From Candidatus Thorarchaeota archaeon (lineage in GTDB: Archaea; Asgardarchaeota; Thorarchaeia; Thorarchaeales; Thorarchaeaceae): 64,000 bases of DNA. The DNA is taken from positions 8,686 through 72,685 of the forward strand of contig JBHIAE010000010.1 in assembly GCA_046758445.1 (NCBI GenBank). The letters run 5' to 3'. Positions 1 to 64,000 of this stretch are shown piece after piece. Both the position numbers and the translations under genes were made by a program. The notes beneath the pieces were generated by a model that worked only from the letters and a program-made list of their open reading frames with translations, was not told where the DNA came from and searched no databases. Every line of letters begins with the position of its first letter. The first letter of the stretch is position 1.

Positions 1-1
1 C

Positions 2-802
2 GAAGCAGCAAAGCAGGCCATCAACGATGCGATTGTCGCACCAATGAAACATCCCGAGCTATTCATGGCGAAGGCTAGACAACCATGGAGGGGAATTCTC
101 TTCTATGGTCCAGCAGGCTGCGGAAAGACACTGATCGCGAAAGCAGTGGCTGCAGAGGTCAATGCCACATTCTTCAATGTTTCAGCAGGAAACATAGTCA
201 GCAAGTGGCTGGGAGAGTCGGAGAGACTTGTCATGACCCTATTTCAACTGGCCAGAAAGAGCCAGCCAGCGATAATATTCATGGATGAGCTTGACTCAAT
301 TGGGGTTTCCAGATCCGGCGACGACGTTGGCGGAGAGAGACGTCTAAAGACCCAACTATTGACAGAACTTCAGGGACTAGCTAGTGAGGCTCAGGATAGA
401 ATAACTGTGATTGGCGCGACCAACTTGCCGTGGGAGCTGGATTTCGCACTCAGATCTCGGTTTGAGAAGAAGATTCACGTTCCACTTCCTGACAAGACTG
501 CACGAAAGAACATCTTTCAGATTCACATGGAGGACATTGAGGTTTCATCGGAGATTGACTACGATGAGCTTGCGGACCTCAGTGAAGGATACAGCGGCCG
601 AGACATTAGCGTTGTGTGCAGAGAGGCAGCAATGGAGCCGATTAGAGACCTCCAACACTCAGGTCGAATGGATGAGGAAGAAGAGATTCTAGATATTCGT
701 CCTGTTTCCAGAGAGGACTTTCTCCAAGCGATTGAGAACATAAGACCGGCCACTTCTCCTGAGGATGTCAAGAGATACATCGACTGGGCGGAGGGTTCGT
801 AG
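2..802 (+). CDS. vps4: Vps4-like AAA+ ATPase (5'-partial; frame open to the window start)
   Basis: PWRGILFYGPAGCGKT (Walker A), SKWLGESERL pore loop, IIFMDELD (Walker B), GATNLPWELD...RSRF; adjacent to ESCRT-II genes. Confidence 0.88.
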   Translation, partial: EAAKQAINDAIVAPMKHPELFMAKARQPWRGILFYGPAGCGKTLIAKAVAAEVNATFFNVSAGNIVSKWLGESERLVMTLFQLARKSQPAIIFMDELDSIGVSRSGDDVGGERRLKTQLLTELQGLASEAQDRITVIGATNLPWELDFALRSRFEKKIHVPLPDKTARKNIFQIHMEDIEVSSEIDYDELADLSEGYSGRDISVVCREAAMEPIRDLQHSGRMDEEEEILDIRPVSREDFLQAIENIRPATSPEDVKRYIDWAEGS

Positions 803-805
803 GTT

Positions 806-1537
806 TTGGGAGTCAAGGAAAGGCGCAAAGAGAAGGAGAAGGCAGAAGCTGCGTCAAAGACTGCAGAAGAAGAAGTCGAACCTGTCAAGGAGATTCGACC
901 TCAGAGCATTGAAGAAACCCACAGACCTGTTGTTGAGATCGTAGAAGAGGCATCGGAGATTGTTCCGGAGGCTACCAATGAGGGGGTTGTCGAAGCAGTT
1001 GCAGATGACGTCACAACCTCACCTGTGGAAACCATTCTCCTCCCTTCGTGGGGCAATCAGAACGAAACTGAATGGATGTACAGCATACCCCCTAGGGAGG
1101 AAGACAAGAAGATGTGGGCGGAGGAGTGGGCAGACTTCGTTCTAGGGTGGGCTGAAGCAAGTGGAATTCACGTGCTCTCCGTCACTACATTCATCAAGGA
1201 GCCTCCTTTCAGCGATATCTCTGGGAAGGTAGATTCATTCCAACTGATTGGTGAAGTGCTGGTCGAGAAGAAGATTGCAGAGTGGCTTGACGAGGCGAGA
1301 AGACAGCTCCGAGTCTATTGGAGATTCCTCGAGGAATGGGCTGACATCATGTATCAATGGGCAATGAAGTCCGGAAAGCTAAGACTCGATGTGAAATCCA
1401 TTGTAATCCAAGAAGAGGAACAGGGTTTCGCGAATCTGCCCGAAAAGGACATCCACATAATCATGAGAATCATGGTTGAGAAGGGAATGGCGACCTGGGT
1501 CGACAAGACGAAGGGTGCCATAAAGGTCAAGGTCTAG
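806..1537 (+). CDS. vps25: ESCRT-II Vps25-like protein with acidic N-terminal extension
   Basis: W-x3-W-x6-W pattern (MWAEEWADFVLGW) and VYWRFLEEWADIMYQWA matching the Vps25 W-R-x-x-E-E-W-A motif; C-terminal GxA...KGAIKV; 3 bp downstream of vps4. Confidence 0.8.
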   Translation: MGVKERRKEKEKAEAASKTAEEEVEPVKEIRPQSIEETHRPVVEIVEEASEIVPEATNEGVVEAVADDVTTSPVETILLPSWGNQNETEWMYSIPPREEDKKMWAEEWADFVLGWAEASGIHVLSVTTFIKEPPFSDISGKVDSFQLIGEVLVEKKIAEWLDEARRQLRVYWRFLEEWADIMYQWAMKSGKLRLDVKSIVIQEEEQGFANLPEKDIHIIMRIMVEKGMATWVDKTKGAIKVKV

Positions 1538-1540
1538 AGC

Positions 1541-2299
1541 TTAACGGGCAGACCCAAAGGATTGGTCACTCTTATCCCTGGCCCTAAGGCCGGGAAAGTA
1601 ATAGCGGCCTCCAGTGGAGAAACGAATGTCAGCCACGGCCATTCCAGCATCGACGAGGCTCGCGAGGACTTGACGTGCATGGTCTTCTGACCATTTGAAC
1701 TGCATCATTACCTCCTCAACCGATACATGACCTTTTGAAGCTGCTAGGTTGACAACGTCAGCCTGGTCTCTTCTTAGCTCTAAGGGGCGAAGCTCAACTA
1801 CTTTCACACCGCCTCTAAGAGTACGAATCCCAGGGATAAGGCCATGTTCCGCCACTCGATTCACAGCCTCAATCACATCACTGTAACTCACGGCCTTGAG
1901 CTCAGGGAGACGTTTGACAACCTCAACGATCAGCTCTGCCAGCCCCATGAGACCTTTCGAAGCGTTTGCAGTGGCAACGTCAAGTATGGCGAGCCCAATG
2001 TAGTCATAGTACTCCTCTTGGGACATTCCGTCTGCTCTTGGATGAGTTTCAGACCTTTGAAGATTCAGCAGCTGAATAGCATCAGCAAATCGTTCTGTTA
2101 GCCTCTCCATCTCCATGAAAGAACTGATGTCAAGCCCAATCCGACTGAAGTCATCGATATTGTGTTTGACCTCTCTTGTAAGTGCTTCAGACTCTCTTTG
2201 ATATGACCTGATATCGACCACTCCCAAATCGAACATCTTCTTCAGTTGGTCCAGCGTGGCTATGGACGCGTAGAGTTCTGACTGAAGTCGCTCCTGCAT
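1541..2299 (-). CDS. EAP30 (Vps22/Vps36-like) ESCRT-II protein with Vps28-like N-terminal domain
   Basis: C-terminal part YYDYIGLAILDV..GLMGLAEL..VSYSDVIEAV..PLELRRDQADVVNLA..GHVSV..WSEDHARQVL..GMAVAD..YYFP is EAP30-type; N-terminal ELYASIATLDQLKKMF..Y resembles Vps28-N. Confidence 0.82.
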   Translation of the reverse strand: MQERLQSELYASIATLDQLKKMFDLGVVDIRSYQRESEALTREVKHNIDDFSRIGLDISSFMEMERLTERFADAIQLLNLQRSETHPRADGMSQEEYYDYIGLAILDVATANASKGLMGLAELIVEVVKRLPELKAVSYSDVIEAVNRVAEHGLIPGIRTLRGGVKVVELRPLELRRDQADVVNLAASKGHVSVEEVMMQFKWSEDHARQVLASLVDAGMAVADIRFSTGGRYYFPGLRARDKSDQSFGSAR

Positions 2300-2395
2300 A
2301 GAGGTCTACCTTCATCCAACTACAAGACCCAGACCGGGCTGTGAGATGAGATTGGGGGGATGCTACTATAAGAGAGAGTATTATTCGCTGACGCT

Positions 2396-3754
2396 CTAAG
2401 GAGTGATTCTATCTCTATCTCTAGGAAGTAGTGTTGCTTCTCTGATGTTTTCAATCCCAAGCATCTGCATTGTCAGCCGCTCCACGCCCAATCCGAGACC
2501 TCCATGGGGTGGTGCCCCGAATTTGAAGGGATCAAGGTAGAAGGCGAAATCATCTGGATTGAAACCCTTCGCTTTGAATCTCTCTATGAGGAGGTCATAG
2601 AGATGAATGCGCTGGCTGCCGGTTGTGATCTCCATGCCTTTGTAGGTAAGATCGAAACTCTCAGTCATGCCCTCATCTGTGAGACTAGGCATTGTATATG
2701 CAGGACGCAATTCCATAGGATAGTGCGTTATGAAGACCATATCAGTACCGTACTTCCTTGGAAAGATCTCTCCAAGGAGGCGCTCCCCCTCTGGATCGAT
2801 ATCTTCAGTGATTGAGATCTCCTTCCCTTCTTGGTTCAACAGATCGATAGCCGTTTCGAACTTGATTCTCTTGAATGGAACCTTGGGTATCTCCAGATCT
2901 ATCCCCAGAAGCTCAAGTTCTGCTGCTGATGCCTTTGCAGTTTCTTTGAATGAATGGTGTAGCATCTTCTCCTCCATCTTCATTACATCATCGACGTCAC
3001 TGATCCAGGCCATCTCATAGTCAAAAGATGTGTATTCGTTAATGTGGCGGCGTGTGTTATGCTTCTCAGCTCTAAACACCGGGGCAATCTCAAAGACTCG
3101 ACCAAAGCCCGCAAGCAACATCAATTGCTTGTAGAACTGTGGACTCTGTGCTAGGTACGCTTTCTTGTCAAAGTACTTTATCTCGAAGAGGTTGGCTCCA
3201 CCCTCAGTCGCCTCAGCAACTATCTTGGGTGTGTGAATCTCTACGAAGTCATTGGCTTCGAGAAACTCTCGGGCGAATCTCACAAGGGAGTGTTGGATGT
3301 GGAATATTGCATTGACCGTGGGCTTCCTTAGATCAAGTATTCTGTGATTTAGGCGAGTGTCGAGTTCGACGTCTACCTTACCTTCCACGACATCAATGGG
3401 TAGACGTTCCGCTCTATTGATAATACGAATCTCTTCAGGGATAACTTCTACACCTGATGCGACCTGTTTCGCAGATACTACTGTGCCTTTCACAGCAACA
3501 GCATATTCGGGCTTCAGCTGTCTCGCCACTTCGAAGACAGCCTCTGAAACCTTCTTCTGGGGAATGGTGATTTGAACTGTGCCGTGTTCATCTCGTAGAA
3601 TCAGGAACTTGATCTTGCCCTTGTCACGCAGAATGTGAACCCATCCCAGCAGTGCTACTTCAGTATCAATGGCGTCTGCTGTGATCGCGTCACTGAAGTG
3701 AGTGCGTCTTCCTTCGCCAATTGGTTCAACACCTGCTTCACTGTAGAAGTCCAT
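2396..3754 (-). CDS. aspS: Aspartyl-tRNA synthetase, archaeal type (probably non-discriminating)
   Basis: OB-fold GWVHILRD, YLAQSPQFYKQ, motif 2 FRAE, motif 3 GAPPHGGLGLGVER; His in WVH suggests ND type. Confidence 0.95.
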   Translation of the reverse strand: MDFYSEAGVEPIGEGRRTHFSDAITADAIDTEVALLGWVHILRDKGKIKFLILRDEHGTVQITIPQKKVSEAVFEVARQLKPEYAVAVKGTVVSAKQVASGVEVIPEEIRIINRAERLPIDVVEGKVDVELDTRLNHRILDLRKPTVNAIFHIQHSLVRFAREFLEANDFVEIHTPKIVAEATEGGANLFEIKYFDKKAYLAQSPQFYKQLMLLAGFGRVFEIAPVFRAEKHNTRRHINEYTSFDYEMAWISDVDDVMKMEEKMLHHSFKETAKASAAELELLGIDLEIPKVPFKRIKFETAIDLLNQEGKEISITEDIDPEGERLLGEIFPRKYGTDMVFITHYPMELRPAYTMPSLTDEGMTESFDLTYKGMEITTGSQRIHLYDLLIERFKAKGFNPDDFAFYLDPFKFGAPPHGGLGLGVERLTMQMLGIENIREATLLPRDRDRITP

Positions 3755-3908
3755 TCAGTTTCGCCTCGCTAATACGACAAACACTCCTTCAAGATTGCAT
3801 TATGAGGCTTTTGGGCCGACTGTAATGCGGTGCCGGAACGCATTTGGAAGAAAGGGAAGAGATCCCTGGGACTGTCCCCAGGGAAATCGTTCATGTTGCC
3901 ATCCCAGA

Positions 3909-4142
3909 CTACATGGGCGCCGAAACCAGCTCATAGACCGTCCGTCGCTTGTCCTCGCCATCTTCAGACTCCCGGATTAGGCCCAAGTCCTTCAATCGAC
4001 TGAGGCCGTAGTTTACCGTTCGTGGAGGCAGAAAGGTTCTACTGATCAGGTCCTGCCGGGACATCCGGCGCCTGTTCTTAAGAAGAACGTAAAGGAACTT
4101 CGCAGACGGAGGAAGAGCTAAGAATGAGCGTTGGGCAAACAT
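3909..4142 (-). CDS. Small winged-helix (MarR-like) DNA-binding protein
   Basis: LPPSAKFLY..L..RTVNYGLSRL..GLI..DKRRTVYEL, a conserved small archaeal wHTH pattern. Confidence 0.75.
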   Translation of the reverse strand: MFAQRSFLALPPSAKFLYVLLKNRRRMSRQDLISRTFLPPRTVNYGLSRLKDLGLIRESEDGEDKRRTVYELVSAPM

Positions 4143-4288
4143 GATCCCACCTTAGAGTTGATACCATGTTTCGTCTTACCTCCGTTATGTTTGCCGTGTC
4201 TGTACCTCATCTGCAAATAAGGATTCGCGTTTCAACATTCACAGGACCTGACGTAGGTCTTATCTCTGTTAAGACAGGTTGTTAGGTC

Positions 4289-4963
4289 ATGTACTCCTTT
4301 GATGCCCTCGAGATTATTGGTCATCGCAGCCTACCAGTTCCCAACACCTTCTATAGACTGGAAAGGAGGTCTAATAGACTTGCTTTGGTTTTCCCAGGAC
4401 GAGGGTATACCTCACAAGCTCCACTGCTCCATTACACAATAAGCACACTGATTGCTGCAGGGTTCAATGTGCTAAGTGTGAACTATTCGTATCTTCACAA
4501 CAATGACTTTGAGTCACTCCGGAGAGAGGAGCAAATGAGATGGTTGTATGATGATGTGGAAGCCGCGTATCATGTAGCCACCAAGAAGCTAGATGCAGAA
4601 GTGGATGTTCTCATTGGCAAATCCTTGGGTACTATTGCAATAGGCCATTTGCTTGACAAACATCCAAGACTGTCACAGTGTAGGGTGGTATGGCACACGC
4701 CATTGATACTCTTGCCTGAACTCCAGCAGCAGATCAAGAACCATCACCCACAATCGCTCTTCGTGATTGGCACGGCAGATCCACACTATGATCAAGATAC
4801 GTTGGCGGAGTTGGTGGAATCGACCAATGGCGAGGCAGTGGTTGTTGAGGACGCGAACCATGCAATGGAAGTGCCTGGAGAGGTCAATGACTCGTTGTGG
4901 ATCATTGGTAAGATCATTGACAGCGTCGGGGAGTTTCTGGGGGTCACTGCTTCTGAAGGATGA
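4289..4963 (+). CDS. Alpha/beta hydrolase family protein
   Basis: FPGRGY oxyanion segment, GKSLG nucleophile elbow, GTADP Asp, ANH His. Confidence 0.8.
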   Translation: MYSFDALEIIGHRSLPVPNTFYRLERRSNRLALVFPGRGYTSQAPLLHYTISTLIAAGFNVLSVNYSYLHNNDFESLRREEQMRWLYDDVEAAYHVATKKLDAEVDVLIGKSLGTIAIGHLLDKHPRLSQCRVVWHTPLILLPELQQQIKNHHPQSLFVIGTADPHYDQDTLAELVESTNGEAVVVEDANHAMEVPGEVNDSLWIIGKIIDSVGEFLGVTASEG

Positions 4964-6302
4964 GAATCCACTCACCGTGCATTCGTTCCCTCCGCGGGAT
5001 ACGGATGAAATGTCTGATGAGCGCAGAGAAGAAGACCTTATCAAGACTGAAACCAACATCTTCAGCTGTGGCAATCTCTGAGAGGATTTCGTGAGAGGGG
5101 ACCTCAACATTGCGAATCAAGTTGTTGCCTATCGCCACACAATAATGCCCACCTGGTTTCAGCACCCTAGCCATCTCCTGAAACTGGAGCTTCATGTCCT
5201 CGAAGAACTTGTAGGTGATGAATGACCGTCGTGGGTCCTGGTCGAATATCTCCTCAAGAATCGGGTCCAGAGTTTCAACGCCAGAGATTTTGAGTCGTTC
5301 ATATTCCCTCTTGTAGACCGTTTCGGTTCCGATGTACTTTCGCTTCATATTTGAGAGAGGACCCTCCTCCACGAGCCCGAGCCAATACATCTCGAGCTGA
5401 TGGGTTCGTGGATAGTCGACTGCGTTTATATATGGAGGAGAGCTCACGGCGAGGTCAATAGCAGAAGTTCTCAGTCCAGTTTCCATAGCATTTCCATCAG
5501 GAAGTCGAACCTCTCCAACTCCCGAAGTCTGATATAATGTATGTAAACGCTTCATGCCATCAAGCTGTCTAGAGAGAGCTGAGTAGAATCTAGCAATAGT
5601 GTCTCCAGCACTGATCTTCTTCACGAGGTTCTTTCGTATGACGGTCCTGGTACAGTGTGGATCGGCATTGGAAGCATCTCTGATTATCGATGAGAACACG
5701 ACCTGCATGAAGTCAACGACATCACTATGATGCGAGCTGGTTCGGGTCACCCCTAGGTCGGTGAGGTCAAGATCGCATATACTCTCTAGAATGATGCCAA
5801 GCTCCCTGAGAACGAACGGACGAAACCACGTATCTCTATAATTGAAGTCAGGGATATGTGGTTCGGAATCACGAGCTCTTTCTTTCTTCTTGATGGCTTC
5901 CATCAGTTTCTCGCACGCGGATTCGAGCAGAAACTCCTCTATTGGAGTCGTTTTGACCTTCGTTATCAGGCGTGCCATTGGGTCGATGTCAATTCCAACT
6001 GCATTTCTTCCTGATAGCATCGCCTCAAGAACCACTGTACCACTGCCGCACATTGGGTCCAGAACCTGATGATTCCTCTCAGAGTATCTTCGGATCAGAT
6101 AGCGTGGCAGCTCGGGGAAGAACTTGGCTGGGAATTTGTGGATTCCATGTGTTAGGTAGGACTGGTCCCGGCTAATTATCAGTATTTTTGCATGATTGGG
6201 TATGGAGGTGTCTGGGTCGATGTCCCCATGAATCTCTAGAAGCTCTTCATCGCTGTCACTGGAACTATCCAAAGGTCGACTGCGACTAGAAGGGGTTCCC
6301 AT
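4944..6302 (-). CDS. N4-cytosine/N6-adenine DNA methyltransferase (orphan)
   Basis: THGIHKFPAKF, SAM motif DPMCGSGT, catalytic SPPY, RVLKPGG. Confidence 0.88.
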   Translation of the reverse strand: MGTPSSRSRPLDSSSDSDEELLEIHGDIDPDTSIPNHAKILIISRDQSYLTHGIHKFPAKFFPELPRYLIRRYSERNHQVLDPMCGSGTVVLEAMLSGRNAVGIDIDPMARLITKVKTTPIEEFLLESACEKLMEAIKKKERARDSEPHIPDFNYRDTWFRPFVLRELGIILESICDLDLTDLGVTRTSSHHSDVVDFMQVVFSSIIRDASNADPHCTRTVIRKNLVKKISAGDTIARFYSALSRQLDGMKRLHTLYQTSGVGEVRLPDGNAMETGLRTSAIDLAVSSPPYINAVDYPRTHQLEMYWLGLVEEGPLSNMKRKYIGTETVYKREYERLKISGVETLDPILEEIFDQDPRRSFITYKFFEDMKLQFQEMARVLKPGGHYCVAIGNNLIRNVEVPSHEILSEIATAEDVGFSLDKVFFSALIRHFIRIPRRERMHGEWILILQKQ

Positions 6303-6454
6303 TCAGATTCTTCTCCCAAGTGGACTGCGCACTGCTCTCTGTCTGCTGCTGCCCTTCACATAATAAGGTCGCCGCTCTCTTGTATGTCATTCGCGCGGAA
6401 AGCTCTCTCACCCTGATGGAATTGGGTTGAGAGTGAGGGCGTCCAAGGCATTCT

Positions 6455-7804
6455 TCAAACGCTGTCTGATATGGCCTTGTCGAGTCGATCTGCGACGTTG
6501 TCGATGTCTTCCTTAGTCATGATGTAGCTTGGAGTGAACCTTAGCACATTCTGACCAGCACCGAGAATCCATAGTCTATGTTTCTGGACTGCATTCTTGA
6601 GAATCCTGTTCCGCAGCTTCGGAGCCTTCTCTTTTGACTTCTTGTCTTTCACAAGTTCGACGCCAGTCATCAGGCCGATTCCTCGAACGTCGCCGACGAC
6701 CTCATGTTTGTCCTTCAGTTCATCGAGTCTCTTTCTGAGGTAGACCCCGCTCTCTGCATTCTTCTTGAGGAAATCGCCATCCTCGATGTTCTTCAGAATC
6801 CAGAGAGAAAGAAGAGACATCTTTGGCTCCGCGGAGAAGGTTTCAGAATGACGCGCACCTGAAGTGTACATTGGCGCTGGACCAATGGACGCACCCATCG
6901 GATAACCACCTCCAAGCGCCTTGGCCATCGAGATATAGTCTGGAACGACATCATGATTCTCAACCGCGAACCACCTGCCAGTGCGTCCCATTCCGGCTTG
7001 TACCTCATCAGACATGAAGAACCCACCGGCCTCTTTCGTGACCTCATACATGCCCTTGACGGCCTTGGCCGGAGGCACAATCAGTCCACCTTCGCCACAG
7101 ATTGGTTCCATTACTGTGGCGGCGATATCATCACCTTCAACCTGTAGCGCGTACCTCAGTGCCTCAACGCATTCCAAGTTGCAGTCCTCAACATTCTGAC
7201 CGTACGGACAACGGTAACAGTAGGGATAGAAGACACGAATCACATCTACACCTTGTGGAAATCCATACTTGTGCTTCGAGTTCGTGGATGTAAGTGCAAG
7301 AGCATATCCTGTTCTCCCATGAAAGGCGGGTCTAAAAGTGACGAATCTGCGCCTACCTGAGATGTCCATCGCAGATTTCATACATCCCTCTACAGCGCGA
7401 CTCCCAGACGTGGTGAAAACGACACGTTTCTTATGACTGCCGGGACTAATCTTGGCCAGCTTCTCAGCGAGCAACGTCTGAGGAATTGCATCGAAGTCCA
7501 TGCCAGGGAACTCGCGAATGACATCATTGATTCTAATCTCAAAGTCAAGATACGGCTTATGCTGCAGTCCGAACGCTCGGACGGCCACTCCGCCCGTGAC
7601 GTCAAGATACTCCGTTCCCTCAACGTCGTAGATCTTGACTCCTTTGCCCCTAGTATGGTCAAGACAGCCATAGACATCTCTGTCTTGAGTCGTGATGGCC
7701 AAAGCCTCAGCAGCTCTCTTCTTCCAATAGTCATTCGTCATCTCTGCGGAACCTATGTCTTCAAACCCAAGCTCCTTGAGAATCTGAATATGCTTGTCAT
7801 CCAT
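6455..7804 (-). CDS. Class III PLP-dependent aminotransferase (GabT/ArgD-like)
   Basis: FHGRT, EPICGEGG, DEVQAGMGRTG, MAKALGGG, GDVRGIGLMTGVE; start may be 7846. Confidence 0.9.
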   Translation of the reverse strand: MDDKHIQILKELGFEDIGSAEMTNDYWKKRAAEALAITTQDRDVYGCLDHTRGKGVKIYDVEGTEYLDVTGGVAVRAFGLQHKPYLDFEIRINDVIREFPGMDFDAIPQTLLAEKLAKISPGSHKKRVVFTTSGSRAVEGCMKSAMDISGRRRFVTFRPAFHGRTGYALALTSTNSKHKYGFPQGVDVIRVFYPYCYRCPYGQNVEDCNLECVEALRYALQVEGDDIAATVMEPICGEGGLIVPPAKAVKGMYEVTKEAGGFFMSDEVQAGMGRTGRWFAVENHDVVPDYISMAKALGGGYPMGASIGPAPMYTSGARHSETFSAEPKMSLLSLWILKNIEDGDFLKKNAESGVYLRKRLDELKDKHEVVGDVRGIGLMTGVELVKDKKSKEKAPKLRNRILKNAVQKHRLWILGAGQNVLRFTPSYIMTKEDIDNVADRLDKAISDSV

Positions 7805-7971
7805 TATGCTCACTTCACAAAGCGGTTGGGTCGCTCGAGGGTCCACTCCATTATCTAATTTCCGGATACGGCGTAATCACTTCGTATTGAGATGACACCA
7901 CAGAAAAAGATAGGAAAGAGCGGGCGGGAGTTCCCATACCTGCTCAATTCGATCGTATTCTAGTCACGTGC

Positions 7972-8301
7972 CTACTTGACTACGTAGAGCAGGGCTCCAG
8001 TGATAACGAGTATGGCAGCAATGCCGCCACTCACAATCAGCATCAGTACTCCGAGAATCAGAAGAACAACCCAGTTGTTGTCGAACTTCAGTGCAGGAAT
8101 GTTGATCACACCGCTGGTGGCCAGCACAATCAGGGAAAGGAGAACTAGGATTATCCCCTCAACCAAAGCCTCAAGGATACCAAGACCCCACAAAGAGAGA
8201 CCATAGGTTCCGATTCCGGCGGCGATTAGAATCCCGAATAGGAGACCGATAAGTCCCCCAAGGACTACGAGTAGCTCGCCGATTTTCTTCAAGTTTGCCA
8301 T
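7972..8301 (-). CDS. Small integral membrane protein
   Basis: 109 aa, almost entirely hydrophobic/Gly-rich, about 4 TM helices. Confidence 0.7.
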   Translation of the reverse strand: MANLKKIGELLVVLGGLIGLLFGILIAAGIGTYGLSLWGLGILEALVEGIILVLLSLIVLATSGVINIPALKFDNNWVVLLILGVLMLIVSGGIAAILVITGALLYVVK

Positions 8302-8320
8302 TTCATGACATCCCCTTGTT

Positions 8321-8689
8321 CTAACTCTTAGTGATTACCAAGATTCCGGCGATGAGAATCATCAAGCCAGCAAGTGTTCCCGCGTTCATTAGCCAGCCGA
8401 TGACATCAAAGCTGACATTGCGAAGAACAATGACGATAGCTATGAACCCGAATACCGCCAGAAGAATACCGTTTCTCGCTACCCTCCAGTATACATACCC
8501 GGACGCATCGACGGAGAGAACGGCAATCAAGATGAGCGTAATCGCCAAGACCGTTTCTATGACGCCTTCGAAGTCCCCACCTAGAGCCTGGTTGATTCCG
8601 CCGATGAGCATTTGAAGAGCATACACCAGCAGAACCAGAGCGCCTAGGAGAGTGAAGCCTTGAGCGGCGCCTTCAGCTTTACATCCCAC
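8321..8689 (-). CDS. Small integral membrane protein
   Basis: 122 aa, about 4 hydrophobic helices; co-oriented with the previous gene (19 bp gap). Confidence 0.7.
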   Translation of the reverse strand: MGCKAEGAAQGFTLLGALVLLVYALQMLIGGINQALGGDFEGVIETVLAITLILIAVLSVDASGYVYWRVARNGILLAVFGFIAIVIVLRNVSFDVIGWLMNAGTLAGLMILIAGILVITKS

Positions 8690-8895
8690 GTTATCTTGTC
8701 CCCAAACAATGTTCTATGACACGGATATGTATTGGCACAAACGCCCACATCGTCTGACCCCGAGCAGAGGTAGAACAATGATAAAAGTATCGCTTCGCAA
8801 CGACCAACCTTGAACGGTTTTGGACAGCCACGGGCGTAATACATAGGATTGTATTCGATGGCAGACCACCTCTTCATGTACGAAAGAAGACTGGG

Positions 8896-9774
8896 GTGAC
8901 CACAACGCGATATCCCACATATGAAGGGAGCAAGTCCTCAGAGCGCTCAGTAAGACTGGATCGCACTGAAGGGCACATTGTCATTGAGGGGAGAGCATAT
9001 CCCGCTAGAGAACTTGTAGAAGCGCTTGCGCAATCTGGATACACTGAACTGAAGGCAGTTGGTGACTCACTCATGCTTGGCAGGAAACGTATAACTCCCA
9101 TTTTCAAGTCTAGACAGGATCGAGCAATGGCCAGTGTCTGCCACGGAAGTCTGGCTTTCTGTTGTCCTCTATCGAAGAGATGTGCAGAGCGAGATCGTGC
9201 ACTGGAGATGTTGGGCCTAACTCCCGATGAATATGGTCGAATGAAGAATGATGCACACCTGAGGTTCGTCGAGTCCGCAAGAGGGTTGTCCACTGTGGAT
9301 GATTCTCCTACATATGACGAACGACGACACAGACTAGCAAACGAGCCCGCAGTAGACCGGGGTTATGGCTCTGACGACTATCGCAGGGACTTTGATTCAC
9401 TTGAACGCACTGTTCAGCCATATGGCCGACCATCTGAGAGAGTGACTGATCCATGGATGCGAGGTCGTGACACGTCGCATCCGCGGGACCATCCTTCCCT
9501 CTACACAGACAGTGACCAAGCAGACTCGTATGCGGACCTAAGCAATCTCTTCGTAGATGAACACAAGTCACAGGGTGGCTTTTCATCCGCACCAGCCTGT
9601 GATATTCGTACTGGTGAGAATGTTGAAGGCCTCGGTGCATTGTTTGCACAAGGCGAGCTAAGTCCATTTAGTTCGGAATCTGATGGGAGAGAGAGTAGGA
9701 CATTCTGTTTCTCCTGTGGTAGAACATTCAGGGCCGGGACAAAGGTATGTCCATGGTGTGGAGTGCCACAATAG
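8896..9774 (+). CDS. Protein with methanogenesis-marker-9-like Cys motif and C-terminal zinc ribbon
   Basis: CHGSLAFCCPLSKRCAERDRALEMLGLTPDEYGRMK; C-terminal CFSCG-x8-CPWCG. Confidence 0.6.
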   Translation: MTTTRYPTYEGSKSSERSVRLDRTEGHIVIEGRAYPARELVEALAQSGYTELKAVGDSLMLGRKRITPIFKSRQDRAMASVCHGSLAFCCPLSKRCAERDRALEMLGLTPDEYGRMKNDAHLRFVESARGLSTVDDSPTYDERRHRLANEPAVDRGYGSDDYRRDFDSLERTVQPYGRPSERVTDPWMRGRDTSHPRDHPSLYTDSDQADSYADLSNLFVDEHKSQGGFSSAPACDIRTGENVEGLGALFAQGELSPFSSESDGRESRTFCFSCGRTFRAGTKVCPWCGVPQ

Positions 9775-9781
9775 GACTGAA

Positions 9782-10813
9782 CTAGTAGCTACCTATCGCA
9801 CTCTCGCGTCGGGTGGAATAGTCGCTTGGATAACTGAAAGTAGTGGCTATGCGATTGACACCAGCGTCTTTGGCCAACGCCTTTAGCTCCAGGAGCTGCT
9901 CGATTGACGTGACCCCCCATCGGAAGAGTGTGGCCATTCCACCACGGCGCTGAAACTCATTGGTGAAGTATAGAGATTCAATCAGCTCATCATACTCACC
10001 AGAACCTTCACTAGGCAGAATGGGACTCCATGGATAGAGATTGATGAGGACATTCCCAGTGATATCTAGGATGCTATTGTAGTCGTAGCCGTATTGACAC
10101 TTGGCACCCTCGGAGAATCCTGTTTCAGGATCTAGAAGTACTTCAACCGAGATGCGCAGAGGATTCTCCCTGCCAACCTTCTCATCGGCATCACGTGCGG
10201 CCTCTTGCAGATGCTTGAGCCCCTGATTCACCTTGCCTGTCCGCCACTCGTGCCATTTGTCATGGTGCTCTGGTTCCTCAGTTATGTATTCATACGTCAA
10301 ACGATTTGGCTCTTGACCGACCATGGGTGCAAACTCGTTCCTGCACCTCTCACAGAAACAGAAGTGATCACGTATGAAGCCTGCACCGAAAAGCAGTATC
10401 TCATCAATGGGATAGGAGGCTAGCTCGCTGACAATCTCTGCGCCATATGCCCAAAACTCCTCTCTGTTCGGACATATCTGGTGAGGCATCACCTCGCCCC
10501 GCGGCGCGATCGTGAAGTACTTGGGGTCCTTTGCGAACCATGCATCCGTATAGAAGTCCATACCGGCAACAGTATGAATGTCCAGAGTGTTGGAGAGACT
10601 GATGAGTTCCTCAAAGAGTTGAGTGTGCTCCTCGTTCACAGGGGCTGTGCGGCTTGGATACATGGCATGTCCTGTGGGTGCCTTTCCGACAATTCCAATC
10701 GATTCCATGTAAGACGCAAAGTTCGATATGAATTCCTTCGCAGACATTTCGATTTCAGTAGGTCTCAAGAGAATGAGGGGTTTGTGTAGGAAGAATTCCC
10801 TGAAATTAGGCAT
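9782..10813 (-). CDS. Glycoside-hydrolase-like (GHL10/DUF4015-type) TIM-barrel protein
   Basis: ICPNREE, CFCERC, WHEWR pattern typical of GHL10-like proteins. Confidence 0.5.
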   Translation of the reverse strand: MPNFREFFLHKPLILLRPTEIEMSAKEFISNFASYMESIGIVGKAPTGHAMYPSRTAPVNEEHTQLFEELISLSNTLDIHTVAGMDFYTDAWFAKDPKYFTIAPRGEVMPHQICPNREEFWAYGAEIVSELASYPIDEILLFGAGFIRDHFCFCERCRNEFAPMVGQEPNRLTYEYITEEPEHHDKWHEWRTGKVNQGLKHLQEAARDADEKVGRENPLRISVEVLLDPETGFSEGAKCQYGYDYNSILDITGNVLINLYPWSPILPSEGSGEYDELIESLYFTNEFQRRGGMATLFRWGVTSIEQLLELKALAKDAGVNRIATTFSYPSDYSTRRESAIGSY

Positions 10814-10942
10814 TTTGTCAACTCCGCCGGCAGTGAAATGTCTGCGGCTGTCCTTTAGCGTTTGACCTGTTGTATGCTATAAGAATTTCTTCGACACTCC
10901 TAGTCGGGCTGGATTTGACTTAAGTCATAGCTGGTCTCAGGA

Positions 10943-13747
10943 TTAGAAGAACTTGTCAAGAGTAGTGAAGCCTAAGAGCTCCTCAAAGTCAATTCCAACG
11001 GAATCCAAGACCTGCTCGAACACTGAACGTAGTGTATCAAGATACTTCTCTTTGTCAATCCAATAGGCTCGATCCTGAGCAAGTTGAATCGGTAGCACTC
11101 CTCCGTCACCTTTCGTCTTCATGTATTCCACGATGGTCCCAGGGGGAACCTCATAGCCCGCATCTCTGAGCATCTCTGCAGCCCTTACATGCTGCGGCTT
11201 TGATAGACCATAATCTCCCACGCGTTTGGTCATCTGGACTCGGAAGGCGAGCTCCTCGGGCGTGTAGGATTCGGTCTTCTCTTCCAGGCGGTCAATGACA
11301 GAGTTCACTATCTCCTTGATATCTTTCTTGGCAGTTTCAAACCCTTCCTCGCTCTCGACTCGGCTGAGAACGTCGAGCATCTTCTTGAATGCACCCTGTA
11401 CGAAATCGGGAGTATTACGTTTCTTCCCGCTCAAACCCTTGACTTCTACCCATCCGGACTCAAGGACGCCGATGTAGTTCTTCTTTCTCTCAGAGAGGGC
11501 CACATACTTGTAGGTCTTCTCAACCTCAAGATCAATTCCGAGCTCCTCTTGGGACCAGCGAACCAGCTCCGACTGCTGTTCCTCTGTTGGATTGTCTAGA
11601 AAGACAGAGTCTGTGTCACCGTAGAGGACCTTGACTCCCATGGATTCAGCCTTCTCCTGCGTCTTGACAATGGCATTGCGTCCATAGGCAGTGACACTTT
11701 CAGCTGCAGGCATGCAGAACAGCTCGAAGTGCTGCGCTCCTGTCACGCCATAGGATGCGTTCAGGAACACCTTCAGTGCTTTCTCAACGACGCCGTACCA
11801 GTTCATCGTTTCTTCGCCGAGAGACTTGTCCTTACTCTTGGGCTTGAACCAGTTCACGCGAGTATCTCTGAAAAAGCCAATCGTCTGACTGATCATCCCC
11901 TTGCGTTCACTACACACCCAATGGTCTGTTTCGGGAACACGATTATTCGGATCTAGTTTGCAGGATTCGTGAGGACAGTCGATTGTTTCATAGCTGATGT
12001 TGTGATGCTTCATGATTGTCGGGTACAGACTGGCAAAATCGAGAACTGTCGCTTTGAAGTGCACTCCCGCAACAGGTTCTATCACAATCGCACCCTTGAA
12101 GCTCTTATCCTTGATGATCGCCTCCGTCTGCGCTTCCGCTGACTTCACACTATCGATATCGACACGCCGAGGAATCAAGTATCCCTGTGACCTATGCTCC
12201 TGCCGAAACAATGATTGAATCCATGAGGAGATGTACAGTCTCGTCACGTCTTCCATTGAAAGGCGTGAGATTCGCATCAGAAGAACAATCAGACGTAGGA
12301 GAAGATTGTTGTCGAAAGTAGTGAGTTGTAGAGTCAGATTAGTATCACGCCAGCAATAGTGAGCAAGTTCGTGATATGGCAGTGAGGAGATGTCAGTGCT
12401 GAGCTCGAGCTTCCCGATACCGAGCAGACCCTTGGTGATTGATTCCAGATTGAATTGCTCGTAGGCGCCCGACAGCGCGTAAAGGCGAATTGAGGGATTC
12501 TTCAAGAACCGATACAAGTCGACGTGCACACCTCTCTGAAGCAGTGCAACATCTCTCCCTAGGTATATAGGACACTGCTTCGTCATGTCAATCCCAAGCC
12601 TCTCTGCACGGTGATACAAGTAGCTTAGATCGAATGCGTCCCCCACAAACGTCAAGACGATTGGATAGCTATCGATTGTTTTGAACGCATCGACAAGCAT
12701 CTCCTTCTCATCATCATAGAAAACAATCTCCATCTCTGGCGGGTAATCTTTGCTCTTCGGGCCCTCTGATATCCCCGCCCTTTTCAGAAGGAAGCACTTG
12801 TCGCAGCCTTCATTGTCAGAGAGTCCAATAGCAATCACTTCATACGGTGCAGTCCTCGCATCTGGAATCCTGTTCTTCACAGGTGTATAGACCTCAATGT
12901 CAATTGCAATACGGCGAATGTCGGGTACTTCGGTGAACAACATAGGAGCATACTCAGAGATCAATCTCTCAGTGCCCTCTTCGGCACCAATTGCGCTCCT
13001 AAACTCCCTGAGCAGTTTCTTGTCAAGTTCGGGTGAGCTCGGAACGAGGCTTCCTTTCTCAATTCTGTAAGGAAGACCTGATACTATGTTAGTGTCATAT
13101 GTGTAACAATTGCGATAGCGGATTGCGGCCTCCCATGCGTGACTAACGGTTTGGTCTCCAGAAGCATCTACCAGACGGTCTCTGATTGCTCCAGCGGATC
13201 CTCCAATAGAGAGTGGGTCACTAGCAATCACCTTGGTCATCTTCACAGGTTCATCCCGGAGTAGGTCGGTCAGCTCTACCTCCTCTGAATGTACAAACCC
13301 ACCGTGACGACCAATCTTCTGTTCCGCAATCTGCACTGGATAGTCGGTGTAGCAGTAGGGCTGATGGCCAGTGTTGTCAAACCAGAAGTAGATTCTCTTG
13401 TCATCAGGGTTGTAGAGCCTTGCGAACGCCTTTCTCTGAGCGCCTGCATAGTCAACAGAGAGGAGATAGGAGGGTGCTAGGTCTTCTGGAGTTTCCCGTT
13501 CACCTACACGCAGCTCTGAAACAGTTTCCTCTGTTTCATCAATCATAACTTTGTCTTCGATTTCTTCTTCCTCGGAGAGAGCATTGTGGGATTCAGATGC
13601 TTGTTCAATCTGATTCTCCTTCGCTGGAATGGCTCCTTCTTTCGGAGGCTCCTCTGCCGGCTCTTCTGACTCATCGACCTCGGATGAGTCGAAAAAATCC
13701 TCAAGACTCGACTGGGAGTCGTCTTCGGGCCTCTTATCTTTCGCCAA
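10943..13747 (-). CDS. polB1: Family B DNA polymerase, PolB1 type
   Basis: Exo DIEV; DFASLYPTIM..NISYETIDC; KVFLNASYGV; YGDTDS; KGLSGKKRNTP. Confidence 0.93.
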   Translation of the reverse strand: MAKDKRPEDDSQSSLEDFFDSSEVDESEEPAEEPPKEGAIPAKENQIEQASESHNALSEEEEIEDKVMIDETEETVSELRVGERETPEDLAPSYLLSVDYAGAQRKAFARLYNPDDKRIYFWFDNTGHQPYCYTDYPVQIAEQKIGRHGGFVHSEEVELTDLLRDEPVKMTKVIASDPLSIGGSAGAIRDRLVDASGDQTVSHAWEAAIRYRNCYTYDTNIVSGLPYRIEKGSLVPSSPELDKKLLREFRSAIGAEEGTERLISEYAPMLFTEVPDIRRIAIDIEVYTPVKNRIPDARTAPYEVIAIGLSDNEGCDKCFLLKRAGISEGPKSKDYPPEMEIVFYDDEKEMLVDAFKTIDSYPIVLTFVGDAFDLSYLYHRAERLGIDMTKQCPIYLGRDVALLQRGVHVDLYRFLKNPSIRLYALSGAYEQFNLESITKGLLGIGKLELSTDISSLPYHELAHYCWRDTNLTLQLTTFDNNLLLRLIVLLMRISRLSMEDVTRLYISSWIQSLFRQEHRSQGYLIPRRVDIDSVKSAEAQTEAIIKDKSFKGAIVIEPVAGVHFKATVLDFASLYPTIMKHHNISYETIDCPHESCKLDPNNRVPETDHWVCSERKGMISQTIGFFRDTRVNWFKPKSKDKSLGEETMNWYGVVEKALKVFLNASYGVTGAQHFELFCMPAAESVTAYGRNAIVKTQEKAESMGVKVLYGDTDSVFLDNPTEEQQSELVRWSQEELGIDLEVEKTYKYVALSERKKNYIGVLESGWVEVKGLSGKKRNTPDFVQGAFKKMLDVLSRVESEEGFETAKKDIKEIVNSVIDRLEEKTESYTPEELAFRVQMTKRVGDYGLSKPQHVRAAEMLRDAGYEVPPGTIVEYMKTKGDGGVLPIQLAQDRAYWIDKEKYLDTLRSVFEQVLDSVGIDFEELLGFTTLDKFF

Positions 13748-13845
13748 ATCCTCTCACTGATATTGTGAAATGACTAGCCCTGATAAGCACTTCCAATTGT
13801 GAGAATGGCGAACCCTTCATTAATCAGGAAGGTTCTGCTGCCTTC

Positions 13846-14280
13846 ATGGTTCGTACAAAACTCACAGCTGTCAAGGGTGCCATAATCTCACGAATGGAGC
13901 CCGGAGAAGACATTCTCAATACAATTGAGACCGTGGCCGCAAATCATGGTATCAAATCAGGCCAACTCTCACTAATAGGAGCGGTTTCAAGGGCCAAACT
14001 TGGTTATTTTGACCGAGCTTCCGGAGAGTACAAGGATTTCGTGGTCGACAGAGATCTCGAAGTTGTTTCTTGCGTGGGAAACATCTCACACACAAGAGAT
14101 GGCAGACTAGTTGTTCATGCTCACATAGTGGTTGCTGACGAAAACGGCAAATGCTACGGAGGTCACCTATTGGCCGGTTGCGAGGTTTCAGTCACCATCG
14201 AGCTAGTGATTCTTGAAATGGAATCCGAGATCTTCCGAGCGAAGGACGAGCTGACTGGCCTAAACCTCATGGACATCTAG
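13846..14280 (+). CDS. PPC domain (DUF296) protein
   Basis: IGAVS..LGYFD, EVVSCVGNIS, HAH, GGHL. Confidence 0.88.
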   Translation: MVRTKLTAVKGAIISRMEPGEDILNTIETVAANHGIKSGQLSLIGAVSRAKLGYFDRASGEYKDFVVDRDLEVVSCVGNISHTRDGRLVVHAHIVVADENGKCYGGHLLAGCEVSVTIELVILEMESEIFRAKDELTGLNLMDI

Positions 14281-14293
14281 CCGTTGGTGCATT

Positions 14294-14731
14294 TCAGACA
14301 CTTGGACTGGCCTCTCCGATAAGCTTGGCGAGATTGTCAAGTTCATCCCTTGGTGCTATTTCATCCCGGTATCCAGGGGGAAACTTGAAACCAAATGCGT
14401 CACCACTGTTTCGAGGAATTATGTGAAAATGGAGATGAGAGACCTCTTGACCAGCACCAGGACCGTTGGCTGCCACGTTCAGGACGCCTTGTGGACCAAG
14501 TACGGTATTGACCTTACGTGTGAGCTTGGCCAGACGCTTACTCAGATGAGCGAGAAGTTCGAGGTCAATGTCGAATAGGTTGACGTAGTGCTCCTTTGGA
14601 ATCAGAAGACAATGGCCTTTGGTTACCGGAAAGATGTCCATGAATGCCATTGAGAGGTCGTCTTCAAAGATGACAGAAGCGGGCATCTCTCGGTTGACGA
14701 TTTTGCAGAACACACAATCATTCATAGTCAC
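14294..14731 (-). CDS. hit: HIT family nucleotide hydrolase
   Basis: CVFCKI, DIFP..GHCLLIPKEH, AGQEVSHLHFHIIPR. Confidence 0.92.
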   Translation of the reverse strand: MTMNDCVFCKIVNREMPASVIFEDDLSMAFMDIFPVTKGHCLLIPKEHYVNLFDIDLELLAHLSKRLAKLTRKVNTVLGPQGVLNVAANGPGAGQEVSHLHFHIIPRNSGDAFGFKFPPGYRDEIAPRDELDNLAKLIGEASPSV

Positions 14732-14843
14732 AGGCGAAGCAGAATAGCGTGATAAAACATTTGAACCCTAGAGGATACCTGCGCAAGTCTCATTAGTTGT
14801 CCCTCATGCACTCTAATCATACAGGACAGTAGGTGCCCCAGCC

Positions 14844-16010
14844 TTGAGCGGAAGAAGGAAACTAGTCTTCTTTGACCAGACACAAAATGAGCGCGGCAGA
14901 ATAGACACCACATATTCGGAGCTTGCCAAACTCCTAAGAAACAATGATTTCGATGTTGAACCATACACCGAGTTCATGATTCTTGCAAAGAACATTGAGA
15001 ATGCTGATGTCATCGTCTTCGGTTGTCCGAATAGCTCGAAGCTTAGACCTGCTGAAATCGATGTCCTAAAACGATACGTGCAGAAGGGTGGAGGCCTATT
15101 ATTGCTCTCTCTATCCGGAGGGGACAGAGGCCTCATGAACAACATGAGCCAAATCTCGAGAGGTTTTGGAATAAGCTTCGAGAACACCGCGTTCCGTGAT
15201 GAACGTAGTAATGCGGGAATCCCCACAATGCCCATCATCACAGACCTAATATCGCATCCTGTCAATGAAGGGATAGAGGACTTGCTTGTGCCATCAAGTT
15301 GTACATTGAAGGTCACTGCGAAGGGGACGGTTCTTGCCTCATCTTCAAACACAGGAGACCCTCCTAACAAACCGATTGTGGCCATTGCAGAACCCAAAAA
15401 GGGGCGGATGATCTGCGTAGGAAGTTATGAGGTATTCAGAAGAGGAGGCGGAATGAAACATCCAGGAAACAAGCAGTTTGCAGTTAATACGTTCAAGTGG
15501 CTGAGTGGAGAAGTCAGTCTTGTCAAACCTAGCGAAGTGGATGACGCAAAGAAGGTAACGGCAGCCAAGGCTAGGGTTTCCAAGAGAGAAGCTGCAGAGA
15601 TGGAGAAGACTATGCGGAGACTCGTAAACGCAGTCTTCGACCTACAAAAGGACATAGGAAAGGTCGCCAAACAAGTGACGAATGTGGAGAGGAATGTCGA
15701 GCTGTTGCGAGATCAGTTTCAAGATTTCGCTGAAAAGACGCAGACCCAACTGGGCGTGATGATTCCAGCGGGGCAATTCAGGACTGAGGAGGAGAATCAG
15801 GCCGCAGAGATTGAGGCTGACATTAAAGCGCTGGAGAAAGAAGTTAGGTCAGTTCGCCAGCTTAGAGATCACGTTGAAGGGAAACATTCCTCCGGGGCTA
15901 TGCCCAAGGAAACTTACATGGAGCAGGCAGAGAAACTAGATGGAAGACTGAGGAGTCTTGAGAAGAGACTCAAGGGTCGGAAGAAGGAATTAGAGAAGAT
16001 TCTCAGTTAG
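14844..16010 (+). CDS. GIFT (GldG/IFT52)-like domain + coiled coil + helical-hairpin protein
   Basis: VFFDQTQNE, DVIVFGCP..L..EIDVLKRYVQKGGGLLLL..GGD..NMSQISRGFGISF; heptad-rich C-terminal half; no signal peptide or TM helix. Confidence 0.6.
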   Translation: MSGRRKLVFFDQTQNERGRIDTTYSELAKLLRNNDFDVEPYTEFMILAKNIENADVIVFGCPNSSKLRPAEIDVLKRYVQKGGGLLLLSLSGGDRGLMNNMSQISRGFGISFENTAFRDERSNAGIPTMPIITDLISHPVNEGIEDLLVPSSCTLKVTAKGTVLASSSNTGDPPNKPIVAIAEPKKGRMICVGSYEVFRRGGGMKHPGNKQFAVNTFKWLSGEVSLVKPSEVDDAKKVTAAKARVSKREAAEMEKTMRRLVNAVFDLQKDIGKVAKQVTNVERNVELLRDQFQDFAEKTQTQLGVMIPAGQFRTEEENQAAEIEADIKALEKEVRSVRQLRDHVEGKHSSGAMPKETYMEQAEKLDGRLRSLEKRLKGRKKELEKILS

Positions 16011-16017
16011 TCGGCTC

Positions 16018-17508
16018 CTACTCTCGATTCCTAGCTGCGGCCCGATTCCGGATTTGTGTGTCGAGTCTTCTGATTGGGGAAGTGACCCTTTGATATACTT
16101 CTGAGAAGGGCTTATGAAGGACGTAACCGAGAATGATTAGAAAGAGGAACAGCAGGTAGAAGTTGCGATCAGGCACCAACACAAGGAAACTGATCAATAG
16201 TGGGACGGCAATCATAGGCAGGGAAATCCTTGCGGAATATGGCTCCCGCCGGCAAATTGCGGATGTTGACATGATGCTAAAGAATGGAACAAGCGCAACC
16301 ATGTAGTACTTGTAGATGCCCCGAGGCGAGAAGAAATGTGCCCAGAACAGCAGGACTAGGGTCAGGAAGAGCATTCTTCTCCAGTAGCCCTCAAGGTTGC
16401 GATCATCCTTCACCTCAAGAAGCATCATAGCTAAGAGCGGCAGTATACCCAAAGTCAATGCGACCGAATAGTAGGTGATTAGATTCACTGCTTGGATAAG
16501 CCATTCGGGAGCACCAAGGATAATCAGTACAACTGCGGGCGTTATTGGGTTGTTTATGGGAGGCGGAGTTGTGAGGTCTCTTAGCAAGGTAGCACCAACG
16601 CGCTGAAAGATATAGAAGAAGTAGTTGGAGAAATCAATGAGGTATGGCATAGAGAGAGCGCCTGCAAAGAGCAATACAATGATGGCAATCTTGGCGAATC
16701 CTTTGAGGTCGAAATCATCACTTGTAGGTTTCTTTGTAGTCGACTCTGTGTCCTCTGAATCATCACCCATTTCTAGTGGTCCTGGAGGTTTCTTTAGTAG
16801 CACTGCAACGAGTGGCAAAGCCAGAAAGAATGCCGTTTGTTTGAAGAATGCAGCTGTGGTCAACGCGAGAGCTCCAGAAACGCGTCTGTTCTTAATGACG
16901 AGGTAGAATGAGAGTACCGCAAAGAAGACAAAAGGTGCGGGATTCAGCCATTCGAAAGCAGTATGGTAAAGGACTATGGGGTTTAGCAGATACATAGCGG
17001 CTGATACTGCTCCCACATCTCGGTTCTGTGAGAGGTATGTCGCAATCCCGTAGACAGGGAACGACGTGAGAAATCCAAACCCTGAGATCAGCAGGCCGAT
17101 ACCGATGTCTGGGTGGATTATCTCACCAAGAGCGCACATGTAGACGTACAGCGGCGGAAAGAAGTAGATAACATTGTACTCTGTGCTACCTCGAAACAGC
17201 CGATTGAAATCATCTGTATAGGGCATGCGACCGCTCAGAAACTGATCTGCCCAGCTATGGTAGAAGTAGTCATGGTCTGCCCAGCCCTCAAAATGCACTG
17301 CAAGTGTATAGCCGAAGATGTCGATGCTACCCTCGCCATTCCAGACAGCTCTTGGCCAGTTCGGGTTTGCGACAAACTCAGTAGCGGCTCGGATGAACAT
17401 CATCGTCCATACAAATGAGGCTGTGACAATAACAATCAGAAAGAGCCAGTGTCTACGTATTAGGACCAATAAGCGGTCCGATGTTCCACTTGATTGTTTG
17501 CTCATCAA
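16018..17508 (-). CDS. Polytopic GT-C-fold glycosyltransferase (GT87/PIG-M-like)
   Basis: EGWADHDYFY, GRMPY, YFFPPL, YLLNP, FFKQ, RGIYKYY; many TM segments. Confidence 0.7.
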   Translation of the reverse strand: MMSKQSSGTSDRLLVLIRRHWLFLIVIVTASFVWTMMFIRAATEFVANPNWPRAVWNGEGSIDIFGYTLAVHFEGWADHDYFYHSWADQFLSGRMPYTDDFNRLFRGSTEYNVIYFFPPLYVYMCALGEIIHPDIGIGLLISGFGFLTSFPVYGIATYLSQNRDVGAVSAAMYLLNPIVLYHTAFEWLNPAPFVFFAVLSFYLVIKNRRVSGALALTTAAFFKQTAFFLALPLVAVLLKKPPGPLEMGDDSEDTESTTKKPTSDDFDLKGFAKIAIIVLLFAGALSMPYLIDFSNYFFYIFQRVGATLLRDLTTPPPINNPITPAVVLIILGAPEWLIQAVNLITYYSVALTLGILPLLAMMLLEVKDDRNLEGYWRRMLFLTLVLLFWAHFFSPRGIYKYYMVALVPFFSIMSTSAICRREPYSARISLPMIAVPLLISFLVLVPDRNFYLLFLFLIILGYVLHKPFSEVYQRVTSPIRRLDTQIRNRAAARNRE

Positions 17509-17602
17509 TCTAGCTCCTCGTCAGGGTGTAGCCATCGACATCTTGATTCTCGGAGTGAGTGTTCAGACTACCATTGGGGTATGCATATGAATGCATTCTC
17601 TC
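17456..17602. repeat. 147-bp direct repeat, copy 1 (duplicated GT-C gene junction)
   Basis: Ungapped match to 19080-19226 with about 27 mismatches in 147 by manual count. Confidence 0.9.
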
Positions 17603-17708
17603 TTCGCCTCTGACATTGCCTTCCAATGAACACCGAAATCATCATGTGTTGTAGCGTCAGGGAGTAACTGGACTCAAAAAGGTCCCGTCGGAGAGTCACT
17701 CGAGTGAG

Positions 17709-19049
17709 GTGACTGCAATCCCAAAGAAAAAGGACATAGATAGCCTCCTTGGAAACGCTAGGAGCATGTTGGCACAGGGAAGACTCGGTGACGCTCATGA
17801 TCATGCAAAACGTGCCCTCAGCATTGCGACTGATATACTGCAGATCGCGGAAATACAGATGTTGTTGGGAGAGGTCTTCCGAAGTAGGGAAGAATGGAGT
17901 ACGGCTGTGGCCCATTTCAGAAAGGCCACAGAGATTGACACTGAGAACAAAGAGGCATGGCTCGGTCTTGCAGAGTCCTTGGAGAGTTCCGGGAAGGGAG
18001 ATGATTGGAAGACTGCAGCCGAGAAGACAGTCCAACTGGGAGGAGGCGATTCAAGCCTCCGTTCTAAACTAGCTGATTACATTGCAGTCGACGAGGGGAC
18101 CGACCGGGCCAAGGTCCAAATCGCCCTCAACCAGAACGAGGAAGCGGAGAAGACTCTCAAGGAGCTGATTCCCTTGCTTCCTAGTGATCCGAAAGGCAAC
18201 GATGAATTGCGATGGACAACCGTTCTCCTTCAGCTGGGCCAAGTTAAGAGAAGATTGGGCAAGTATGAGGAGTTGGAAGCTTGTTCTAAGAAACTCCTGA
18301 GCTTCAAGAAAGTCCATGATGTACTTCTATTTCGAGGCATTATGAACATCAAAGTTGACCTCGCTGTGGCTCTCAAGGGACAGAACAAGATGGAGGAGCT
18401 AGATACTCTCGTGAAAGAGGTCCTAGCCGTTACACCAGATGATTCAGAAACGCTGTTTCAGAAGGGTCTTCTTCTCGGCTCAATAGAGCATCATTATGAG
18501 GCGGTCAAATACCTTCGTCAAAGTCTGAAGATGGACCGATTTGATGCAAGAGCCATGCATAGGCTCAAGTTTGAACTCGAAACAATTGGCGATGCAAGAA
18601 CGCAGTTCTGGTGTCCACACTGCCAGGAGAAATACACTATCCCAGTCTATCCAACAGACCCAGCTGGAATCCCGACCATGGTGTTCTATATCAAGACAGA
18701 GGACGTAATCCCAGACAGTGTTAGACATGTATCGTGCCGGTCATGTGGCAGAATGACTGCTCTCATACTCTGGGTGTGTAGAAACTGCCTAGAGGGTTAT
18801 GCTGGGTCACTCCAAGTTAGAGTCGATCCAGCCTCTCCAATAGTCCGAGGACAAGGGCGCGAAACATACTATCATCGCGTGGGTAGGGCCTGTGACTCGT
18901 GCGAAGAGAATGAACCACGTGTGCACATCAGAAATAAGGATCCTAGAGAGAAACGTTTCTTCGAAGGTATGTTGACACTTAGGCCAGACCTGGTCGAACA
19001 GATTCGCGTCTTTGACCAAGTAGAGAGTGAAATGAATCAATTCGAATAA
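17709..19049 (+). CDS. TPR-repeat protein with C-terminal multi-CxxC zinc-binding region
   Basis: TPR-type helices (LGEVF..AVAHFRKATEID..AWLGLA; TLFQKGLLL..AVKYLRQSLKMD); CPHC, CRSC, CRNC, CDSC. Confidence 0.75.
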   Translation: MTAIPKKKDIDSLLGNARSMLAQGRLGDAHDHAKRALSIATDILQIAEIQMLLGEVFRSREEWSTAVAHFRKATEIDTENKEAWLGLAESLESSGKGDDWKTAAEKTVQLGGGDSSLRSKLADYIAVDEGTDRAKVQIALNQNEEAEKTLKELIPLLPSDPKGNDELRWTTVLLQLGQVKRRLGKYEELEACSKKLLSFKKVHDVLLFRGIMNIKVDLAVALKGQNKMEELDTLVKEVLAVTPDDSETLFQKGLLLGSIEHHYEAVKYLRQSLKMDRFDARAMHRLKFELETIGDARTQFWCPHCQEKYTIPVYPTDPAGIPTMVFYIKTEDVIPDSVRHVSCRSCGRMTALILWVCRNCLEGYAGSLQVRVDPASPIVRGQGRETYYHRVGRACDSCEENEPRVHIRNKDPREKRFFEGMLTLRPDLVEQIRVFDQVESEMNQFE

Positions 19050-19079
19050 TCCGCTACCCTTCCAACGGCAGCATCCGTT

Positions 19080-19226
19080 CGCATCAGGACCAGTAAGCGG
19101 TCTGTTCTTCCACTTGATTGGCTGCTCATCAATCTAGCCCCTTGTTGCAGTATCGCCTTCGACATCTTGTTCTTTGGACTGAGTGTTTAGACTCTCATCG
19201 GGGTACGCATATGAATGCATTCTCTC
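19080..19226. repeat. 147-bp direct repeat, copy 2
   Basis: Matches 17456-17602, e.g. shared TTCCACTTGATTG, TGCTCATCAATCTAGC and GCATATGAATGCATTCTCTC. Confidence 0.9.
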
Positions 19227-20807
19227 CCTGAACTTGGAAATCCGAATCGAGAACGGATTAAGAGCGGAGCTGATGCGCCTGTTTACCTTTCTGAATGGAG
19301 TCTTAGCATAGTACCAGGTCTCACCAAGCTTCTTTGATGCGATGTAGCCGCCAAAAATGACGATGACATACACGAGGTAGATGTTCCTGTGCGGAATCAG
19401 AATCATTGCACTCAGAAGAAACGGCACCCAAATCATGGAGAATGAGAAAGGAACTCTCTGTTCCATGCTTGTCGCGATGGTTGAGGACGAGAAGATTGAG
19501 AAGAACGGGGCAAACAAGGTGAAGTAGTACTTGTACACGCCTCTAGGTCCTGCAATGTTCACCCAGAGCATCATCAGAAGAGTGAGGAAGAGCAGGCGAC
19601 GAAGGTATACTTTGGATTGACCCTCGAGTTTCGGCTCCACCAGCATCAGAGCGGCGAATACAATGACGCCGAAATACAAGAGCCCACCAGAGTACACGAT
19701 GAAATTCATGATCCTAGCAAGCTCCGGAAGTCCTGCAATCACGGGAAGAACCTGTAGTCGCATGGGACTTCCATATCCAGGCGGTTCGGTGAAGGATTCT
19801 AGCCTGAAGCCTCCTGCCGCTAAACGCATGTAGGACCAGAAGTTGGGTTGAGCCACCACGAACGGGAACATAACGGCGGCAACGAAGACTAGGACAACAA
19901 GTACACTGACGATGAACTTGCGGAGATCTAGGTATTCTGTCATGAGATTTGTGAGATTCTGGAGGCGTCCAAGTTTGCCCTCTTGGTCAGACACTTTGAC
20001 AGACTCCTGATCTGAATCTACCTCCGTGCTGACATCTTGGGATGTGTCCTCGGCACTAGTAGTAGGTTCTGGTGTACGTGATTTCATTAGAAGGTACACA
20101 ACGAGAGGAATTCCAAGGAACCAAGCGGTCTGCTTGAACAACGCTGCAGTGACTATTAGCAAGGTGCCTGTGTGGCGTTTCCCCCGAACAAGCATATAGT
20201 AGCCCGAAAAGAAGAAGAATATCATCGGGGAGGGGTTTAGCCAGAGATAGTCGATGTGGAAGAGTACATTTGGTGCAAGTAGATAGGTAAAGGCAGCGAC
20301 CTCGCCCACGTGTCTATTGCCTGAGAACTCCTTTCCTAGACCGTATACAGGGAGCGCGGTCAGGAACCCTAGTGCTGCTATGAGGAATCCGATACCCCAG
20401 TTGTCTGGTAGGATCCATGTGCCCAGTCCGTAGAAGACAGCTGTCAGCGGGGGAAAGATATAGAGACCATTGTTGTTCTCGTATCCGTCAAGGACTATGT
20501 GTCCAAACTCGTCGCTGTAGGGCATCAATCCACTGAGCATGTTGTTGCCCCAATGAACGTAGAAGTACGGGTAATCAGTATAGCCCTCAAACTGATAGTT
20601 GATTGTGTAGCCGAATATCTCAAAGTGGCCTGGGTCATTTCCCAGCCAGACGTCCCAATTTATCCACAGGTCTTCGCTGAGATATCCCTCCAAAGAGAGA
20701 TTGAAGATTGGAACCCATATGGCCAGACCTACAGCGAGTATCACCAGAAGTATTCCATACTCGATTATGAAGCGTGCGACACGTTTCTTAATCTGTTCCA
20801 AGTCCAT
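19134..20807 (-). CDS. Polytopic GT-C-fold glycosyltransferase, paralogue of 16018-17508
   Basis: FEGYTDYPYFY, GLMPY, YIFPPL, WLNPSP, LFKQTA, PRGVYKYY shared with the paralogue. Confidence 0.7.
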   Translation of the reverse strand: MDLEQIKKRVARFIIEYGILLVILAVGLAIWVPIFNLSLEGYLSEDLWINWDVWLGNDPGHFEIFGYTINYQFEGYTDYPYFYVHWGNNMLSGLMPYSDEFGHIVLDGYENNNGLYIFPPLTAVFYGLGTWILPDNWGIGFLIAALGFLTALPVYGLGKEFSGNRHVGEVAAFTYLLAPNVLFHIDYLWLNPSPMIFFFFSGYYMLVRGKRHTGTLLIVTAALFKQTAWFLGIPLVVYLLMKSRTPEPTTSAEDTSQDVSTEVDSDQESVKVSDQEGKLGRLQNLTNLMTEYLDLRKFIVSVLVVLVFVAAVMFPFVVAQPNFWSYMRLAAGGFRLESFTEPPGYGSPMRLQVLPVIAGLPELARIMNFIVYSGGLLYFGVIVFAALMLVEPKLEGQSKVYLRRLLFLTLLMMLWVNIAGPRGVYKYYFTLFAPFFSIFSSSTIATSMEQRVPFSFSMIWVPFLLSAMILIPHRNIYLVYVIVIFGGYIASKKLGETWYYAKTPFRKVNRRISSALNPFSIRISKFRERMHSYAYPDESLNTQSKEQDVEGDTATRG

Positions 20808-20891
20808 GACGAGTGGCTTTCAGAAACACTCCCTAATATTTCTCCTCATCGGAATCCAAGGGCCTAATGGTGGCTGTTTGAGAGCATGGGT

Positions 20892-22991
20892 CTATGTGTC
20901 CGACGATAGTGATAGAACTGCAGTACTTGCTGGGCCGCTCTTGCTCACTTCCACCACCGGAACACCCTCCCATCCTTGTACATCTGTGTGCGTAATCAAG
21001 AATATCTGTTCAAAACTCTCGTCGTTTACCAGATTCCTTACGACTGACTCTCTGCGTGCCCTGTCAAGCCCTCCAAGCGGTTCATCCAGAAGAACACAAC
21101 GAACTCGTGGAGCTATCGATGGACTGTCTTTGAAGGGCCGTATACTGCTCATCGTCCTGCTGATTCCAAGTCGTAGACCGAGACTTACGGCTGTCCTGTC
21201 ACCGAAGCTTAGCTGAGATGACTTCTTCTTCGCCTTGTCTCGTTCATCCCAGATCTTGAGAAGTAGACCCGAACCAGACCTGCCCTTCGCCTGGGTCGGT
21301 TCAAGGTCTACAGAGGTGTACTGTCCATTTGTGAATGAACTCACATATTGATTGGTTGCCTTCCGTACTATTCCGATCAGGCGTTTCTGAAAGACATAGT
21401 CTGCTATGAAACCACTCACAAGCTTCCTCCGCACGTACGTGGCATGCGCTTTCAGCTCCTCAAGGTTCTTGATCTCAGCGCCGAGCTCCTTCATCTTTAC
21501 CTCTTTGCCCTCGAGCTCTTTGATTGCTAGTCTTTCTTTCTCAATCCTTCTCATTGCAGATTCGTACTGTGTCTGAAGTGAGCTAAGAGTTGTCTGCAGC
21601 TTCACTATCTTATTTCGAAGGTCATCTAAGCTACCAACATCATGCTTTGCTAGCAGTTTCTCCACAGTGTCTGCATCCATTCCCTTGAGCAATGTGCCAA
21701 GCATACCCGCCATCTTCTCGATGTCCTTTGTTGTGCGATCCACATCCTTGTGTTGTTTTGCCACTCGTCGTACTGCTTCTATGGCCTGTGGAATGGTTCT
21801 GAGTCTTTCCTCAGTTTCCTCCATCTCTCTCAGTATTGTCTTGCGTTCCCTCTCAAGGTGCGACACCTGTGATTTGAGCTTCTTGATTGACCCGTTGTAC
21901 TTCTTTACGAGCTTCTCGCGTTCCGCGGCTGTCAACAGTTTCTCGCATGTAGGACATGGAGCATCAGCAAGTTCGCCGGACTCTTCGTGGATTGTAAGGT
22001 GGTCCGCCTTCTCCTCAATGTCGCGGATGATACCCTCGTGAGTTCCAATTTCACGGTTGATTTCGTCAGACTTCTCAAGAGATGCCTTTCGCTCTTTCTC
22101 CAGTCGCCGATTCTCTTTTCTCAATGATTCCAGACGGGTCTTCGTGATTTGGGGACTGGAGTCGACAAGTCCAGCCTCCTTGAGTTCCCTCTTTACTTCG
22201 TCCATGCTTCGATTGAGTTCATCTTCCGATCTCTCAAGTTTCATGAATAACTCATGGATGGCTTTCAATCCCTTTGGCGATGGCAGTTGTTTTAACAGCT
22301 TCTCGGACTTGGCCTTCTCTTCGGCAACAGACTTCAGTTCTTCCTCTTCGAGTTTGATTCTTGACTCGGCCTCCGTCATTTGTTCACGAATCATCTCTGG
22401 GGGCCTGTACTCCTCATTCAGCACTCGAATCTCAGTAGTGAAACTCGCCTCCAAGTTCTCCAACTGCTTCTTCATCTGGTCCAGAAGCTCAATGTTGTAC
22501 ACCTTCTCTAGAAGTCCTCTAAGAACAGTAGGAGTCGCGCTAGCAATCAAGGCCACCTCGCCCTGTCTCACGAGAAGTGTCTGCAACGCCTGATTCAGCT
22601 CAAGATTCAGAATGTCCTCAACCTTCCTGTTGACTGTCTGACTCTTGTCAGCAATGCGTTTCCAGGTGTCCTCCGTCCTCTGTGAAAGAATGACGGCCAT
22701 CTTGTTCGCAGAATCATACGTGCGTTTAATCAAGTAACGAATACCAGCGACTTCAAAGACAAGCTCTACCCGAGTGAATGAAGAAGAGAAATTGATGAGC
22801 TCATCATTCGTGAGACCGACAGCTGTCGGACCCCATAGAGCCCACAGAATGGCCTCGAAGAGCGATGATTTCCCTGTAGAATTGGCCCCTCTGACTAGTA
22901 TCAGACCCCTAGGCAACTCATCGTCATCCTGGGGAATTCTGAGATTTCGAAAGGGCTTGAAATTCTGAACATCAATGCTGACGAGCCTCAT
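20892..22991 (-). CDS. rad50: Rad50/SbcC SMC-like ATPase
   Basis: Walker A GANSTGKS, Q-loop VRQGE, zinc hook CPTC, signature LSFGD, LLDEP, ITH. Confidence 0.88.
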   Translation of the reverse strand: MRLVSIDVQNFKPFRNLRIPQDDDELPRGLILVRGANSTGKSSLFEAILWALWGPTAVGLTNDELINFSSSFTRVELVFEVAGIRYLIKRTYDSANKMAVILSQRTEDTWKRIADKSQTVNRKVEDILNLELNQALQTLLVRQGEVALIASATPTVLRGLLEKVYNIELLDQMKKQLENLEASFTTEIRVLNEEYRPPEMIREQMTEAESRIKLEEEELKSVAEEKAKSEKLLKQLPSPKGLKAIHELFMKLERSEDELNRSMDEVKRELKEAGLVDSSPQITKTRLESLRKENRRLEKERKASLEKSDEINREIGTHEGIIRDIEEKADHLTIHEESGELADAPCPTCEKLLTAAEREKLVKKYNGSIKKLKSQVSHLERERKTILREMEETEERLRTIPQAIEAVRRVAKQHKDVDRTTKDIEKMAGMLGTLLKGMDADTVEKLLAKHDVGSLDDLRNKIVKLQTTLSSLQTQYESAMRRIEKERLAIKELEGKEVKMKELGAEIKNLEELKAHATYVRRKLVSGFIADYVFQKRLIGIVRKATNQYVSSFTNGQYTSVDLEPTQAKGRSGSGLLLKIWDERDKAKKKSSQLSFGDRTAVSLGLRLGISRTMSSIRPFKDSPSIAPRVRCVLLDEPLGGLDRARRESVVRNLVNDESFEQIFLITHTDVQGWEGVPVVEVSKSGPASTAVLSLSSDT

Positions 22992-24295
22992 TCTTCGCCC
23001 TCCGATAGCGTTTCAAGAGTGAGTCGCTCATCAGTCCGGGATACTGATAGCTTGAGCGCCTTCACTGCGATCTTCGTTAAGGTTCCCTCATCAAACCTCT
23101 CATCAACATCCAGTGTTTCCAGATAGGCTCTGAAGTCACTCTCAGGATTCTCAATTAGATACTCTGATTCAATCTCAGGATATGCAGGTGTGACATACTC
23201 GGCATCTGGTTGTCGAATGGTCCACACAAGCTGCGCGATGTTGTACTCACTGTCCGGGGAGTGAATCTTCGATCGGAGTGTTTCCATGGCTACAGTCAGT
23301 CCAAAAGCGCTCAGTCTTGTTGCCTGCCCCTCAATCATCAGCCGGACTCGTGCAGCTGAAACCGAATCCCAGCTGGTGACAAGCCCCTTCTCGTGAAATA
23401 TTGCTTCCGCCTTTTCAACAACAGTGTCTTCTGTGTCATCGGGATCCACGAGAATCTTCTCATTATACACAGGTCTAGTGAACTCGAGCTTGACTGGTGT
23501 GACCTCTGGAGTTTCACCATGTTCAAGCTCCACTATCAAGAAACCTTTGTCATATCGACTTTCATCGAATCTCCACCGTTCCGGAGACCCTGCATACCAC
23601 CTGTTACTCGAATGCTTGTGTTGATGATGGTCATGCCCTAGTGCTACATAATCATAGTCCATCTCAAATATGGTGGTGTGAAGAGACCTGTCAATCTCCA
23701 TTCCGTGAGCGACCCCAATGGACACTTTCTTTGGCTTGGGGACTTGACACTCAGATATCCAGTCATTGAAGTTGGCCACTTGGTTGGTGGATTCGAGTAC
23801 CTCATAGTCGATGAACGGAAAGCAAAACACGTCAAGCTTATCAAAAGAGTACATGAGAGGCTCATTGCTTGCCAGAGCTCGTTTTAGATCCACCTGAGTT
23901 GCAACATAGAGTCCCGGCACGGCCATCTTTAGAGAATCTAGCAGGGAAACTTCCAATGAGCGGTACAAGCCGTGATTGCCCTCGATTATGACTACTGGAA
24001 TGTCCGTTTCCTCGATGAACTTCTTGAGAACTGATATTGCGGTTTCCTGTGCTACAACTGGCGGCTGAGAGGGATTGTATTCCCAGGGAGAGTCATAGAG
24101 GTCTCCAGAATGGACAACTATGTCGACAGGTGGATCGAGTTCTGCAATCCTGTGGAATAGCTCAACGAACCTCTCATAGAAATCATTCTCTAGAAGTCGG
24201 CTTCTCATCTCCACTCCCCAGACGTTATGCTTCACCCCTTGGCGAGGCCGAGCTCCGAGATGGGTGTCGGAGATGTGTGCTATTCGAACGGGCAT
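22988..24295 (-). CDS. mre11: Mre11/SbcD metallophosphoesterase nuclease
   Basis: HISDTHLG, GDLYD, GNHG, YVALGHDH, YAGSPER, KGF; 4-bp overlap with rad50. Confidence 0.88.
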   Translation of the reverse strand: MPVRIAHISDTHLGARPRQGVKHNVWGVEMRSRLLENDFYERFVELFHRIAELDPPVDIVVHSGDLYDSPWEYNPSQPPVVAQETAISVLKKFIEETDIPVVIIEGNHGLYRSLEVSLLDSLKMAVPGLYVATQVDLKRALASNEPLMYSFDKLDVFCFPFIDYEVLESTNQVANFNDWISECQVPKPKKVSIGVAHGMEIDRSLHTTIFEMDYDYVALGHDHHQHKHSSNRWYAGSPERWRFDESRYDKGFLIVELEHGETPEVTPVKLEFTRPVYNEKILVDPDDTEDTVVEKAEAIFHEKGLVTSWDSVSAARVRLMIEGQATRLSAFGLTVAMETLRSKIHSPDSEYNIAQLVWTIRQPDAEYVTPAYPEIESEYLIENPESDFRAYLETLDVDERFDEGTLTKIAVKALKLSVSRTDERLTLETLSEGEE

Positions 24296-24305
24296 TCCTT
24301 ATTCC

Positions 24306-26063
24306 TCAGAGAACGTGCTTCTCACTCTTCTTCGATTGTTTCCCTTTGTACCTATGCTTGTCACGCTCAAAGACCGTGTCAAAGAGAGGTATCCGCACTG
24401 GTACTGGCATCTCGCGATAGGAAGCGGTCAAGAGGCCTTCACCCCTAGACATCACTCTGAATTCGTTCTCAAAGCCAGAGATGTTGACACTTGCATTCTC
24501 GATGCACGATCTGATCTCGCGTTCGTTACCTAGACGCAAGTTGATTTCGGTGTTCATTTGGCTCAAGATGACATTGTCAAGAACACTGACCTGTTGACTT
24601 ACGACTAGAAGCCCCATGTTGAACTTGCGACCCTGACGAGAGATGTCCTTGAAGACGGACCTTCCGCGCATAAGTTCAGGATTGAGAATTGAGGGCGCCT
24701 CTTCTACAGTGACCAAGATTACTGGGAGTTCTCTAGGGTCTTGTACAGGGTTGCTGTCTTCAATCCCACCCTCCCCATAGAAGGCCTTTGCCTGCTCCTT
24801 GACTGTTTTGAAAAAGGGTGTAGGAAGACGCATTTCTCCCTGACGTTCGAAATCACCCAAGTTTCCACTGCTTTTGAGGGCGCGCCTCAAGCCGGAAAGC
24901 GTCCTAGTTACTATTGTCGTAAGGAGGAACTGCTCCATGTCACGCATTAGGCTAGTGTTAACGACAAGAATTCGACCAGTTTCCATTGCTACGAAGACAT
25001 CTTTGAGAATGGAAGTACCTTTCTCCACAAAGATTTGCGAGCGTCGTAGGAAGCCGAGTCGACGTTGCACTGCATGAAGCGTTCCGGACGGTGTGCCATC
25101 TGGATCTTTTTCCATGTCAAGAATGGCCTTAATCCACCCATCCCGGTGAAGATTGAACTGAGCATCTATGAATGCAGACATTTGGGGAGTGAAATCGGTA
25201 ATAGAGTAGAGGTCCTGAGGGCGAATCTCCTCCCACAACACACGAATCTCCTTAGCGTACCTCCGTATCTCCCTGGGCGTTGCCCTCTTGTGCGTTGTGA
25301 GGTAGTAGAAGTCCCCAACAACATCCTTTCGCGTCTTCTGATCCATGGCCTCGACCACATTTTGAATCCCATAGGTGTCAACGCCTCTCGCAAACTCATC
25401 GTGGGGATCTATGCAGAACGCGGAAACTACCTTCTTCTCGCTGCTTGCGTCACGATAGACCTTCAGGTTCGAATCGATAATCGATTTGATCAACACCATC
25501 ATCAGGTTGCTCTTCCCAGCACCTGTTGACCCGAAGATGCCCACATGCATCGGAAGGAACTCAGATGGTACCATCACTGGAACATCTAGAGTTGCCTCTC
25601 CAACTTGGAGGTCGCCGATGTATACGTCACCATCAGTTTGAGAGCTGAGCATTTCTCTGACAGGGTCATCTGATTTGCTCGGAACTGGTCGATACACATC
25701 GGCCAGATGGTCCGGTAGGCGACGTGGTGACATGAATCTCCACTTACCAGCTCTATCCTCCGCATAGCCAAGCATTCTACCATCAACAAACAGTAGCATG
25801 TTACGCTCAATACCAGAAAGGTATGCATCACCCTCAACCATCAATGTGCCCGCCACTTGGGTCATGTCATCAACTTGTCTGAGGTAGTTCTCAAGGCCTA
25901 GGACTCTGAAGAAGAAGACTCTCTCATGGCCATCCCGCTGAGAGTATATCATGAATATCTCACCAACACTCACATCACGGTTGTTCCCCATGATTCCAAG
26001 CATAGTCTGGTTCCCAACACCAACTTTGCCATAGAGCTCCCCAAGTTTGTCTTTATCAAGCAT
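24306..26063 (-). CDS. herA: HerA helicase/translocase
   Basis: N-terminal HAS-barrel-like region, GSTGAGKS, IDPHDE, VEEAP, RQGRKF..SQ..SQMNT. Confidence 0.9.
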   Translation of the reverse strand: MLDKDKLGELYGKVGVGNQTMLGIMGNNRDVSVGEIFMIYSQRDGHERVFFFRVLGLENYLRQVDDMTQVAGTLMVEGDAYLSGIERNMLLFVDGRMLGYAEDRAGKWRFMSPRRLPDHLADVYRPVPSKSDDPVREMLSSQTDGDVYIGDLQVGEATLDVPVMVPSEFLPMHVGIFGSTGAGKSNLMMVLIKSIIDSNLKVYRDASSEKKVVSAFCIDPHDEFARGVDTYGIQNVVEAMDQKTRKDVVGDFYYLTTHKRATPREIRRYAKEIRVLWEEIRPQDLYSITDFTPQMSAFIDAQFNLHRDGWIKAILDMEKDPDGTPSGTLHAVQRRLGFLRRSQIFVEKGTSILKDVFVAMETGRILVVNTSLMRDMEQFLLTTIVTRTLSGLRRALKSSGNLGDFERQGEMRLPTPFFKTVKEQAKAFYGEGGIEDSNPVQDPRELPVILVTVEEAPSILNPELMRGRSVFKDISRQGRKFNMGLLVVSQQVSVLDNVILSQMNTEINLRLGNEREIRSCIENASVNISGFENEFRVMSRGEGLLTASYREMPVPVRIPLFDTVFERDKHRYKGKQSKKSEKHVL

Positions 26064-26082
26064 TGTCCATCACATCACTCTA

Positions 26083-27390
26083 TCATAGATTATAATCCGC
26101 TCTCATCGGGTCAGTCGTTCGTTGTTCTAGACCCATCTCCATCCGCACATCTCTGCATATCTCGCGTGCAAGACGCAAGTCTTCATAGCTTAGCTTGCAG
26201 GACTCATGTGCCAATGCCAGTGCCACTGGATAGCCGTACCATCTTGCGTCACGCGACATGAACTCCAAGTCACAGAAGAGAGATTTCTCGTTCTGCCTGG
26301 TTGCAACAGGATCATTTGGAACAAACACGTTCTCAAGCCACCAGATTCTATCAAAGTCGATACGTGAAGGCCTATTGTCACGAGAGAAGCTGAACAAGTA
26401 GGGAACCGCAAGAACGGGAGGAATGTAGGTCCTGTCCTCTGTTATGTGGAGTCCTCCCCCAAGGTCTTCTTTTGATGGGAGAAGACAGAACCATTTCGCA
26501 CCCTCTCCAAATATGTCCTGAGCCATCTTTGCGATGCGATGTGCAAAGGGAATGGTGTGATTCTTGCTTACCCCACACAATATGACACCCTCTTTGCGTG
26601 CCAGTGTGCATAGCTCTCTGAGCATGAAGCCACTCGGCAATGAAGGATACTTGCGTATGAAATGCATAAAGACTGACAGTCCACCGTCTAGAAGCAGGTA
26701 CCTTGGATTCAGGTCGCTACTCAGCAATTGTCGAGCGGCTGCATATTCCGACGCTTTGCGTAGCTCATCATGGACTATAGGATTCGTCAGAATCTGCGCT
26801 CTGGAAATGAGCGATTCCATCTCTCTGAGCTCAGGGAGATGCTTCTCATAATCAGTGCCTGCGAAGTCAGAGATGGATGAAATCTCCTCTCCTGTAAAGT
26901 CGTTGAAGAATGGTAGAAGCAGATTCACGATGTCCTTCAGCGGATAGATGTGCTCCAGCGTTTCAGCCATCTTCTTTTGAGCATCGTTTCTCACACCGGA
27001 ATGCCAGTGGACATCGAGATGGGGTTGACTTCCAAGCCTGGCTTCGAGCGCCTCTCTGCTGATTGGACTGAATAAGTTCTCTGCACGAGTGTTAGTGTCC
27101 AACACAACAGTGGTTGTACTCAGGAGATGAACCCTGATATCATCAAGCAACATCAGACCATCTGTCCCCGACCCGTCTACAGCGGCCACTAAGAAGTCCT
27201 CTTCAAGCAATACATCAGCAGGATGCGGCTCAATCGTATCGAGTAGTTTCTCCTTGATCCTTGCTTCGTCCTTCGAGAACTCCTCAGCATCACGTCGGTC
27301 TTGTTGATTGTCTATGTCTCTGAAGACGAGCCTCAGTATGTCCCTGAATCTGCCAGTCAGGATCTTTTCGAGCATACAACCCTCTCTCAA
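26083..27390 (-). CDS. nurA: NurA 5'-3' nuclease
   Basis: AVDGS, LLDGGL, GVSK, GYPVALALAH. Confidence 0.88.
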   Translation of the reverse strand: MREGCMLEKILTGRFRDILRLVFRDIDNQQDRRDAEEFSKDEARIKEKLLDTIEPHPADVLLEEDFLVAAVDGSGTDGLMLLDDIRVHLLSTTTVVLDTNTRAENLFSPISREALEARLGSQPHLDVHWHSGVRNDAQKKMAETLEHIYPLKDIVNLLLPFFNDFTGEEISSISDFAGTDYEKHLPELREMESLISRAQILTNPIVHDELRKASEYAAARQLLSSDLNPRYLLLDGGLSVFMHFIRKYPSLPSGFMLRELCTLARKEGVILCGVSKNHTIPFAHRIAKMAQDIFGEGAKWFCLLPSKEDLGGGLHITEDRTYIPPVLAVPYLFSFSRDNRPSRIDFDRIWWLENVFVPNDPVATRQNEKSLFCDLEFMSRDARWYGYPVALALAHESCKLSYEDLRLAREICRDVRMEMGLEQRTTDPMRADYNL

Positions 27391-27554
27391 TCAGCGTCGT
27401 GAAACAGCTGGGTCAACCTCATCAATCTCTCTTGGCACGGAGATAAAAACATAGCACTCGGATTGGTCGAGTAGTGCCTAGAAATGGAGCTGCAGGGAAT
27501 AGAACGGTCGTTGGCTCATTCACGACTGTTGACCCTGTGAGGGAGAACCGCTGT

Positions 27555-27863
27555 CTATTGAGATCTTGTCTACATCCTGGCGCCGAGGTACATCAGAATG
27601 ACACCAATGATCAGAGCGGATGCTATGATGGCCAACTCAACCATACCGAGAATCAGTCCGGTAGTTATCACCCAATAGCCGTACCAAGAGAGCGGCGTCA
27701 CCGGAATCATGAAACCCACTATGGCAATTCCTGCTCCCATCAGATGGTTTCGTCTTATGAGGCCCTCCATTTCTCTTTAGCCTAGTACGATAAGCACAAT
27801 CCCAATCAAGAAGCTGAGAGCCAGCAGAGAAGGTATGGATACTGCAAACATCGTTTCCTGCAT
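27555..27863 (-). pseudogene. Small 3-TM membrane protein gene interrupted by in-frame TAA (27777-27779) and possibly TAG (27570-27572)
   Basis: One frame reads MQETMFAVSIPSLLALSFLIGIVLIVLG*REMEGLIRRNHL...LGARM*TRSQ*. Confidence 0.55.
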
Positions 27864-28022
27864 CTTCTTGAAAACCCCTTTCAGTAACTTCAGAAGCTCA
27901 GGAGGGCATGAAATGAGCTGGAAATTAAGGATTTCCTTCGTTCCTCTGAGATTTTCTTAAAAGGAACGAGTTCATCGATTTCTTTGACCGCAAGGATTCT
28001 GGCATACTGGCGACTATGCGGA

Positions 28023-28760
28023 ATGACGGGAAGTGGTCCATTGCTTAGAATTACGTACTTTGGGAAGACATCGTTCGCATTGGAGTCCAAAGACACTTCT
28101 GTGCTTCTCAATCCAGGAGTGTGGGACAACGAACCCATGGTATCTGACGACTTTGACTGCAGAGTGATAATCGCGACCAATCACGAAGATGATGCTCTCG
28201 GGAACGCATCCACAATTGCAGTCAACTCCAAAGCATGGATTCTTGGCAATGAAGCCACGATTGAGAGAGCACGTGAACAGGGCGCTAAGGCATGGCTCCT
28301 GCATGTTCTGAAGATTGAAGAACCCTATGAGATTCCCGGTCTGAGAGTAGTACCGTTTGCACTGCAGAAGGGCGGTACAGAAACAGGCCAAGCAATCGAG
28401 AATCTTGGACTGCAGATTGACATCGGATCTATGAAGGTTTCTTACCTTGGCGACACTAGGGTTCGAGGACCCTTCGGGGATCTTGAAACCAATGTGATGA
28501 TTGTGCCAGTCAGTGGAGAAGGCGTCTTTGAAGTGAAAGACGCAGTGAGTCTATGCATTGATGCTAGACCACAGATCGGCATCCCGGTGAGATGGACTTC
28601 CCAAGACCAACCTCAGAAGTTCATCAGGTACATCGACCAATTCGGCAAAGGAACAACTCCGTTCAAGATGGACTCAGGGCAAACTCTTGAGGTCCAGTGG
28701 GCGGCTGGTCAAGAGTTCCAGCACAAGGTCGTGAGTTCTGATGAGCCAGAGCCAGAATAG
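28023..28760 (+). CDS. Metallo-beta-lactamase-fold protein (UPF0173/UlaG-like), degenerate metal site
   Basis: ITYFGKTSFAL..VLLNP, ATNHEDDALG (for THxHxDH), YLGDT, MIVPVSG, IPVRW. Confidence 0.7.
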   Translation: MTGSGPLLRITYFGKTSFALESKDTSVLLNPGVWDNEPMVSDDFDCRVIIATNHEDDALGNASTIAVNSKAWILGNEATIERAREQGAKAWLLHVLKIEEPYEIPGLRVVPFALQKGGTETGQAIENLGLQIDIGSMKVSYLGDTRVRGPFGDLETNVMIVPVSGEGVFEVKDAVSLCIDARPQIGIPVRWTSQDQPQKFIRYIDQFGKGTTPFKMDSGQTLEVQWAAGQEFQHKVVSSDEPEPE

Positions 28761-28803
28761 TCACCCGGGAGGGTGAACAATCGCAGAAGTGGGTGAAAGC
28801 TAA

Positions 28804-30603
28804 TTGGCTGAGAATAATGAACACAAAACGGTCATCGTTGACTTGGAGGAAGCCGAAAGGGCCGAAGTAGGCGGGCTCAGCAAACTTGAGCGCGCTGAGG
28901 CTAGTGGCGTCCTGAGCGTCAACAATGTTTCAGAAAGATCCCGCATTTGGAATGTCCGAGTACTATTGCCTGGAGGCTCCAAAGGTACTAGCATAACCGA
29001 GGATAGTTTCGCTGCAGGAGAGATTGATGCGGGCGCCAAATGGGAAACCGAGTATGATATTGAAGTAAAGAAACCGATTCTGACTCTTACTGAAACGTAT
29101 GACACGTGCGGAACTGTCGATACCACAGAGCCACACTGGGCCTATGTGTATGGCAAGGAGAATCCTGTGAGGATAACTATCAAGGTCAAGAACGAAACAA
29201 ATGGAGAGATTGACAACATCGTCATCAACAAGATAATACCCCCGGAACTCGAGATGTTGAACATCGAGAATGCCAGTTCTGGCTCGGCAGAGATTGATGA
29301 GGATACAAAGACAGTCATCTGGAGGGACTTCGTTGTCTATCCAAAGGAAGAGGCGACGATTCTCATATCTGCCATTGGGACCGTTGAAGACACAGACATC
29401 AAGAGTGCCGGTCAGATTGTCGCTACATATCGGGGCGAGGGACAGCAAATATCCGTCCTTAAACCTGATATGACGGCTCTGTCTGAGTTCTTGACAGGAA
29501 TAGAAACTGCTGAAACCGAACCGAATCAGTGGGAATGTACCCTAGAGTGCTCCAATGAGAGCGATCTGATGGTTCGACTTGACAAGGCGGAAGTCTATTT
29601 GATTCCCGAGGACGGCAGCGACAAACAAAAGATGATTGATGAAACTCCAAAGCTGGAGATGTCACCGAGCCAGGAGTGGAGCTCGACTTTCGAGATTGAG
29701 AGCAAGTCACCTCCAAAATGCACTCAGGAGGTAGTCTACACTCCCATGAGGACCATCAACAAGAGAGTGCTCGGCACGATAGAGAAGACTCCTCAAGAGG
29801 TTCCAGTGATTCAAATTGACTATAGGAAGGAGTTCGATCCGCCGGAGGTAAACAGCTTCGACAAGACTCCTGTTGAAGTGACAATTGAGGTAAAGAACAC
29901 TGGCACCGCTCGAATTAACGAATTCATCATTGAAGACAACCTTCCTGACGATGTGATGCCACCACAGGCCGAACATGTCAAAGTCTGGGTCAGAGGCAAG
30001 GAGTACGCTGAAGAACTTGAGGTGAAAATCGATCCTGATGATCAGAATCCCGAAGTGCCGCACAAGATTACCTTCAGAATCCCAAATCTAAAGGACTCTG
30101 GAGATGAGCTCGAGCCAGGAGACAGCGTGATGGTCAACTATGCCATCATGGCTTGGAGGAGTCGACCTGAGAAGGAATATCCTTCCCCCATACGTTGCTT
30201 AGCGAACACCTATCCTCCTGGACTACCTGTCGAGAGCGCCAGTGCTGAGGATGGACACAAGCTTGGCATTCTCTACAAGAAGAGAAGCATATCCGCCAAG
30301 AAGGCCATAAACAAGGGCGCAGACCCTGGTGAGTACATAGTCGTGCTGGTCATCGAGAACAAAGGAGAGGTCACTGTCGAGAATGTCGAAGTGACCGATT
30401 GGATACCCACAGGCTTCGATTATGTTTCTACTGACCCTGATGAGGAATCACCGATCGTGAGTCCTACGGCAGATGGCACGAATCTGGTCTGGAAATGGAC
30501 CAGGATGAATCCTGGTGACAAGAGAAGGGTCAACGTTACCGTCCAAGCTGGCGAAGAAGCTGGTGAGTACGAGCGACGAGAGCCTCAGACCACTTCAGAC
30601 TAG
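28804..30603 (+). CDS. Acidic multi-beta-sandwich protein (DUF11-like repeats; possible mu-homology fold)
   Basis: Repeated V-x-I-x-V-K-N..I-x-D-x-L/I-P..W motifs; no signal peptide or TM anchor. Confidence 0.55.
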   Translation: MAENNEHKTVIVDLEEAERAEVGGLSKLERAEASGVLSVNNVSERSRIWNVRVLLPGGSKGTSITEDSFAAGEIDAGAKWETEYDIEVKKPILTLTETYDTCGTVDTTEPHWAYVYGKENPVRITIKVKNETNGEIDNIVINKIIPPELEMLNIENASSGSAEIDEDTKTVIWRDFVVYPKEEATILISAIGTVEDTDIKSAGQIVATYRGEGQQISVLKPDMTALSEFLTGIETAETEPNQWECTLECSNESDLMVRLDKAEVYLIPEDGSDKQKMIDETPKLEMSPSQEWSSTFEIESKSPPKCTQEVVYTPMRTINKRVLGTIEKTPQEVPVIQIDYRKEFDPPEVNSFDKTPVEVTIEVKNTGTARINEFIIEDNLPDDVMPPQAEHVKVWVRGKEYAEELEVKIDPDDQNPEVPHKITFRIPNLKDSGDELEPGDSVMVNYAIMAWRSRPEKEYPSPIRCLANTYPPGLPVESASAEDGHKLGILYKKRSISAKKAINKGADPGEYIVVLVIENKGEVTVENVEVTDWIPTGFDYVSTDPDEESPIVSPTADGTNLVWKWTRMNPGDKRRVNVTVQAGEEAGEYERREPQTTSD

Positions 30604-30621
30604 AAACCGCCCACCCTCCCG

Positions 30622-30649
30622 CTAGGCAGGGGGCCCTCCCCTTGCCTGG
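30622..30649. terminator. GC-rich hairpin between convergent genes
   Basis: CTAGGCAGGGGG-CCCT-CCCCTTGCCTGG, followed by a T/C-rich tract on +. Confidence 0.5.
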
Positions 30650-30681
30650 TTGGTCACTTTTCTGTTCTCTTTCTCCGCAGA

Positions 30682-31785
30682 TCATCTATCTTTTGGGACT
30701 CTATATCTGTGAACTAGAAGTGTGAAGTCCTCGTGTTCCAGAGTATGACGCCACAGCTGCTTACACCCACACTCCAACCCTTCAATTGCGGCTTCCTTCT
30801 GGTCCAAGGAGAAAGAACGTATCGCATTGGTGATTACTTCGTCACAACTTCCGCAGTTGTGAGTACCACGTGGCTTTCCAGCCCCAACTGGATCGCACAC
30901 AATGTTGATTGACCGGTCAATCTCGTTCCTAGAGCTGTGAAGTACGTCAATGAGTGACCAGAGCCATGGAGGACGGTAGAGTCCTCTTGACCACATTCTC
31001 TCAACTAGTGTATGCTTCTGCACATTGACTGGATTTACAGAGATTGTTGTGACTTCCATCTTCGCTGCGTCTTCAATCGTGCCTTTCGCGTCCAACAGAG
31101 CGTCACGTTCTGTCAGGAAAGGCGGCTTGAGAAGCACATACGCTCTGACACCAATTCCATGCGACCCAGCAATCTTCACGGCACTCTCGAAGTCCTTGGT
31201 TTCAAAACCTTTGTTCACGCATAGAGTTCTGATTGCGTCGTTACTACTCTCAAGACCGATGCCAATCTCAACTTGGCACTCTCCCAGCATACTTCGTATA
31301 TTTGCCATTTGGTCATCTGTTACGAATTGTGGGCGGGATTCCAGCACTACTTCGCTGACTCGATCATCGCCACCAATTACCCGCAGAATCTCATCACGTG
31401 CAGGAGTCGGGACCTCTTCTGGATCGAGGAAACTACCACTTGTATACACCTTTACGGAGAGTGGACCTGTTTCTGAGTCTAGGCTCTTCGCGGCTTCATC
31501 AAACTGCTGGATGAGCTTGTCTGCTGGAACCGCTTCGTGTGATCCATCCAGAATGTAACTGCACATAGTGCAGCCTCCACTATCACCACGTGCATGGCTA
31601 CATCCAGAAGTTGCCAAGACCACAGAGAGAGTCGTGCCAATACTTGAGCCAACCCTGCTTTTGGACACCCAGCTGGCTGCTGGTCTTGACAGGTTACGTC
31701 TACGGATCCTGTCCAACGAACTGCCTCGTGCACTTAGGTTGGCGTCCGCTATTGTGCTGTGCAAAGACTCAGGGATGTGGGACAT
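30682..31785 (-). CDS. raSEA: Archaeosine biosynthesis radical SAM protein RaSEA
   Basis: GC..GGCTMCSY, TSGSFLD, ESRP, GLES, YVLLKPPFL, YRPPWLWS, RGTHNCG; abuts arcS. Confidence 0.88.
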   Translation of the reverse strand: MSHIPESLHSTIADANLSARGSSLDRIRRRNLSRPAASWVSKSRVGSSIGTTLSVVLATSGCSHARGDSGGCTMCSYILDGSHEAVPADKLIQQFDEAAKSLDSETGPLSVKVYTSGSFLDPEEVPTPARDEILRVIGGDDRVSEVVLESRPQFVTDDQMANIRSMLGECQVEIGIGLESSNDAIRTLCVNKGFETKDFESAVKIAGSHGIGVRAYVLLKPPFLTERDALLDAKGTIEDAAKMEVTTISVNPVNVQKHTLVERMWSRGLYRPPWLWSLIDVLHSSRNEIDRSINIVCDPVGAGKPRGTHNCGSCDEVITNAIRSFSLDQKEAAIEGLECGCKQLWRHTLEHEDFTLLVHRYRVPKDR

Positions 31786-33729
31786 CTACTTTCCACGCTC
31801 CACCTTGTGCCGTAGAGTCACCGCTCGGCCTTTGTCAAGTTCACACATCTCTAGGCCCGACATCTCACTTCTGCCAACGGCGGCAACTTGACCGCTCGAG
31901 TCAAGGACAATGACTTCGTCCCCAGGACGGATTCCAGGATCGGCTTCACGAACACCGACAGCAAAGATGGACCCTCCTACAATCTCCTTCCCCTCAAAAA
32001 GAACCCAACCTTGTTTCAACGGTTCTAGCAGACGGCCCCCAGCAAGCGTGAGCGACACTGTGCCAGATTTTGACACATAGGTGCAGACCTGGTAACCGCC
32101 TACTCGGCAAGTGACTGTGTGATACAGCTTTCCGCGTAGACTTGCCCCCTGAGGAATCAGGAGATCTCCGGCTCCACGGCCAAACTGAAAGTCGGAAGAA
32201 GCACGTAGAGTGTCCTCTAGGTCAGTTCGTTGTTTGTTTGTGATGTCCAGAACCTTGGCCATGTCCTTTAGAGTGTCCTGAAGCTCTTCAAGCGAGGCTC
32301 TGCTTGTAGCTGACTCATCAGGAGTTGTGTAGATGATGCTCTGTGGTATTCCTTCCTCTGCTTTCTTGACAATGTTCATGTACCCTCCCGATACGTGCGC
32401 GACAACTACGGTTGATTCGCTGAACTTCTGCAGGTGTTCTTCAAGTGCGTGTACCGCAATCTCTGTTTCTTCTGCATCCCAATCACCAGTGACTGGTATA
32501 TCATATTGAGCAGCCGGAGGCATTCTCTCAAGCTCTCGAGGGACCACACCTAGTGGTGAAGTCAGAATTGTTTCAGCAACTCTGAAGCGCAGAGACCCAA
32601 GTGCAGACTCCACAGCCCGGAGAAAACGTTTGTGCGACTTTGAGTCCGAGTAGGGCTTTCTGGCTGAGCATGGTAGGAGCAGTACAATCTTCTTGTGTTC
32701 CGGAGGGCGATAGCGCTTGACCACTCTCTCTCGAAATCGCCTAATCATAGGCGAGTTGTATGACTCAGGACCGATCAGTGGGATGGCCCCCCTACCGGTT
32801 GTAGGAGTAAACTCTTCCAAGTAGGAGTAGAGTTCGGCATCGATTCTCCTTAGAAACGCAGCCATGGATGGACTGGCATGAGTCATGGATTCAACAAGCC
32901 ATCGCAGTTTCCCAGAGTGCATCGCTTGAGTACACTCCGACATCAGCATCTCATAGACCGCAAGATTGTGTTCAGTAAGGATCTTTGTCATTTGGCAATC
33001 AGAATCCAAGTCTGTTTCAGCAAGAGATACACATGCAGGACACGAGCACAAGCGCAGACTCTTCCATGATCCGATAATCTCGGAGTCCATGCGCCATAGT
33101 CTCATCCTTCTCGCTGCAGCCTCAAAAGCATGTCCGACGTCCAGAATATCAAAACCTAGGTAGTATAGAACAGGCATAGTGTATGGTTCTACCCTTCCGA
33201 TTGATAGCGCAAGCCAGTTGCGAGGAAGTTTCCGTCGGAGTAGTACCGATCTGAAGTCGGAAGGCCCAAGGTCGCAATTGAGTTGGAAAGCCGCTGCCTT
33301 GAGGCCGAGCTGGTCGAATCTCCTGAACGCCCTTTCAGCTGCATCAAGATCGAGAGATGATGGTACTCTAAGAATCGTCTGTGAGGGAACAACCTCTGAT
33401 TCAATCTTCTTGAGAGTCTTCTCCTGGTACTCAAGCAACTTTTCTCCGGTCTCAATCCCGAGTGATTCGCCTGCAATCATTGAGGGAAGAATCAACATGT
33501 CTTCACTGACGAGTGCTATTTCATTCTCAAATGAGAAGGGTAGAGAAAACACAACTGGATGACCGTCTGTAGCCTTGTCTCGGTTCAGAGTAGAATAACG
33601 GATTGAGAGCCTTCCGGCATGTGTCGGGCCAATGAGCGAGGGAGTAGCAATCGCCGTTTCTCCCAACCTCACAGACCCTACTCTCGCAGGGCCATCGTGA
33701 CCGCGGTCAATCAAGAACACACTCAACAA
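31786..33729 (-). CDS. arcS: Archaeosine synthase alpha subunit (TGT-like + DUF5591 + PUA)
   Basis: LLPCSARKPYSDSKSH, TSPLGVVPRELE, YDIPVTGDW, C-terminal PUA (IRPGDEV). Confidence 0.88.
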   Translation of the reverse strand: MLSVFLIDRGHDGPARVGSVRLGETAIATPSLIGPTHAGRLSIRYSTLNRDKATDGHPVVFSLPFSFENEIALVSEDMLILPSMIAGESLGIETGEKLLEYQEKTLKKIESEVVPSQTILRVPSSLDLDAAERAFRRFDQLGLKAAAFQLNCDLGPSDFRSVLLRRKLPRNWLALSIGRVEPYTMPVLYYLGFDILDVGHAFEAAARRMRLWRMDSEIIGSWKSLRLCSCPACVSLAETDLDSDCQMTKILTEHNLAVYEMLMSECTQAMHSGKLRWLVESMTHASPSMAAFLRRIDAELYSYLEEFTPTTGRGAIPLIGPESYNSPMIRRFRERVVKRYRPPEHKKIVLLLPCSARKPYSDSKSHKRFLRAVESALGSLRFRVAETILTSPLGVVPRELERMPPAAQYDIPVTGDWDAEETEIAVHALEEHLQKFSESTVVVAHVSGGYMNIVKKAEEGIPQSIIYTTPDESATSRASLEELQDTLKDMAKVLDITNKQRTDLEDTLRASSDFQFGRGAGDLLIPQGASLRGKLYHTVTCRVGGYQVCTYVSKSGTVSLTLAGGRLLEPLKQGWVLFEGKEIVGGSIFAVGVREADPGIRPGDEVIVLDSSGQVAAVGRSEMSGLEMCELDKGRAVTLRHKVERGK

Positions 33730-33744
33730 GAGTCACCTTATTTC

Positions 33745-36417
33745 CTAGACAAGAGGCTCGTATCCCGCATATCCCTTCGTATCCACGTCCGTTTCAACCT
33801 TCCCCAGAATCTGCTTGACACTGTCAAGCGCACCGAGCTTGAAGAGGGGTCTGTTATTGTTTCCACACTGATACGAATAGGTGCACAGTGGACAGCCATC
33901 AACTGTATTGCAGTCACATTTCCCAAGGATTGTTTCTGTTCTTCTGAAAGCCTCATCAAGTCTTGTGAAGAGAAGCTTGGACGCACCGTTTCCCCCTGGA
34001 CTGCCATCATATACGAAAATGATCCCAGAGTCCCCCATCGAAACACCACCAATTTCCCTTGTGCTTCCACCCGTAAGCATATCGCTGGACTCTATCACGA
34101 CATGTTCCAGAGCGTGGAATGCACCTCCATACAGGTCAGCAGGACCCAATCTAGGGCCCTTGGCGTCAGTCAGCTTTCCACCTAAGTAGTCGTTAACAAC
34201 ATTTGTAGGTCCGGGGGCTGTGAAGGCAAAGCCTCGAGTGACATACTTGTAGACCAGGGGTTCAGACAGATCAGATCTGCCGACGACTTTCCCTGTTCTG
34301 GTTTCCTTCTTCACGTATCCATACACAGTCTGTGTCATCTCTAGTGCACAGTAGACTACGTTGAGACCCAGGACCTTTCGTTCTTCGATCACCTCCAGTA
34401 ATCGAGGCATGGTAGAGTAGAGAGGGCGAGTGTGGACGCTTCGATCCTGGAAGGGGACTATGGTCGCCCTCCCAAATCCAGGTGCATAGCGGAAGTCCAC
34501 AGACATGTAGTTCTTTCCACCGTGAAGATAAATCGCCCCTGGATGGAGTTCCTGTGAGGCCATTGGCATGCACCTCTGACCAAGAGTTCGCTCTCCTGAC
34601 CTTATCTGAACTGTATCGCCAATACCACGAATGCTGTAGCCTCTCCATTTCTTCCGAGCTTGATCTGAGTCGGTGACACGAACGCTCCCATCCTCCAAGA
34701 CGGCGATTATTCCGTCCTCAGCGAGAGTGTCTAGAATTCGCCTTTGACGGGGAAACATAGAAGCATTCAGTCTTCCAGTCATGGCGGCTGCGATCAGCTG
34801 GTAGTATCCGACAACTTCATTCTCGGGCTCCATGTATGCTGAATCAATGTCAGTGAAGTACTTCTCAGGCTCGTATCTGTAGAAGGAGGATATCGGGTCT
34901 TTTTCGCGAAGAGCAAGAATGGCTACGCTCTCTTGACCCTTCCTTCCCGCCCGACCCGTCCGCTGAGTAAGGCGTGTAATTGACACAATCATGCTCACGA
35001 CGCTGTCCAAGTCGCCGATATCAATACCCAATTCAAGTGTCGGAGTTGAAACGAGAACTTGCAGTGAGCCTGACTTGAATTGTGACTCCACTTGACTTCT
35101 GTACTTCTTCGAAAGCCCGGCACGGTGCACCATCGACTTCAATCCGGCATCACCGAGAAGCATATTGAGGACTTCGGCCTCTGAGTGAGTGTTTCCAAAG
35201 ACTAAGGTCTTGAACCCTCCCTCTCGGAGCCTCCTCACAAGGTCAACAATCATAGTATACTTGCTCCGATCACCGGGATAGAACATCATGAAGTGAATCG
35301 GACCTCTCTTGGCACTTGTCGACTCGACAAGTTGTACTTTGCTGTCAAAGAGCTGGTCAGCAAACTCCTTGGGATTAGCTATAGTGGCTGATGCGCCTAT
35401 TTTCTGAAAATGCCCCGCCTCCATCTCTAGTCGCTTCAGAATGTAGTAGACATTAGAGCCCATTGATCCAGTGTAGAGATGAATCTCATCAAGGACTACG
35501 TATTTCACGGTACGCAGTAGAGGAACAAGACGGGAACCGACCCATCCTAGATGATAGTGTAGGACATCGGGATTTGTCACAAGTATGTCGGGAGGTTTCG
35601 AGTAGATCTTCGTCCTTTGGCTTTGTGACACATCTCCATCGAAGATGGCAACGCTCAGTCCAGAAGCTTCACACATCTCTACGACCTTGTCATACTGGTC
35701 GCGGGCAAGCGCCTTTGTCGGATAGATCAGTAGTGCACGGACTCCAGACTCCATGAAGGAATCCTTAATGGTAACGAGAAGTTTCCTGATTATCGGGAGG
35801 ATAAATGCCTCAGTCTTGCCCTGAGCAGTCGGAGCTGCCATGACGACATCTTCTCCCGCGAATATCAGATCGGCAGCTTGATCTTGAAACCTGTAGAGTC
35901 GTTCTATGCCCTTTCCTACGAGAAGCTCTTTCAAACGCGTCGGTATCTTGACTTCATCCATGTTTCTTCCGTATTCGGCATCGGTAGCTGGCATGTATTG
36001 ATACTTCACAAGGTAATCACGCCCGCCATCAAGGAGTGCCCGAACAGAATCACTCAGGTCTTCCAGGGCCATTCCGCCTCTGCTCGCCAGTCTGGAAACC
36101 TGTTCATTCGACTGAACTCTAGATCCGCGCGGGCGCCTTGTCCTGGAAGAAGTCCTCTGAGAGGCGGCCACAGAACTTCTGGATCTTCTTCCTCTACGGA
36201 CACTAGACGCCGAGGGTACTTGGTCTTTCAGGATGGCCTCACTGAAAGCCTCATAGGCATCAAACAGATCCTTGCCGCGGCCAGCCACCTGTAGCTCTGC
36301 GTCGCAATGAGAGCAAACCACTGTCCAGATATGGCTCCCTCTCGGACGGTTGATATGGAGTTTGGAGCCGCATTTGGGGCAGTGAAGAACAGGCATTGAT
36401 TCAACCCTTCTTGCCAC
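33745..36417 (-). CDS. DEAD/DEAH helicase with C-terminal DUF1998 (Hrq1/MrfA-like) and N-terminal Zn ribbon
   Basis: PTAQGKT, DEIH, SAT, TLELGIDIG, QRTGRAGR, HALEH, YDGSPGGNG, C-x-C..GCPLC..C. Confidence 0.88.
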   Translation of the reverse strand: MARRVESMPVLHCPKCGSKLHINRPRGSHIWTVVCSHCDAELQVAGRGKDLFDAYEAFSEAILKDQVPSASSVRRGRRSRSSVAASQRTSSRTRRPRGSRVQSNEQVSRLASRGGMALEDLSDSVRALLDGGRDYLVKYQYMPATDAEYGRNMDEVKIPTRLKELLVGKGIERLYRFQDQAADLIFAGEDVVMAAPTAQGKTEAFILPIIRKLLVTIKDSFMESGVRALLIYPTKALARDQYDKVVEMCEASGLSVAIFDGDVSQSQRTKIYSKPPDILVTNPDVLHYHLGWVGSRLVPLLRTVKYVVLDEIHLYTGSMGSNVYYILKRLEMEAGHFQKIGASATIANPKEFADQLFDSKVQLVESTSAKRGPIHFMMFYPGDRSKYTMIVDLVRRLREGGFKTLVFGNTHSEAEVLNMLLGDAGLKSMVHRAGLSKKYRSQVESQFKSGSLQVLVSTPTLELGIDIGDLDSVVSMIVSITRLTQRTGRAGRKGQESVAILALREKDPISSFYRYEPEKYFTDIDSAYMEPENEVVGYYQLIAAAMTGRLNASMFPRQRRILDTLAEDGIIAVLEDGSVRVTDSDQARKKWRGYSIRGIGDTVQIRSGERTLGQRCMPMASQELHPGAIYLHGGKNYMSVDFRYAPGFGRATIVPFQDRSVHTRPLYSTMPRLLEVIEERKVLGLNVVYCALEMTQTVYGYVKKETRTGKVVGRSDLSEPLVYKYVTRGFAFTAPGPTNVVNDYLGGKLTDAKGPRLGPADLYGGAFHALEHVVIESSDMLTGGSTREIGGVSMGDSGIIFVYDGSPGGNGASKLLFTRLDEAFRRTETILGKCDCNTVDGCPLCTYSYQCGNNNRPLFKLGALDSVKQILGKVETDVDTKGYAGYEPLV

Positions 36418-36544
36418 CTCTCAAAGGTCAACTTATCAAAGTTTGGCAGAAGGGAAAGTAGTTTCACCGCGCCATAGCAAGCTTTTTAACGATTGTGCAA
36501 GATGCTTGCACAGTCGCTCTCAATCGCAGGGAGATGAAAGTTAC

Positions 36545-36901
36545 ATGGTTGAAGAGATTAGTGCCGACCGGATAGATCAGGTCGTAAATGAGAACAAGCT
36601 CGTTTTCGTGGATTGTCATGCCGTTTGGTGTGGACCGTGCCGCACTCTATCGCCTCTTCTTGAGGAACTAGACGGCAAGTATGGAGAGAAGGGCTTCAAA
36701 GTCGTGAAGCTAGACGTCGACCAGAACAGAGACTTCAGTATGGAGAACAGAATCACTGGAGTTCCAAGTGTCTTCGTCTACAGCGAGGGCAAGCGCGTCG
36801 TTTTCGATGATGGCCGTGGAAGTAAATCAGATAGACTGATTGGAGTGATGCCTCCAGAGGTATACACTCAGATCATAGAAGAGCTCCTAGTAGAAGCATA
36901 A
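36545..36901 (+). CDS. trxA: Thioredoxin
   Basis: WCGPC, ITGVP; ATG at 36545 after GGAG. Confidence 0.88.
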   Translation: MVEEISADRIDQVVNENKLVFVDCHAVWCGPCRTLSPLLEELDGKYGEKGFKVVKLDVDQNRDFSMENRITGVPSVFVYSEGKRVVFDDGRGSKSDRLIGVMPPEVYTQIIEELLVEA

Positions 36902-37033
36902 TTAGTCAAGTGTTACACCGTACAGATTCTTCATCTGTATCATGGGAACTCGACTTCTTCTGGATTCAGGGATCTTTGCAGCAAGATTCATAGCCTCCTT
37001 CTTGACTGACGCTTCGTCTGGGAAGAGATTGCC

Positions 37034-37402
37034 TTGGTCAGAGATGTCGGCATAGACAATGTTGAACATGCAGTAATGCAGGCAAAAGTGACGCTCGTCG
37101 ATTGTTGGGCCCCGTGGTGCAGACCGTGTCTAAAACTATCGCCCATCCTAGAGGAGCTGGAAGAGAAGTATGCTGACAATCCAGATGTCGCCTTTCTGAA
37201 GATCAACGTTGAGCAACATCAAGAGTATGGTACTCGGAACAGAATCTATGCGATACCCTGTGTATTGGTGTTTTTCAATGGGGAGCCTGCGCAGTTTGAG
37301 GACCCAAACAGTAAGCAGAGTGGTAGTTTGACGGATCGGCTTGTTGGACTTAGATCGATTGAGCACTATGAATCCGTCATAGAGCAACTATTGGGCAATT
37401 GA
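37034..37402 (+). CDS. Thioredoxin (tandem paralogue)
   Basis: WAPWCRPC, IYAIP. Confidence 0.85.
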   Translation: MVRDVGIDNVEHAVMQAKVTLVDCWAPWCRPCLKLSPILEELEEKYADNPDVAFLKINVEQHQEYGTRNRIYAIPCVLVFFNGEPAQFEDPNSKQSGSLTDRLVGLRSIEHYESVIEQLLGN

Positions 37403-37484
37403 ACCCCCCGCCCCATTTCACCTGATGTTTTATATTCCTCTTCGCAACAACGGACTAGGACCAGAGTAAGTTGAGGTAGCAAGA

Positions 37485-38009
37485 ATGCCGATTCTGCCTT
37501 TTGGAGACAAGAACCCAAAGATTGACGAGAAGGCCTACATAAGCCCTCAAGCAACTATCGTTGGCGATGTCGAGATAGGCGCAGGGGTGAGTGTTTGGCC
37601 AGGCGCCGTGATAAGAGGCGACCAAGCCGCAGTTAGAATAGGTGAAAACACCTGTATTCAGGACAGTGTTGTGGTCCACGCCCACAACGAGGACAACCCA
37701 GCCATCATAGGGAATCTAAGTGTCATGGGCAGCACCTCCGTTATCCACGGCGTGTACGTTGGTGACTCCGCAAACATTGGTGAGGGATGTGTTGTCTTTG
37801 ATGGAGCAACACTTGGAGAAGGTATAATGCTTGCACCAGGAAGCATAGTCCCACCGAATATCGTCATACCTCCAAGGAGTCTGAACTCCGGAGTCCCTGC
37901 ATCTCAGATACGTGAGCTCTCTAGAGAGGAGGTTGAGAAACAGTCTGCCAGAGCGGAAACAATCGCTCAGGTGTTTCAGAAACTGAAGAGATGGCAAGGA
38001 ATACCCTAG
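37485..38009 (+). CDS. Gamma-carbonic-anhydrase-like hexapeptide repeat protein
   Basis: IVGDVEIG..SVWPGAVIRGD..IG..TCIQD..H; GVPA..R. Confidence 0.85.
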   Translation: MPILPFGDKNPKIDEKAYISPQATIVGDVEIGAGVSVWPGAVIRGDQAAVRIGENTCIQDSVVVHAHNEDNPAIIGNLSVMGSTSVIHGVYVGDSANIGEGCVVFDGATLGEGIMLAPGSIVPPNIVIPPRSLNSGVPASQIRELSREEVEKQSARAETIAQVFQKLKRWQGIP

Positions 38010-39145
38010 ACAAGAGTTTCCCTTGCAACCGCGGAGAGACTCTCCACACCACTTGCTGTAACTAGAAGCACATCTGCAATCTTGATGGCACCAATCTCCG
38101 GCAAGTAGCATGAGGGATGAATCGAAAGAACCATTCCCTGCCTGAGCGAAGCGTCACACTCAGAGTATATGAGTGGAGGTTCCTGAAGATCAAGCCCTAT
38201 TGAATTGCCAATAGGCTGGAGAAGACTGTCCGTAGGAACCCTCTTGCGTATCTTCTTCATTATCTTGCCATAGACATCTGTTACAGGGACACCTGGCTTC
38301 ATGGTTCCCTCCGCGGTCTTATAGACCTGAAGCATTCCTTCGAACAGCTTCTGTTGGGCCTTGCTAGGCTTCCCGGTATGAAGAGTCCGTGCCACTTCGG
38401 CGAAGTATCCTGCCTGGCTGACTGTGATGTCTATTGTAACGAGTGCATCACTACCTATTCGACTTGCGCTAGAGGGAACAAAGGGGAATTTCGCGTGGTT
38501 TCCAGAAAGTACTGCGGCCCTGATACCCCTAAGCTGACCACCAGCGGCCCTCATAGCGGCCTCGATCTCAATTGATGCTTCATCTTCTGGCTTTCCGGGA
38601 ACTACAATCTCCAGAGCCGTCCTGATTCCAATGTCTGCAATCTTCGCAGCTTGTCTAATGGCCTCTATCTCTGCTTCGTCCTTGACCTGTCTGAGTTTCC
38701 ACAACGCGGATGAGAAGTCCTTGAACCCAGCTCCTGGGAGCACGGTCTTCAGGTAGTCGAATTCCTTGACAGAGATTCGATCCTGTTGGAGTCCAATCAT
38801 CCCAGAATCCACTCCCAGTTCCTCAAGGACCTGGACTACAGAGTTCCAGAATGATGACCTGCGGTAATGTCCCCACTCGTTGTCATACTGGTCATCTATG
38901 TGCTGCACAGCGGCCATGACTGAATCTTGACCTAGCGCCTCTTCCTGCAATCTTGACAATACTAGTTGAGATTGACGCCCCTCAACTACGACACAGCCTA
39001 CAGGTAAAGCACTTAGCGGACTCTCGTATCCTGTGAAGTAATGAACATCTTGTCTTCTCGTAACTACCAAGGCCTCAATCTGCTCACTCCTCATTGAGCG
39101 ATAAGCTCTCTCAAGTCGTTGCGGTGTGAACTGCATTCTTGGCAT
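38006..39145 (-). CDS. M24 (Xaa-Pro peptidase/creatinase)-fold protein with degenerate metal ligands
   Basis: Creatinase-N YFTGY, LRQVKDEAEIE; C-domain AEVART, GNSIGLDLQE, SIHP, KIAD. Confidence 0.8.
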   Translation of the reverse strand: MPRMQFTPQRLERAYRSMRSEQIEALVVTRRQDVHYFTGYESPLSALPVGCVVVEGRQSQLVLSRLQEEALGQDSVMAAVQHIDDQYDNEWGHYRRSSFWNSVVQVLEELGVDSGMIGLQQDRISVKEFDYLKTVLPGAGFKDFSSALWKLRQVKDEAEIEAIRQAAKIADIGIRTALEIVVPGKPEDEASIEIEAAMRAAGGQLRGIRAAVLSGNHAKFPFVPSSASRIGSDALVTIDITVSQAGYFAEVARTLHTGKPSKAQQKLFEGMLQVYKTAEGTMKPGVPVTDVYGKIMKKIRKRVPTDSLLQPIGNSIGLDLQEPPLIYSECDASLRQGMVLSIHPSCYLPEIGAIKIADVLLVTASGVESLSAVARETLV

Positions 39146-39251
39146 CTCTCTTGGGAGTCACTCGGCTAACTTGGGTCACAGGGATTTGACGTAATCTGTC
39201 GAATTCAACGCTCATTTAAGCGTAATGTCGATTCGGCGCGAAGAGAAACAG

Positions 39252-39329
39252 TGGCGGGACCGCCCGGATTCGAACCGGGGATTTCCAACTCCGCAGGCTG
39301 GCGCCTTATCCATGCTAGACTACGGCCCC
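39252..39329 (-). tRNA. tRNA-Arg(GCG), CCA encoded
   Basis: GGGGCCG..CGGTCCC-G-CCA acceptor; anticodon arm CCAGC-CTGCGGA-GTTGG; GGTTCGAATCC. Confidence 0.95.
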
Positions 39330-39409
39330 ATCAAGGCGGGACCAATACGGCTTATAGACCCTTCGCTGGGTTGCTGTTAGAAGAAGGACTCTGGCTATTT
39401 CTACTTGCT

Positions 39410-39628
39410 TCAAGGACTTGTCCTAGGCACCGGCACTTGGAGTATCTCAACGACTGCCCTGCCTTTGTGCTTTGTCACCCTGAATGTGTGCTCTGCGGTT
39501 TGCAGTATGAAACTCTCGCCCTCATCTAGGGCGTCCAGTACAGTACGTCCCATTGGACCATTCAGGTACCGGGTAAACCTCTCGATAATTCGATCCGTGG
39601 GGGAACTGAACCGATTCAGCATACTCAT
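39410..39628 (-). CDS. Small hypothetical protein (72 aa) between the tRNAs
   Basis: MSMLNRFSSPTDRIIERF...; start trimmed so it does not overlap the tRNA; TTTAAA upstream. Confidence 0.6.
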   Translation of the reverse strand: MSMLNRFSSPTDRIIERFTRYLNGPMGRTVLDALDEGESFILQTAEHTFRVTKHKGRAVVEILQVPVPRTSP

Positions 39629-39717
39629 GGTTCTTCGCCTCACATCAGAAGCGTGTGTCCTCTTGACGCTTTTAAACTCAGATTGAAACAAGTAGCGGGT
39701 GTGAGAAGGTGAATTGA

Positions 39718-39795
39718 TGGCGGGACCGGCCGGATTCGAACCGGCGATACCCAACTCCGGAGGCTGGTGCCTTATCCATGCTAGACTACGGCCCC
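39718..39795 (-). tRNA. tRNA-Arg(CCG), CCA encoded
   Basis: Same scaffold as the GCG copy; anticodon arm CCAGC-CTCCGGA-GTTGG; TTTAAAG TATA about 25 nt upstream. Confidence 0.95.
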
Positions 39796-39872
39796 AAGCA
39801 TCCACTTTGGGCGGTTCTTTAAAGATTTGCTCTAGATCATCTACATCCTAGCGTCCTAGGACTTCCACAATA

Positions 39873-40394
39873 TTAATCTGCAATCAAAGCTCCATCGGTC
39901 AGCCACCAAGCGCCGCGCTTGCCTCTCACCTCTCCCTTCTCAAACGAAAGTACTGACTTGCCAAGAGCCTCCTTTGCACGCTCGTTCAACTTGGTGATTC
40001 GCACGTGAATGGTCTTCCGCTTGCTTGAATCTTTGAGTAAGCGTTCTGCAAGCTCAGGGGTGGAGGCACCCTCATACTGGAGAAGATACGCCAGGATTCT
40101 CCTATCCAGATCATCTCGACATACCTGAGTCTTTGTTACTTCATTCAGCCCACCCAGGAACACACTTGTTGACTGCATTCCTTCAAGATGCTCTACTCGA
40201 GTCTTGAGCTGGTTGACTTCTTCGGCAAGCTCATGAACCAGTGGAGGAATCTCCTTGTTAAGTCGCCATAGGACTGCTTCCTCAATGAACTTCTGCCTGC
40301 CCCTTTCTCCTGCCATTCTGTCAAGCCGCTTCAGAGTATCCCTGCTCAGTCGAACACGAATACTCACAACTTGCTGTCGCCTTGATTTGCTCAT
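39873..40394 (-). CDS. Ribbon-helix-helix + coiled coil + winged-helix regulator
   Basis: VSIRVRLSRDTLKRLD..GRQKFIEEAV (RHH); LDRRILAYL..ASTPELAERL (wHTH). Confidence 0.6.
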   Translation of the reverse strand: MSKSRRQQVVSIRVRLSRDTLKRLDRMAGERGRQKFIEEAVLWRLNKEIPPLVHELAEEVNQLKTRVEHLEGMQSTSVFLGGLNEVTKTQVCRDDLDRRILAYLLQYEGASTPELAERLLKDSSKRKTIHVRITKLNERAKEALGKSVLSFEKGEVRGKRGAWWLTDGALIAD

Positions 40395-40550
40395 CCTGAC
40401 CTACACTCCATTCAGCAGGCTCCAAGTATCTCCGCGTCTGAGAACCATCTTGAAAGGAAAAGCCTTCCTCTTTCATTCGGCGTCGCTTCTCCGACACAGT
40501 TATAACAAGTACATCGGGGGGCTCGCTGAAGAAGGCGAAGGTGATGGTCC

Positions 40551-40985
40551 ATGGTTAACAAAGAGAAAGCTGTGAAACGTGAGATAACCAGACTTAGGAA
40601 GAGACAGAACCCACAGCAAGTGGACTTTAGGAGAATGCGAAAGCTTCGCAAGGCTCGGGCCGATCTTTGGTCATCAAGGAAGCCTGTCGTCGTTAGGCCA
40701 ACGATTGTCAAAGAGGAGAAGAAAGAGAAGGCTAAGAAGCCAAGGAAGAAGAAAGAACCCGAGTTAGAGATCATCGAAGATGAACCAGAACTCGAAGTCA
40801 TCGAGGATGTCGCTGAGCCTATAGTCGTTGAAGAGAAGAAGAAGGCCAAGAAACCAAAGAAGGAAGAGAAGCCAAAGAAGAAGGAACCCGAGTTAGAGGT
40901 CATCGAGGAGGATGTAGAAATCGAGGAAATTGACCCGGAACTTGCGGACCTCTACACCTACGATGAAGAGATTGAAGACGAGTAG
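40551..40985 (+). CDS. Lys/Glu-rich low-complexity protein with internal repeats
   Basis: KKKEPELE(I/V)IE(D/E) repeated; GGTGA upstream of ATG. Confidence 0.6.
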   Translation: MVNKEKAVKREITRLRKRQNPQQVDFRRMRKLRKARADLWSSRKPVVVRPTIVKEEKKEKAKKPRKKKEPELEIIEDEPELEVIEDVAEPIVVEEKKKAKKPKKEEKPKKKEPELEVIEEDVEIEEIDPELADLYTYDEEIEDE

Positions 40986-41135
40986 GAATATCGCATATCC
41001 CTCTACTACCAAGTCAATCTCATGACAAAGAATAAGACTTGGGTGGTCCAGTACGCCTTACAAAGCAAACAGCAAGTAGGACGCAGATCGCATTAGTGGC
41101 CCTGCTTGCCCAATTGTCGGCACAAGGTGATTCAG

Positions 41136-41963
41136 GTGACAACTCTCCTTGATATTGTGAAGTATTTCGACGCCATAGCGCCACTGCGTCTAGTCTTCAA
41201 AGGACTAGAGAACAGAGTGGAAATCGGCCCTCAGTCTGAGAGCGAACAGGAGAAGACGACCATAAACAGGATTGTCATTGCGACATATCCATCAGGCCGA
41301 GTTGTAACGAAAGCATCACAGGACAAGGCTAACCTGTTGATCACACATAGACCTCTCTTTCCATTCGCCATTGACAGAATCTCAGGTCAAGACTTGATTA
41401 GGATAAGACTGCTCACCAAGAACTACATCTCAAGCTACACACTAGGTGGTCCATGGATATGCGCAAGAGATGGGATTGGGGATGCACTGGTTGAAACTCT
41501 TGGTCTTGACAGAACTGGTGACTTCGTAATCCTGGGCGATCTAGATGAGATGGTCCCTGCCGGCAGATTATGCATTCCTCCTAGCGTCATGAATCACTCG
41601 CGCTTTGCAAACTACTTGGTTGAGAAGCTAGGAATCGACGCAGTTACTTTCTCGGGCGACCTAGATGACGAAGTAGGGCAGGTTCTAGTGTTCCCTGGCA
41701 GCCATGTTGACGTGCCTGAGATAATCCAGGCAAGGAAACTCAATGTCAAAACTCTAGTCACTGGAGAGGTTTCCCCGGATGTCAGACTCCTTGGAGTCGA
41801 AGAGGGTCTACACATCTTTGAGGTGGGAGCGTTTGTGACTGAGGAGCCCGGCATGAGAAGACTGAGGCATCAGTTCAGCCTTGAGTTTCCTGACCTCAAG
41901 GTAGAGTTTGTCGAATCGCCTCCACTGACCAAGTCGCTCTCACAGAAGAAGAACAAGTTGTGA
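41136..41963 (+). CDS. Nif3/DUF34-like protein, degenerate metal site
   Basis: ANLLITHRPLF, LVTGE, TEEPGM; GTG start after AGGTGA. Confidence 0.7.
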   Translation: MTTLLDIVKYFDAIAPLRLVFKGLENRVEIGPQSESEQEKTTINRIVIATYPSGRVVTKASQDKANLLITHRPLFPFAIDRISGQDLIRIRLLTKNYISSYTLGGPWICARDGIGDALVETLGLDRTGDFVILGDLDEMVPAGRLCIPPSVMNHSRFANYLVEKLGIDAVTFSGDLDDEVGQVLVFPGSHVDVPEIIQARKLNVKTLVTGEVSPDVRLLGVEEGLHIFEVGAFVTEEPGMRRLRHQFSLEFPDLKVEFVESPPLTKSLSQKKNKL

Positions 41964-41967
41964 GCCT

Positions 41968-42858
41968 CTAGTCTACGTCTGGATATCGAATCAGAATCAC
42001 ATTCTTGTTGCGCTCACAATCGAGATGCTGTGCTACAGGTAGGCACTTAGTTCTGAGAATGTGAACAGTGGGGCAAAGCGCCGTGAATTCGGTCATAGAC
42101 TCGTAGTTACCCATTCCTTTTGCTATAACCAGCTCGGCAGAGCGAAGGACTTCTTTGAATGCTTCAGAGTTTCTTTCAAGGTTCACTCCAATGGCTGCTG
42201 CTCCTGTATCCATCACATCATCTGCACGTTCGGAGAGACCCACTTCCATGGCGTCTGTCATAGTGGCGTCGTTCAAAACGGGTCCACCCTTGACAACGGC
42301 GAGTACCTTTGGTCCTAATCGCTTGATCTCAGAGATCAAAATCATGTCAAGTACCACCTCACCAGCATTGTCTGTCAGATAGACAACTTCATTGGCATTC
42401 AAGCAGAGATCCATGAATTCGTCAATCTGATCTAGCGCAAGATCTGATTCGATTTTTCCGATGATGTGTCTTAGCTCCTCAAGGCTGAAATCGCGACCTG
42501 ATACATCGAACTCTATCGCATTTGATGCTGCGGCGATGAGCGTTGCCCTTCGAAATCGCATCTTTGAATCGGTTGCTTCCTCTACCAGTTTCTCTAGTTC
42601 GGGAAGGATACTCAGAGCCATATTATTCGACTGACGTTTGAGCTCTTCATAGGGGTCTCTTCCTGTCATCCTCTGAACCAATAGATCTCTGTCAGTGCCT
42701 ATGTGACTCGGCACTGAATCAGCATCGAATCTCTTGCCCAAGAAATCGAGCATGGCTGAAACTACGTCCATCTGAAGTTCGAGATCGTCAGTCGCCAATC
42801 TTGCTTGATTGACAGCCCGCTCAAGTAGACAGTGGGCACAGTCGAGGGTGACCTTCAC
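41968..42858 (-). CDS. DUF89/ARMT1-like damage-control phosphatase
   Basis: KVTLDCAHC, DPY, DNAGE, LNDAT, KGMGNYE, KC. Confidence 0.88.
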   Translation of the reverse strand: MKVTLDCAHCLLERAVNQARLATDDLELQMDVVSAMLDFLGKRFDADSVPSHIGTDRDLLVQRMTGRDPYEELKRQSNNMALSILPELEKLVEEATDSKMRFRRATLIAAASNAIEFDVSGRDFSLEELRHIIGKIESDLALDQIDEFMDLCLNANEVVYLTDNAGEVVLDMILISEIKRLGPKVLAVVKGGPVLNDATMTDAMEVGLSERADDVMDTGAAAIGVNLERNSEAFKEVLRSAELVIAKGMGNYESMTEFTALCPTVHILRTKCLPVAQHLDCERNKNVILIRYPDVD

Positions 42859-42920
42859 ATTGAATCGCCGAATCCCGGAGGCTTCTGAATCAGTGAAAAA
42901 TGAACCGGAATAGGAACCAG

Positions 42921-43604
42921 TCACTTCCTCAATGGTTCTATCAATCCCTTTAGCACCTGTTCTGGCTTGTCGGACTTGGCTACAGCAGAGGCAAGAAGCA
43001 CGCCCTGCGATCCAAGTTTGATGGCGGCTTCAACATCTTGGCCAGTGCTGATACCAGCCCCGCAGAGTATGGTGACATCTCGATTTACTGCTCGAATGAT
43101 GTCGACAGTGCCCGATATGACCTCTGGCTGAGACTGAGATACGGATATGCCTGTGCCGATGAGTTCTGGTGGCTCCACTGCGATTGCGTCTGGTTTCAGA
43201 GAGGCCGCTGCTGCGCTCACTAGAGGATTGTTTGTGCATACTAAGCTGTACAGCTGCAGCTTCTCCGCTCTTCTTACTGAGGCTTCAATGTCAGCGAGCT
43301 GCATTCTGTGTTCTGAGTGGTTCAATAGAGTTCCAGAGCATCCTGCCTCAACTAATGTCTCTCCAATTGCGTGACCTGTGAAGCGACCGGGTTCGCCGGA
43401 ATCCATGTGCTGTGAGAAGACAGGAATCTCCACGGCCTTGCTGACTCTGTACAGGTCGGGAACTTGGGGACAGACGACAACTGATACACTATGCTCATTC
43501 GAAACCTTCTCACAAGTCTGCGCGAGGAGTACAGCCTTTTCGCCTGTGGCTTGAGGATAGGTCTTGAAATTGACTGCAATGATTGGAAGTTCAACCTTTG
43601 CCAT
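42921..43604 (-). CDS. tpiA: Triosephosphate isomerase, archaeal type
   Basis: VNFKTY, NHSEHR, AVEPPELIGTG, LCGAGI, GVLLASA. Confidence 0.96.
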   Translation of the reverse strand: MAKVELPIIAVNFKTYPQATGEKAVLLAQTCEKVSNEHSVSVVVCPQVPDLYRVSKAVEIPVFSQHMDSGEPGRFTGHAIGETLVEAGCSGTLLNHSEHRMQLADIEASVRRAEKLQLYSLVCTNNPLVSAAAASLKPDAIAVEPPELIGTGISVSQSQPEVISGTVDIIRAVNRDVTILCGAGISTGQDVEAAIKLGSQGVLLASAVAKSDKPEQVLKGLIEPLRK

Positions 43605-43699
43605 TGTGCTCTTTCCTGCCTAGCCGCATCTTTCTCCGACTCAGGCAGAGGATTCCGTACTGCGCCTGCTAATAAGTTGCTACGTTGAGAACATCAAGT

Positions 43700-44320
43700 T
43701 CAGCGCATCTGACCAACGAGGAGCTTCAATATAGGTATCCTGGCGTAGCCTCTTCGGTTCATACTACTGATGTCCTTACGAATCTCAATCTTGACAAACT
43801 TGCCGGCATCTGGTTTCCTGTAGTGATGTATGTATACCTTTGAGAAATCTGCAAAGGTGGGTGCACTAAGCAACTCAGCAACAGTGCTATTGGAGATTCT
43901 CACAAAGACATCTTCCTCTGGCACTGTGCCGGTCCCAAAACTCACCTCTCCATGGGCTTGCTTCTTCACATTGAATCTCTCGCCCATCGCCATGAACTCG
44001 AGGGCGAACTCGTCAGGACCCTCCATTCCAGCAGCGGCCGTTGGATCCGCAAACAGGTACTTCAGGCGCTCAGTGAACTCTGAATGGTAGGGGATGGTGT
44101 CTCCCGGTCTGGCGGGCGTAGGCATCTCAGCTCTAGCTTCTGGCTCGGCTTCTTCAACCTCCGGTTCTGGCTCAGGTTCCGGCTGGCGTTCAGGTGCCTT
44201 GACCTCGGGCTCTGCTATCACTTCTGCAGGAGGGGCTTCAGCAGAAGGCTCTTCTTCTACAGCAGCCTTCTCGTCTTCCTTCTCTTCTTCGCGTCCAAGG
44301 AATTTCCTTATCCTTTCCAT
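43700..44320 (-). CDS. Hypothetical protein: acidic Pro/Glu-rich N-terminus + globular domain (possibly SCP2-like)
   Basis: EPEPEPEVEEAEP low-complexity tract followed by an alpha/beta domain. Confidence 0.55.
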   Translation of the reverse strand: MERIRKFLGREEEKEDEKAAVEEEPSAEAPPAEVIAEPEVKAPERQPEPEPEPEVEEAEPEARAEMPTPARPGDTIPYHSEFTERLKYLFADPTAAAGMEGPDEFALEFMAMGERFNVKKQAHGEVSFGTGTVPEEDVFVRISNSTVAELLSAPTFADFSKVYIHHYRKPDAGKFVKIEIRKDISSMNRRGYARIPILKLLVGQMR

Positions 44321-44450
44321 CTTTCACACAGTCTCCTAGGATGAGTTGAACAAACAGGTTATGAAGCCTGCTTCTTACGGTGTGTTATTGGTCGACCTTG
44401 ACCGACCGATAATGGCTTCAGTCATAGAAAAAGGTAATCTGAATGTACAG

Positions 44451-44681
44451 CTACGGTGGGGTCTCCGCCGAGCTTGTCTTGAGAGCGGCAGCCAACTCCT
44501 GTAGCTGAGCAACAAGAGGGATTGACCTCGATTGGGTTCTGTCACCCCAGAGCTCCTCCACAAGTAAGTCACGAATTGCAATCCTAATGACCTCAGAGCG
44601 GTTGGGGTACTTGCTCTGCCCGATGAGGTTGTCTAGCCCTTCAACATAGGACTCGGGCAGACATATCGTTACGACCTTCAT
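44451..44681 (-). CDS. CopG/RHH regulator, CdrS-like
   Basis: MKVVTICLP..LD.L...YPNRSEVIRIAIRDLL, matching the CdrS-type (F/Y)PNRSE.IR.A.RD motif. Confidence 0.8.
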   Translation of the reverse strand: MKVVTICLPESYVEGLDNLIGQSKYPNRSEVIRIAIRDLLVEELWGDRTQSRSIPLVAQLQELAAALKTSSAETPP

Positions 44682-44862
44682 TGTTCACCAACCAACTTGG
44701 AGCCAAACACGCTAAAGAAAGCGTGTCATTTCCAGATTGACATCTAGGTATTATTCACTCTCTATCCCACTTCATGCCTAGTTGCACCACTTCCTGGGGC
44801 AGGTTTAAGAACGCGCATGTTGTTTCGCTGATTCATCAGCTGTCACGGTCATGGTGAACCTT

Positions 44863-45153
44863 ATGGGAAGAGGTAAGTCAGGAAAGATACGAGCCAGCCA
44901 CGTTCTGGTCGACAAACATAGCAAAGCTCTTGAGATAATCAGCAGGATTCGCGAAGGAGAAGACTTTGGAGCCATTGCGAAGCAGTACAGCGACTGCTCA
45001 TCAAGGAAGAAGAGCGGAGACTTGGGCTGGTTTGGAAGAGGCAAAATGGTCAAGGAGTTCGAGAGGGCTGCTTTTGCTCTCAGTGTTGGAGCGATGACCA
45101 CAGATCCTGTGAAGACAGAGTATGGATATCACATCATAAAGCGCACTGGCTAG
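44863..45153 (+). CDS. ppiC: Parvulin-type peptidyl-prolyl isomerase
   Basis: IRASHVLV, GDLGWF..GKMVKEFE, VKTEYGYHII. Confidence 0.92.
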   Translation: MGRGKSGKIRASHVLVDKHSKALEIISRIREGEDFGAIAKQYSDCSSRKKSGDLGWFGRGKMVKEFERAAFALSVGAMTTDPVKTEYGYHIIKRTG

Positions 45154-45185
45154 ATCAAGTAGAGTGCTTCCTCAGATAGAGTAAC

Positions 45186-45220
45186 AGCTGGACCTGAGAG
45201 CCGAGTTTCTCAGGTCAGCT
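45186..45220. terminator. Hairpin between convergent ppiC and fbp
   Basis: AGCTGGACCTGAGA...TCTCAGGTCAGCT inverted repeat. Confidence 0.5.
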
Positions 45221-45228
45221 TTCATCAC

Positions 45229-46392
45229 TCACTCTGCTGAGTCGGATGTGTCCTTTTCTTTGCCCTTTGGAACTATCTCATAGTCCATGAAGCGATTCTC
45301 ACACTTGCTGAGAACCTTGGGCAGTGTGCTGTATTCCATCCGATCTGACGATAGCCTGTGAAACTCGAATGGACCATGTTGGCGCAGGTAGTCTGCAATC
45401 TCCATCCCACGCTGGCGTGATATATCAAAGGCGATATCATCGAAGAGATCAACTGGACCTACCAGCTCACCATTGGAAATTTGGAAGCCTAATCCGATGA
45501 CCCGCGGAGGACCATCAAATCTCGTGCATCTTGAGTCTTTCAATGCAACAGGCAGAAGGGGACCAGCATGAGACCCACGCATCCAACCAGCCACCAAGTG
45601 AGGAATGGTGAAAGCCTCAAGCACTTCTCCCATGGCTGGTAGGCCTGAGTGCGCTCTGATGATGGCAACGGGGTCATCCTTTCCTACATACTTGCCAGCT
45701 ATTGCATGGAGTTTGTCCGTGCTGACAGAAGCACAGACCATTCCGTCTGCGCGATAGACTTTCTTTATTGTGAACGTTCCAGTGCTACCGAGAAGAGCAA
45801 GCACGTCGTACATCTCTTCTGGGCACTTCATGTCCACAAAGCATGGGACATCTTTCATGATGTCTTGAATCACGAAGGTGAATCCATCATGCAGGTTTGG
45901 ATCAATGATAAGCCCTGCGGTGTTGAACGGGTCAGCAAATATCTTGAACATAGGCAGATTGAATGCGCCCGGCTCGGTCTTGTCTGCCATGAAGATGGCA
46001 AAGGGCTCTGACCTTCGCTCCTGGATTGTAATCTCTGCAGAACCGGGACCCATGCCCTTCACGTTTCCGCTGAATGTGTCAGCAAGCATATCTTGTCCGG
46101 CTGCGTAGATCTTCTTCTCCCGAGCCTTCTCGGTGCCTTTGATGAATGTGTCCCAGGCAAGTCGGTGAACCTCTTCATTGTTCTCTCCCTTGTCATGGGT
46201 CATAATCAGCTCCAGATCATCACCCGCGTGGGTGACATAGAAATCTTTGATGATCTTCTTGTCAACTGCTGCCTTCATCTCTTTCCTGGCAAGCTCGAGA
46301 AGGAAATCAGGCACAACTACATGACCGGCAAGTGAACCAATGTCGGCCTTGATCACGCTAATGGTCGTTTCAACCAATACATTCCGCTCCAT
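45229..46392 (-). CDS. fbp: Bifunctional fructose-1,6-bisphosphate aldolase/phosphatase
   Basis: KADIGS..GH, GDD, YAAGQD, DKTEPGAFN, YVGKDDP, WMRGSH, FDGPP. Confidence 0.95.
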   Translation of the reverse strand: MERNVLVETTISVIKADIGSLAGHVVVPDFLLELARKEMKAAVDKKIIKDFYVTHAGDDLELIMTHDKGENNEEVHRLAWDTFIKGTEKAREKKIYAAGQDMLADTFSGNVKGMGPGSAEITIQERRSEPFAIFMADKTEPGAFNLPMFKIFADPFNTAGLIIDPNLHDGFTFVIQDIMKDVPCFVDMKCPEEMYDVLALLGSTGTFTIKKVYRADGMVCASVSTDKLHAIAGKYVGKDDPVAIIRAHSGLPAMGEVLEAFTIPHLVAGWMRGSHAGPLLPVALKDSRCTRFDGPPRVIGLGFQISNGELVGPVDLFDDIAFDISRQRGMEIADYLRQHGPFEFHRLSSDRMEYSTLPKVLSKCENRFMDYEIVPKGKEKDTSDSAE

Positions 46393-46593
46393 TTACTGAA
46401 TGCTATGAGAGCAGCATGACGCCCTCGTACGGGACAGCAGGCCTAAAAGTTTGGGTTTTAGGTGTTTCGGAGACCCTGTCCCGAGCAGACTGCGATTATT
46501 CTATGAATGTATAATAGTCTGTTGGTCCTGGTGTCTTGGAAGCGGCCCGAAACTGAAATAGCCTAGTTATGATGAGAAGAGAGGGGGACAAAG

Positions 46594-47427
46594 ATGCCCA
46601 AAGACAAGGTTTTTGCAGAACGACCTGAAACTCCCGACCACAAGCAATACCACATTGAGGTAAAGACTGAAGACGTAGCCGAGTCGGTGCTTCTCCCGGG
46701 AGACCCTCAACGAGTAGCCAAAATCAGCGCTGGTTGGGACTCCTTCAAAGAGACCGCCTCACACAGGCAGTATGTTACGCACACCGGTCTGTACAAGGGA
46801 ACTCCAATCTCTGCATGTTCTACTGGGATTGGAGGGCCTGGTACTGCTATAGCTGTCGAAGAACTGGCGAGCGTAGGAGTGAGGAATTTCATCCGAGTGG
46901 GGTCCTGCGCAACTCTAAAGGAAGACATCGTGATTGGTGATCTGATTATTACTACAGGTGCAGTTAGACTTGAGGGAACCAGTAAGCAGTATGTGCGGCC
47001 TGAATACCCTGCAAGTGCGTCCTACGAGATTGTAATGGCCCTGGTTGAAGCTGCTGACTCATTGGGTTTGAAATATCACCTAGGAATATCCGCCTCTACA
47101 GACTCGTTCTATCTTGGCCAATCAAGGCCAGGCTTCAATGACTACACGCAGAGCTTTAGCGAAACTCTGATTGAAGATCTGCAGAAAGCTAACGTTGCGA
47201 ACTTTGAGATGGAGGCAGCCACCATCTTCACCCTTGCAAACATCTATGGGTTCAGGGCAGGTGCTGTTTGTGCAGTCTATGCCAACAGAGTTCATGATGA
47301 GTTTGCTGTCAAGGGAGAAGATGACGTTATTGCCTGTGGGAACGAATCCGTAAAGATTCTGGCAGAGATGGATGAGGAGAAGGCAATCGCGGGCAAGGAT
47401 TTCTGGACACGAGGCTTGAGGAAGTAG
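46594..47427 (+). CDS. udp: Uridine/nucleoside phosphorylase
   Basis: LPGDPQR, STGIGGP, IRVGSC, DSFYLGQ, FEME. Confidence 0.9.
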   Translation: MPKDKVFAERPETPDHKQYHIEVKTEDVAESVLLPGDPQRVAKISAGWDSFKETASHRQYVTHTGLYKGTPISACSTGIGGPGTAIAVEELASVGVRNFIRVGSCATLKEDIVIGDLIITTGAVRLEGTSKQYVRPEYPASASYEIVMALVEAADSLGLKYHLGISASTDSFYLGQSRPGFNDYTQSFSETLIEDLQKANVANFEMEAATIFTLANIYGFRAGAVCAVYANRVHDEFAVKGEDDVIACGNESVKILAEMDEEKAIAGKDFWTRGLRK

Positions 47428-47509
47428 AACTTTGCGTAGATGGCACTGGTTCCTGAGAAGCAATGTGTCTAACACGAAACGCAGAGATTCTCATCCCAGA
47501 ATGACACGA

Positions 47510-49321
47510 CTATTCCACGTAATAGTACTCTCCAGATGCCTTCTGCTGAGTATCCAATCTCGAGCCGTCCTTGTTCACCCTTGGTCTGCCTGTCTGAGAG
47601 TCTCTCCTGAATGTGACGCCCATCTGTTTAAGAAACGCGTTCATCCCGCTGCGCAGAGTCGTTACAGAAGATGCGATCCCCTTCTTGCCAGGAACTCCTC
47701 CAAAAACCACCATGCTGTCACTCAGGTAGTCAGCCATCAAGATCGAGTGCTCAACCACAAAGGCAGTTCTCATCGAAGTTTGGATTGATCTTCTTATGGC
47801 TCTGGAGCTTGCCAGGCGCTGCTCAATGTCAAGGAAAGCAGATGGCTCGTCAAACAGATAGATGTCGGCATCTTGGGCAAGACATCGGGCAATCGCAGCT
47901 CTCTGGAGCTCGCCCCCGGACAACTCTGAAACAAGATGATCCATGAGATATTCGAGCTCCAGTTTTCGGATCACTGAGGACTTGAAGTCAGCACTATCGA
48001 CAGTACTTCCACCTGCTTCCCGGAGATACATCCGAACATTCCCATCGTAGTCAGCGTCAATATACTGAGGTTTGTAGGCAACCTTGAGATCGAATCCAGA
48101 AACAGTCTTCTTGGGGGCCTCACCCTCATCAGGCTCCAAAGCACCTGCAAGCATCCTTACAAAGGTCGTCTTCCCAATACCGTTAGGACCAAGGACACCC
48201 ACGATTTGCCCGCGAGTCACACGTCCTCCGTTCACATCTAGCGTGAAGTCTTCAAACTCCTTCTTCATATTGCCGTATTCAACCAGAGTTTCAGCTCCGA
48301 TGAATTCCTCGTCCTCTCCTGTCATTCCTTTGAATGAAATCGCGGTATCGCGGAAACGCATGTTCTCGTCAGGGATGTATCCATCAAGGAAGATGTTTAC
48401 TCCTACCCTAGTACCGTGGGGATGTGATACGATACCGTAGGTGCCGGGGCCCCCATACAGGATGCAGACAAGATCCGAAACATAGTCCAGGATCGAAAGG
48501 TCATGTTCCACTACAACAACCGTCTTTCCAAGAGCAGAGAGCTGACGAACAGATCGAGCCACGCGTAGTCTCTCTCGCACGTCGAGATAGGCCGTTGGTT
48601 CGTCAAAGAAATAGAAGTCACCCTCACGCACTATTGCTGCGGTCATCGCGACTCTCTGAAGCTCGCCTCCACTCAGATACTGAATCGGTCGGTCCCAGAT
48701 CTCACTAAGACCCATGTCCTCCTTGAGCCCCTTCAACCTACCTGTAGTATCAGCCGCCTCTAGAAGATCGCTGATGGACTTTTCAGCGACTGTCTTGACT
48801 TCTGGTAGGTCGGTGATATTTTGAGGCTTGTGAACGGGCGTGATCTTGCCTTCCTGAATCTTCTCGAAGAAGGGCTGTAGCTCAGAACCGCGATACTGTC
48901 GGATAATCTCATCCCAGCCGGGCGGATTCTCCAGATTCCCCAGGTTAGGCTGAAGCTCTCCGGCAAGAATTCTCAAAGCAGTGGTCTTTCCCACGCCGTT
49001 CGGGCCTATGACTCCCAATACCTTGCCCTCCTTGGGTATTGGAAGCCGGAACAGTTTGAATCCGTTGACGCTGTACCGATGACTTGTGTCAGTTTCAAGC
49101 TCCTCAGGAAGGTTCACTATGCTGATCACATGGTAGGGACATTTCTTGACACAGATAGCTTCACCGGAGCACAGAGCCTCCACTATCGTTGGAGGCTTGT
49201 TTGGGCCATCGAGGAACACTACTGTCTCGTCCCCGGTTCTGACACGTGGACAGAATCTCTGACACTCATGTGTGCAGTCTTTTGGTCTGCATCGAGATCT
49301 GTCGATTACTGCAATGCGCAT
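47510..49321 (-). CDS. rli: Ribosome recycling ATPase ABCE1/RLI
   Basis: N-terminal Fe-S Cys clusters, two GPNG(V/I)GKTT and two LSGGELQR cassettes, FRRD..GRPRVNK. Confidence 0.96.
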   Translation of the reverse strand: MRIAVIDRSRCRPKDCTHECQRFCPRVRTGDETVVFLDGPNKPPTIVEALCSGEAICVKKCPYHVISIVNLPEELETDTSHRYSVNGFKLFRLPIPKEGKVLGVIGPNGVGKTTALRILAGELQPNLGNLENPPGWDEIIRQYRGSELQPFFEKIQEGKITPVHKPQNITDLPEVKTVAEKSISDLLEAADTTGRLKGLKEDMGLSEIWDRPIQYLSGGELQRVAMTAAIVREGDFYFFDEPTAYLDVRERLRVARSVRQLSALGKTVVVVEHDLSILDYVSDLVCILYGGPGTYGIVSHPHGTRVGVNIFLDGYIPDENMRFRDTAISFKGMTGEDEEFIGAETLVEYGNMKKEFEDFTLDVNGGRVTRGQIVGVLGPNGIGKTTFVRMLAGALEPDEGEAPKKTVSGFDLKVAYKPQYIDADYDGNVRMYLREAGGSTVDSADFKSSVIRKLELEYLMDHLVSELSGGELQRAAIARCLAQDADIYLFDEPSAFLDIEQRLASSRAIRRSIQTSMRTAFVVEHSILMADYLSDSMVVFGGVPGKKGIASSVTTLRSGMNAFLKQMGVTFRRDSQTGRPRVNKDGSRLDTQQKASGEYYYVE

Positions 49322-49641
49322 GTGATCACCCTAGTCCTTGAGGGGGATGAGGTCCAGTCTTCTAGACAGTATTTAGCGCTTTCTGACCCGTTTCCTAGAG
49401 ATCGAGTGAACTTCGACTGAAGGAAACTTCCATGTTCCACCCTTCCCTTGCCCGGTGTCGCCACCTCATAAACTCGAACGAGTCTGCAATCAGTAGGGGC
49501 TTTGTCTGTCATCATTGGAATGAGATTCCTCCTCCAGACCCTGATGACGTACGTGAGTTCTTGGATCAAAAAATGAGGCAGCTGCTAGACTAGTACTCGA
49601 TGACTCTAGACAGGAAGCTAAGGGCTGTAATCCGAAACGAG

Positions 49642-50075
49642 ATGGAGGTCACGCTTGACATGCGGAATCTCTGAGGATGATGCCCCACTATCGCTGTTTG
49701 GGGTCGGTGTTAAGACTGACGGCGTCGGCGGGAAACGCCTCCTATGTAGAACTTGAGAATGCGGATGGAAAGAGATATTCAATCCCTGTCACACAACACC
49801 TGTATGACCTGAAAGAGGTTGGACCCATTAGTCCCGAAGTGATCGAGGAAGATGTAAGGAGCGAACTGGACGATTATACCCTAGGTGAAGAAGACATCCA
49901 TACAGTACTCGATGATTGCTCTTCGTCACCGAGGTATCATCAATATCAAGTCCTCGGAGGCGGAAGACTAATTCGAGTTTCGAAGAAACAAGGGAAATTG
50001 GAAGAGATTCTGGAAATCCGGAAACGGTGGGGGTACCCACAAACCTTTAGAGCCCAAGCCGAATGTTTTGGGTGA
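49642..50075 (+). pseudogene. Probable decayed hypothetical gene (frameshifts)
   Basis: Protein-like segments sit in different frames (..GVGGKRL / YVELENADGKRYSIPV..); no clean start. Confidence 0.3.
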
Positions 50076-50077
50076 AT

Positions 50078-50320
50078 ATGAAGTTACTAGACCGCCTCCT
50101 GGGCATCTTCAGCAGACAGCGCCGGACAATCTTGGGAGCTGTCGAACAACCTGATGACCTCGCAAATGCAGTGCGCCGCATTAGAGCCCAAGTGTATCTG
50201 AGAATAACGGGCAAGAGCTATTATGAGCCATCCGCTCAAGCCAGCAAGTCAAAGAGTTCTCCAAGTGACATGTCTGAGAGGGTTTCCAGGGTACGCAGAA
50301 TCACGCGTAGAGATGCATGA
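50078..50320 (+). CDS. Hypothetical protein
   Basis: ATG after GGTGA; MKLLDRLLGIF amphipathic start; no recognisable motif. Confidence 0.35.
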   Translation: MKLLDRLLGIFSRQRRTILGAVEQPDDLANAVRRIRAQVYLRITGKSYYEPSAQASKSKSSPSDMSERVSRVRRITRRDA

Positions 50321-50358
50321 TAGCATTGATATGACATTCTTGGGCCATTCTTACAGGG

Positions 50359-50422
50359 ATGATGATGAAGTAGGGATGGCGAGCGCCTCATCAGCGTGAT
50401 GAACCTATAAACCGCAATCTGA
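50359..50422 (+). ncRNA. Candidate box C/D guide sRNA
   Basis: ATGATGA (50362) - 10 nt - GCGA - spacer - GTGATGA (50396) - 16 nt - CTGA (50419), in an intergenic gap. Confidence 0.3.
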
Positions 50423-50530
50423 CCACATTTGTGCATGTCAACATTACCGGATTCACCAACCATCCAATGACCATAGAACCGAGTATAGGTGCGATACTGA
50501 ACAGCCCCCTTTGACGGAGACTCGCTTACA

Positions 50531-50941
50531 TTGATGTCAATTGACTGTGCCCGATTCTGCACCGAAGTCAGAGTCTGTTGTACAGAAACCGAGATGACCC
50601 TAACGAGGGCGGATGTGGAGAGAATCAGCCTGCTCGGTCATTCAGCCAAGGATTACTTGGTACGGGTCACAGCAGGTTTCTGTGAACTGAAGAATGTTGA
50701 CGGCTACTGCTACTTCTACGATCGGGACAGCAAGACGTGTCAAATCTATTATGCACGACCAGAAGGTTGTCGGTGGTATCCCATCATCTATGATGCTCGC
50801 AGCCGCAAATGTACTGCTGACAGGGACTGTCCTGCGGCTGATACGGTGACTCGAAATGAGATCAGGAAGGTGAGTAAGAGGGTGAGAACTCTTGTAGAAA
50901 CTCTGAGACGGGAGGCCGCTAGTGGTGAGAGCCCGTGCTGA
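50531..50941 (+). CDS. YkgJ/CxxCxxCC family Cys-cluster protein
   Basis: C..C..CC, CYFYD..CQIY..RPEGCRWYP. Confidence 0.85.
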   Translation: MMSIDCARFCTEVRVCCTETEMTLTRADVERISLLGHSAKDYLVRVTAGFCELKNVDGYCYFYDRDSKTCQIYYARPEGCRWYPIIYDARSRKCTADRDCPAADTVTRNEIRKVSKRVRTLVETLRREAASGESPC

Positions 50942-51782
50942 CCTGCACACTCATTCCATACTCTCAGACGGAAGTGATACACCGACCACGCTTCTGAGGA
51001 TGGCCGACGAGCTGCAACTCGGAGGCATTGCCCTCACCGACCATGATACTGTGAAGGGTCTGAGAGAGTTCATGGATGCAGATGCTTCCCCAGATCTGCA
51101 GAGAGTCCCGGGTGTAGAAATGAGTGCAGACTACAATGGAAAGGAAGTCCACATCTTGGGGTACTTCGTTCCTCTCGACTCAGATGAGCTAAATGATAGA
51201 CTTGAGAACCTCAGGACCCGCAGAGAAACCAAGTTCTCAAGGATGGTACAAAGACTTAGAGACCTCGGCATCGACGTTAAGCAGAACGAATTAGATGAGG
51301 TTCTCCAGGGAGTTGAAAGTCAGGCACGTCCTCATCTTGCAAGAGTCCTCGTCCAGAAGGGGATTGTCAGCAGTACAACTGAAGCTTTCGAGGTCTTTCT
51401 AGGAGAAGGCAAGCCGGCCTACGTGAAGAAAGAAAGGCCATCAGCAAGCGAGGTGATTGCTTTTCTTAGATCAATTGGGGCAGTTCCAGTTGTGGCTCAT
51501 CCTCTGACGATTGGGGTAGCCAATCTTCGAGCCTTTCTCAAGTTGCTCAAACAGTGGGGTATTGAAGGTGTCGAGGCGGAGTATGACTATGGCCCAGTCG
51601 GCATCGTTGGAGGTCCCAAAGACGTCCAGGCTGCGGCATACGGGCTTGGTTTGATCGAAACGGGAGGAAGCGACTATCACGGCACTAGCGTGGTGATGGC
51701 CGACCTCGGAACCCACACCGTGTCAGTGGAAGTAATCGAGAAACTGAGGAAAGCGGCAAAGGTCATCCTTTCGGAAGGCTAA
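50922..51782 (+). CDS. PHP domain phosphoesterase (TrpH/YciV-like)
   Basis: DLHTHS..SDG, TDHDT, HILGY, AHP, GGSDYHG. Confidence 0.9.
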   Translation: MVRARADLHTHSILSDGSDTPTTLLRMADELQLGGIALTDHDTVKGLREFMDADASPDLQRVPGVEMSADYNGKEVHILGYFVPLDSDELNDRLENLRTRRETKFSRMVQRLRDLGIDVKQNELDEVLQGVESQARPHLARVLVQKGIVSSTTEAFEVFLGEGKPAYVKKERPSASEVIAFLRSIGAVPVVAHPLTIGVANLRAFLKLLKQWGIEGVEAEYDYGPVGIVGGPKDVQAAAYGLGLIETGGSDYHGTSVVMADLGTHTVSVEVIEKLRKAAKVILSEG

Positions 51783-51800
51783 TCTTACACCGACCCTCAG

Positions 51801-52727
51801 TTGCGTCTGAGTGATGCGCTGTTGCGAATCATAGATTCCCATGTGCATACATGGACCAAAGAGATAATCAGCGACAAGGACCTTGAGGCACGGCGGATAG
51901 CGGCTGAGAGAGAGGGGATCAAGCCACAGCTCGATTCCCCCATTGAGAGCCTAAGGATGGCCATGCAAAAGGCGGGCATAGAGAAAGCCGTAGTGCTGCC
52001 TATAGACAGTGGTCTTAATCAAGAGATGCCTCTGACTCTCACAGAGAAGACTGACTGGCACGCCGACGAAGTGAGTGGTGATGCCAATATAGCAACTTTT
52101 GTAGGATTGGACCCCCGGCGGGGTGACGTGGGTCTCGCGGAACTTGAGAGGGCTGTGAAGGAGAAGGGCTGTTGCGGATGGAAGATGTATCCTCCGAATG
52201 GGTTCTACCCCGATGAACTGGAGTTCTACCCCTACTACGAGTTGTGTACGAAATTGGGAGTCCCCGTAACGATACATTCGGGGTTCACATCAAGGTTCAA
52301 GCACATGAAATACGCCCAGCCAGTTTACATAGACAAGGTTGCGGCTGACTTTCCAGGCCTCAAGATTGTAATCGCACATGCTGGTGTGCCATGGGTCGAT
52401 GAAGCTCTAGCAGTGGCCGCAAAGAACCCAAACGTTTCAATCGATGTTTCAGGTTGGCAGGCATTTGCGTCGAGAGTGCCAATCAAAGTATACAGGATGA
52501 TTGGAGATGCGAAACTCATGAAGGTGTTTCCCAACCGCGTGCTATGGGGAAGCGACTTTCCGCTCTTTGAGCATTTCATGCCAATCGAGAAATGGACAGA
52601 ATTCTTTCTCAAGTTTAAAGTTCCAAAGTCCCTTCTTGATACTGGATACCCGCCGATCACAGAGGATGAGATTGATTCAATGATGTGGAAGAATGCTGCG
52701 CGCCTGTTCTTTGGTGAGAAAGCATGA
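51801..52727 (+). CDS. Amidohydrolase_2 family protein
   Basis: IDSHVH, GWKMYP, IHSG, IAHAG, LWGSDFP. Confidence 0.88.
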   Translation: MRLSDALLRIIDSHVHTWTKEIISDKDLEARRIAAEREGIKPQLDSPIESLRMAMQKAGIEKAVVLPIDSGLNQEMPLTLTEKTDWHADEVSGDANIATFVGLDPRRGDVGLAELERAVKEKGCCGWKMYPPNGFYPDELEFYPYYELCTKLGVPVTIHSGFTSRFKHMKYAQPVYIDKVAADFPGLKIVIAHAGVPWVDEALAVAAKNPNVSIDVSGWQAFASRVPIKVYRMIGDAKLMKVFPNRVLWGSDFPLFEHFMPIEKWTEFFLKFKVPKSLLDTGYPPITEDEIDSMMWKNAARLFFGEKA

Positions 52728-53206
52728 TCAAGTTCGTTGTCGATGCCATGTTGGGGAAGCTCTCACTTTGGCTCAGATTGGTCGGTTATGACACCCTATA
52801 CTCGACTGATATCCATGACGATGATCTCTTGACGATTGCCGAGAGAGAGGGTCGCTACTTGCTCACAGCGGACGCGAGCCTACACCAGAGAGCCAGGGAG
52901 AGAGCTATCGATTCAATGCTTCTTAGAGGAAGCGTGGATGAGAGAGTTACCAGAGTCTTCCAAGAGTTTGGAATCCCTCCGCAAATTGATCCTTCGAAGT
53001 CGAGATGTTCCAAATGCAATGGAGAACTGACAGAGATTGGTGCAAGTGAGAAAGAGAGAGTGAAGGACCTGGTCTTTGACGACACTTACAACCATTACGA
53101 GAAGTTCTGGCTCTGCAATGATTGCCAAAGCGTCTTCTTTCAGGGTGGTCAGTGGGAAAACATGCAGAAGTATATGTTGAGAATTGAGAAACTCATGAGT
53201 ACTTGA
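52724..53206 (+). CDS. Mut7-C RNase domain protein
   Basis: DAMLGKL..LR.VGYD, LLT.D, SRCSKCN..CNDC. Confidence 0.88.
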   Translation: MIKFVVDAMLGKLSLWLRLVGYDTLYSTDIHDDDLLTIAEREGRYLLTADASLHQRARERAIDSMLLRGSVDERVTRVFQEFGIPPQIDPSKSRCSKCNGELTEIGASEKERVKDLVFDDTYNHYEKFWLCNDCQSVFFQGGQWENMQKYMLRIEKLMST

Positions 53207-53226
53207 GAATCATGAGAACGGACGTG

Positions 53227-53682
53227 TCACGCTGCTTCTTCAACAGAGATGTCATATTCAATGGGGATGCAATCAGCAATGGAGCGACTCAGATGGCAAT
53301 ATTCCTTCATCAATTCTGAACAACGTTCTCCAACACTCTGCTCGCCCTGAGATACGACAATGCTTCCTGCAACCTTCACTCCAACTATTTTGTACCCGGA
53401 CCCATCAAACTCAGCAGTCGCATGACCCTCCAAATCAAGTGAGAGCAGCGTCATCTCGAAGCGACGCTGGAAGTCGAGGAAAGTGTTATTCAGACATCCA
53501 AGAAGTGCGGACACGAACAACTCATCAGGACAGATGCCCTCGCCCTTCCCCCCGAAAGTACTAGGCGTATCTATGACGACCTTCTGATTGTCTGTGACAT
53601 AGCTCGTACATCCTGTTTTTCCATCCCAGGAGCTTCTCGCGCGGTACTCAACTTCCTCCGGGTATATTGGCTTCGGCTTCAT
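53227..53682 (-). CDS. OsmC family protein
   Basis: FGG.G..CPDELF..L.GC, YCHLSRS. Confidence 0.85.
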   Translation of the reverse strand: MKPKPIYPEEVEYRARSSWDGKTGCTSYVTDNQKVVIDTPSTFGGKGEGICPDELFVSALLGCLNNTFLDFQRRFEMTLLSLDLEGHATAEFDGSGYKIVGVKVAGSIVVSQGEQSVGERCSELMKEYCHLSRSIADCIPIEYDISVEEAA

Positions 53683-53831
53683 CTTTCTTTCTCTCCGTCG
53701 TCGGGCCTTGTGGCCAGATGGTTAAGGATTCCGGTCACAAGCGATTCTCAGTTGAAGCGGATTGTACGGATCGTTGCTAGTCAGCAAGTCATTTAAACCG
53801 ACCAGCTATTGACACCGCGGAGTCTGGACCT

Positions 53832-54875
53832 ATGGCACGACGAATGAATGCTGCTATGTTTCACGGCATCGGTGATGTAAGATATGAAGAAACCGATGTC
53901 CCGACGATAGGACCCGGTGAGCTCCTGATCAGAGTGGGAACGGCTCTGACTTGTGGGACTGACGTGAAGACCTTCAAGAGGGGGCACCCCATCTTACTCA
54001 GACACACACCAGCGCTCTTCGGACACGAATACGCGGGAACCATCGAGAAAGTGGGAGAGGGCGTGGAGGGCTTTGAGATGGACATGCGAGTCGTAGCCAC
54101 AAACTCAGCACCCTGCGGTTCCTGCTTCTTCTGTAAACGGGGTAGTCCCAATCTCTGTGATGAGCTGAAATCATCATTTGTTAACGGCGCCTTCGCAGAG
54201 TATGTTCGCGTGCCTGAGCCAGTCGTTAGATGGAACACACATCGAATACCTGATTCGCTATCATTTCGTGATGCCGCTTTGACTGAACCCTTGGCCTGTG
54301 TCGTGCACGGTATCGAAGAAGCGAACATTCAGTTGGGGGACACAGTGGCCGTCATCGGAGCAGGCCCGATAGGTCAGATGATGATAATGCTTGCAAAGAA
54401 GCGGGGTGCTTCAGTGGTGATCGCATCTGACTTGGCCAAGCTACGACGGGCCACTGCAAAACAAGCTGGCGCTGACGTCGTGATAGACCCAGCGAAGGAA
54501 GATCCAATCCAACGGGTGAAGGAGGAAACTTCTGGATACGGAGCGGATGTGGTGATTGAAGCTGTTGGCCTTCCTGCGACGTGGGTACAGGCCGTGGACA
54601 TGACACGTGAGGCAGGAATGACAGTTCTTTTTGGTGGAGCAGCGTCTGGTACGAAGTTCGAGCTTGACACGGTCCGATTCCATTATGGTCAGCTCACCAT
54701 AAAGGGTGTCTTTCATCTTGCACCCAGACATGTTGAACAGGCTCTCAAGCTAATCATCGCCGGAAACGTGGATAGTGATTTGCTCGTTTCTCATGAGATG
54801 CCTCTGGAGAAGATTGTTGACGCTCTCAAGATGATGAGTGCCGGAGAGAGTATGAAGATAGCCATCAAACCCTGA
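53832..54875 (+). CDS. Zn-dependent medium-chain dehydrogenase
   Basis: CGTD, GHE, CGSCFFC..C, GAGPIG. Confidence 0.92.
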   Translation: MARRMNAAMFHGIGDVRYEETDVPTIGPGELLIRVGTALTCGTDVKTFKRGHPILLRHTPALFGHEYAGTIEKVGEGVEGFEMDMRVVATNSAPCGSCFFCKRGSPNLCDELKSSFVNGAFAEYVRVPEPVVRWNTHRIPDSLSFRDAALTEPLACVVHGIEEANIQLGDTVAVIGAGPIGQMMIMLAKKRGASVVIASDLAKLRRATAKQAGADVVIDPAKEDPIQRVKEETSGYGADVVIEAVGLPATWVQAVDMTREAGMTVLFGGAASGTKFELDTVRFHYGQLTIKGVFHLAPRHVEQALKLIIAGNVDSDLLVSHEMPLEKIVDALKMMSAGESMKIAIKP

Positions 54876-54912
54876 ACCCGCATCAATAACAGAACTACAA
54901 GGTGATTTCAAC

Positions 54913-55398
54913 TTGAGCCGCGAGAACAAAGAAACACTGCGGGACAAGGTCGCCATCTACAGGGCCAGGCACAAGCAGCGTGCCGGCACTAGAAGACTCA
55001 GGGACAACGAGAAGGCTCTGATTGAAATCATCCAGGGTCTGGACAATGACTACGAGGGCCTTCTTGTGGTTGTGGAGGGAAAGCGGGACGAGTCTGTGCT
55101 CAGAAGTCTTGGTTTGAGAGCCCCTATAGTCAAGACCCAGAGTGGAGTTCCTAGGCCGAGATTCATCGACAAGCTGGCCTCCCAAGCAGGTAAGAAAGGG
55201 CAAGTGCTCATCCTGACCGATTTTGATCAGAAAGGAAATGAGATTTCCAGTCACATTGGACGGGAATTGGATATCCGGGGTGTGAAAGTTCTTAGAAGGA
55301 TACGGCGAGAAATCAGGAAGGGGATGGGCAATTGGCGATGTATAGAGGAGCTTACAGCCTTGTTCAAGAGAAAGGACTCACCAGAACCGGCAGCCTAG
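54913..55398 (+). CDS. Small Toprim-domain protein
   Basis: VVEGKRD, ILTDFD..G. Confidence 0.8.
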   Translation: MSRENKETLRDKVAIYRARHKQRAGTRRLRDNEKALIEIIQGLDNDYEGLLVVVEGKRDESVLRSLGLRAPIVKTQSGVPRPRFIDKLASQAGKKGQVLILTDFDQKGNEISSHIGRELDIRGVKVLRRIRREIRKGMGNWRCIEELTALFKRKDSPEPAA

Positions 55399-55464
55399 CA
55401 ATGACGTCACGCAGCTAGCGAAAACACAATATGCCTCCTATACTCCTCAAGATATCGACAAGCA

Positions 55465-55962
55465 TTGCGAGTCTTTGCAGTTTCAGGGTATTCCGGCACA
55501 GGTAAGACGTCACTAATTGAAACGCTCATAGAGCGACTGGTAGCTAGAGGTGCCTCTGTATCGACGGTGAAGAGCAGCATGGAGGATGTCATGCCACCAG
55601 AGAACTCTGACACTTGGAAACACCTAAGGGCTGGAGCTGAAACGACTATCCTCCAAGGCCCAGGATCGACCACAATCAGATTCAAGGAAAGAGCAGACTT
55701 GGAGGCAATCCTCAAACAACTCGATTCGGACTTCATTCTAATTGAGGGTATGAAGGGGATAGCCATTCCACGCTTTTGGTGCCTGGGAGAGAAGTCCACT
55801 GCTGACGACGTTCCTGAGGGAACGGTGGCCGTCGTCATTTGGAATGCGTCCCGAGAGATTCCGGCCAAGGTAGATGTTCCGGTGATACCCTCCAATGATA
55901 TTGAGAACCTAGTCGATATCGTGGTGAAAGAGGCCGTGGATGTGTCGGACCTTAGTCTCTAG
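55465..55962 (+). CDS. mobB: Molybdopterin-guanine dinucleotide biosynthesis protein B-like
   Basis: GYSGTGKT, SDTWKH..AGA, ILIEGMK. Confidence 0.8.
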   Translation: MRVFAVSGYSGTGKTSLIETLIERLVARGASVSTVKSSMEDVMPPENSDTWKHLRAGAETTILQGPGSTTIRFKERADLEAILKQLDSDFILIEGMKGIAIPRFWCLGEKSTADDVPEGTVAVVIWNASREIPAKVDVPVIPSNDIENLVDIVVKEAVDVSDLSL

Positions 55963-56016
55963 TCCTACGTACGCTATCACAATACTCTTCTTGATGCTTG
56001 ACCTCGAGCGACTCTA

Positions 56017-56862
56017 ATGAGAGAGCTGGATTCGGGGCAGTTCGACCTTGTCGATACTCTGGAATGTGGTCAAACATTCTGTTGGACTAGAGAGGGCCAG
56101 GGATATGTCAATGCGGACATCGGACAGGTCGTTTACGTGGAGCAAAGAGGAAACACCATATACTACGAAACCTCAGACGACGACGTCAACTTGGAGAAGA
56201 TGTTCAGGCTTCGAGACCCGCTTCCAGAGATTCAGAAGCAGATAATGCGAGATGGAATCGTTAGAGAGAGCATACAATTCGCACCAGGTCTTCGTGTTAT
56301 ATCTGACGACTTCTTTCCGTGTCTAATCTCATTTCTGTGTTCAATCCGCAACAACATCCCGAATATCAGAAGACTTACTCAGTCAATCAGAAGGAAATTC
56401 GGACCTGTCTACACCTTTCGAGACTCGACCTATCATGGTTTTCCTTCTCCAGAGGAGCTATCCAGAGCAACAGAAGATCAGCTGCAAGCTTTGGGCCTGG
56501 ATTGGCGGGCGAGCTTTGTTCTTCGTTCAACAGAATCCATCGTTGACGGGGATTTAGATCCAGACAACTTGGTGAAGCTAGGCTACGAGGATGCCCACAC
56601 GGAGCTGAAGTCACTGCACGGAGTTGGTGATAAAGTGGCGGATTGTTTATGTCTGTTCTCACTGGGGTTCCTAGAGGCCTTCCCGATTGACGTATGGATT
56701 GAACGTGTCATTCAGGAACACTACGGAATACTCACCGCGACTGGAAAGTCATATTCCAAGAAGTCTGAGGCGGCAAGAGCGTATTTTGGCAAGTACGCTG
56801 GTTATGCTCAAGAGTACCTATATTACTTCACTCGTACAAAGGGAAAGAAACCGAAAAGGTGA
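56017..56862 (+). CDS. ogg: 8-oxoguanine DNA glycosylase (OGG1 type)
   Basis: TLECGQTF, NNIPNI, HhH GVGDKVADC, FPIDVW, YAGYAQ. Confidence 0.9.
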   Translation: MRELDSGQFDLVDTLECGQTFCWTREGQGYVNADIGQVVYVEQRGNTIYYETSDDDVNLEKMFRLRDPLPEIQKQIMRDGIVRESIQFAPGLRVISDDFFPCLISFLCSIRNNIPNIRRLTQSIRRKFGPVYTFRDSTYHGFPSPEELSRATEDQLQALGLDWRASFVLRSTESIVDGDLDPDNLVKLGYEDAHTELKSLHGVGDKVADCLCLFSLGFLEAFPIDVWIERVIQEHYGILTATGKSYSKKSEAARAYFGKYAGYAQEYLYYFTRTKGKKPKR

Positions 56863-56867
56863 TCAGT

Positions 56868-58022
56868 CTAGAAGCTCTGGCGTTTCCTCTTCTTTCTGGC
56901 GTACCAGCTATGATCTTCAATACCTTTGGAAATCTCCCAGAGTCGGGTTTCATAGAAAGCAAGTGGATGGAGAATATACTCGCACAGGGGGTCGAATACT
57001 GTGCCTAGATATACTGGGCAGAGGCTATTGCCCTGCATCTTCTTGCATCCCGGCGGTGTGTAGCCCTCTCCAGCCGACTTTGAAGAGATGTGACGTACCT
57101 GATACTCAGCTAGATTTCTAACAAAGTCAGGCGCTGCTTTGAAGACTCCCATGACCTCTTCTTCTGTCATTCCAATCTTGAGTAGGAATGCGGCCAGGGC
57201 AAAACGAGCCTCATGAGAGAGGTTCTTTCCTTGGATGGAGTCTTGATGCAATTGGGCAATGCAGGGAGGAAATGCCGTGCTTACGTCTGCAGTAATCTTG
57301 ACTGGCTTCCTGTCTCTGATCCTCGTTGTCATCTCAGATTCTATTCTTTGAACGGCCTCAGTCAAACGCATTGGAAGTGTGGGCACATCCATTGTGCTCC
57401 GAAGAATCAGCTGCTTGAACCTCCCGGATATCAAGCGATGAAGCTCTGACTTGCGTATAGGCACCCACCCCGACTCAAGATGACGATTGATGAGCTTCCA
57501 CTTCTTACTGTGAAAAGTGGGAGCGACTTCAAGAAAATCTTCAAACCTGATTCGAAAGTTGAAACTTCTCAACATCAGTGGCAGTTTCGAACGTTGAGTT
57601 TCAGATCCTGTGGATTCTATGGTCCAACCAAAAGAGGACTCACACATCTCGATTACATTGCGATCCTTCTCCTTAGACAGATGTTTGTTCACAGCCTTGG
57701 ATTCTGCCTCGGCCTGATACTCCTTCAGTCTTGGATGCCCTATCTTCTCTACAATGAGTCGCGCAGCCGGGTAGACTAACACCGCTTCCTCTGTGTCAAT
57801 GTTGGGAATCTTGATCTCAGACTGCATTAGTGCCGCATACACACGCTTTTCGGCTTCCTGCACGACATACCCATTCTCAGGGTCCTCTAGAATCTGGATG
57901 AGGGTTCGGACGTCCCGAGCCAATTTCTGCGTCGCGGCCCTCGCCTCAGCTGAGAACGGATACTGTAGCAGTTGCAGATCTAATGCCACAAGCTTCGCAC
58001 CTATCTGTTTCTCTGACTCCAC
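56868..58022 (-). CDS. priL: DNA primase large subunit
   Basis: YPF, WKLINR..GWV, FPPC, HEARF, YQVRHI, YTPPGC..LC..HPL. Confidence 0.92.
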   Translation of the reverse strand: MESEKQIGAKLVALDLQLLQYPFSAEARAATQKLARDVRTLIQILEDPENGYVVQEAEKRVYAALMQSEIKIPNIDTEEAVLVYPAARLIVEKIGHPRLKEYQAEAESKAVNKHLSKEKDRNVIEMCESSFGWTIESTGSETQRSKLPLMLRSFNFRIRFEDFLEVAPTFHSKKWKLINRHLESGWVPIRKSELHRLISGRFKQLILRSTMDVPTLPMRLTEAVQRIESEMTTRIRDRKPVKITADVSTAFPPCIAQLHQDSIQGKNLSHEARFALAAFLLKIGMTEEEVMGVFKAAPDFVRNLAEYQVRHISSKSAGEGYTPPGCKKMQGNSLCPVYLGTVFDPLCEYILHPLAFYETRLWEISKGIEDHSWYARKKRKRQSF

Positions 58023-58080
58023 ACATCAGTAACCAGGACGAGCAAATAAAGTGTCCTCAGAACGCTGCCTTGGTTTCCTA

Positions 58081-58620
58081 TCAAGTGCGTCCTAGGACCA
58101 AATCGGACCTTACAAGCAGGTTCATGAACTCACCGAGACTCTGACGCAGGATCTCCGGGTCACTATATAGCTTCTTCAGAGAGGTCCTACGTCTTTCGAT
58201 TGATGGCGTACCTGCTTCGTTCACGAGCTTGTATGCAGCGTTAGGCCGCTCAACCCACCTGCAGAGCTCGTCATTCTGATCGCTGAGGAAGAGGACCACA
58301 GGAGTCTTTCGCTTGCCATTCACCTTGAACTGTTGATGCAGATTTGCGTTCTTGTCGCTGTCAAGGACTCTCAGCTTGACCTTTGGAGTGAGAGAAGCCA
58401 TTCGTGCAAGTACTGGAATGTTTCCAGCAGTATCGTTGCAACGGTCTGTACCAATGACAAGTATCCTGATCTCATTCTGAATGCTGCTCAGAATCTCTTG
58501 CTCAGCTTCGTTGAGCATCAGGTCATTGAATCTCGCCTTCATCAGCTCAACATTCTCTCTGGCCTTCTTCAGGAAGCTTTTGTATTCTACTGCAGAGTCC
58601 CAGTCTGCATTCTCACACAT
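58081..58620 (-). CDS. Thioredoxin_9 family protein
   Basis: VIGTDRCNDT..P, NGKRKTP, WVERP. Confidence 0.75.
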   Translation of the reverse strand: MCENADWDSAVEYKSFLKKARENVELMKARFNDLMLNEAEQEILSSIQNEIRILVIGTDRCNDTAGNIPVLARMASLTPKVKLRVLDSDKNANLHQQFKVNGKRKTPVVLFLSDQNDELCRWVERPNAAYKLVNEAGTPSIERRRTSLKKLYSDPEILRQSLGEFMNLLVRSDLVLGRT

Positions 58621-58760
58621 GCATTACCAACTCAGCGTTCTCTGAGAATTCTACTGGCTCATGGACCAGCATTCTCATATCACTGCGACAGAATAAAAGG
58701 ATTGTCCGCTATGCTTGGGTCAGCTCAAGACTAGGTTACAACTCAATAGGTAATTCCAGA

Positions 58761-59453
58761 GTGGAGTATATGAACCAGAACGTGGTCAAAGATCTAATGC
58801 AAGACCTGAAAGAGCAGGCGAATCCTGCCAAAGCAGAGCACGTTGCCAAGTACATGAAGACTTCACGTCTTCGTTTTCTCGGAATTCAAATCCCCCAAAT
58901 TCGAAAGACTGCGCGCACGCATATCCGGTCACTTCCGATTGAGGATCTACCTGAGGTAGTAGGCTTGCTATGGAGAGAGAGTACCTTCGACTTCAGACTT
59001 GCAGCAATTGAGATCATGGGGAAGTACTCTGCAAAGGGGGATGTACAGAAGGCCCTCGACATGATCTCAGATATGATTGACGACATAGACACATGGTCCC
59101 TTTGCGATCCTCTCTGCATTGTATGTCTTGGGACACTTCTCATTCGAGATTGGTCGGTCGGGAGGACAATTGCAGGTTGGCGTCATAGCGACAACTTTTG
59201 GAGACGTCGTTCCACGATATTGCCATACCTCCACCTGTCAAAGAAGAGTTTCTATCGAAAGGACTATGCTGCCAAGGTGCTAGCTGCAATGGAACCCCAC
59301 GTCACTGACAAAGAGTTCTTCGTGGGTAAGGCCGTCGGTTGGGTGTTGCGGGAATTGAGCAAGCGAGAGCCTGAAATCGTAAGACGTTACTTAGAAGAGA
59401 ACAGAACGAAGATGACAAAACTCGCATTCAGAGAGGGGAGCAAGAAACTCTAG
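58761..59453 (+). CDS. AlkD-like DNA alkylation repair protein
   Basis: YMK..FLGI..P..R, TWSLCD, NFWRRR, EFFVGKAVGWVLRELSK, REGSK. Confidence 0.88.
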   Translation: MEYMNQNVVKDLMQDLKEQANPAKAEHVAKYMKTSRLRFLGIQIPQIRKTARTHIRSLPIEDLPEVVGLLWRESTFDFRLAAIEIMGKYSAKGDVQKALDMISDMIDDIDTWSLCDPLCIVCLGTLLIRDWSVGRTIAGWRHSDNFWRRRSTILPYLHLSKKSFYRKDYAAKVLAAMEPHVTDKEFFVGKAVGWVLRELSKREPEIVRRYLEENRTKMTKLAFREGSKKL

Positions 59454-59512
59454 AGGAGTACTTTCAGTCATCTGTTTATCTTTTGAGCAAGCCCACCTGA
59501 CAAGATTGTGCA

Positions 59513-59847
59513 ATGACAGAGAAGATGCTTGCGTACTGCGGTCTGGATTGTGCTGACTGCTTGGCTTACAAGGCATACATTACCGACGACGAACAACTTC
59601 GTTTGGAAACCGCTCAGCAGTGGACCACTCCTGAGTATTCGGTTGTTCCTGCAGACATCAATTGTGTTGGATGCAAATCCGCCGAAGGACCTCATTTCGA
59701 GTGGTGCGGAGAATGCCCAATGCGAGCATGTGGAAAACAGCGTAGAGTCGAAACATGCGCGCACTGTGGAGACTTCATCTGCGACAACGGCAGGCAGGCG
59801 AGGAGAACATCAAGCGACTTGAAGTGATTCGTGCATCTCTGGTGTAA
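59513..59847 (+). pseudogene. DUF3795 Cys-rich protein, frameshifted near the C-terminus
   Basis: AYCGLDC..C.AY, CVGC, C..C.MR.C, CAHC; the natural-looking tail QAGEENIKRLEVIRASLV* is in another frame after about 59788. Confidence 0.65.
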
Positions 59848-59936
59848 TTGCCAATGGCGCCAGGTCTTCAGGATTAGTTTCGGAGTCCTGTTGTGCTTAT
59901 TTATCTTGGACTGGAGAAACTATTGGAGAGTCTGGT

Positions 59937-61067
59937 TTGAAGAGAGCAGGTGTTGCTGACCTTAAGCTCCATCCGGGGAAAGCACCACATTGGCTAGTAA
60001 AACGAATGATGCCAATGGCCAGTTCCATCTGCGAGTTCATTTCGAATGAGTACGGAACTCAAGAACTCCTACAGCGACTCTCTGATCCTGTATATTTCCA
60101 GGCATTGTCGAATGTCCTTGGCTACGATTGGGACAGCTCAGGATCCACCACAGTTACATGCGGCGTGCTGAAGTCAGTGTTGAACTGGGAGAGGCATAGC
60201 ATGGTTGGCGTCGGTGGCAAAGGTCTGGCCTCTCGCAGGGTGCCCGAGCAGCTCCGAGCACTGGAAGACTTTGGTCTTGATGGGTTTGGGCTGTCGGAGA
60301 TTAGCAAGGCTGTGGCGAAGGTGGACAATGCCGCGGTACAGGACGGATACCAATTGTACCAACACGTCTTCTTTTTGGACAACGACGAGAACTGGACTGT
60401 TGTGCAACAAGGGATGGACAACAAGTCAAACGATGCTAGAAGGTACCACTGGACGTCAAAAGAAGTCGAGAGCTTCATCGAAGAGCCTCATACTGGAATG
60501 ATTTCAGGCCTTGTCAAAAAGACAACGCTCAACTTGACTTCAAAAGAATCCGACAATTGCAGAAAGACAACTCTTGATGTCGTGAGAGAAGAACCACGTC
60601 GTGTGAGAAGACTCTTCGAAGATGTGAAGGCATATGGGGAGAGCACTCTCATACCTTGGATTGAGAACGATGGTTGCTCGAAAGAGCTTCCCTCCTACAA
60701 GGTTATTCCTAGAAGGATGGACTGGAATGCAGTTCGGAGGGCGTATGAAGTCCAACCCTCCGGATACGAAGACCTTCTCTTCATGGATGGAATGGGACCC
60801 GCGACCGTACGGGGTCTCTCGCTGATATCTGAGATGATCTTTGGAGCGGCGCCCTCGTGGTCGGATCCCGTTCGTATGACGTTTGCCTTTGGAGGTAAGG
60901 ATGGCGTTCCGTTCCCGGTCCCTCGTAAGAACTATGATGAGGCAATCGCTTTCATGGAGCAGGCACTGAACGATGCAAGACTCGGTAGGAGGGACAGGGT
61001 TCTGGGACTCAAACGCCTCCGTAAGTTTGCGCCACCCGTACTGAACCAAGAGGTTCGTGCCGCATAG
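59937..61067 (+). CDS. DUF763 family protein
   Basis: ADLKLHPGKAP.WL, DWDSSGSTT, AKVDNAAVQDGY, QQGM, GGKDGVPFPV. Confidence 0.9.
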   Translation: MKRAGVADLKLHPGKAPHWLVKRMMPMASSICEFISNEYGTQELLQRLSDPVYFQALSNVLGYDWDSSGSTTVTCGVLKSVLNWERHSMVGVGGKGLASRRVPEQLRALEDFGLDGFGLSEISKAVAKVDNAAVQDGYQLYQHVFFLDNDENWTVVQQGMDNKSNDARRYHWTSKEVESFIEEPHTGMISGLVKKTTLNLTSKESDNCRKTTLDVVREEPRRVRRLFEDVKAYGESTLIPWIENDGCSKELPSYKVIPRRMDWNAVRRAYEVQPSGYEDLLFMDGMGPATVRGLSLISEMIFGAAPSWSDPVRMTFAFGGKDGVPFPVPRKNYDEAIAFMEQALNDARLGRRDRVLGLKRLRKFAPPVLNQEVRAA

Positions 61068-61097
61068 TCTACTATCGTCAGAACCGAAGTATACAAT

Positions 61098-61937
61098 TTG
61101 CCGATTGACCGTGACAGTTTCATGATTGAGATAGAACCATATGATGAAACCGTGACCTGTATCAAGACAGCGGCCGAGATTGATGGAGATGTCATCATGT
61201 GGGCATACTCCTTCTTGATTGGGGACACGCTCTTCGACGCTGGTTGTCCAAATGCAATCGAGGAGTTCAAGGAGTTTGCATCCAGTCATGAGATTAGGCA
61301 TGTCTATGTGTCACATTCCCATGAGGACCATTCAGGCTGCTGTTCCGCACTTGCAGACAGTGCTCTCATCTATGCTACGCCTCCAGTGGCCAAGGCACTA
61401 AGAGAACCCCCGGAACTAAGTGACTTCTTTGTGATGGTCTGGGGTCAACCCGAACCGGTTGACGAGGTCCAGCATATGCCAGATACGTTCAGTGTTGGCG
61501 TTTTGAACTTCGAAGTCATACCGCTTCCTGGACACAACAAGGACATGGTTGGATTCTACGAACGGAAGAGAGGATGGCTCTTTTCTGCGGATGCCGTCCC
61601 CTTGCCTTCAAGAATGCGCATGGCAATGAGCGATGAGAACCTTCCGCAGACCATTGCCACATTAGAGAGGATACAGGAACTTGATCTGAGTGTGCTCTTC
61701 GACAGCCACAGGGGACCGGTTGAAAGTCCTCGAGAACACATTCAGGTACGTATCGACTATCTAAAGGACCTTCAGAACAAAGTCAGAGAACTGCATGCGA
61801 AAGGGCGATCCATTCCGGAGATTCAAGAGGATCTGCAGTTTGAGGGCCCTTGGTATGTCGAGCTCACCAAAGGCAGGTTTGGCATAGACTACGTGATTCG
61901 ATCTCTCATCCATGACAGCGATTCCGATAGCCCATAA
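61098..61937 (+). CDS. MBL-fold metallo-hydrolase
   Basis: SHSHEDHSG, PGH, FSAD, SHRG. Confidence 0.88.
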   Translation: MPIDRDSFMIEIEPYDETVTCIKTAAEIDGDVIMWAYSFLIGDTLFDAGCPNAIEEFKEFASSHEIRHVYVSHSHEDHSGCCSALADSALIYATPPVAKALREPPELSDFFVMVWGQPEPVDEVQHMPDTFSVGVLNFEVIPLPGHNKDMVGFYERKRGWLFSADAVPLPSRMRMAMSDENLPQTIATLERIQELDLSVLFDSHRGPVESPREHIQVRIDYLKDLQNKVRELHAKGRSIPEIQEDLQFEGPWYVELTKGRFGIDYVIRSLIHDSDSDSP

Positions 61938-61972
61938 GTCATAAGGACAGAATCAGTAGTGTATGGCGAGCA

Positions 61973-62302
61973 ATGATACTAGAGCTGGGAATAATCCTGT
62001 TTGTCTTTCTATTTGCAGCAGCCACTCCGCTCATCTTCCCTTCTCTGATGTTGGACATGATAGGACACATCCTTGGCAACCGTCCCAACGACTATGAGGG
62101 CTGGACCTACTATGGAGGCCTCCTCATCAGAGCAGGTCGACATGAAGAAGCAGTTACTGCGCTTGTCAAGGCCGTCACTCTGCGACCGGACTACTCAAAG
62201 GCATGGGAGAAGCTCGGTTATGCATACACGATGACTGGAGATTCAGAACGTGCTGCAGAGGCCTACCGCCTAGCCGCTGATGATGACAGATTCCTAATCT
62301 AG
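61973..62302 (+). CDS. Membrane-anchored TPR protein
   Basis: Hydrophobic N-terminus, then two TPRs (AV.ALVKAVTLRPDYSKAWEKLG). Confidence 0.75.
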   Translation: MILELGIILFVFLFAAATPLIFPSLMLDMIGHILGNRPNDYEGWTYYGGLLIRAGRHEEAVTALVKAVTLRPDYSKAWEKLGYAYTMTGDSERAAEAYRLAADDDRFLI

Positions 62303-62320
62303 TTCTCTACATAATCCAGG

Positions 62321-63208
62321 TCACGTACGTGGTTTCCTTCTCAGCGCGCGGCGTTCTCTGTCGCTCATATCGCGTCCGGTGACGTCCTCTCTTCCCACGG
62401 CTCGCAGACGGACAAGTGCATGAGGATATGGATCGAGGTACTCCTCCTCGACACCTCTGCGCACTGAAGGATCTATCTCATTCAGTCTATCGAGAATCGT
62501 TCTCTTCTCCTCATCCGAAGTGAATCTCGGGTCAACGACCACAGCAACGTGGAAGGATGCCCCTGCATCCCATAGTCGCTCAGCGGCCTTGAAAGGAAGG
62601 TCCAGAAACTCTGATGAACAACCTGTCTTCTCAGTGAAGTTGTCAGGCAGACCCCCACGAATCGAAAGACGAACATGCCCGACAGTATCTCCTTCTCTTG
62701 AGGCGTATCTTGCTAGGCGAGAGGCAAGTCCATCCTCTATGGCTAGGACAACGCCGTTTGTTTCAATCACGAAGAGGTCAAATGCACCAGCATCTCGATG
62801 AACGAGTTCGAGAATCTGACACAAATGGTCTGGACACAGTGTAGGTTCTGCCCCACTAACCCTGGCACGTCTGAAACCCCTCTCAGTCATTATGTTTCGA
62901 AGCTTTGAGTACACCTCATCTGGAGAGTAGAACTGACCATATTGCTCAGGCCAATCACGGCTCCAGTCAACCCAGCAGAATATGCATCTATAGTTGCACC
63001 CTACTGAGTAGGCCGTCGCAATTCCTCCGTAGACACCGACGGCATAGAACTCTGTGTACTTCCGATGTGGAACTCCATCTACGACCTTACATACTGTCCT
63101 ACGAGTGGCCTTTGTTAGCCGGACTGGGTCAAACGGGAATGGAGGAAGGAACTGACCGTCCGGGCCACGTTCTGCATAACGGACAGGCCTGTTATTTGTG
63201 TCCGGCAT
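62321..63208 (-). CDS. Radical SAM protein
   Basis: GCNYRCIFCW, RVSGAEP, IETNG. Confidence 0.88.
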   Translation of the reverse strand: MPDTNNRPVRYAERGPDGQFLPPFPFDPVRLTKATRRTVCKVVDGVPHRKYTEFYAVGVYGGIATAYSVGCNYRCIFCWVDWSRDWPEQYGQFYSPDEVYSKLRNIMTERGFRRARVSGAEPTLCPDHLCQILELVHRDAGAFDLFVIETNGVVLAIEDGLASRLARYASREGDTVGHVRLSIRGGLPDNFTEKTGCSSEFLDLPFKAAERLWDAGASFHVAVVVDPRFTSDEEKRTILDRLNEIDPSVRRGVEEEYLDPYPHALVRLRAVGREDVTGRDMSDRERRALRRKPRT

Positions 63209-63229
63209 CGCATATATCCCATCCTCTAG

Positions 63230-64000
63230 TCAGCGCTTCTGCTTCCCTTTCTTCTTGCGCCTCTCAAAACGATCTGAGAACGATCGAGTTGCCTTTTCCC
63301 GCTCCTTCTCAGCCCTAGCGGCTTTCTTCTGTCTCGAGCAGTTTATTCTAGCGGCCCGACCTAGACTCGTGACACGCTCAGCTTCCTTTTTGTCGCCTCT
63401 CTTCTTGTAGAGTTTCCTTGCACGCTCCCAAGTTTCAGAGGCTGAACAGAAGTCGTCAAGTCGAGCGAAGTTCGTTGCCTGTGCATCGAATAGATCAGGA
63501 TCGTCCTTTACAATCGATGTAAGCCGGTCCCAAGCTTTTCGAGCTTCTGCCCAGTCCTCTAGCTCCATCGATGTGAATCCAAGGTTCCGTAGAGCGGAGA
63601 TGTGTTTCTTGTCGCGGACCAGTGCACGTTGAAAGTGCTTCACTGCCTCTTTGAGTCGTCCTGCCTTATACTCTACCATACCCATGGTGTTCACAATGGC
63701 CGCGTCGGCTGGATCAATTTCATAGGCCTTCTTCAATGCCTTCATCGCTGATTTGTGCCTTTCAGCACGAATATTGACGTCTGCAAGAACACGCCAAGCT
63801 TCGATATCCTCAGGGGCGATCTTAGATGCTCTCTCTGCTGACTTGACAGCATCCTTCCATTTCTCTAACATCGAGAAACCAATAGCCTGATGGATTAGGG
63901 CCGGAACCAGGTCAGGTTCTAACGAGAGTGCTTGCGAGTAGCTCTTGACACCAGCTTTGAAGCGTCCCAACTCCAGCTGGATGTCACCCATTCGTACCCA
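63230..64000 (-). CDS. TPR-repeat protein (5'-partial)
   Basis: Multiple TPRs; frame open to the window end. Confidence 0.8.
   Translation of the reverse strand, partial: WVRMGDIQLELGRFKAGVKSYSQALSLEPDLVPALIHQAIGFSMLEKWKDAVKSAERASKIAPEDIEAWRVLADVNIRAERHKSAMKALKKAYEIDPADAAIVNTMGMVEYKAGRLKEAVKHFQRALVRDKKHISALRNLGFTSMELEDWAEARKAWDRLTSIVKDDPDLFDAQATNFARLDDFCSASETWERARKLYKKRGDKKEAERVTSLGRAARINCSRQKKAARAEKEREKATRSFSDRFERRKKKGKQKR

Follow-up and report, generated by a model that had tools for sequence, protein, structure and literature searches.

The 252-aa protein encoded at positions 1541-2299 on the minus strand of the window (the whole 64,000-nt stretch of DNA analysed here) consists of the N-terminal domain of the ESCRT-I subunit Vps28 joined to the tandem winged-helix core of the ESCRT-II subunit Vps22. 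The gene is probably best explained as a Thorarchaeota-type Vps22 in which the Vps28 N-terminal domain (Vps28-N) stands in for the canonical helical domain. That "probably" is meant for the explanation as a whole, which takes in the domain identities, their distribution and a mechanism and an origin; the domain identities themselves are observed, unlike the mechanism and the origin, which we infer. The fusion can be described just as correctly from the Vps22 side, as a replacement of its canonical N-terminal helical domain by Vps28-N. The fusion is already known, and the gene described here, another ortholog, confirms published biology.

Gene Locus and Protein Architecture

The fused gene is an intact ORF with an ATG start. 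The Vps28 N-terminal (steadiness-box-type) domain, delimited by hhalign, phmmer, AF2 and Foldseek, covers residues ~3-80 (2060..2293, minus strand) and is modelled as a helical hairpin (H2-24, H30-53), after which short helices run to residue 78. A flexible linker of ~13 residues (~81-93; 2021..2059, minus strand) follows, marked by pLDDT values below 50 at residues 82-88 of the full-length AF2 model and by differences in both sequence and length among the family members in an alignment of 24. The EAP30/Vps22 tandem winged-helix core, located by Pfam, profile search, Foldseek and DSSP, occupies residues ~94-236 (1592..2020, minus strand). The C-terminal tail, residues 237-252 plus the stop codon (1541..1591, minus strand), has a pLDDT of 34-37 and is variable and poorly conserved across the family alignment. 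The mean pLDDT of the full-length model is 77.8 and its pTM only 0.40, though both modules are confident; the low pTM fits two modules that would fold independently. Close homologs number about 137, are 245-275 aa long and, where the source is named, are mostly labelled Thorarchaeota. In the 24 aligned homologs, the N-terminal segment (consensus SELYASIATLDQLKKMYDLGAVD...) is one of the regions of highest conservation.

The gene is part of a cluster of ESCRT genes. The 3′ part of vps4 lies at 2..802 (plus strand; Pfam AAA, AAA_lid_3 and Vps4_C), and the complete gene, whose start lies 416 nt beyond the upstream edge of the window, encodes 405 aa with MIT, AAA and Vps4_C domains. The ESCRT-II subunit gene vps25 (806..1537, plus strand; Pfam ESCRT-II PF05871, E = 1.8e-14) and the fused gene are convergent, with 3 nt between their stop codons. 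ORF coordinates and Pfam thus bear out the original prediction that the gene converges on vps4-vps25. Farther upstream on the contig, the cluster also contains an ESCRT-III/Snf7 gene (C10:7487-8095, minus strand; Pfam) and, ~2.7 kb from the fused gene, a gene for a 538-aa Znr-CC-PH-SB protein (C10:5870-7486, plus strand) in which Pfam recognises zinc ribbons together with a GRAM/PH domain. An ORF of 75 aa that lies upstream of vps4 was considered separately; it looks spurious and remains at noise level in hhalign against the profiles of the Thor N-domain and of Vps28.

The Winged-Helix Core

The C-terminal module is an EAP30 domain. Pfam EAP30 (PF04157) matches residues 70-224 with E = 4.7e-14 and 53.1 bits, against a cutoff of 26.8. 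When the family profile was searched against the PDB, it matched human SNF8/Vps22 (2zme_A and 3cuq_A; E ~1e-19) as well as the yeast Vps22 chain 1u5t_A (E = 1.4e-4). Foldseek of the full-length model likewise gave SNF8 3cuq_A as the best PDB match (E = 6.7e-9), with Vps36 2zme_B at E = 2.8e-6, and DSSP of the AF2 model assigns two H-E-H-H-E-E winged-helix units to residues 94-234. The protein thereby has the tandem winged-helix core of EAP30/Vps22 proteins, and its gene neighbourhood provides the association with Vps25 and with ESCRT-III/Vps4 genes. The canonical N-terminal helical domain (EAP30 profile ~1-43) is missing, as the Pfam match begins at profile position 44, and an HMM of canonical N-termini gave no match to the Thor Vps22 in a scan of its own genome.

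Identity of the N-Terminal Domain

Evidence for Vps28-N from the single sequence is marginal yet consistent. Pfam VPS28 (PF03997) aligns residues 7-79 with profile positions 2-74, in register and below threshold, at E = 0.062 and 13.5 bits, under the gathering cutoff of 24.5. Of the 24 family members, 14 touch the VPS28 model, the best of them at E = 0.0026. When the PDB was searched with the family profile, the first matches that are not Vps22 were four chains of the yeast Vps28 core (2f6m_B, 2f66_B, 2p22_B and 2caz_B), aligned with query residues 6-62 at E ~0.1. An exhaustive phmmer search of 1.8 billion (1.8e9) representatives turned up a 202-aa protein, P0260, whose match (E = 5e-5) is confined to residues 6-80. 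This protein is a genuine stand-alone Vps28, scoring 55.2 bits with PF03997 over profile positions 2-176, and BLASTP aligns it with the Thor Vps22 N-domain without gaps at 38% identity.

Once profiles are used, the sequence similarity of the N-domain to Vps28 is far beyond chance. A word-based search for homologs of P0260 yielded only 5 proteins, and further Vps28 sequences for the alignment were taken from genome loci. With 25 family sequences as query and 12 Asgard Vps28 proteins as target, hhalign aligned residues 1-85 over 79 contiguous columns (4-82) with a probability of 99.3% (E = 2.8e-20); reversed-sequence controls gave 0.2-2.1%. The by-eye range of ~5-78 proposed for Vps28-N in the original prediction is essentially the range of 4-82 found by these tools.

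The predicted fold points the same way. An AF2 model of residues 1-92 has a pLDDT of 83.8 and a pTM of 0.70, and its best 12 PDB matches in Foldseek are ESCRT-I headpiece or core chains, with TMq values of 0.52-0.72 and most alignments spanning 81-85 columns; hairpins of the Vps23 type rank next, at ~52 columns. The yeast chains among the ESCRT-I matches are those named Vps28 in the family-profile search of the PDB. Chains U, V, W, X, Y and E of 6VME we take to be VPS28, from their length of ~100-105 residues; a phmmer search of P0260 against the PDB returned only the entry for the Vps28 C-terminal domain, 2j9w, and named no 6VME chains.

The similarity ends with the N-domain. The match to the VPS28 profile stops at position 74-79 of 188, so that the C-terminal four-helix bundle of Vps28 is missing, and a full-length Asgard Vps28 HMM aligns to the Thor Vps22 only at positions 12-92. 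Because the Vps28 C-terminal domain is missing and the remainder is EAP30, the Thor Vps22 as a whole is not a member of the Vps28 family.

It could be argued that the N-terminal ~85 residues are the native helical domain of Vps22/Vps36 and that their likeness to Vps28 is one that arises by chance between helical segments. The protein is indeed colinear with human SNF8 and of about the same length (query 96-239 against SNF8 95-240), the Pfam EAP30 match begins at residue 70 and so overlaps the end of the N-domain, and Hatano et al. modelled helical aa 1-81 in a Heimdall Vps22 and superposed it on Vps22/Vps36. The profiles and folds nevertheless argue strongly against this reading, which we hold to be very improbable. 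Compared with 27 canonical Vps22 N-termini, Asgard and eukaryote-like, the N-domain reaches an hhalign probability of 2.8% (E = 0.016), the level of the reversed controls, so that the native domain, named at the outset as a match that would overturn the Vps28 assignment, is not seen. Canonical Asgard Vps22 proteins match EAP30 from position 1-2 and the Thor family from 44, and no Vps22 or Vps36 chain is among the 50 N-domain fold matches listed. The canonical Vps22 N-termini themselves show no similarity to Vps28 (hhalign 0.4%). A SHOCT motif, the other match named as fatal to the assignment, was not found by Pfam, and neither SHOCT nor a generic coiled coil gave a Pfam match to the N-terminus at E up to 10. 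The joining of Vps28-N to an EAP30 double winged helix, as originally proposed, is supported by sequence, profile-profile and fold evidence.

Distribution among Asgard Archaea and Probable Origin of the Fusion

A total of 301 Asgard genomes were searched with the full-length family profile. The full-length fusion (query 1 to ~247) is present in 68 of the 77 genomes of the organism's own taxonomic family, and partial or split copies occur in 3 further ones (G002, G266 and G167). Only a weaker match, at E ~1e-19 to 1e-22, was found in 5 of the 77; these matches are taken to be an EAP30 paralog of 791 aa, since their E-values are close to the 3.3e-23 of the organism's own paralog against the winged-helix core profile. 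The one remaining family genome, which is 62% complete, gave no match. In the same order, the single genome of a sister family (G019) contains the fusion at query 4-240, and its N-terminus matches both the Thor N-domain HMM (E = 3e-29) and the Asgard Vps28-N HMM (E = 4e-21).

Outside these two families, most of the listed matches begin at query ~65-97. In each of eight non-Thor Vps22 proteins, drawn from eight families, the N-terminus is canonical (E = 1e-14 to 1e-31). Six non-Thor matches that start at query 19-41 were considered as possible carriers of a hidden Vps28-like N-terminus, and all six are canonical. Among the genomes sampled, the Vps28-N fusion therefore seems to characterise the Thor order and not all Asgard Vps22; a survey of this kind had been proposed with the original prediction, and it places the architecture in that order only.

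Gene order in the non-Thor genomes suggests how the fusion may have come about. In representatives of eight families (G024, G025, G020, G021, G022, G042, G190 and G254), a full vps28 lies upstream of a canonical vps22, with both genes on one strand. The pair abuts or overlaps in G024, G020, G042, G190 and G254, and the genes are separated by ~300 nt in G021 and ~450 nt in G022, where the upstream gene encodes a Vps23-Vps28 fusion. In G025, a separate gene for the Vps28 C-terminal domain sits between vps28 and vps22. As vps28 is found just upstream of vps22 in these eight non-Thor genomes, an in-frame gene fusion is suggested: an in-frame deletion across the C-terminal domain of Vps28 and the helical domain of Vps22 would yield precisely the Thor protein. 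Judged by gene order alone, adjacent co-directional vps28 and vps22 genes are the most likely source of the fusion.

The neighbourhoods outside the Thor order have a further feature, in that a coiled-coil-SB gene is often found upstream of vps28.

Relation to Published Proteins

Whether the fusion had been reported before, a point left open in the original prediction, can be answered in the affirmative. In Table S3 of Makarova et al. (2024; mBio, PMC10936438), residues 1-70 of the Thorarchaeota Vps22 KXH75178.1 are assigned by HHpred, at 99%, to PF03997, the VPS28 N-terminal domain/SB. The same authors ascribe the SB fusion to Asgard Vps22 generally, that is, to the whole of cog.002769 (Makarova et al. 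2024, PMC10936438). At the sequence level, this generalisation does not hold in our tests, because the N-termini of the non-Thor Vps22 proteins checked are canonical and bear no detectable similarity to Vps28. The protein described here, with its SB/Vps28-N domain and two winged helices in an ESCRT cluster, belongs among the SB-fused Asgard Vps22 of cog.002769.

Published Thorarchaeota Vps22 proteins (asCOG cog.002769, "Vps22#"), for example KXH75178.1 and ThorAB25_09030, have the same Vps28-N/SB domain and two winged helices. KXH75178.1, by its published annotation, is identical to the fused protein in domain make-up. The published neighbourhood likewise comprises an SB protein, ESCRT-III, Vps4, Vps25 and Vps22, the phylum-level lineage is the same, and nothing of substance sets the published orthologs apart from the protein here. 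The order of ThorAB25 genes 08990-09030 is that of the present locus, and ThorAB25_09030 served as "Vps22" in a yeast two-hybrid study in which Thor Vps22 self-interacts (Hatano et al. 2022, PMC9192718). The free-standing SB protein of Loki- and Thorarchaeota "may interact with Vps28" according to that paper, whose sequence list gives an SB protein for Thor only and includes no Thor Vps28 (Hatano et al. 2022, PMC9192718). Since that list has an SB protein and no Vps28 for Thor, the suggested interaction may in Thor be one with the fused Vps22.

A comparable joining of ESCRT-I modules in one Asgard polypeptide is the UEV-Vps23-Vps28 fusion of Heimdallarchaeota (Hatano et al. 2022). The Heimdall protein stays within ESCRT-I and keeps the whole of Vps28, whereas the Thor fusion crosses from ESCRT-I to ESCRT-II and has Vps28-N only. 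With eukaryotic Vps22/SNF8 (3CUQ, 2ZME and 1U5T), the Thor protein shares the winged-helix core, a similar length and an association with Vps25, whether genomic or functional; the eukaryotic protein has an N-terminal helical domain (EAP30 profile 1-43) where Thor Vps22 has Vps28-N. With eukaryotic and Asgard Vps28 (PF03997; 2F6M, 2CAZ, 2P22 and 6VME), it shares the fold of the N-terminal core over 81-85 aligned columns, and identity between Asgard Vps28-N and the Thor N-domain is 35-38%. Vps28 itself continues into a C-terminal four-helix bundle that bridges to ESCRT-II, and the Thor protein has the EAP30 core in that place.

Other ESCRT-I-Like Proteins in the Genome

The organism's own genome, which is 92.7% complete, encodes no other clear Vps28-N domain: among 27,191 ORFs, the Asgard Vps28-N HMM gave one significant match, the fused protein (E = 3e-14). 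A search of the genome with Pfam Vps23_core returned nothing credible. Contig C13 encodes a very divergent Vps28-like coiled-coil protein of 414 aa, which Pfam VPS28 matches over profile positions 56-184 at E = 0.0023; its relatives within the genus reach up to 25.6 bits over VPS28 profile positions 10-185, and single-sequence hhalign of the 414-aa protein against the Thor N-domain and Vps28 profiles gave nothing above noise. The 791-aa EAP30 paralog, on contig C56, has a canonical helical domain and a C-terminal winged-helix pair. In the original prediction, EAP30 was held to replace the Vps28 C-terminal domain, which stands. ESCRT-I-like parts nevertheless extend beyond the fusion, because the divergent 414-aa Vps28-like protein is kept alongside it.

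Candidate Partner and Proposed Mechanism

In eukaryotes, ESCRT-I and ESCRT-II are bridged non-covalently by the binding of the Vps28 C-terminal domain to Vps36. In solved ESCRT-I, Vps28-N packs on the steadiness-box hairpin of Vps23 rather than on itself. The candidate for such a partner in Thor is the 538-aa protein of the ESCRT cluster. Its layout resembles that of Vps23, with a coiled coil ahead of an SB at the C-terminus, and its C-terminal ~65 residues are strongly conserved among 120 Thor homologs. The C-terminal hairpin has weak matches to Vps23_core (best E = 2.6e-4) and to Mod_r, the Vps37 family (E = 0.18), and single-sequence hhalign of the protein against the Vps28 and Thor N-domain profiles gave nothing above noise. 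It matches the Znr_CC_PH_SB family published by Makarova et al. (2024, PMC10936438). The SB assignment draws on these weak Pfam matches together with the literature.

A complex between Vps22 residues 1-92 and the C-terminal 75 residues of the Znr-CC-PH-SB protein was predicted with an ipSAE of 0.80 (runs 0.79-0.81), the best of 3 controls reaching 0.00. Of 80 solved complexes, 58 attain the ipSAE mark used, as do 2 of 110 mismatched pairs; these figures are approximate, since the alignments supplied were our own. At least 100% of contacts agree between runs, and the partner pLDDT is at least 79. The modelled interface involves, on the Vps22 side, the invariant residues A11, A14 and T15 of helix 1 and, in the partner fragment, the invariant residues F45, I46, Y49, M53, R54 and Y57, which correspond to full-length residues 508-520. 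The score may reflect the likeness to, or memory of, solved Vps23-C:Vps28-N complexes (2F6M, 2CAZ and 6VME) and not binding by this particular copy. On balance, the model tips us slightly towards a pairing of the Vps22 N-domain with its Znr-CC-PH-SB neighbour.

In the mechanism that we propose, the winged-helix core would bind Vps25, encoded next door, and so recruit ESCRT-III and Vps4, while the Vps28-N module would dock in the manner of the headpiece on the C-terminal Vps23/Vps37-like SB hairpin of the Znr-CC-PH-SB protein. A zinc-ribbon/PH module that binds membrane or cargo would thereby be coupled directly to ESCRT-II, without the bridge between the Vps28 C-terminal domain and Vps36. We suggest, tentatively and as something short of an even chance, that the line dividing ESCRT-I from ESCRT-II is dissolved in Thor, through the in-frame vps28-vps22 fusion and a headpiece pairing with the Znr-CC-PH-SB protein as a ubiquitin-independent equivalent of Vps36. 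Thorarchaeota have been reported to be without ubiquitin (Hatano et al. 2022, PMC9192718). Of the hard-wired ESCRT-I/II supercomplex in the original prediction, the covalent fusion is borne out, and the supercomplex is for now what an in-silico complex model suggests.

The canonical helical domain, which helps eukaryotic Vps22 to pair with Vps36, is missing from the Thor protein, and its substitute might serve mainly as a self-association device that joins two copies of Vps22 and recruits no ESCRT-I-like partner. The self-interaction of Thorarchaeota Vps22 in yeast two-hybrid (Hatano et al. 2022, PMC9192718) would be explained in this way, and steadiness-box hairpins are oligomerisation modules by nature (Makarova et al. 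2024, PMC10936438). Against it, the complex model brings the SB of the neighbour up against the invariant face of helix 1, at the ipSAE given above and with the best control at 0.00, and the pairing in solved ESCRT-I is between Vps28-N and the Vps23 hairpin. We therefore regard a role chiefly in self-association as unlikely, while noting that a homodimer is the main alternative to the heteromer and that the two are compatible and not exclusive. Less probable still is that the N-domain pairs not with the Znr-CC-PH-SB protein but with the 414-aa Vps28-like protein or the 791-aa EAP30 paralog. Both occur in the organism's own genome and in its relatives, and the layout of the 791-aa protein is Vps36-like, so that it could serve as the second arm in a complex resembling ESCRT-II; neither gene, however, lies within the ESCRT cluster, and neither product shows a Vps23-type hairpin with the profiles used.

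Implications

The assembly of the multi-complex ESCRT pathway of eukaryotes out of archaeal components is a standing question. The covalent union of an ESCRT-I assembly domain with an ESCRT-II core shows that modules have been shuffled in Asgard archaea, and the fused protein offers a simple system for reconstitution. What the present work adds to the published fusion is modest: its restriction to the Thor order, a plausible origin by gene fusion, the lack of any other clear Vps28-N domain in the same genome and, from modelling, a specific candidate partner and interface. If the proposed pairing with the Znr-CC-PH-SB protein is true, a zinc finger/PH module combined with winged helices would constitute a minimal ESCRT-I/II machine of natural origin, amenable to reconstitution.

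Other ESCRT-related proteins in the genome

The Thorarchaeota genome that encodes the fused Vps22, a steadiness-box (SB, Vps28 N-terminal) domain joined to an EAP30 winged-helix core, harbors a second EAP30 protein outside the window. This protein of 791 aa (C56:3154-5526, + strand; positions 755-3127 of locus L040) resembles Vps36 in layout. In its C-terminal part, a helical domain of the canonical Vps22/36 type (residues 576-641) is followed by a winged-helix pair (residues 644-790), and the approximately 575 aa that precede the helical domain include a CarboxypepD_reg-like domain. An exhaustive phmmer search with the fused Vps22 against 1.8 billion protein representatives recovered numerous relatives of ~760-805 aa.

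Two further proteins of this genome, also outside the window, give weak or marginal matches to Vps28 profiles. The first is a coiled-coil-rich protein of 414 aa on contig C13 (locus L001, 835-2079, - strand) with a weak match to Pfam VPS28 (E 0.0023, profile positions 56-184); its relatives from the same genus (414-441 aa) score up to 25.6 bits over profile positions 10-185. The Asgard Vps28 HMM did not detect the C13 protein, which is Vps28-like but very divergent and carries a long extension at its C-terminus. The second is an ORF of 124 aa (C17:34816-35190, + strand; positions 1017-1391 of locus L042) immediately downstream of a small-GTPase-like gene. Its C-terminal helix-'G.L'-helix segment matches the Vps28-N HMM marginally (E 0.009), and the ORF may represent a free-standing hairpin, either steadiness-box-like or SHOCT-like.

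Among relatives, the G012 assembly (84% complete, 5% contamination) encodes the fused Vps22 twice, both times at full length (C199:10601-11344 and C138:1627-2367), which may reflect duplication or mixed strains. In G025, a non-Thorarchaeota Asgard genome with a canonical Vps22, a full vps28 is separated from vps22 by a 104-aa gene that encodes only the Vps28 C-terminal domain (locus L004, 2080-2391, + strand), consistent with the remark of Makarova et al. (PMC10936438) that the domain is encoded separately in some Asgard genomes. The same authors note that Asgard Vps25 can have additional subdomains at the N-terminus; the Vps25 beside the fused Vps22 (window 806-1537, + strand) carries an acidic, low-complexity N-terminal extension of ~90 residues before its ESCRT-II domain, which Pfam matches from residue 91.

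In their main text, Hatano et al. (2022; PMC9192718) refer to an SB-Vps28 interaction for Thorarchaeota and also to a Lokiarchaeota SB protein, whereas the sequences in their Supplementary Data 1 include an SB protein for Thorarchaeota only and no Thorarchaeota Vps28. The partner in the reported Thorarchaeota interaction may be the fused Vps22.
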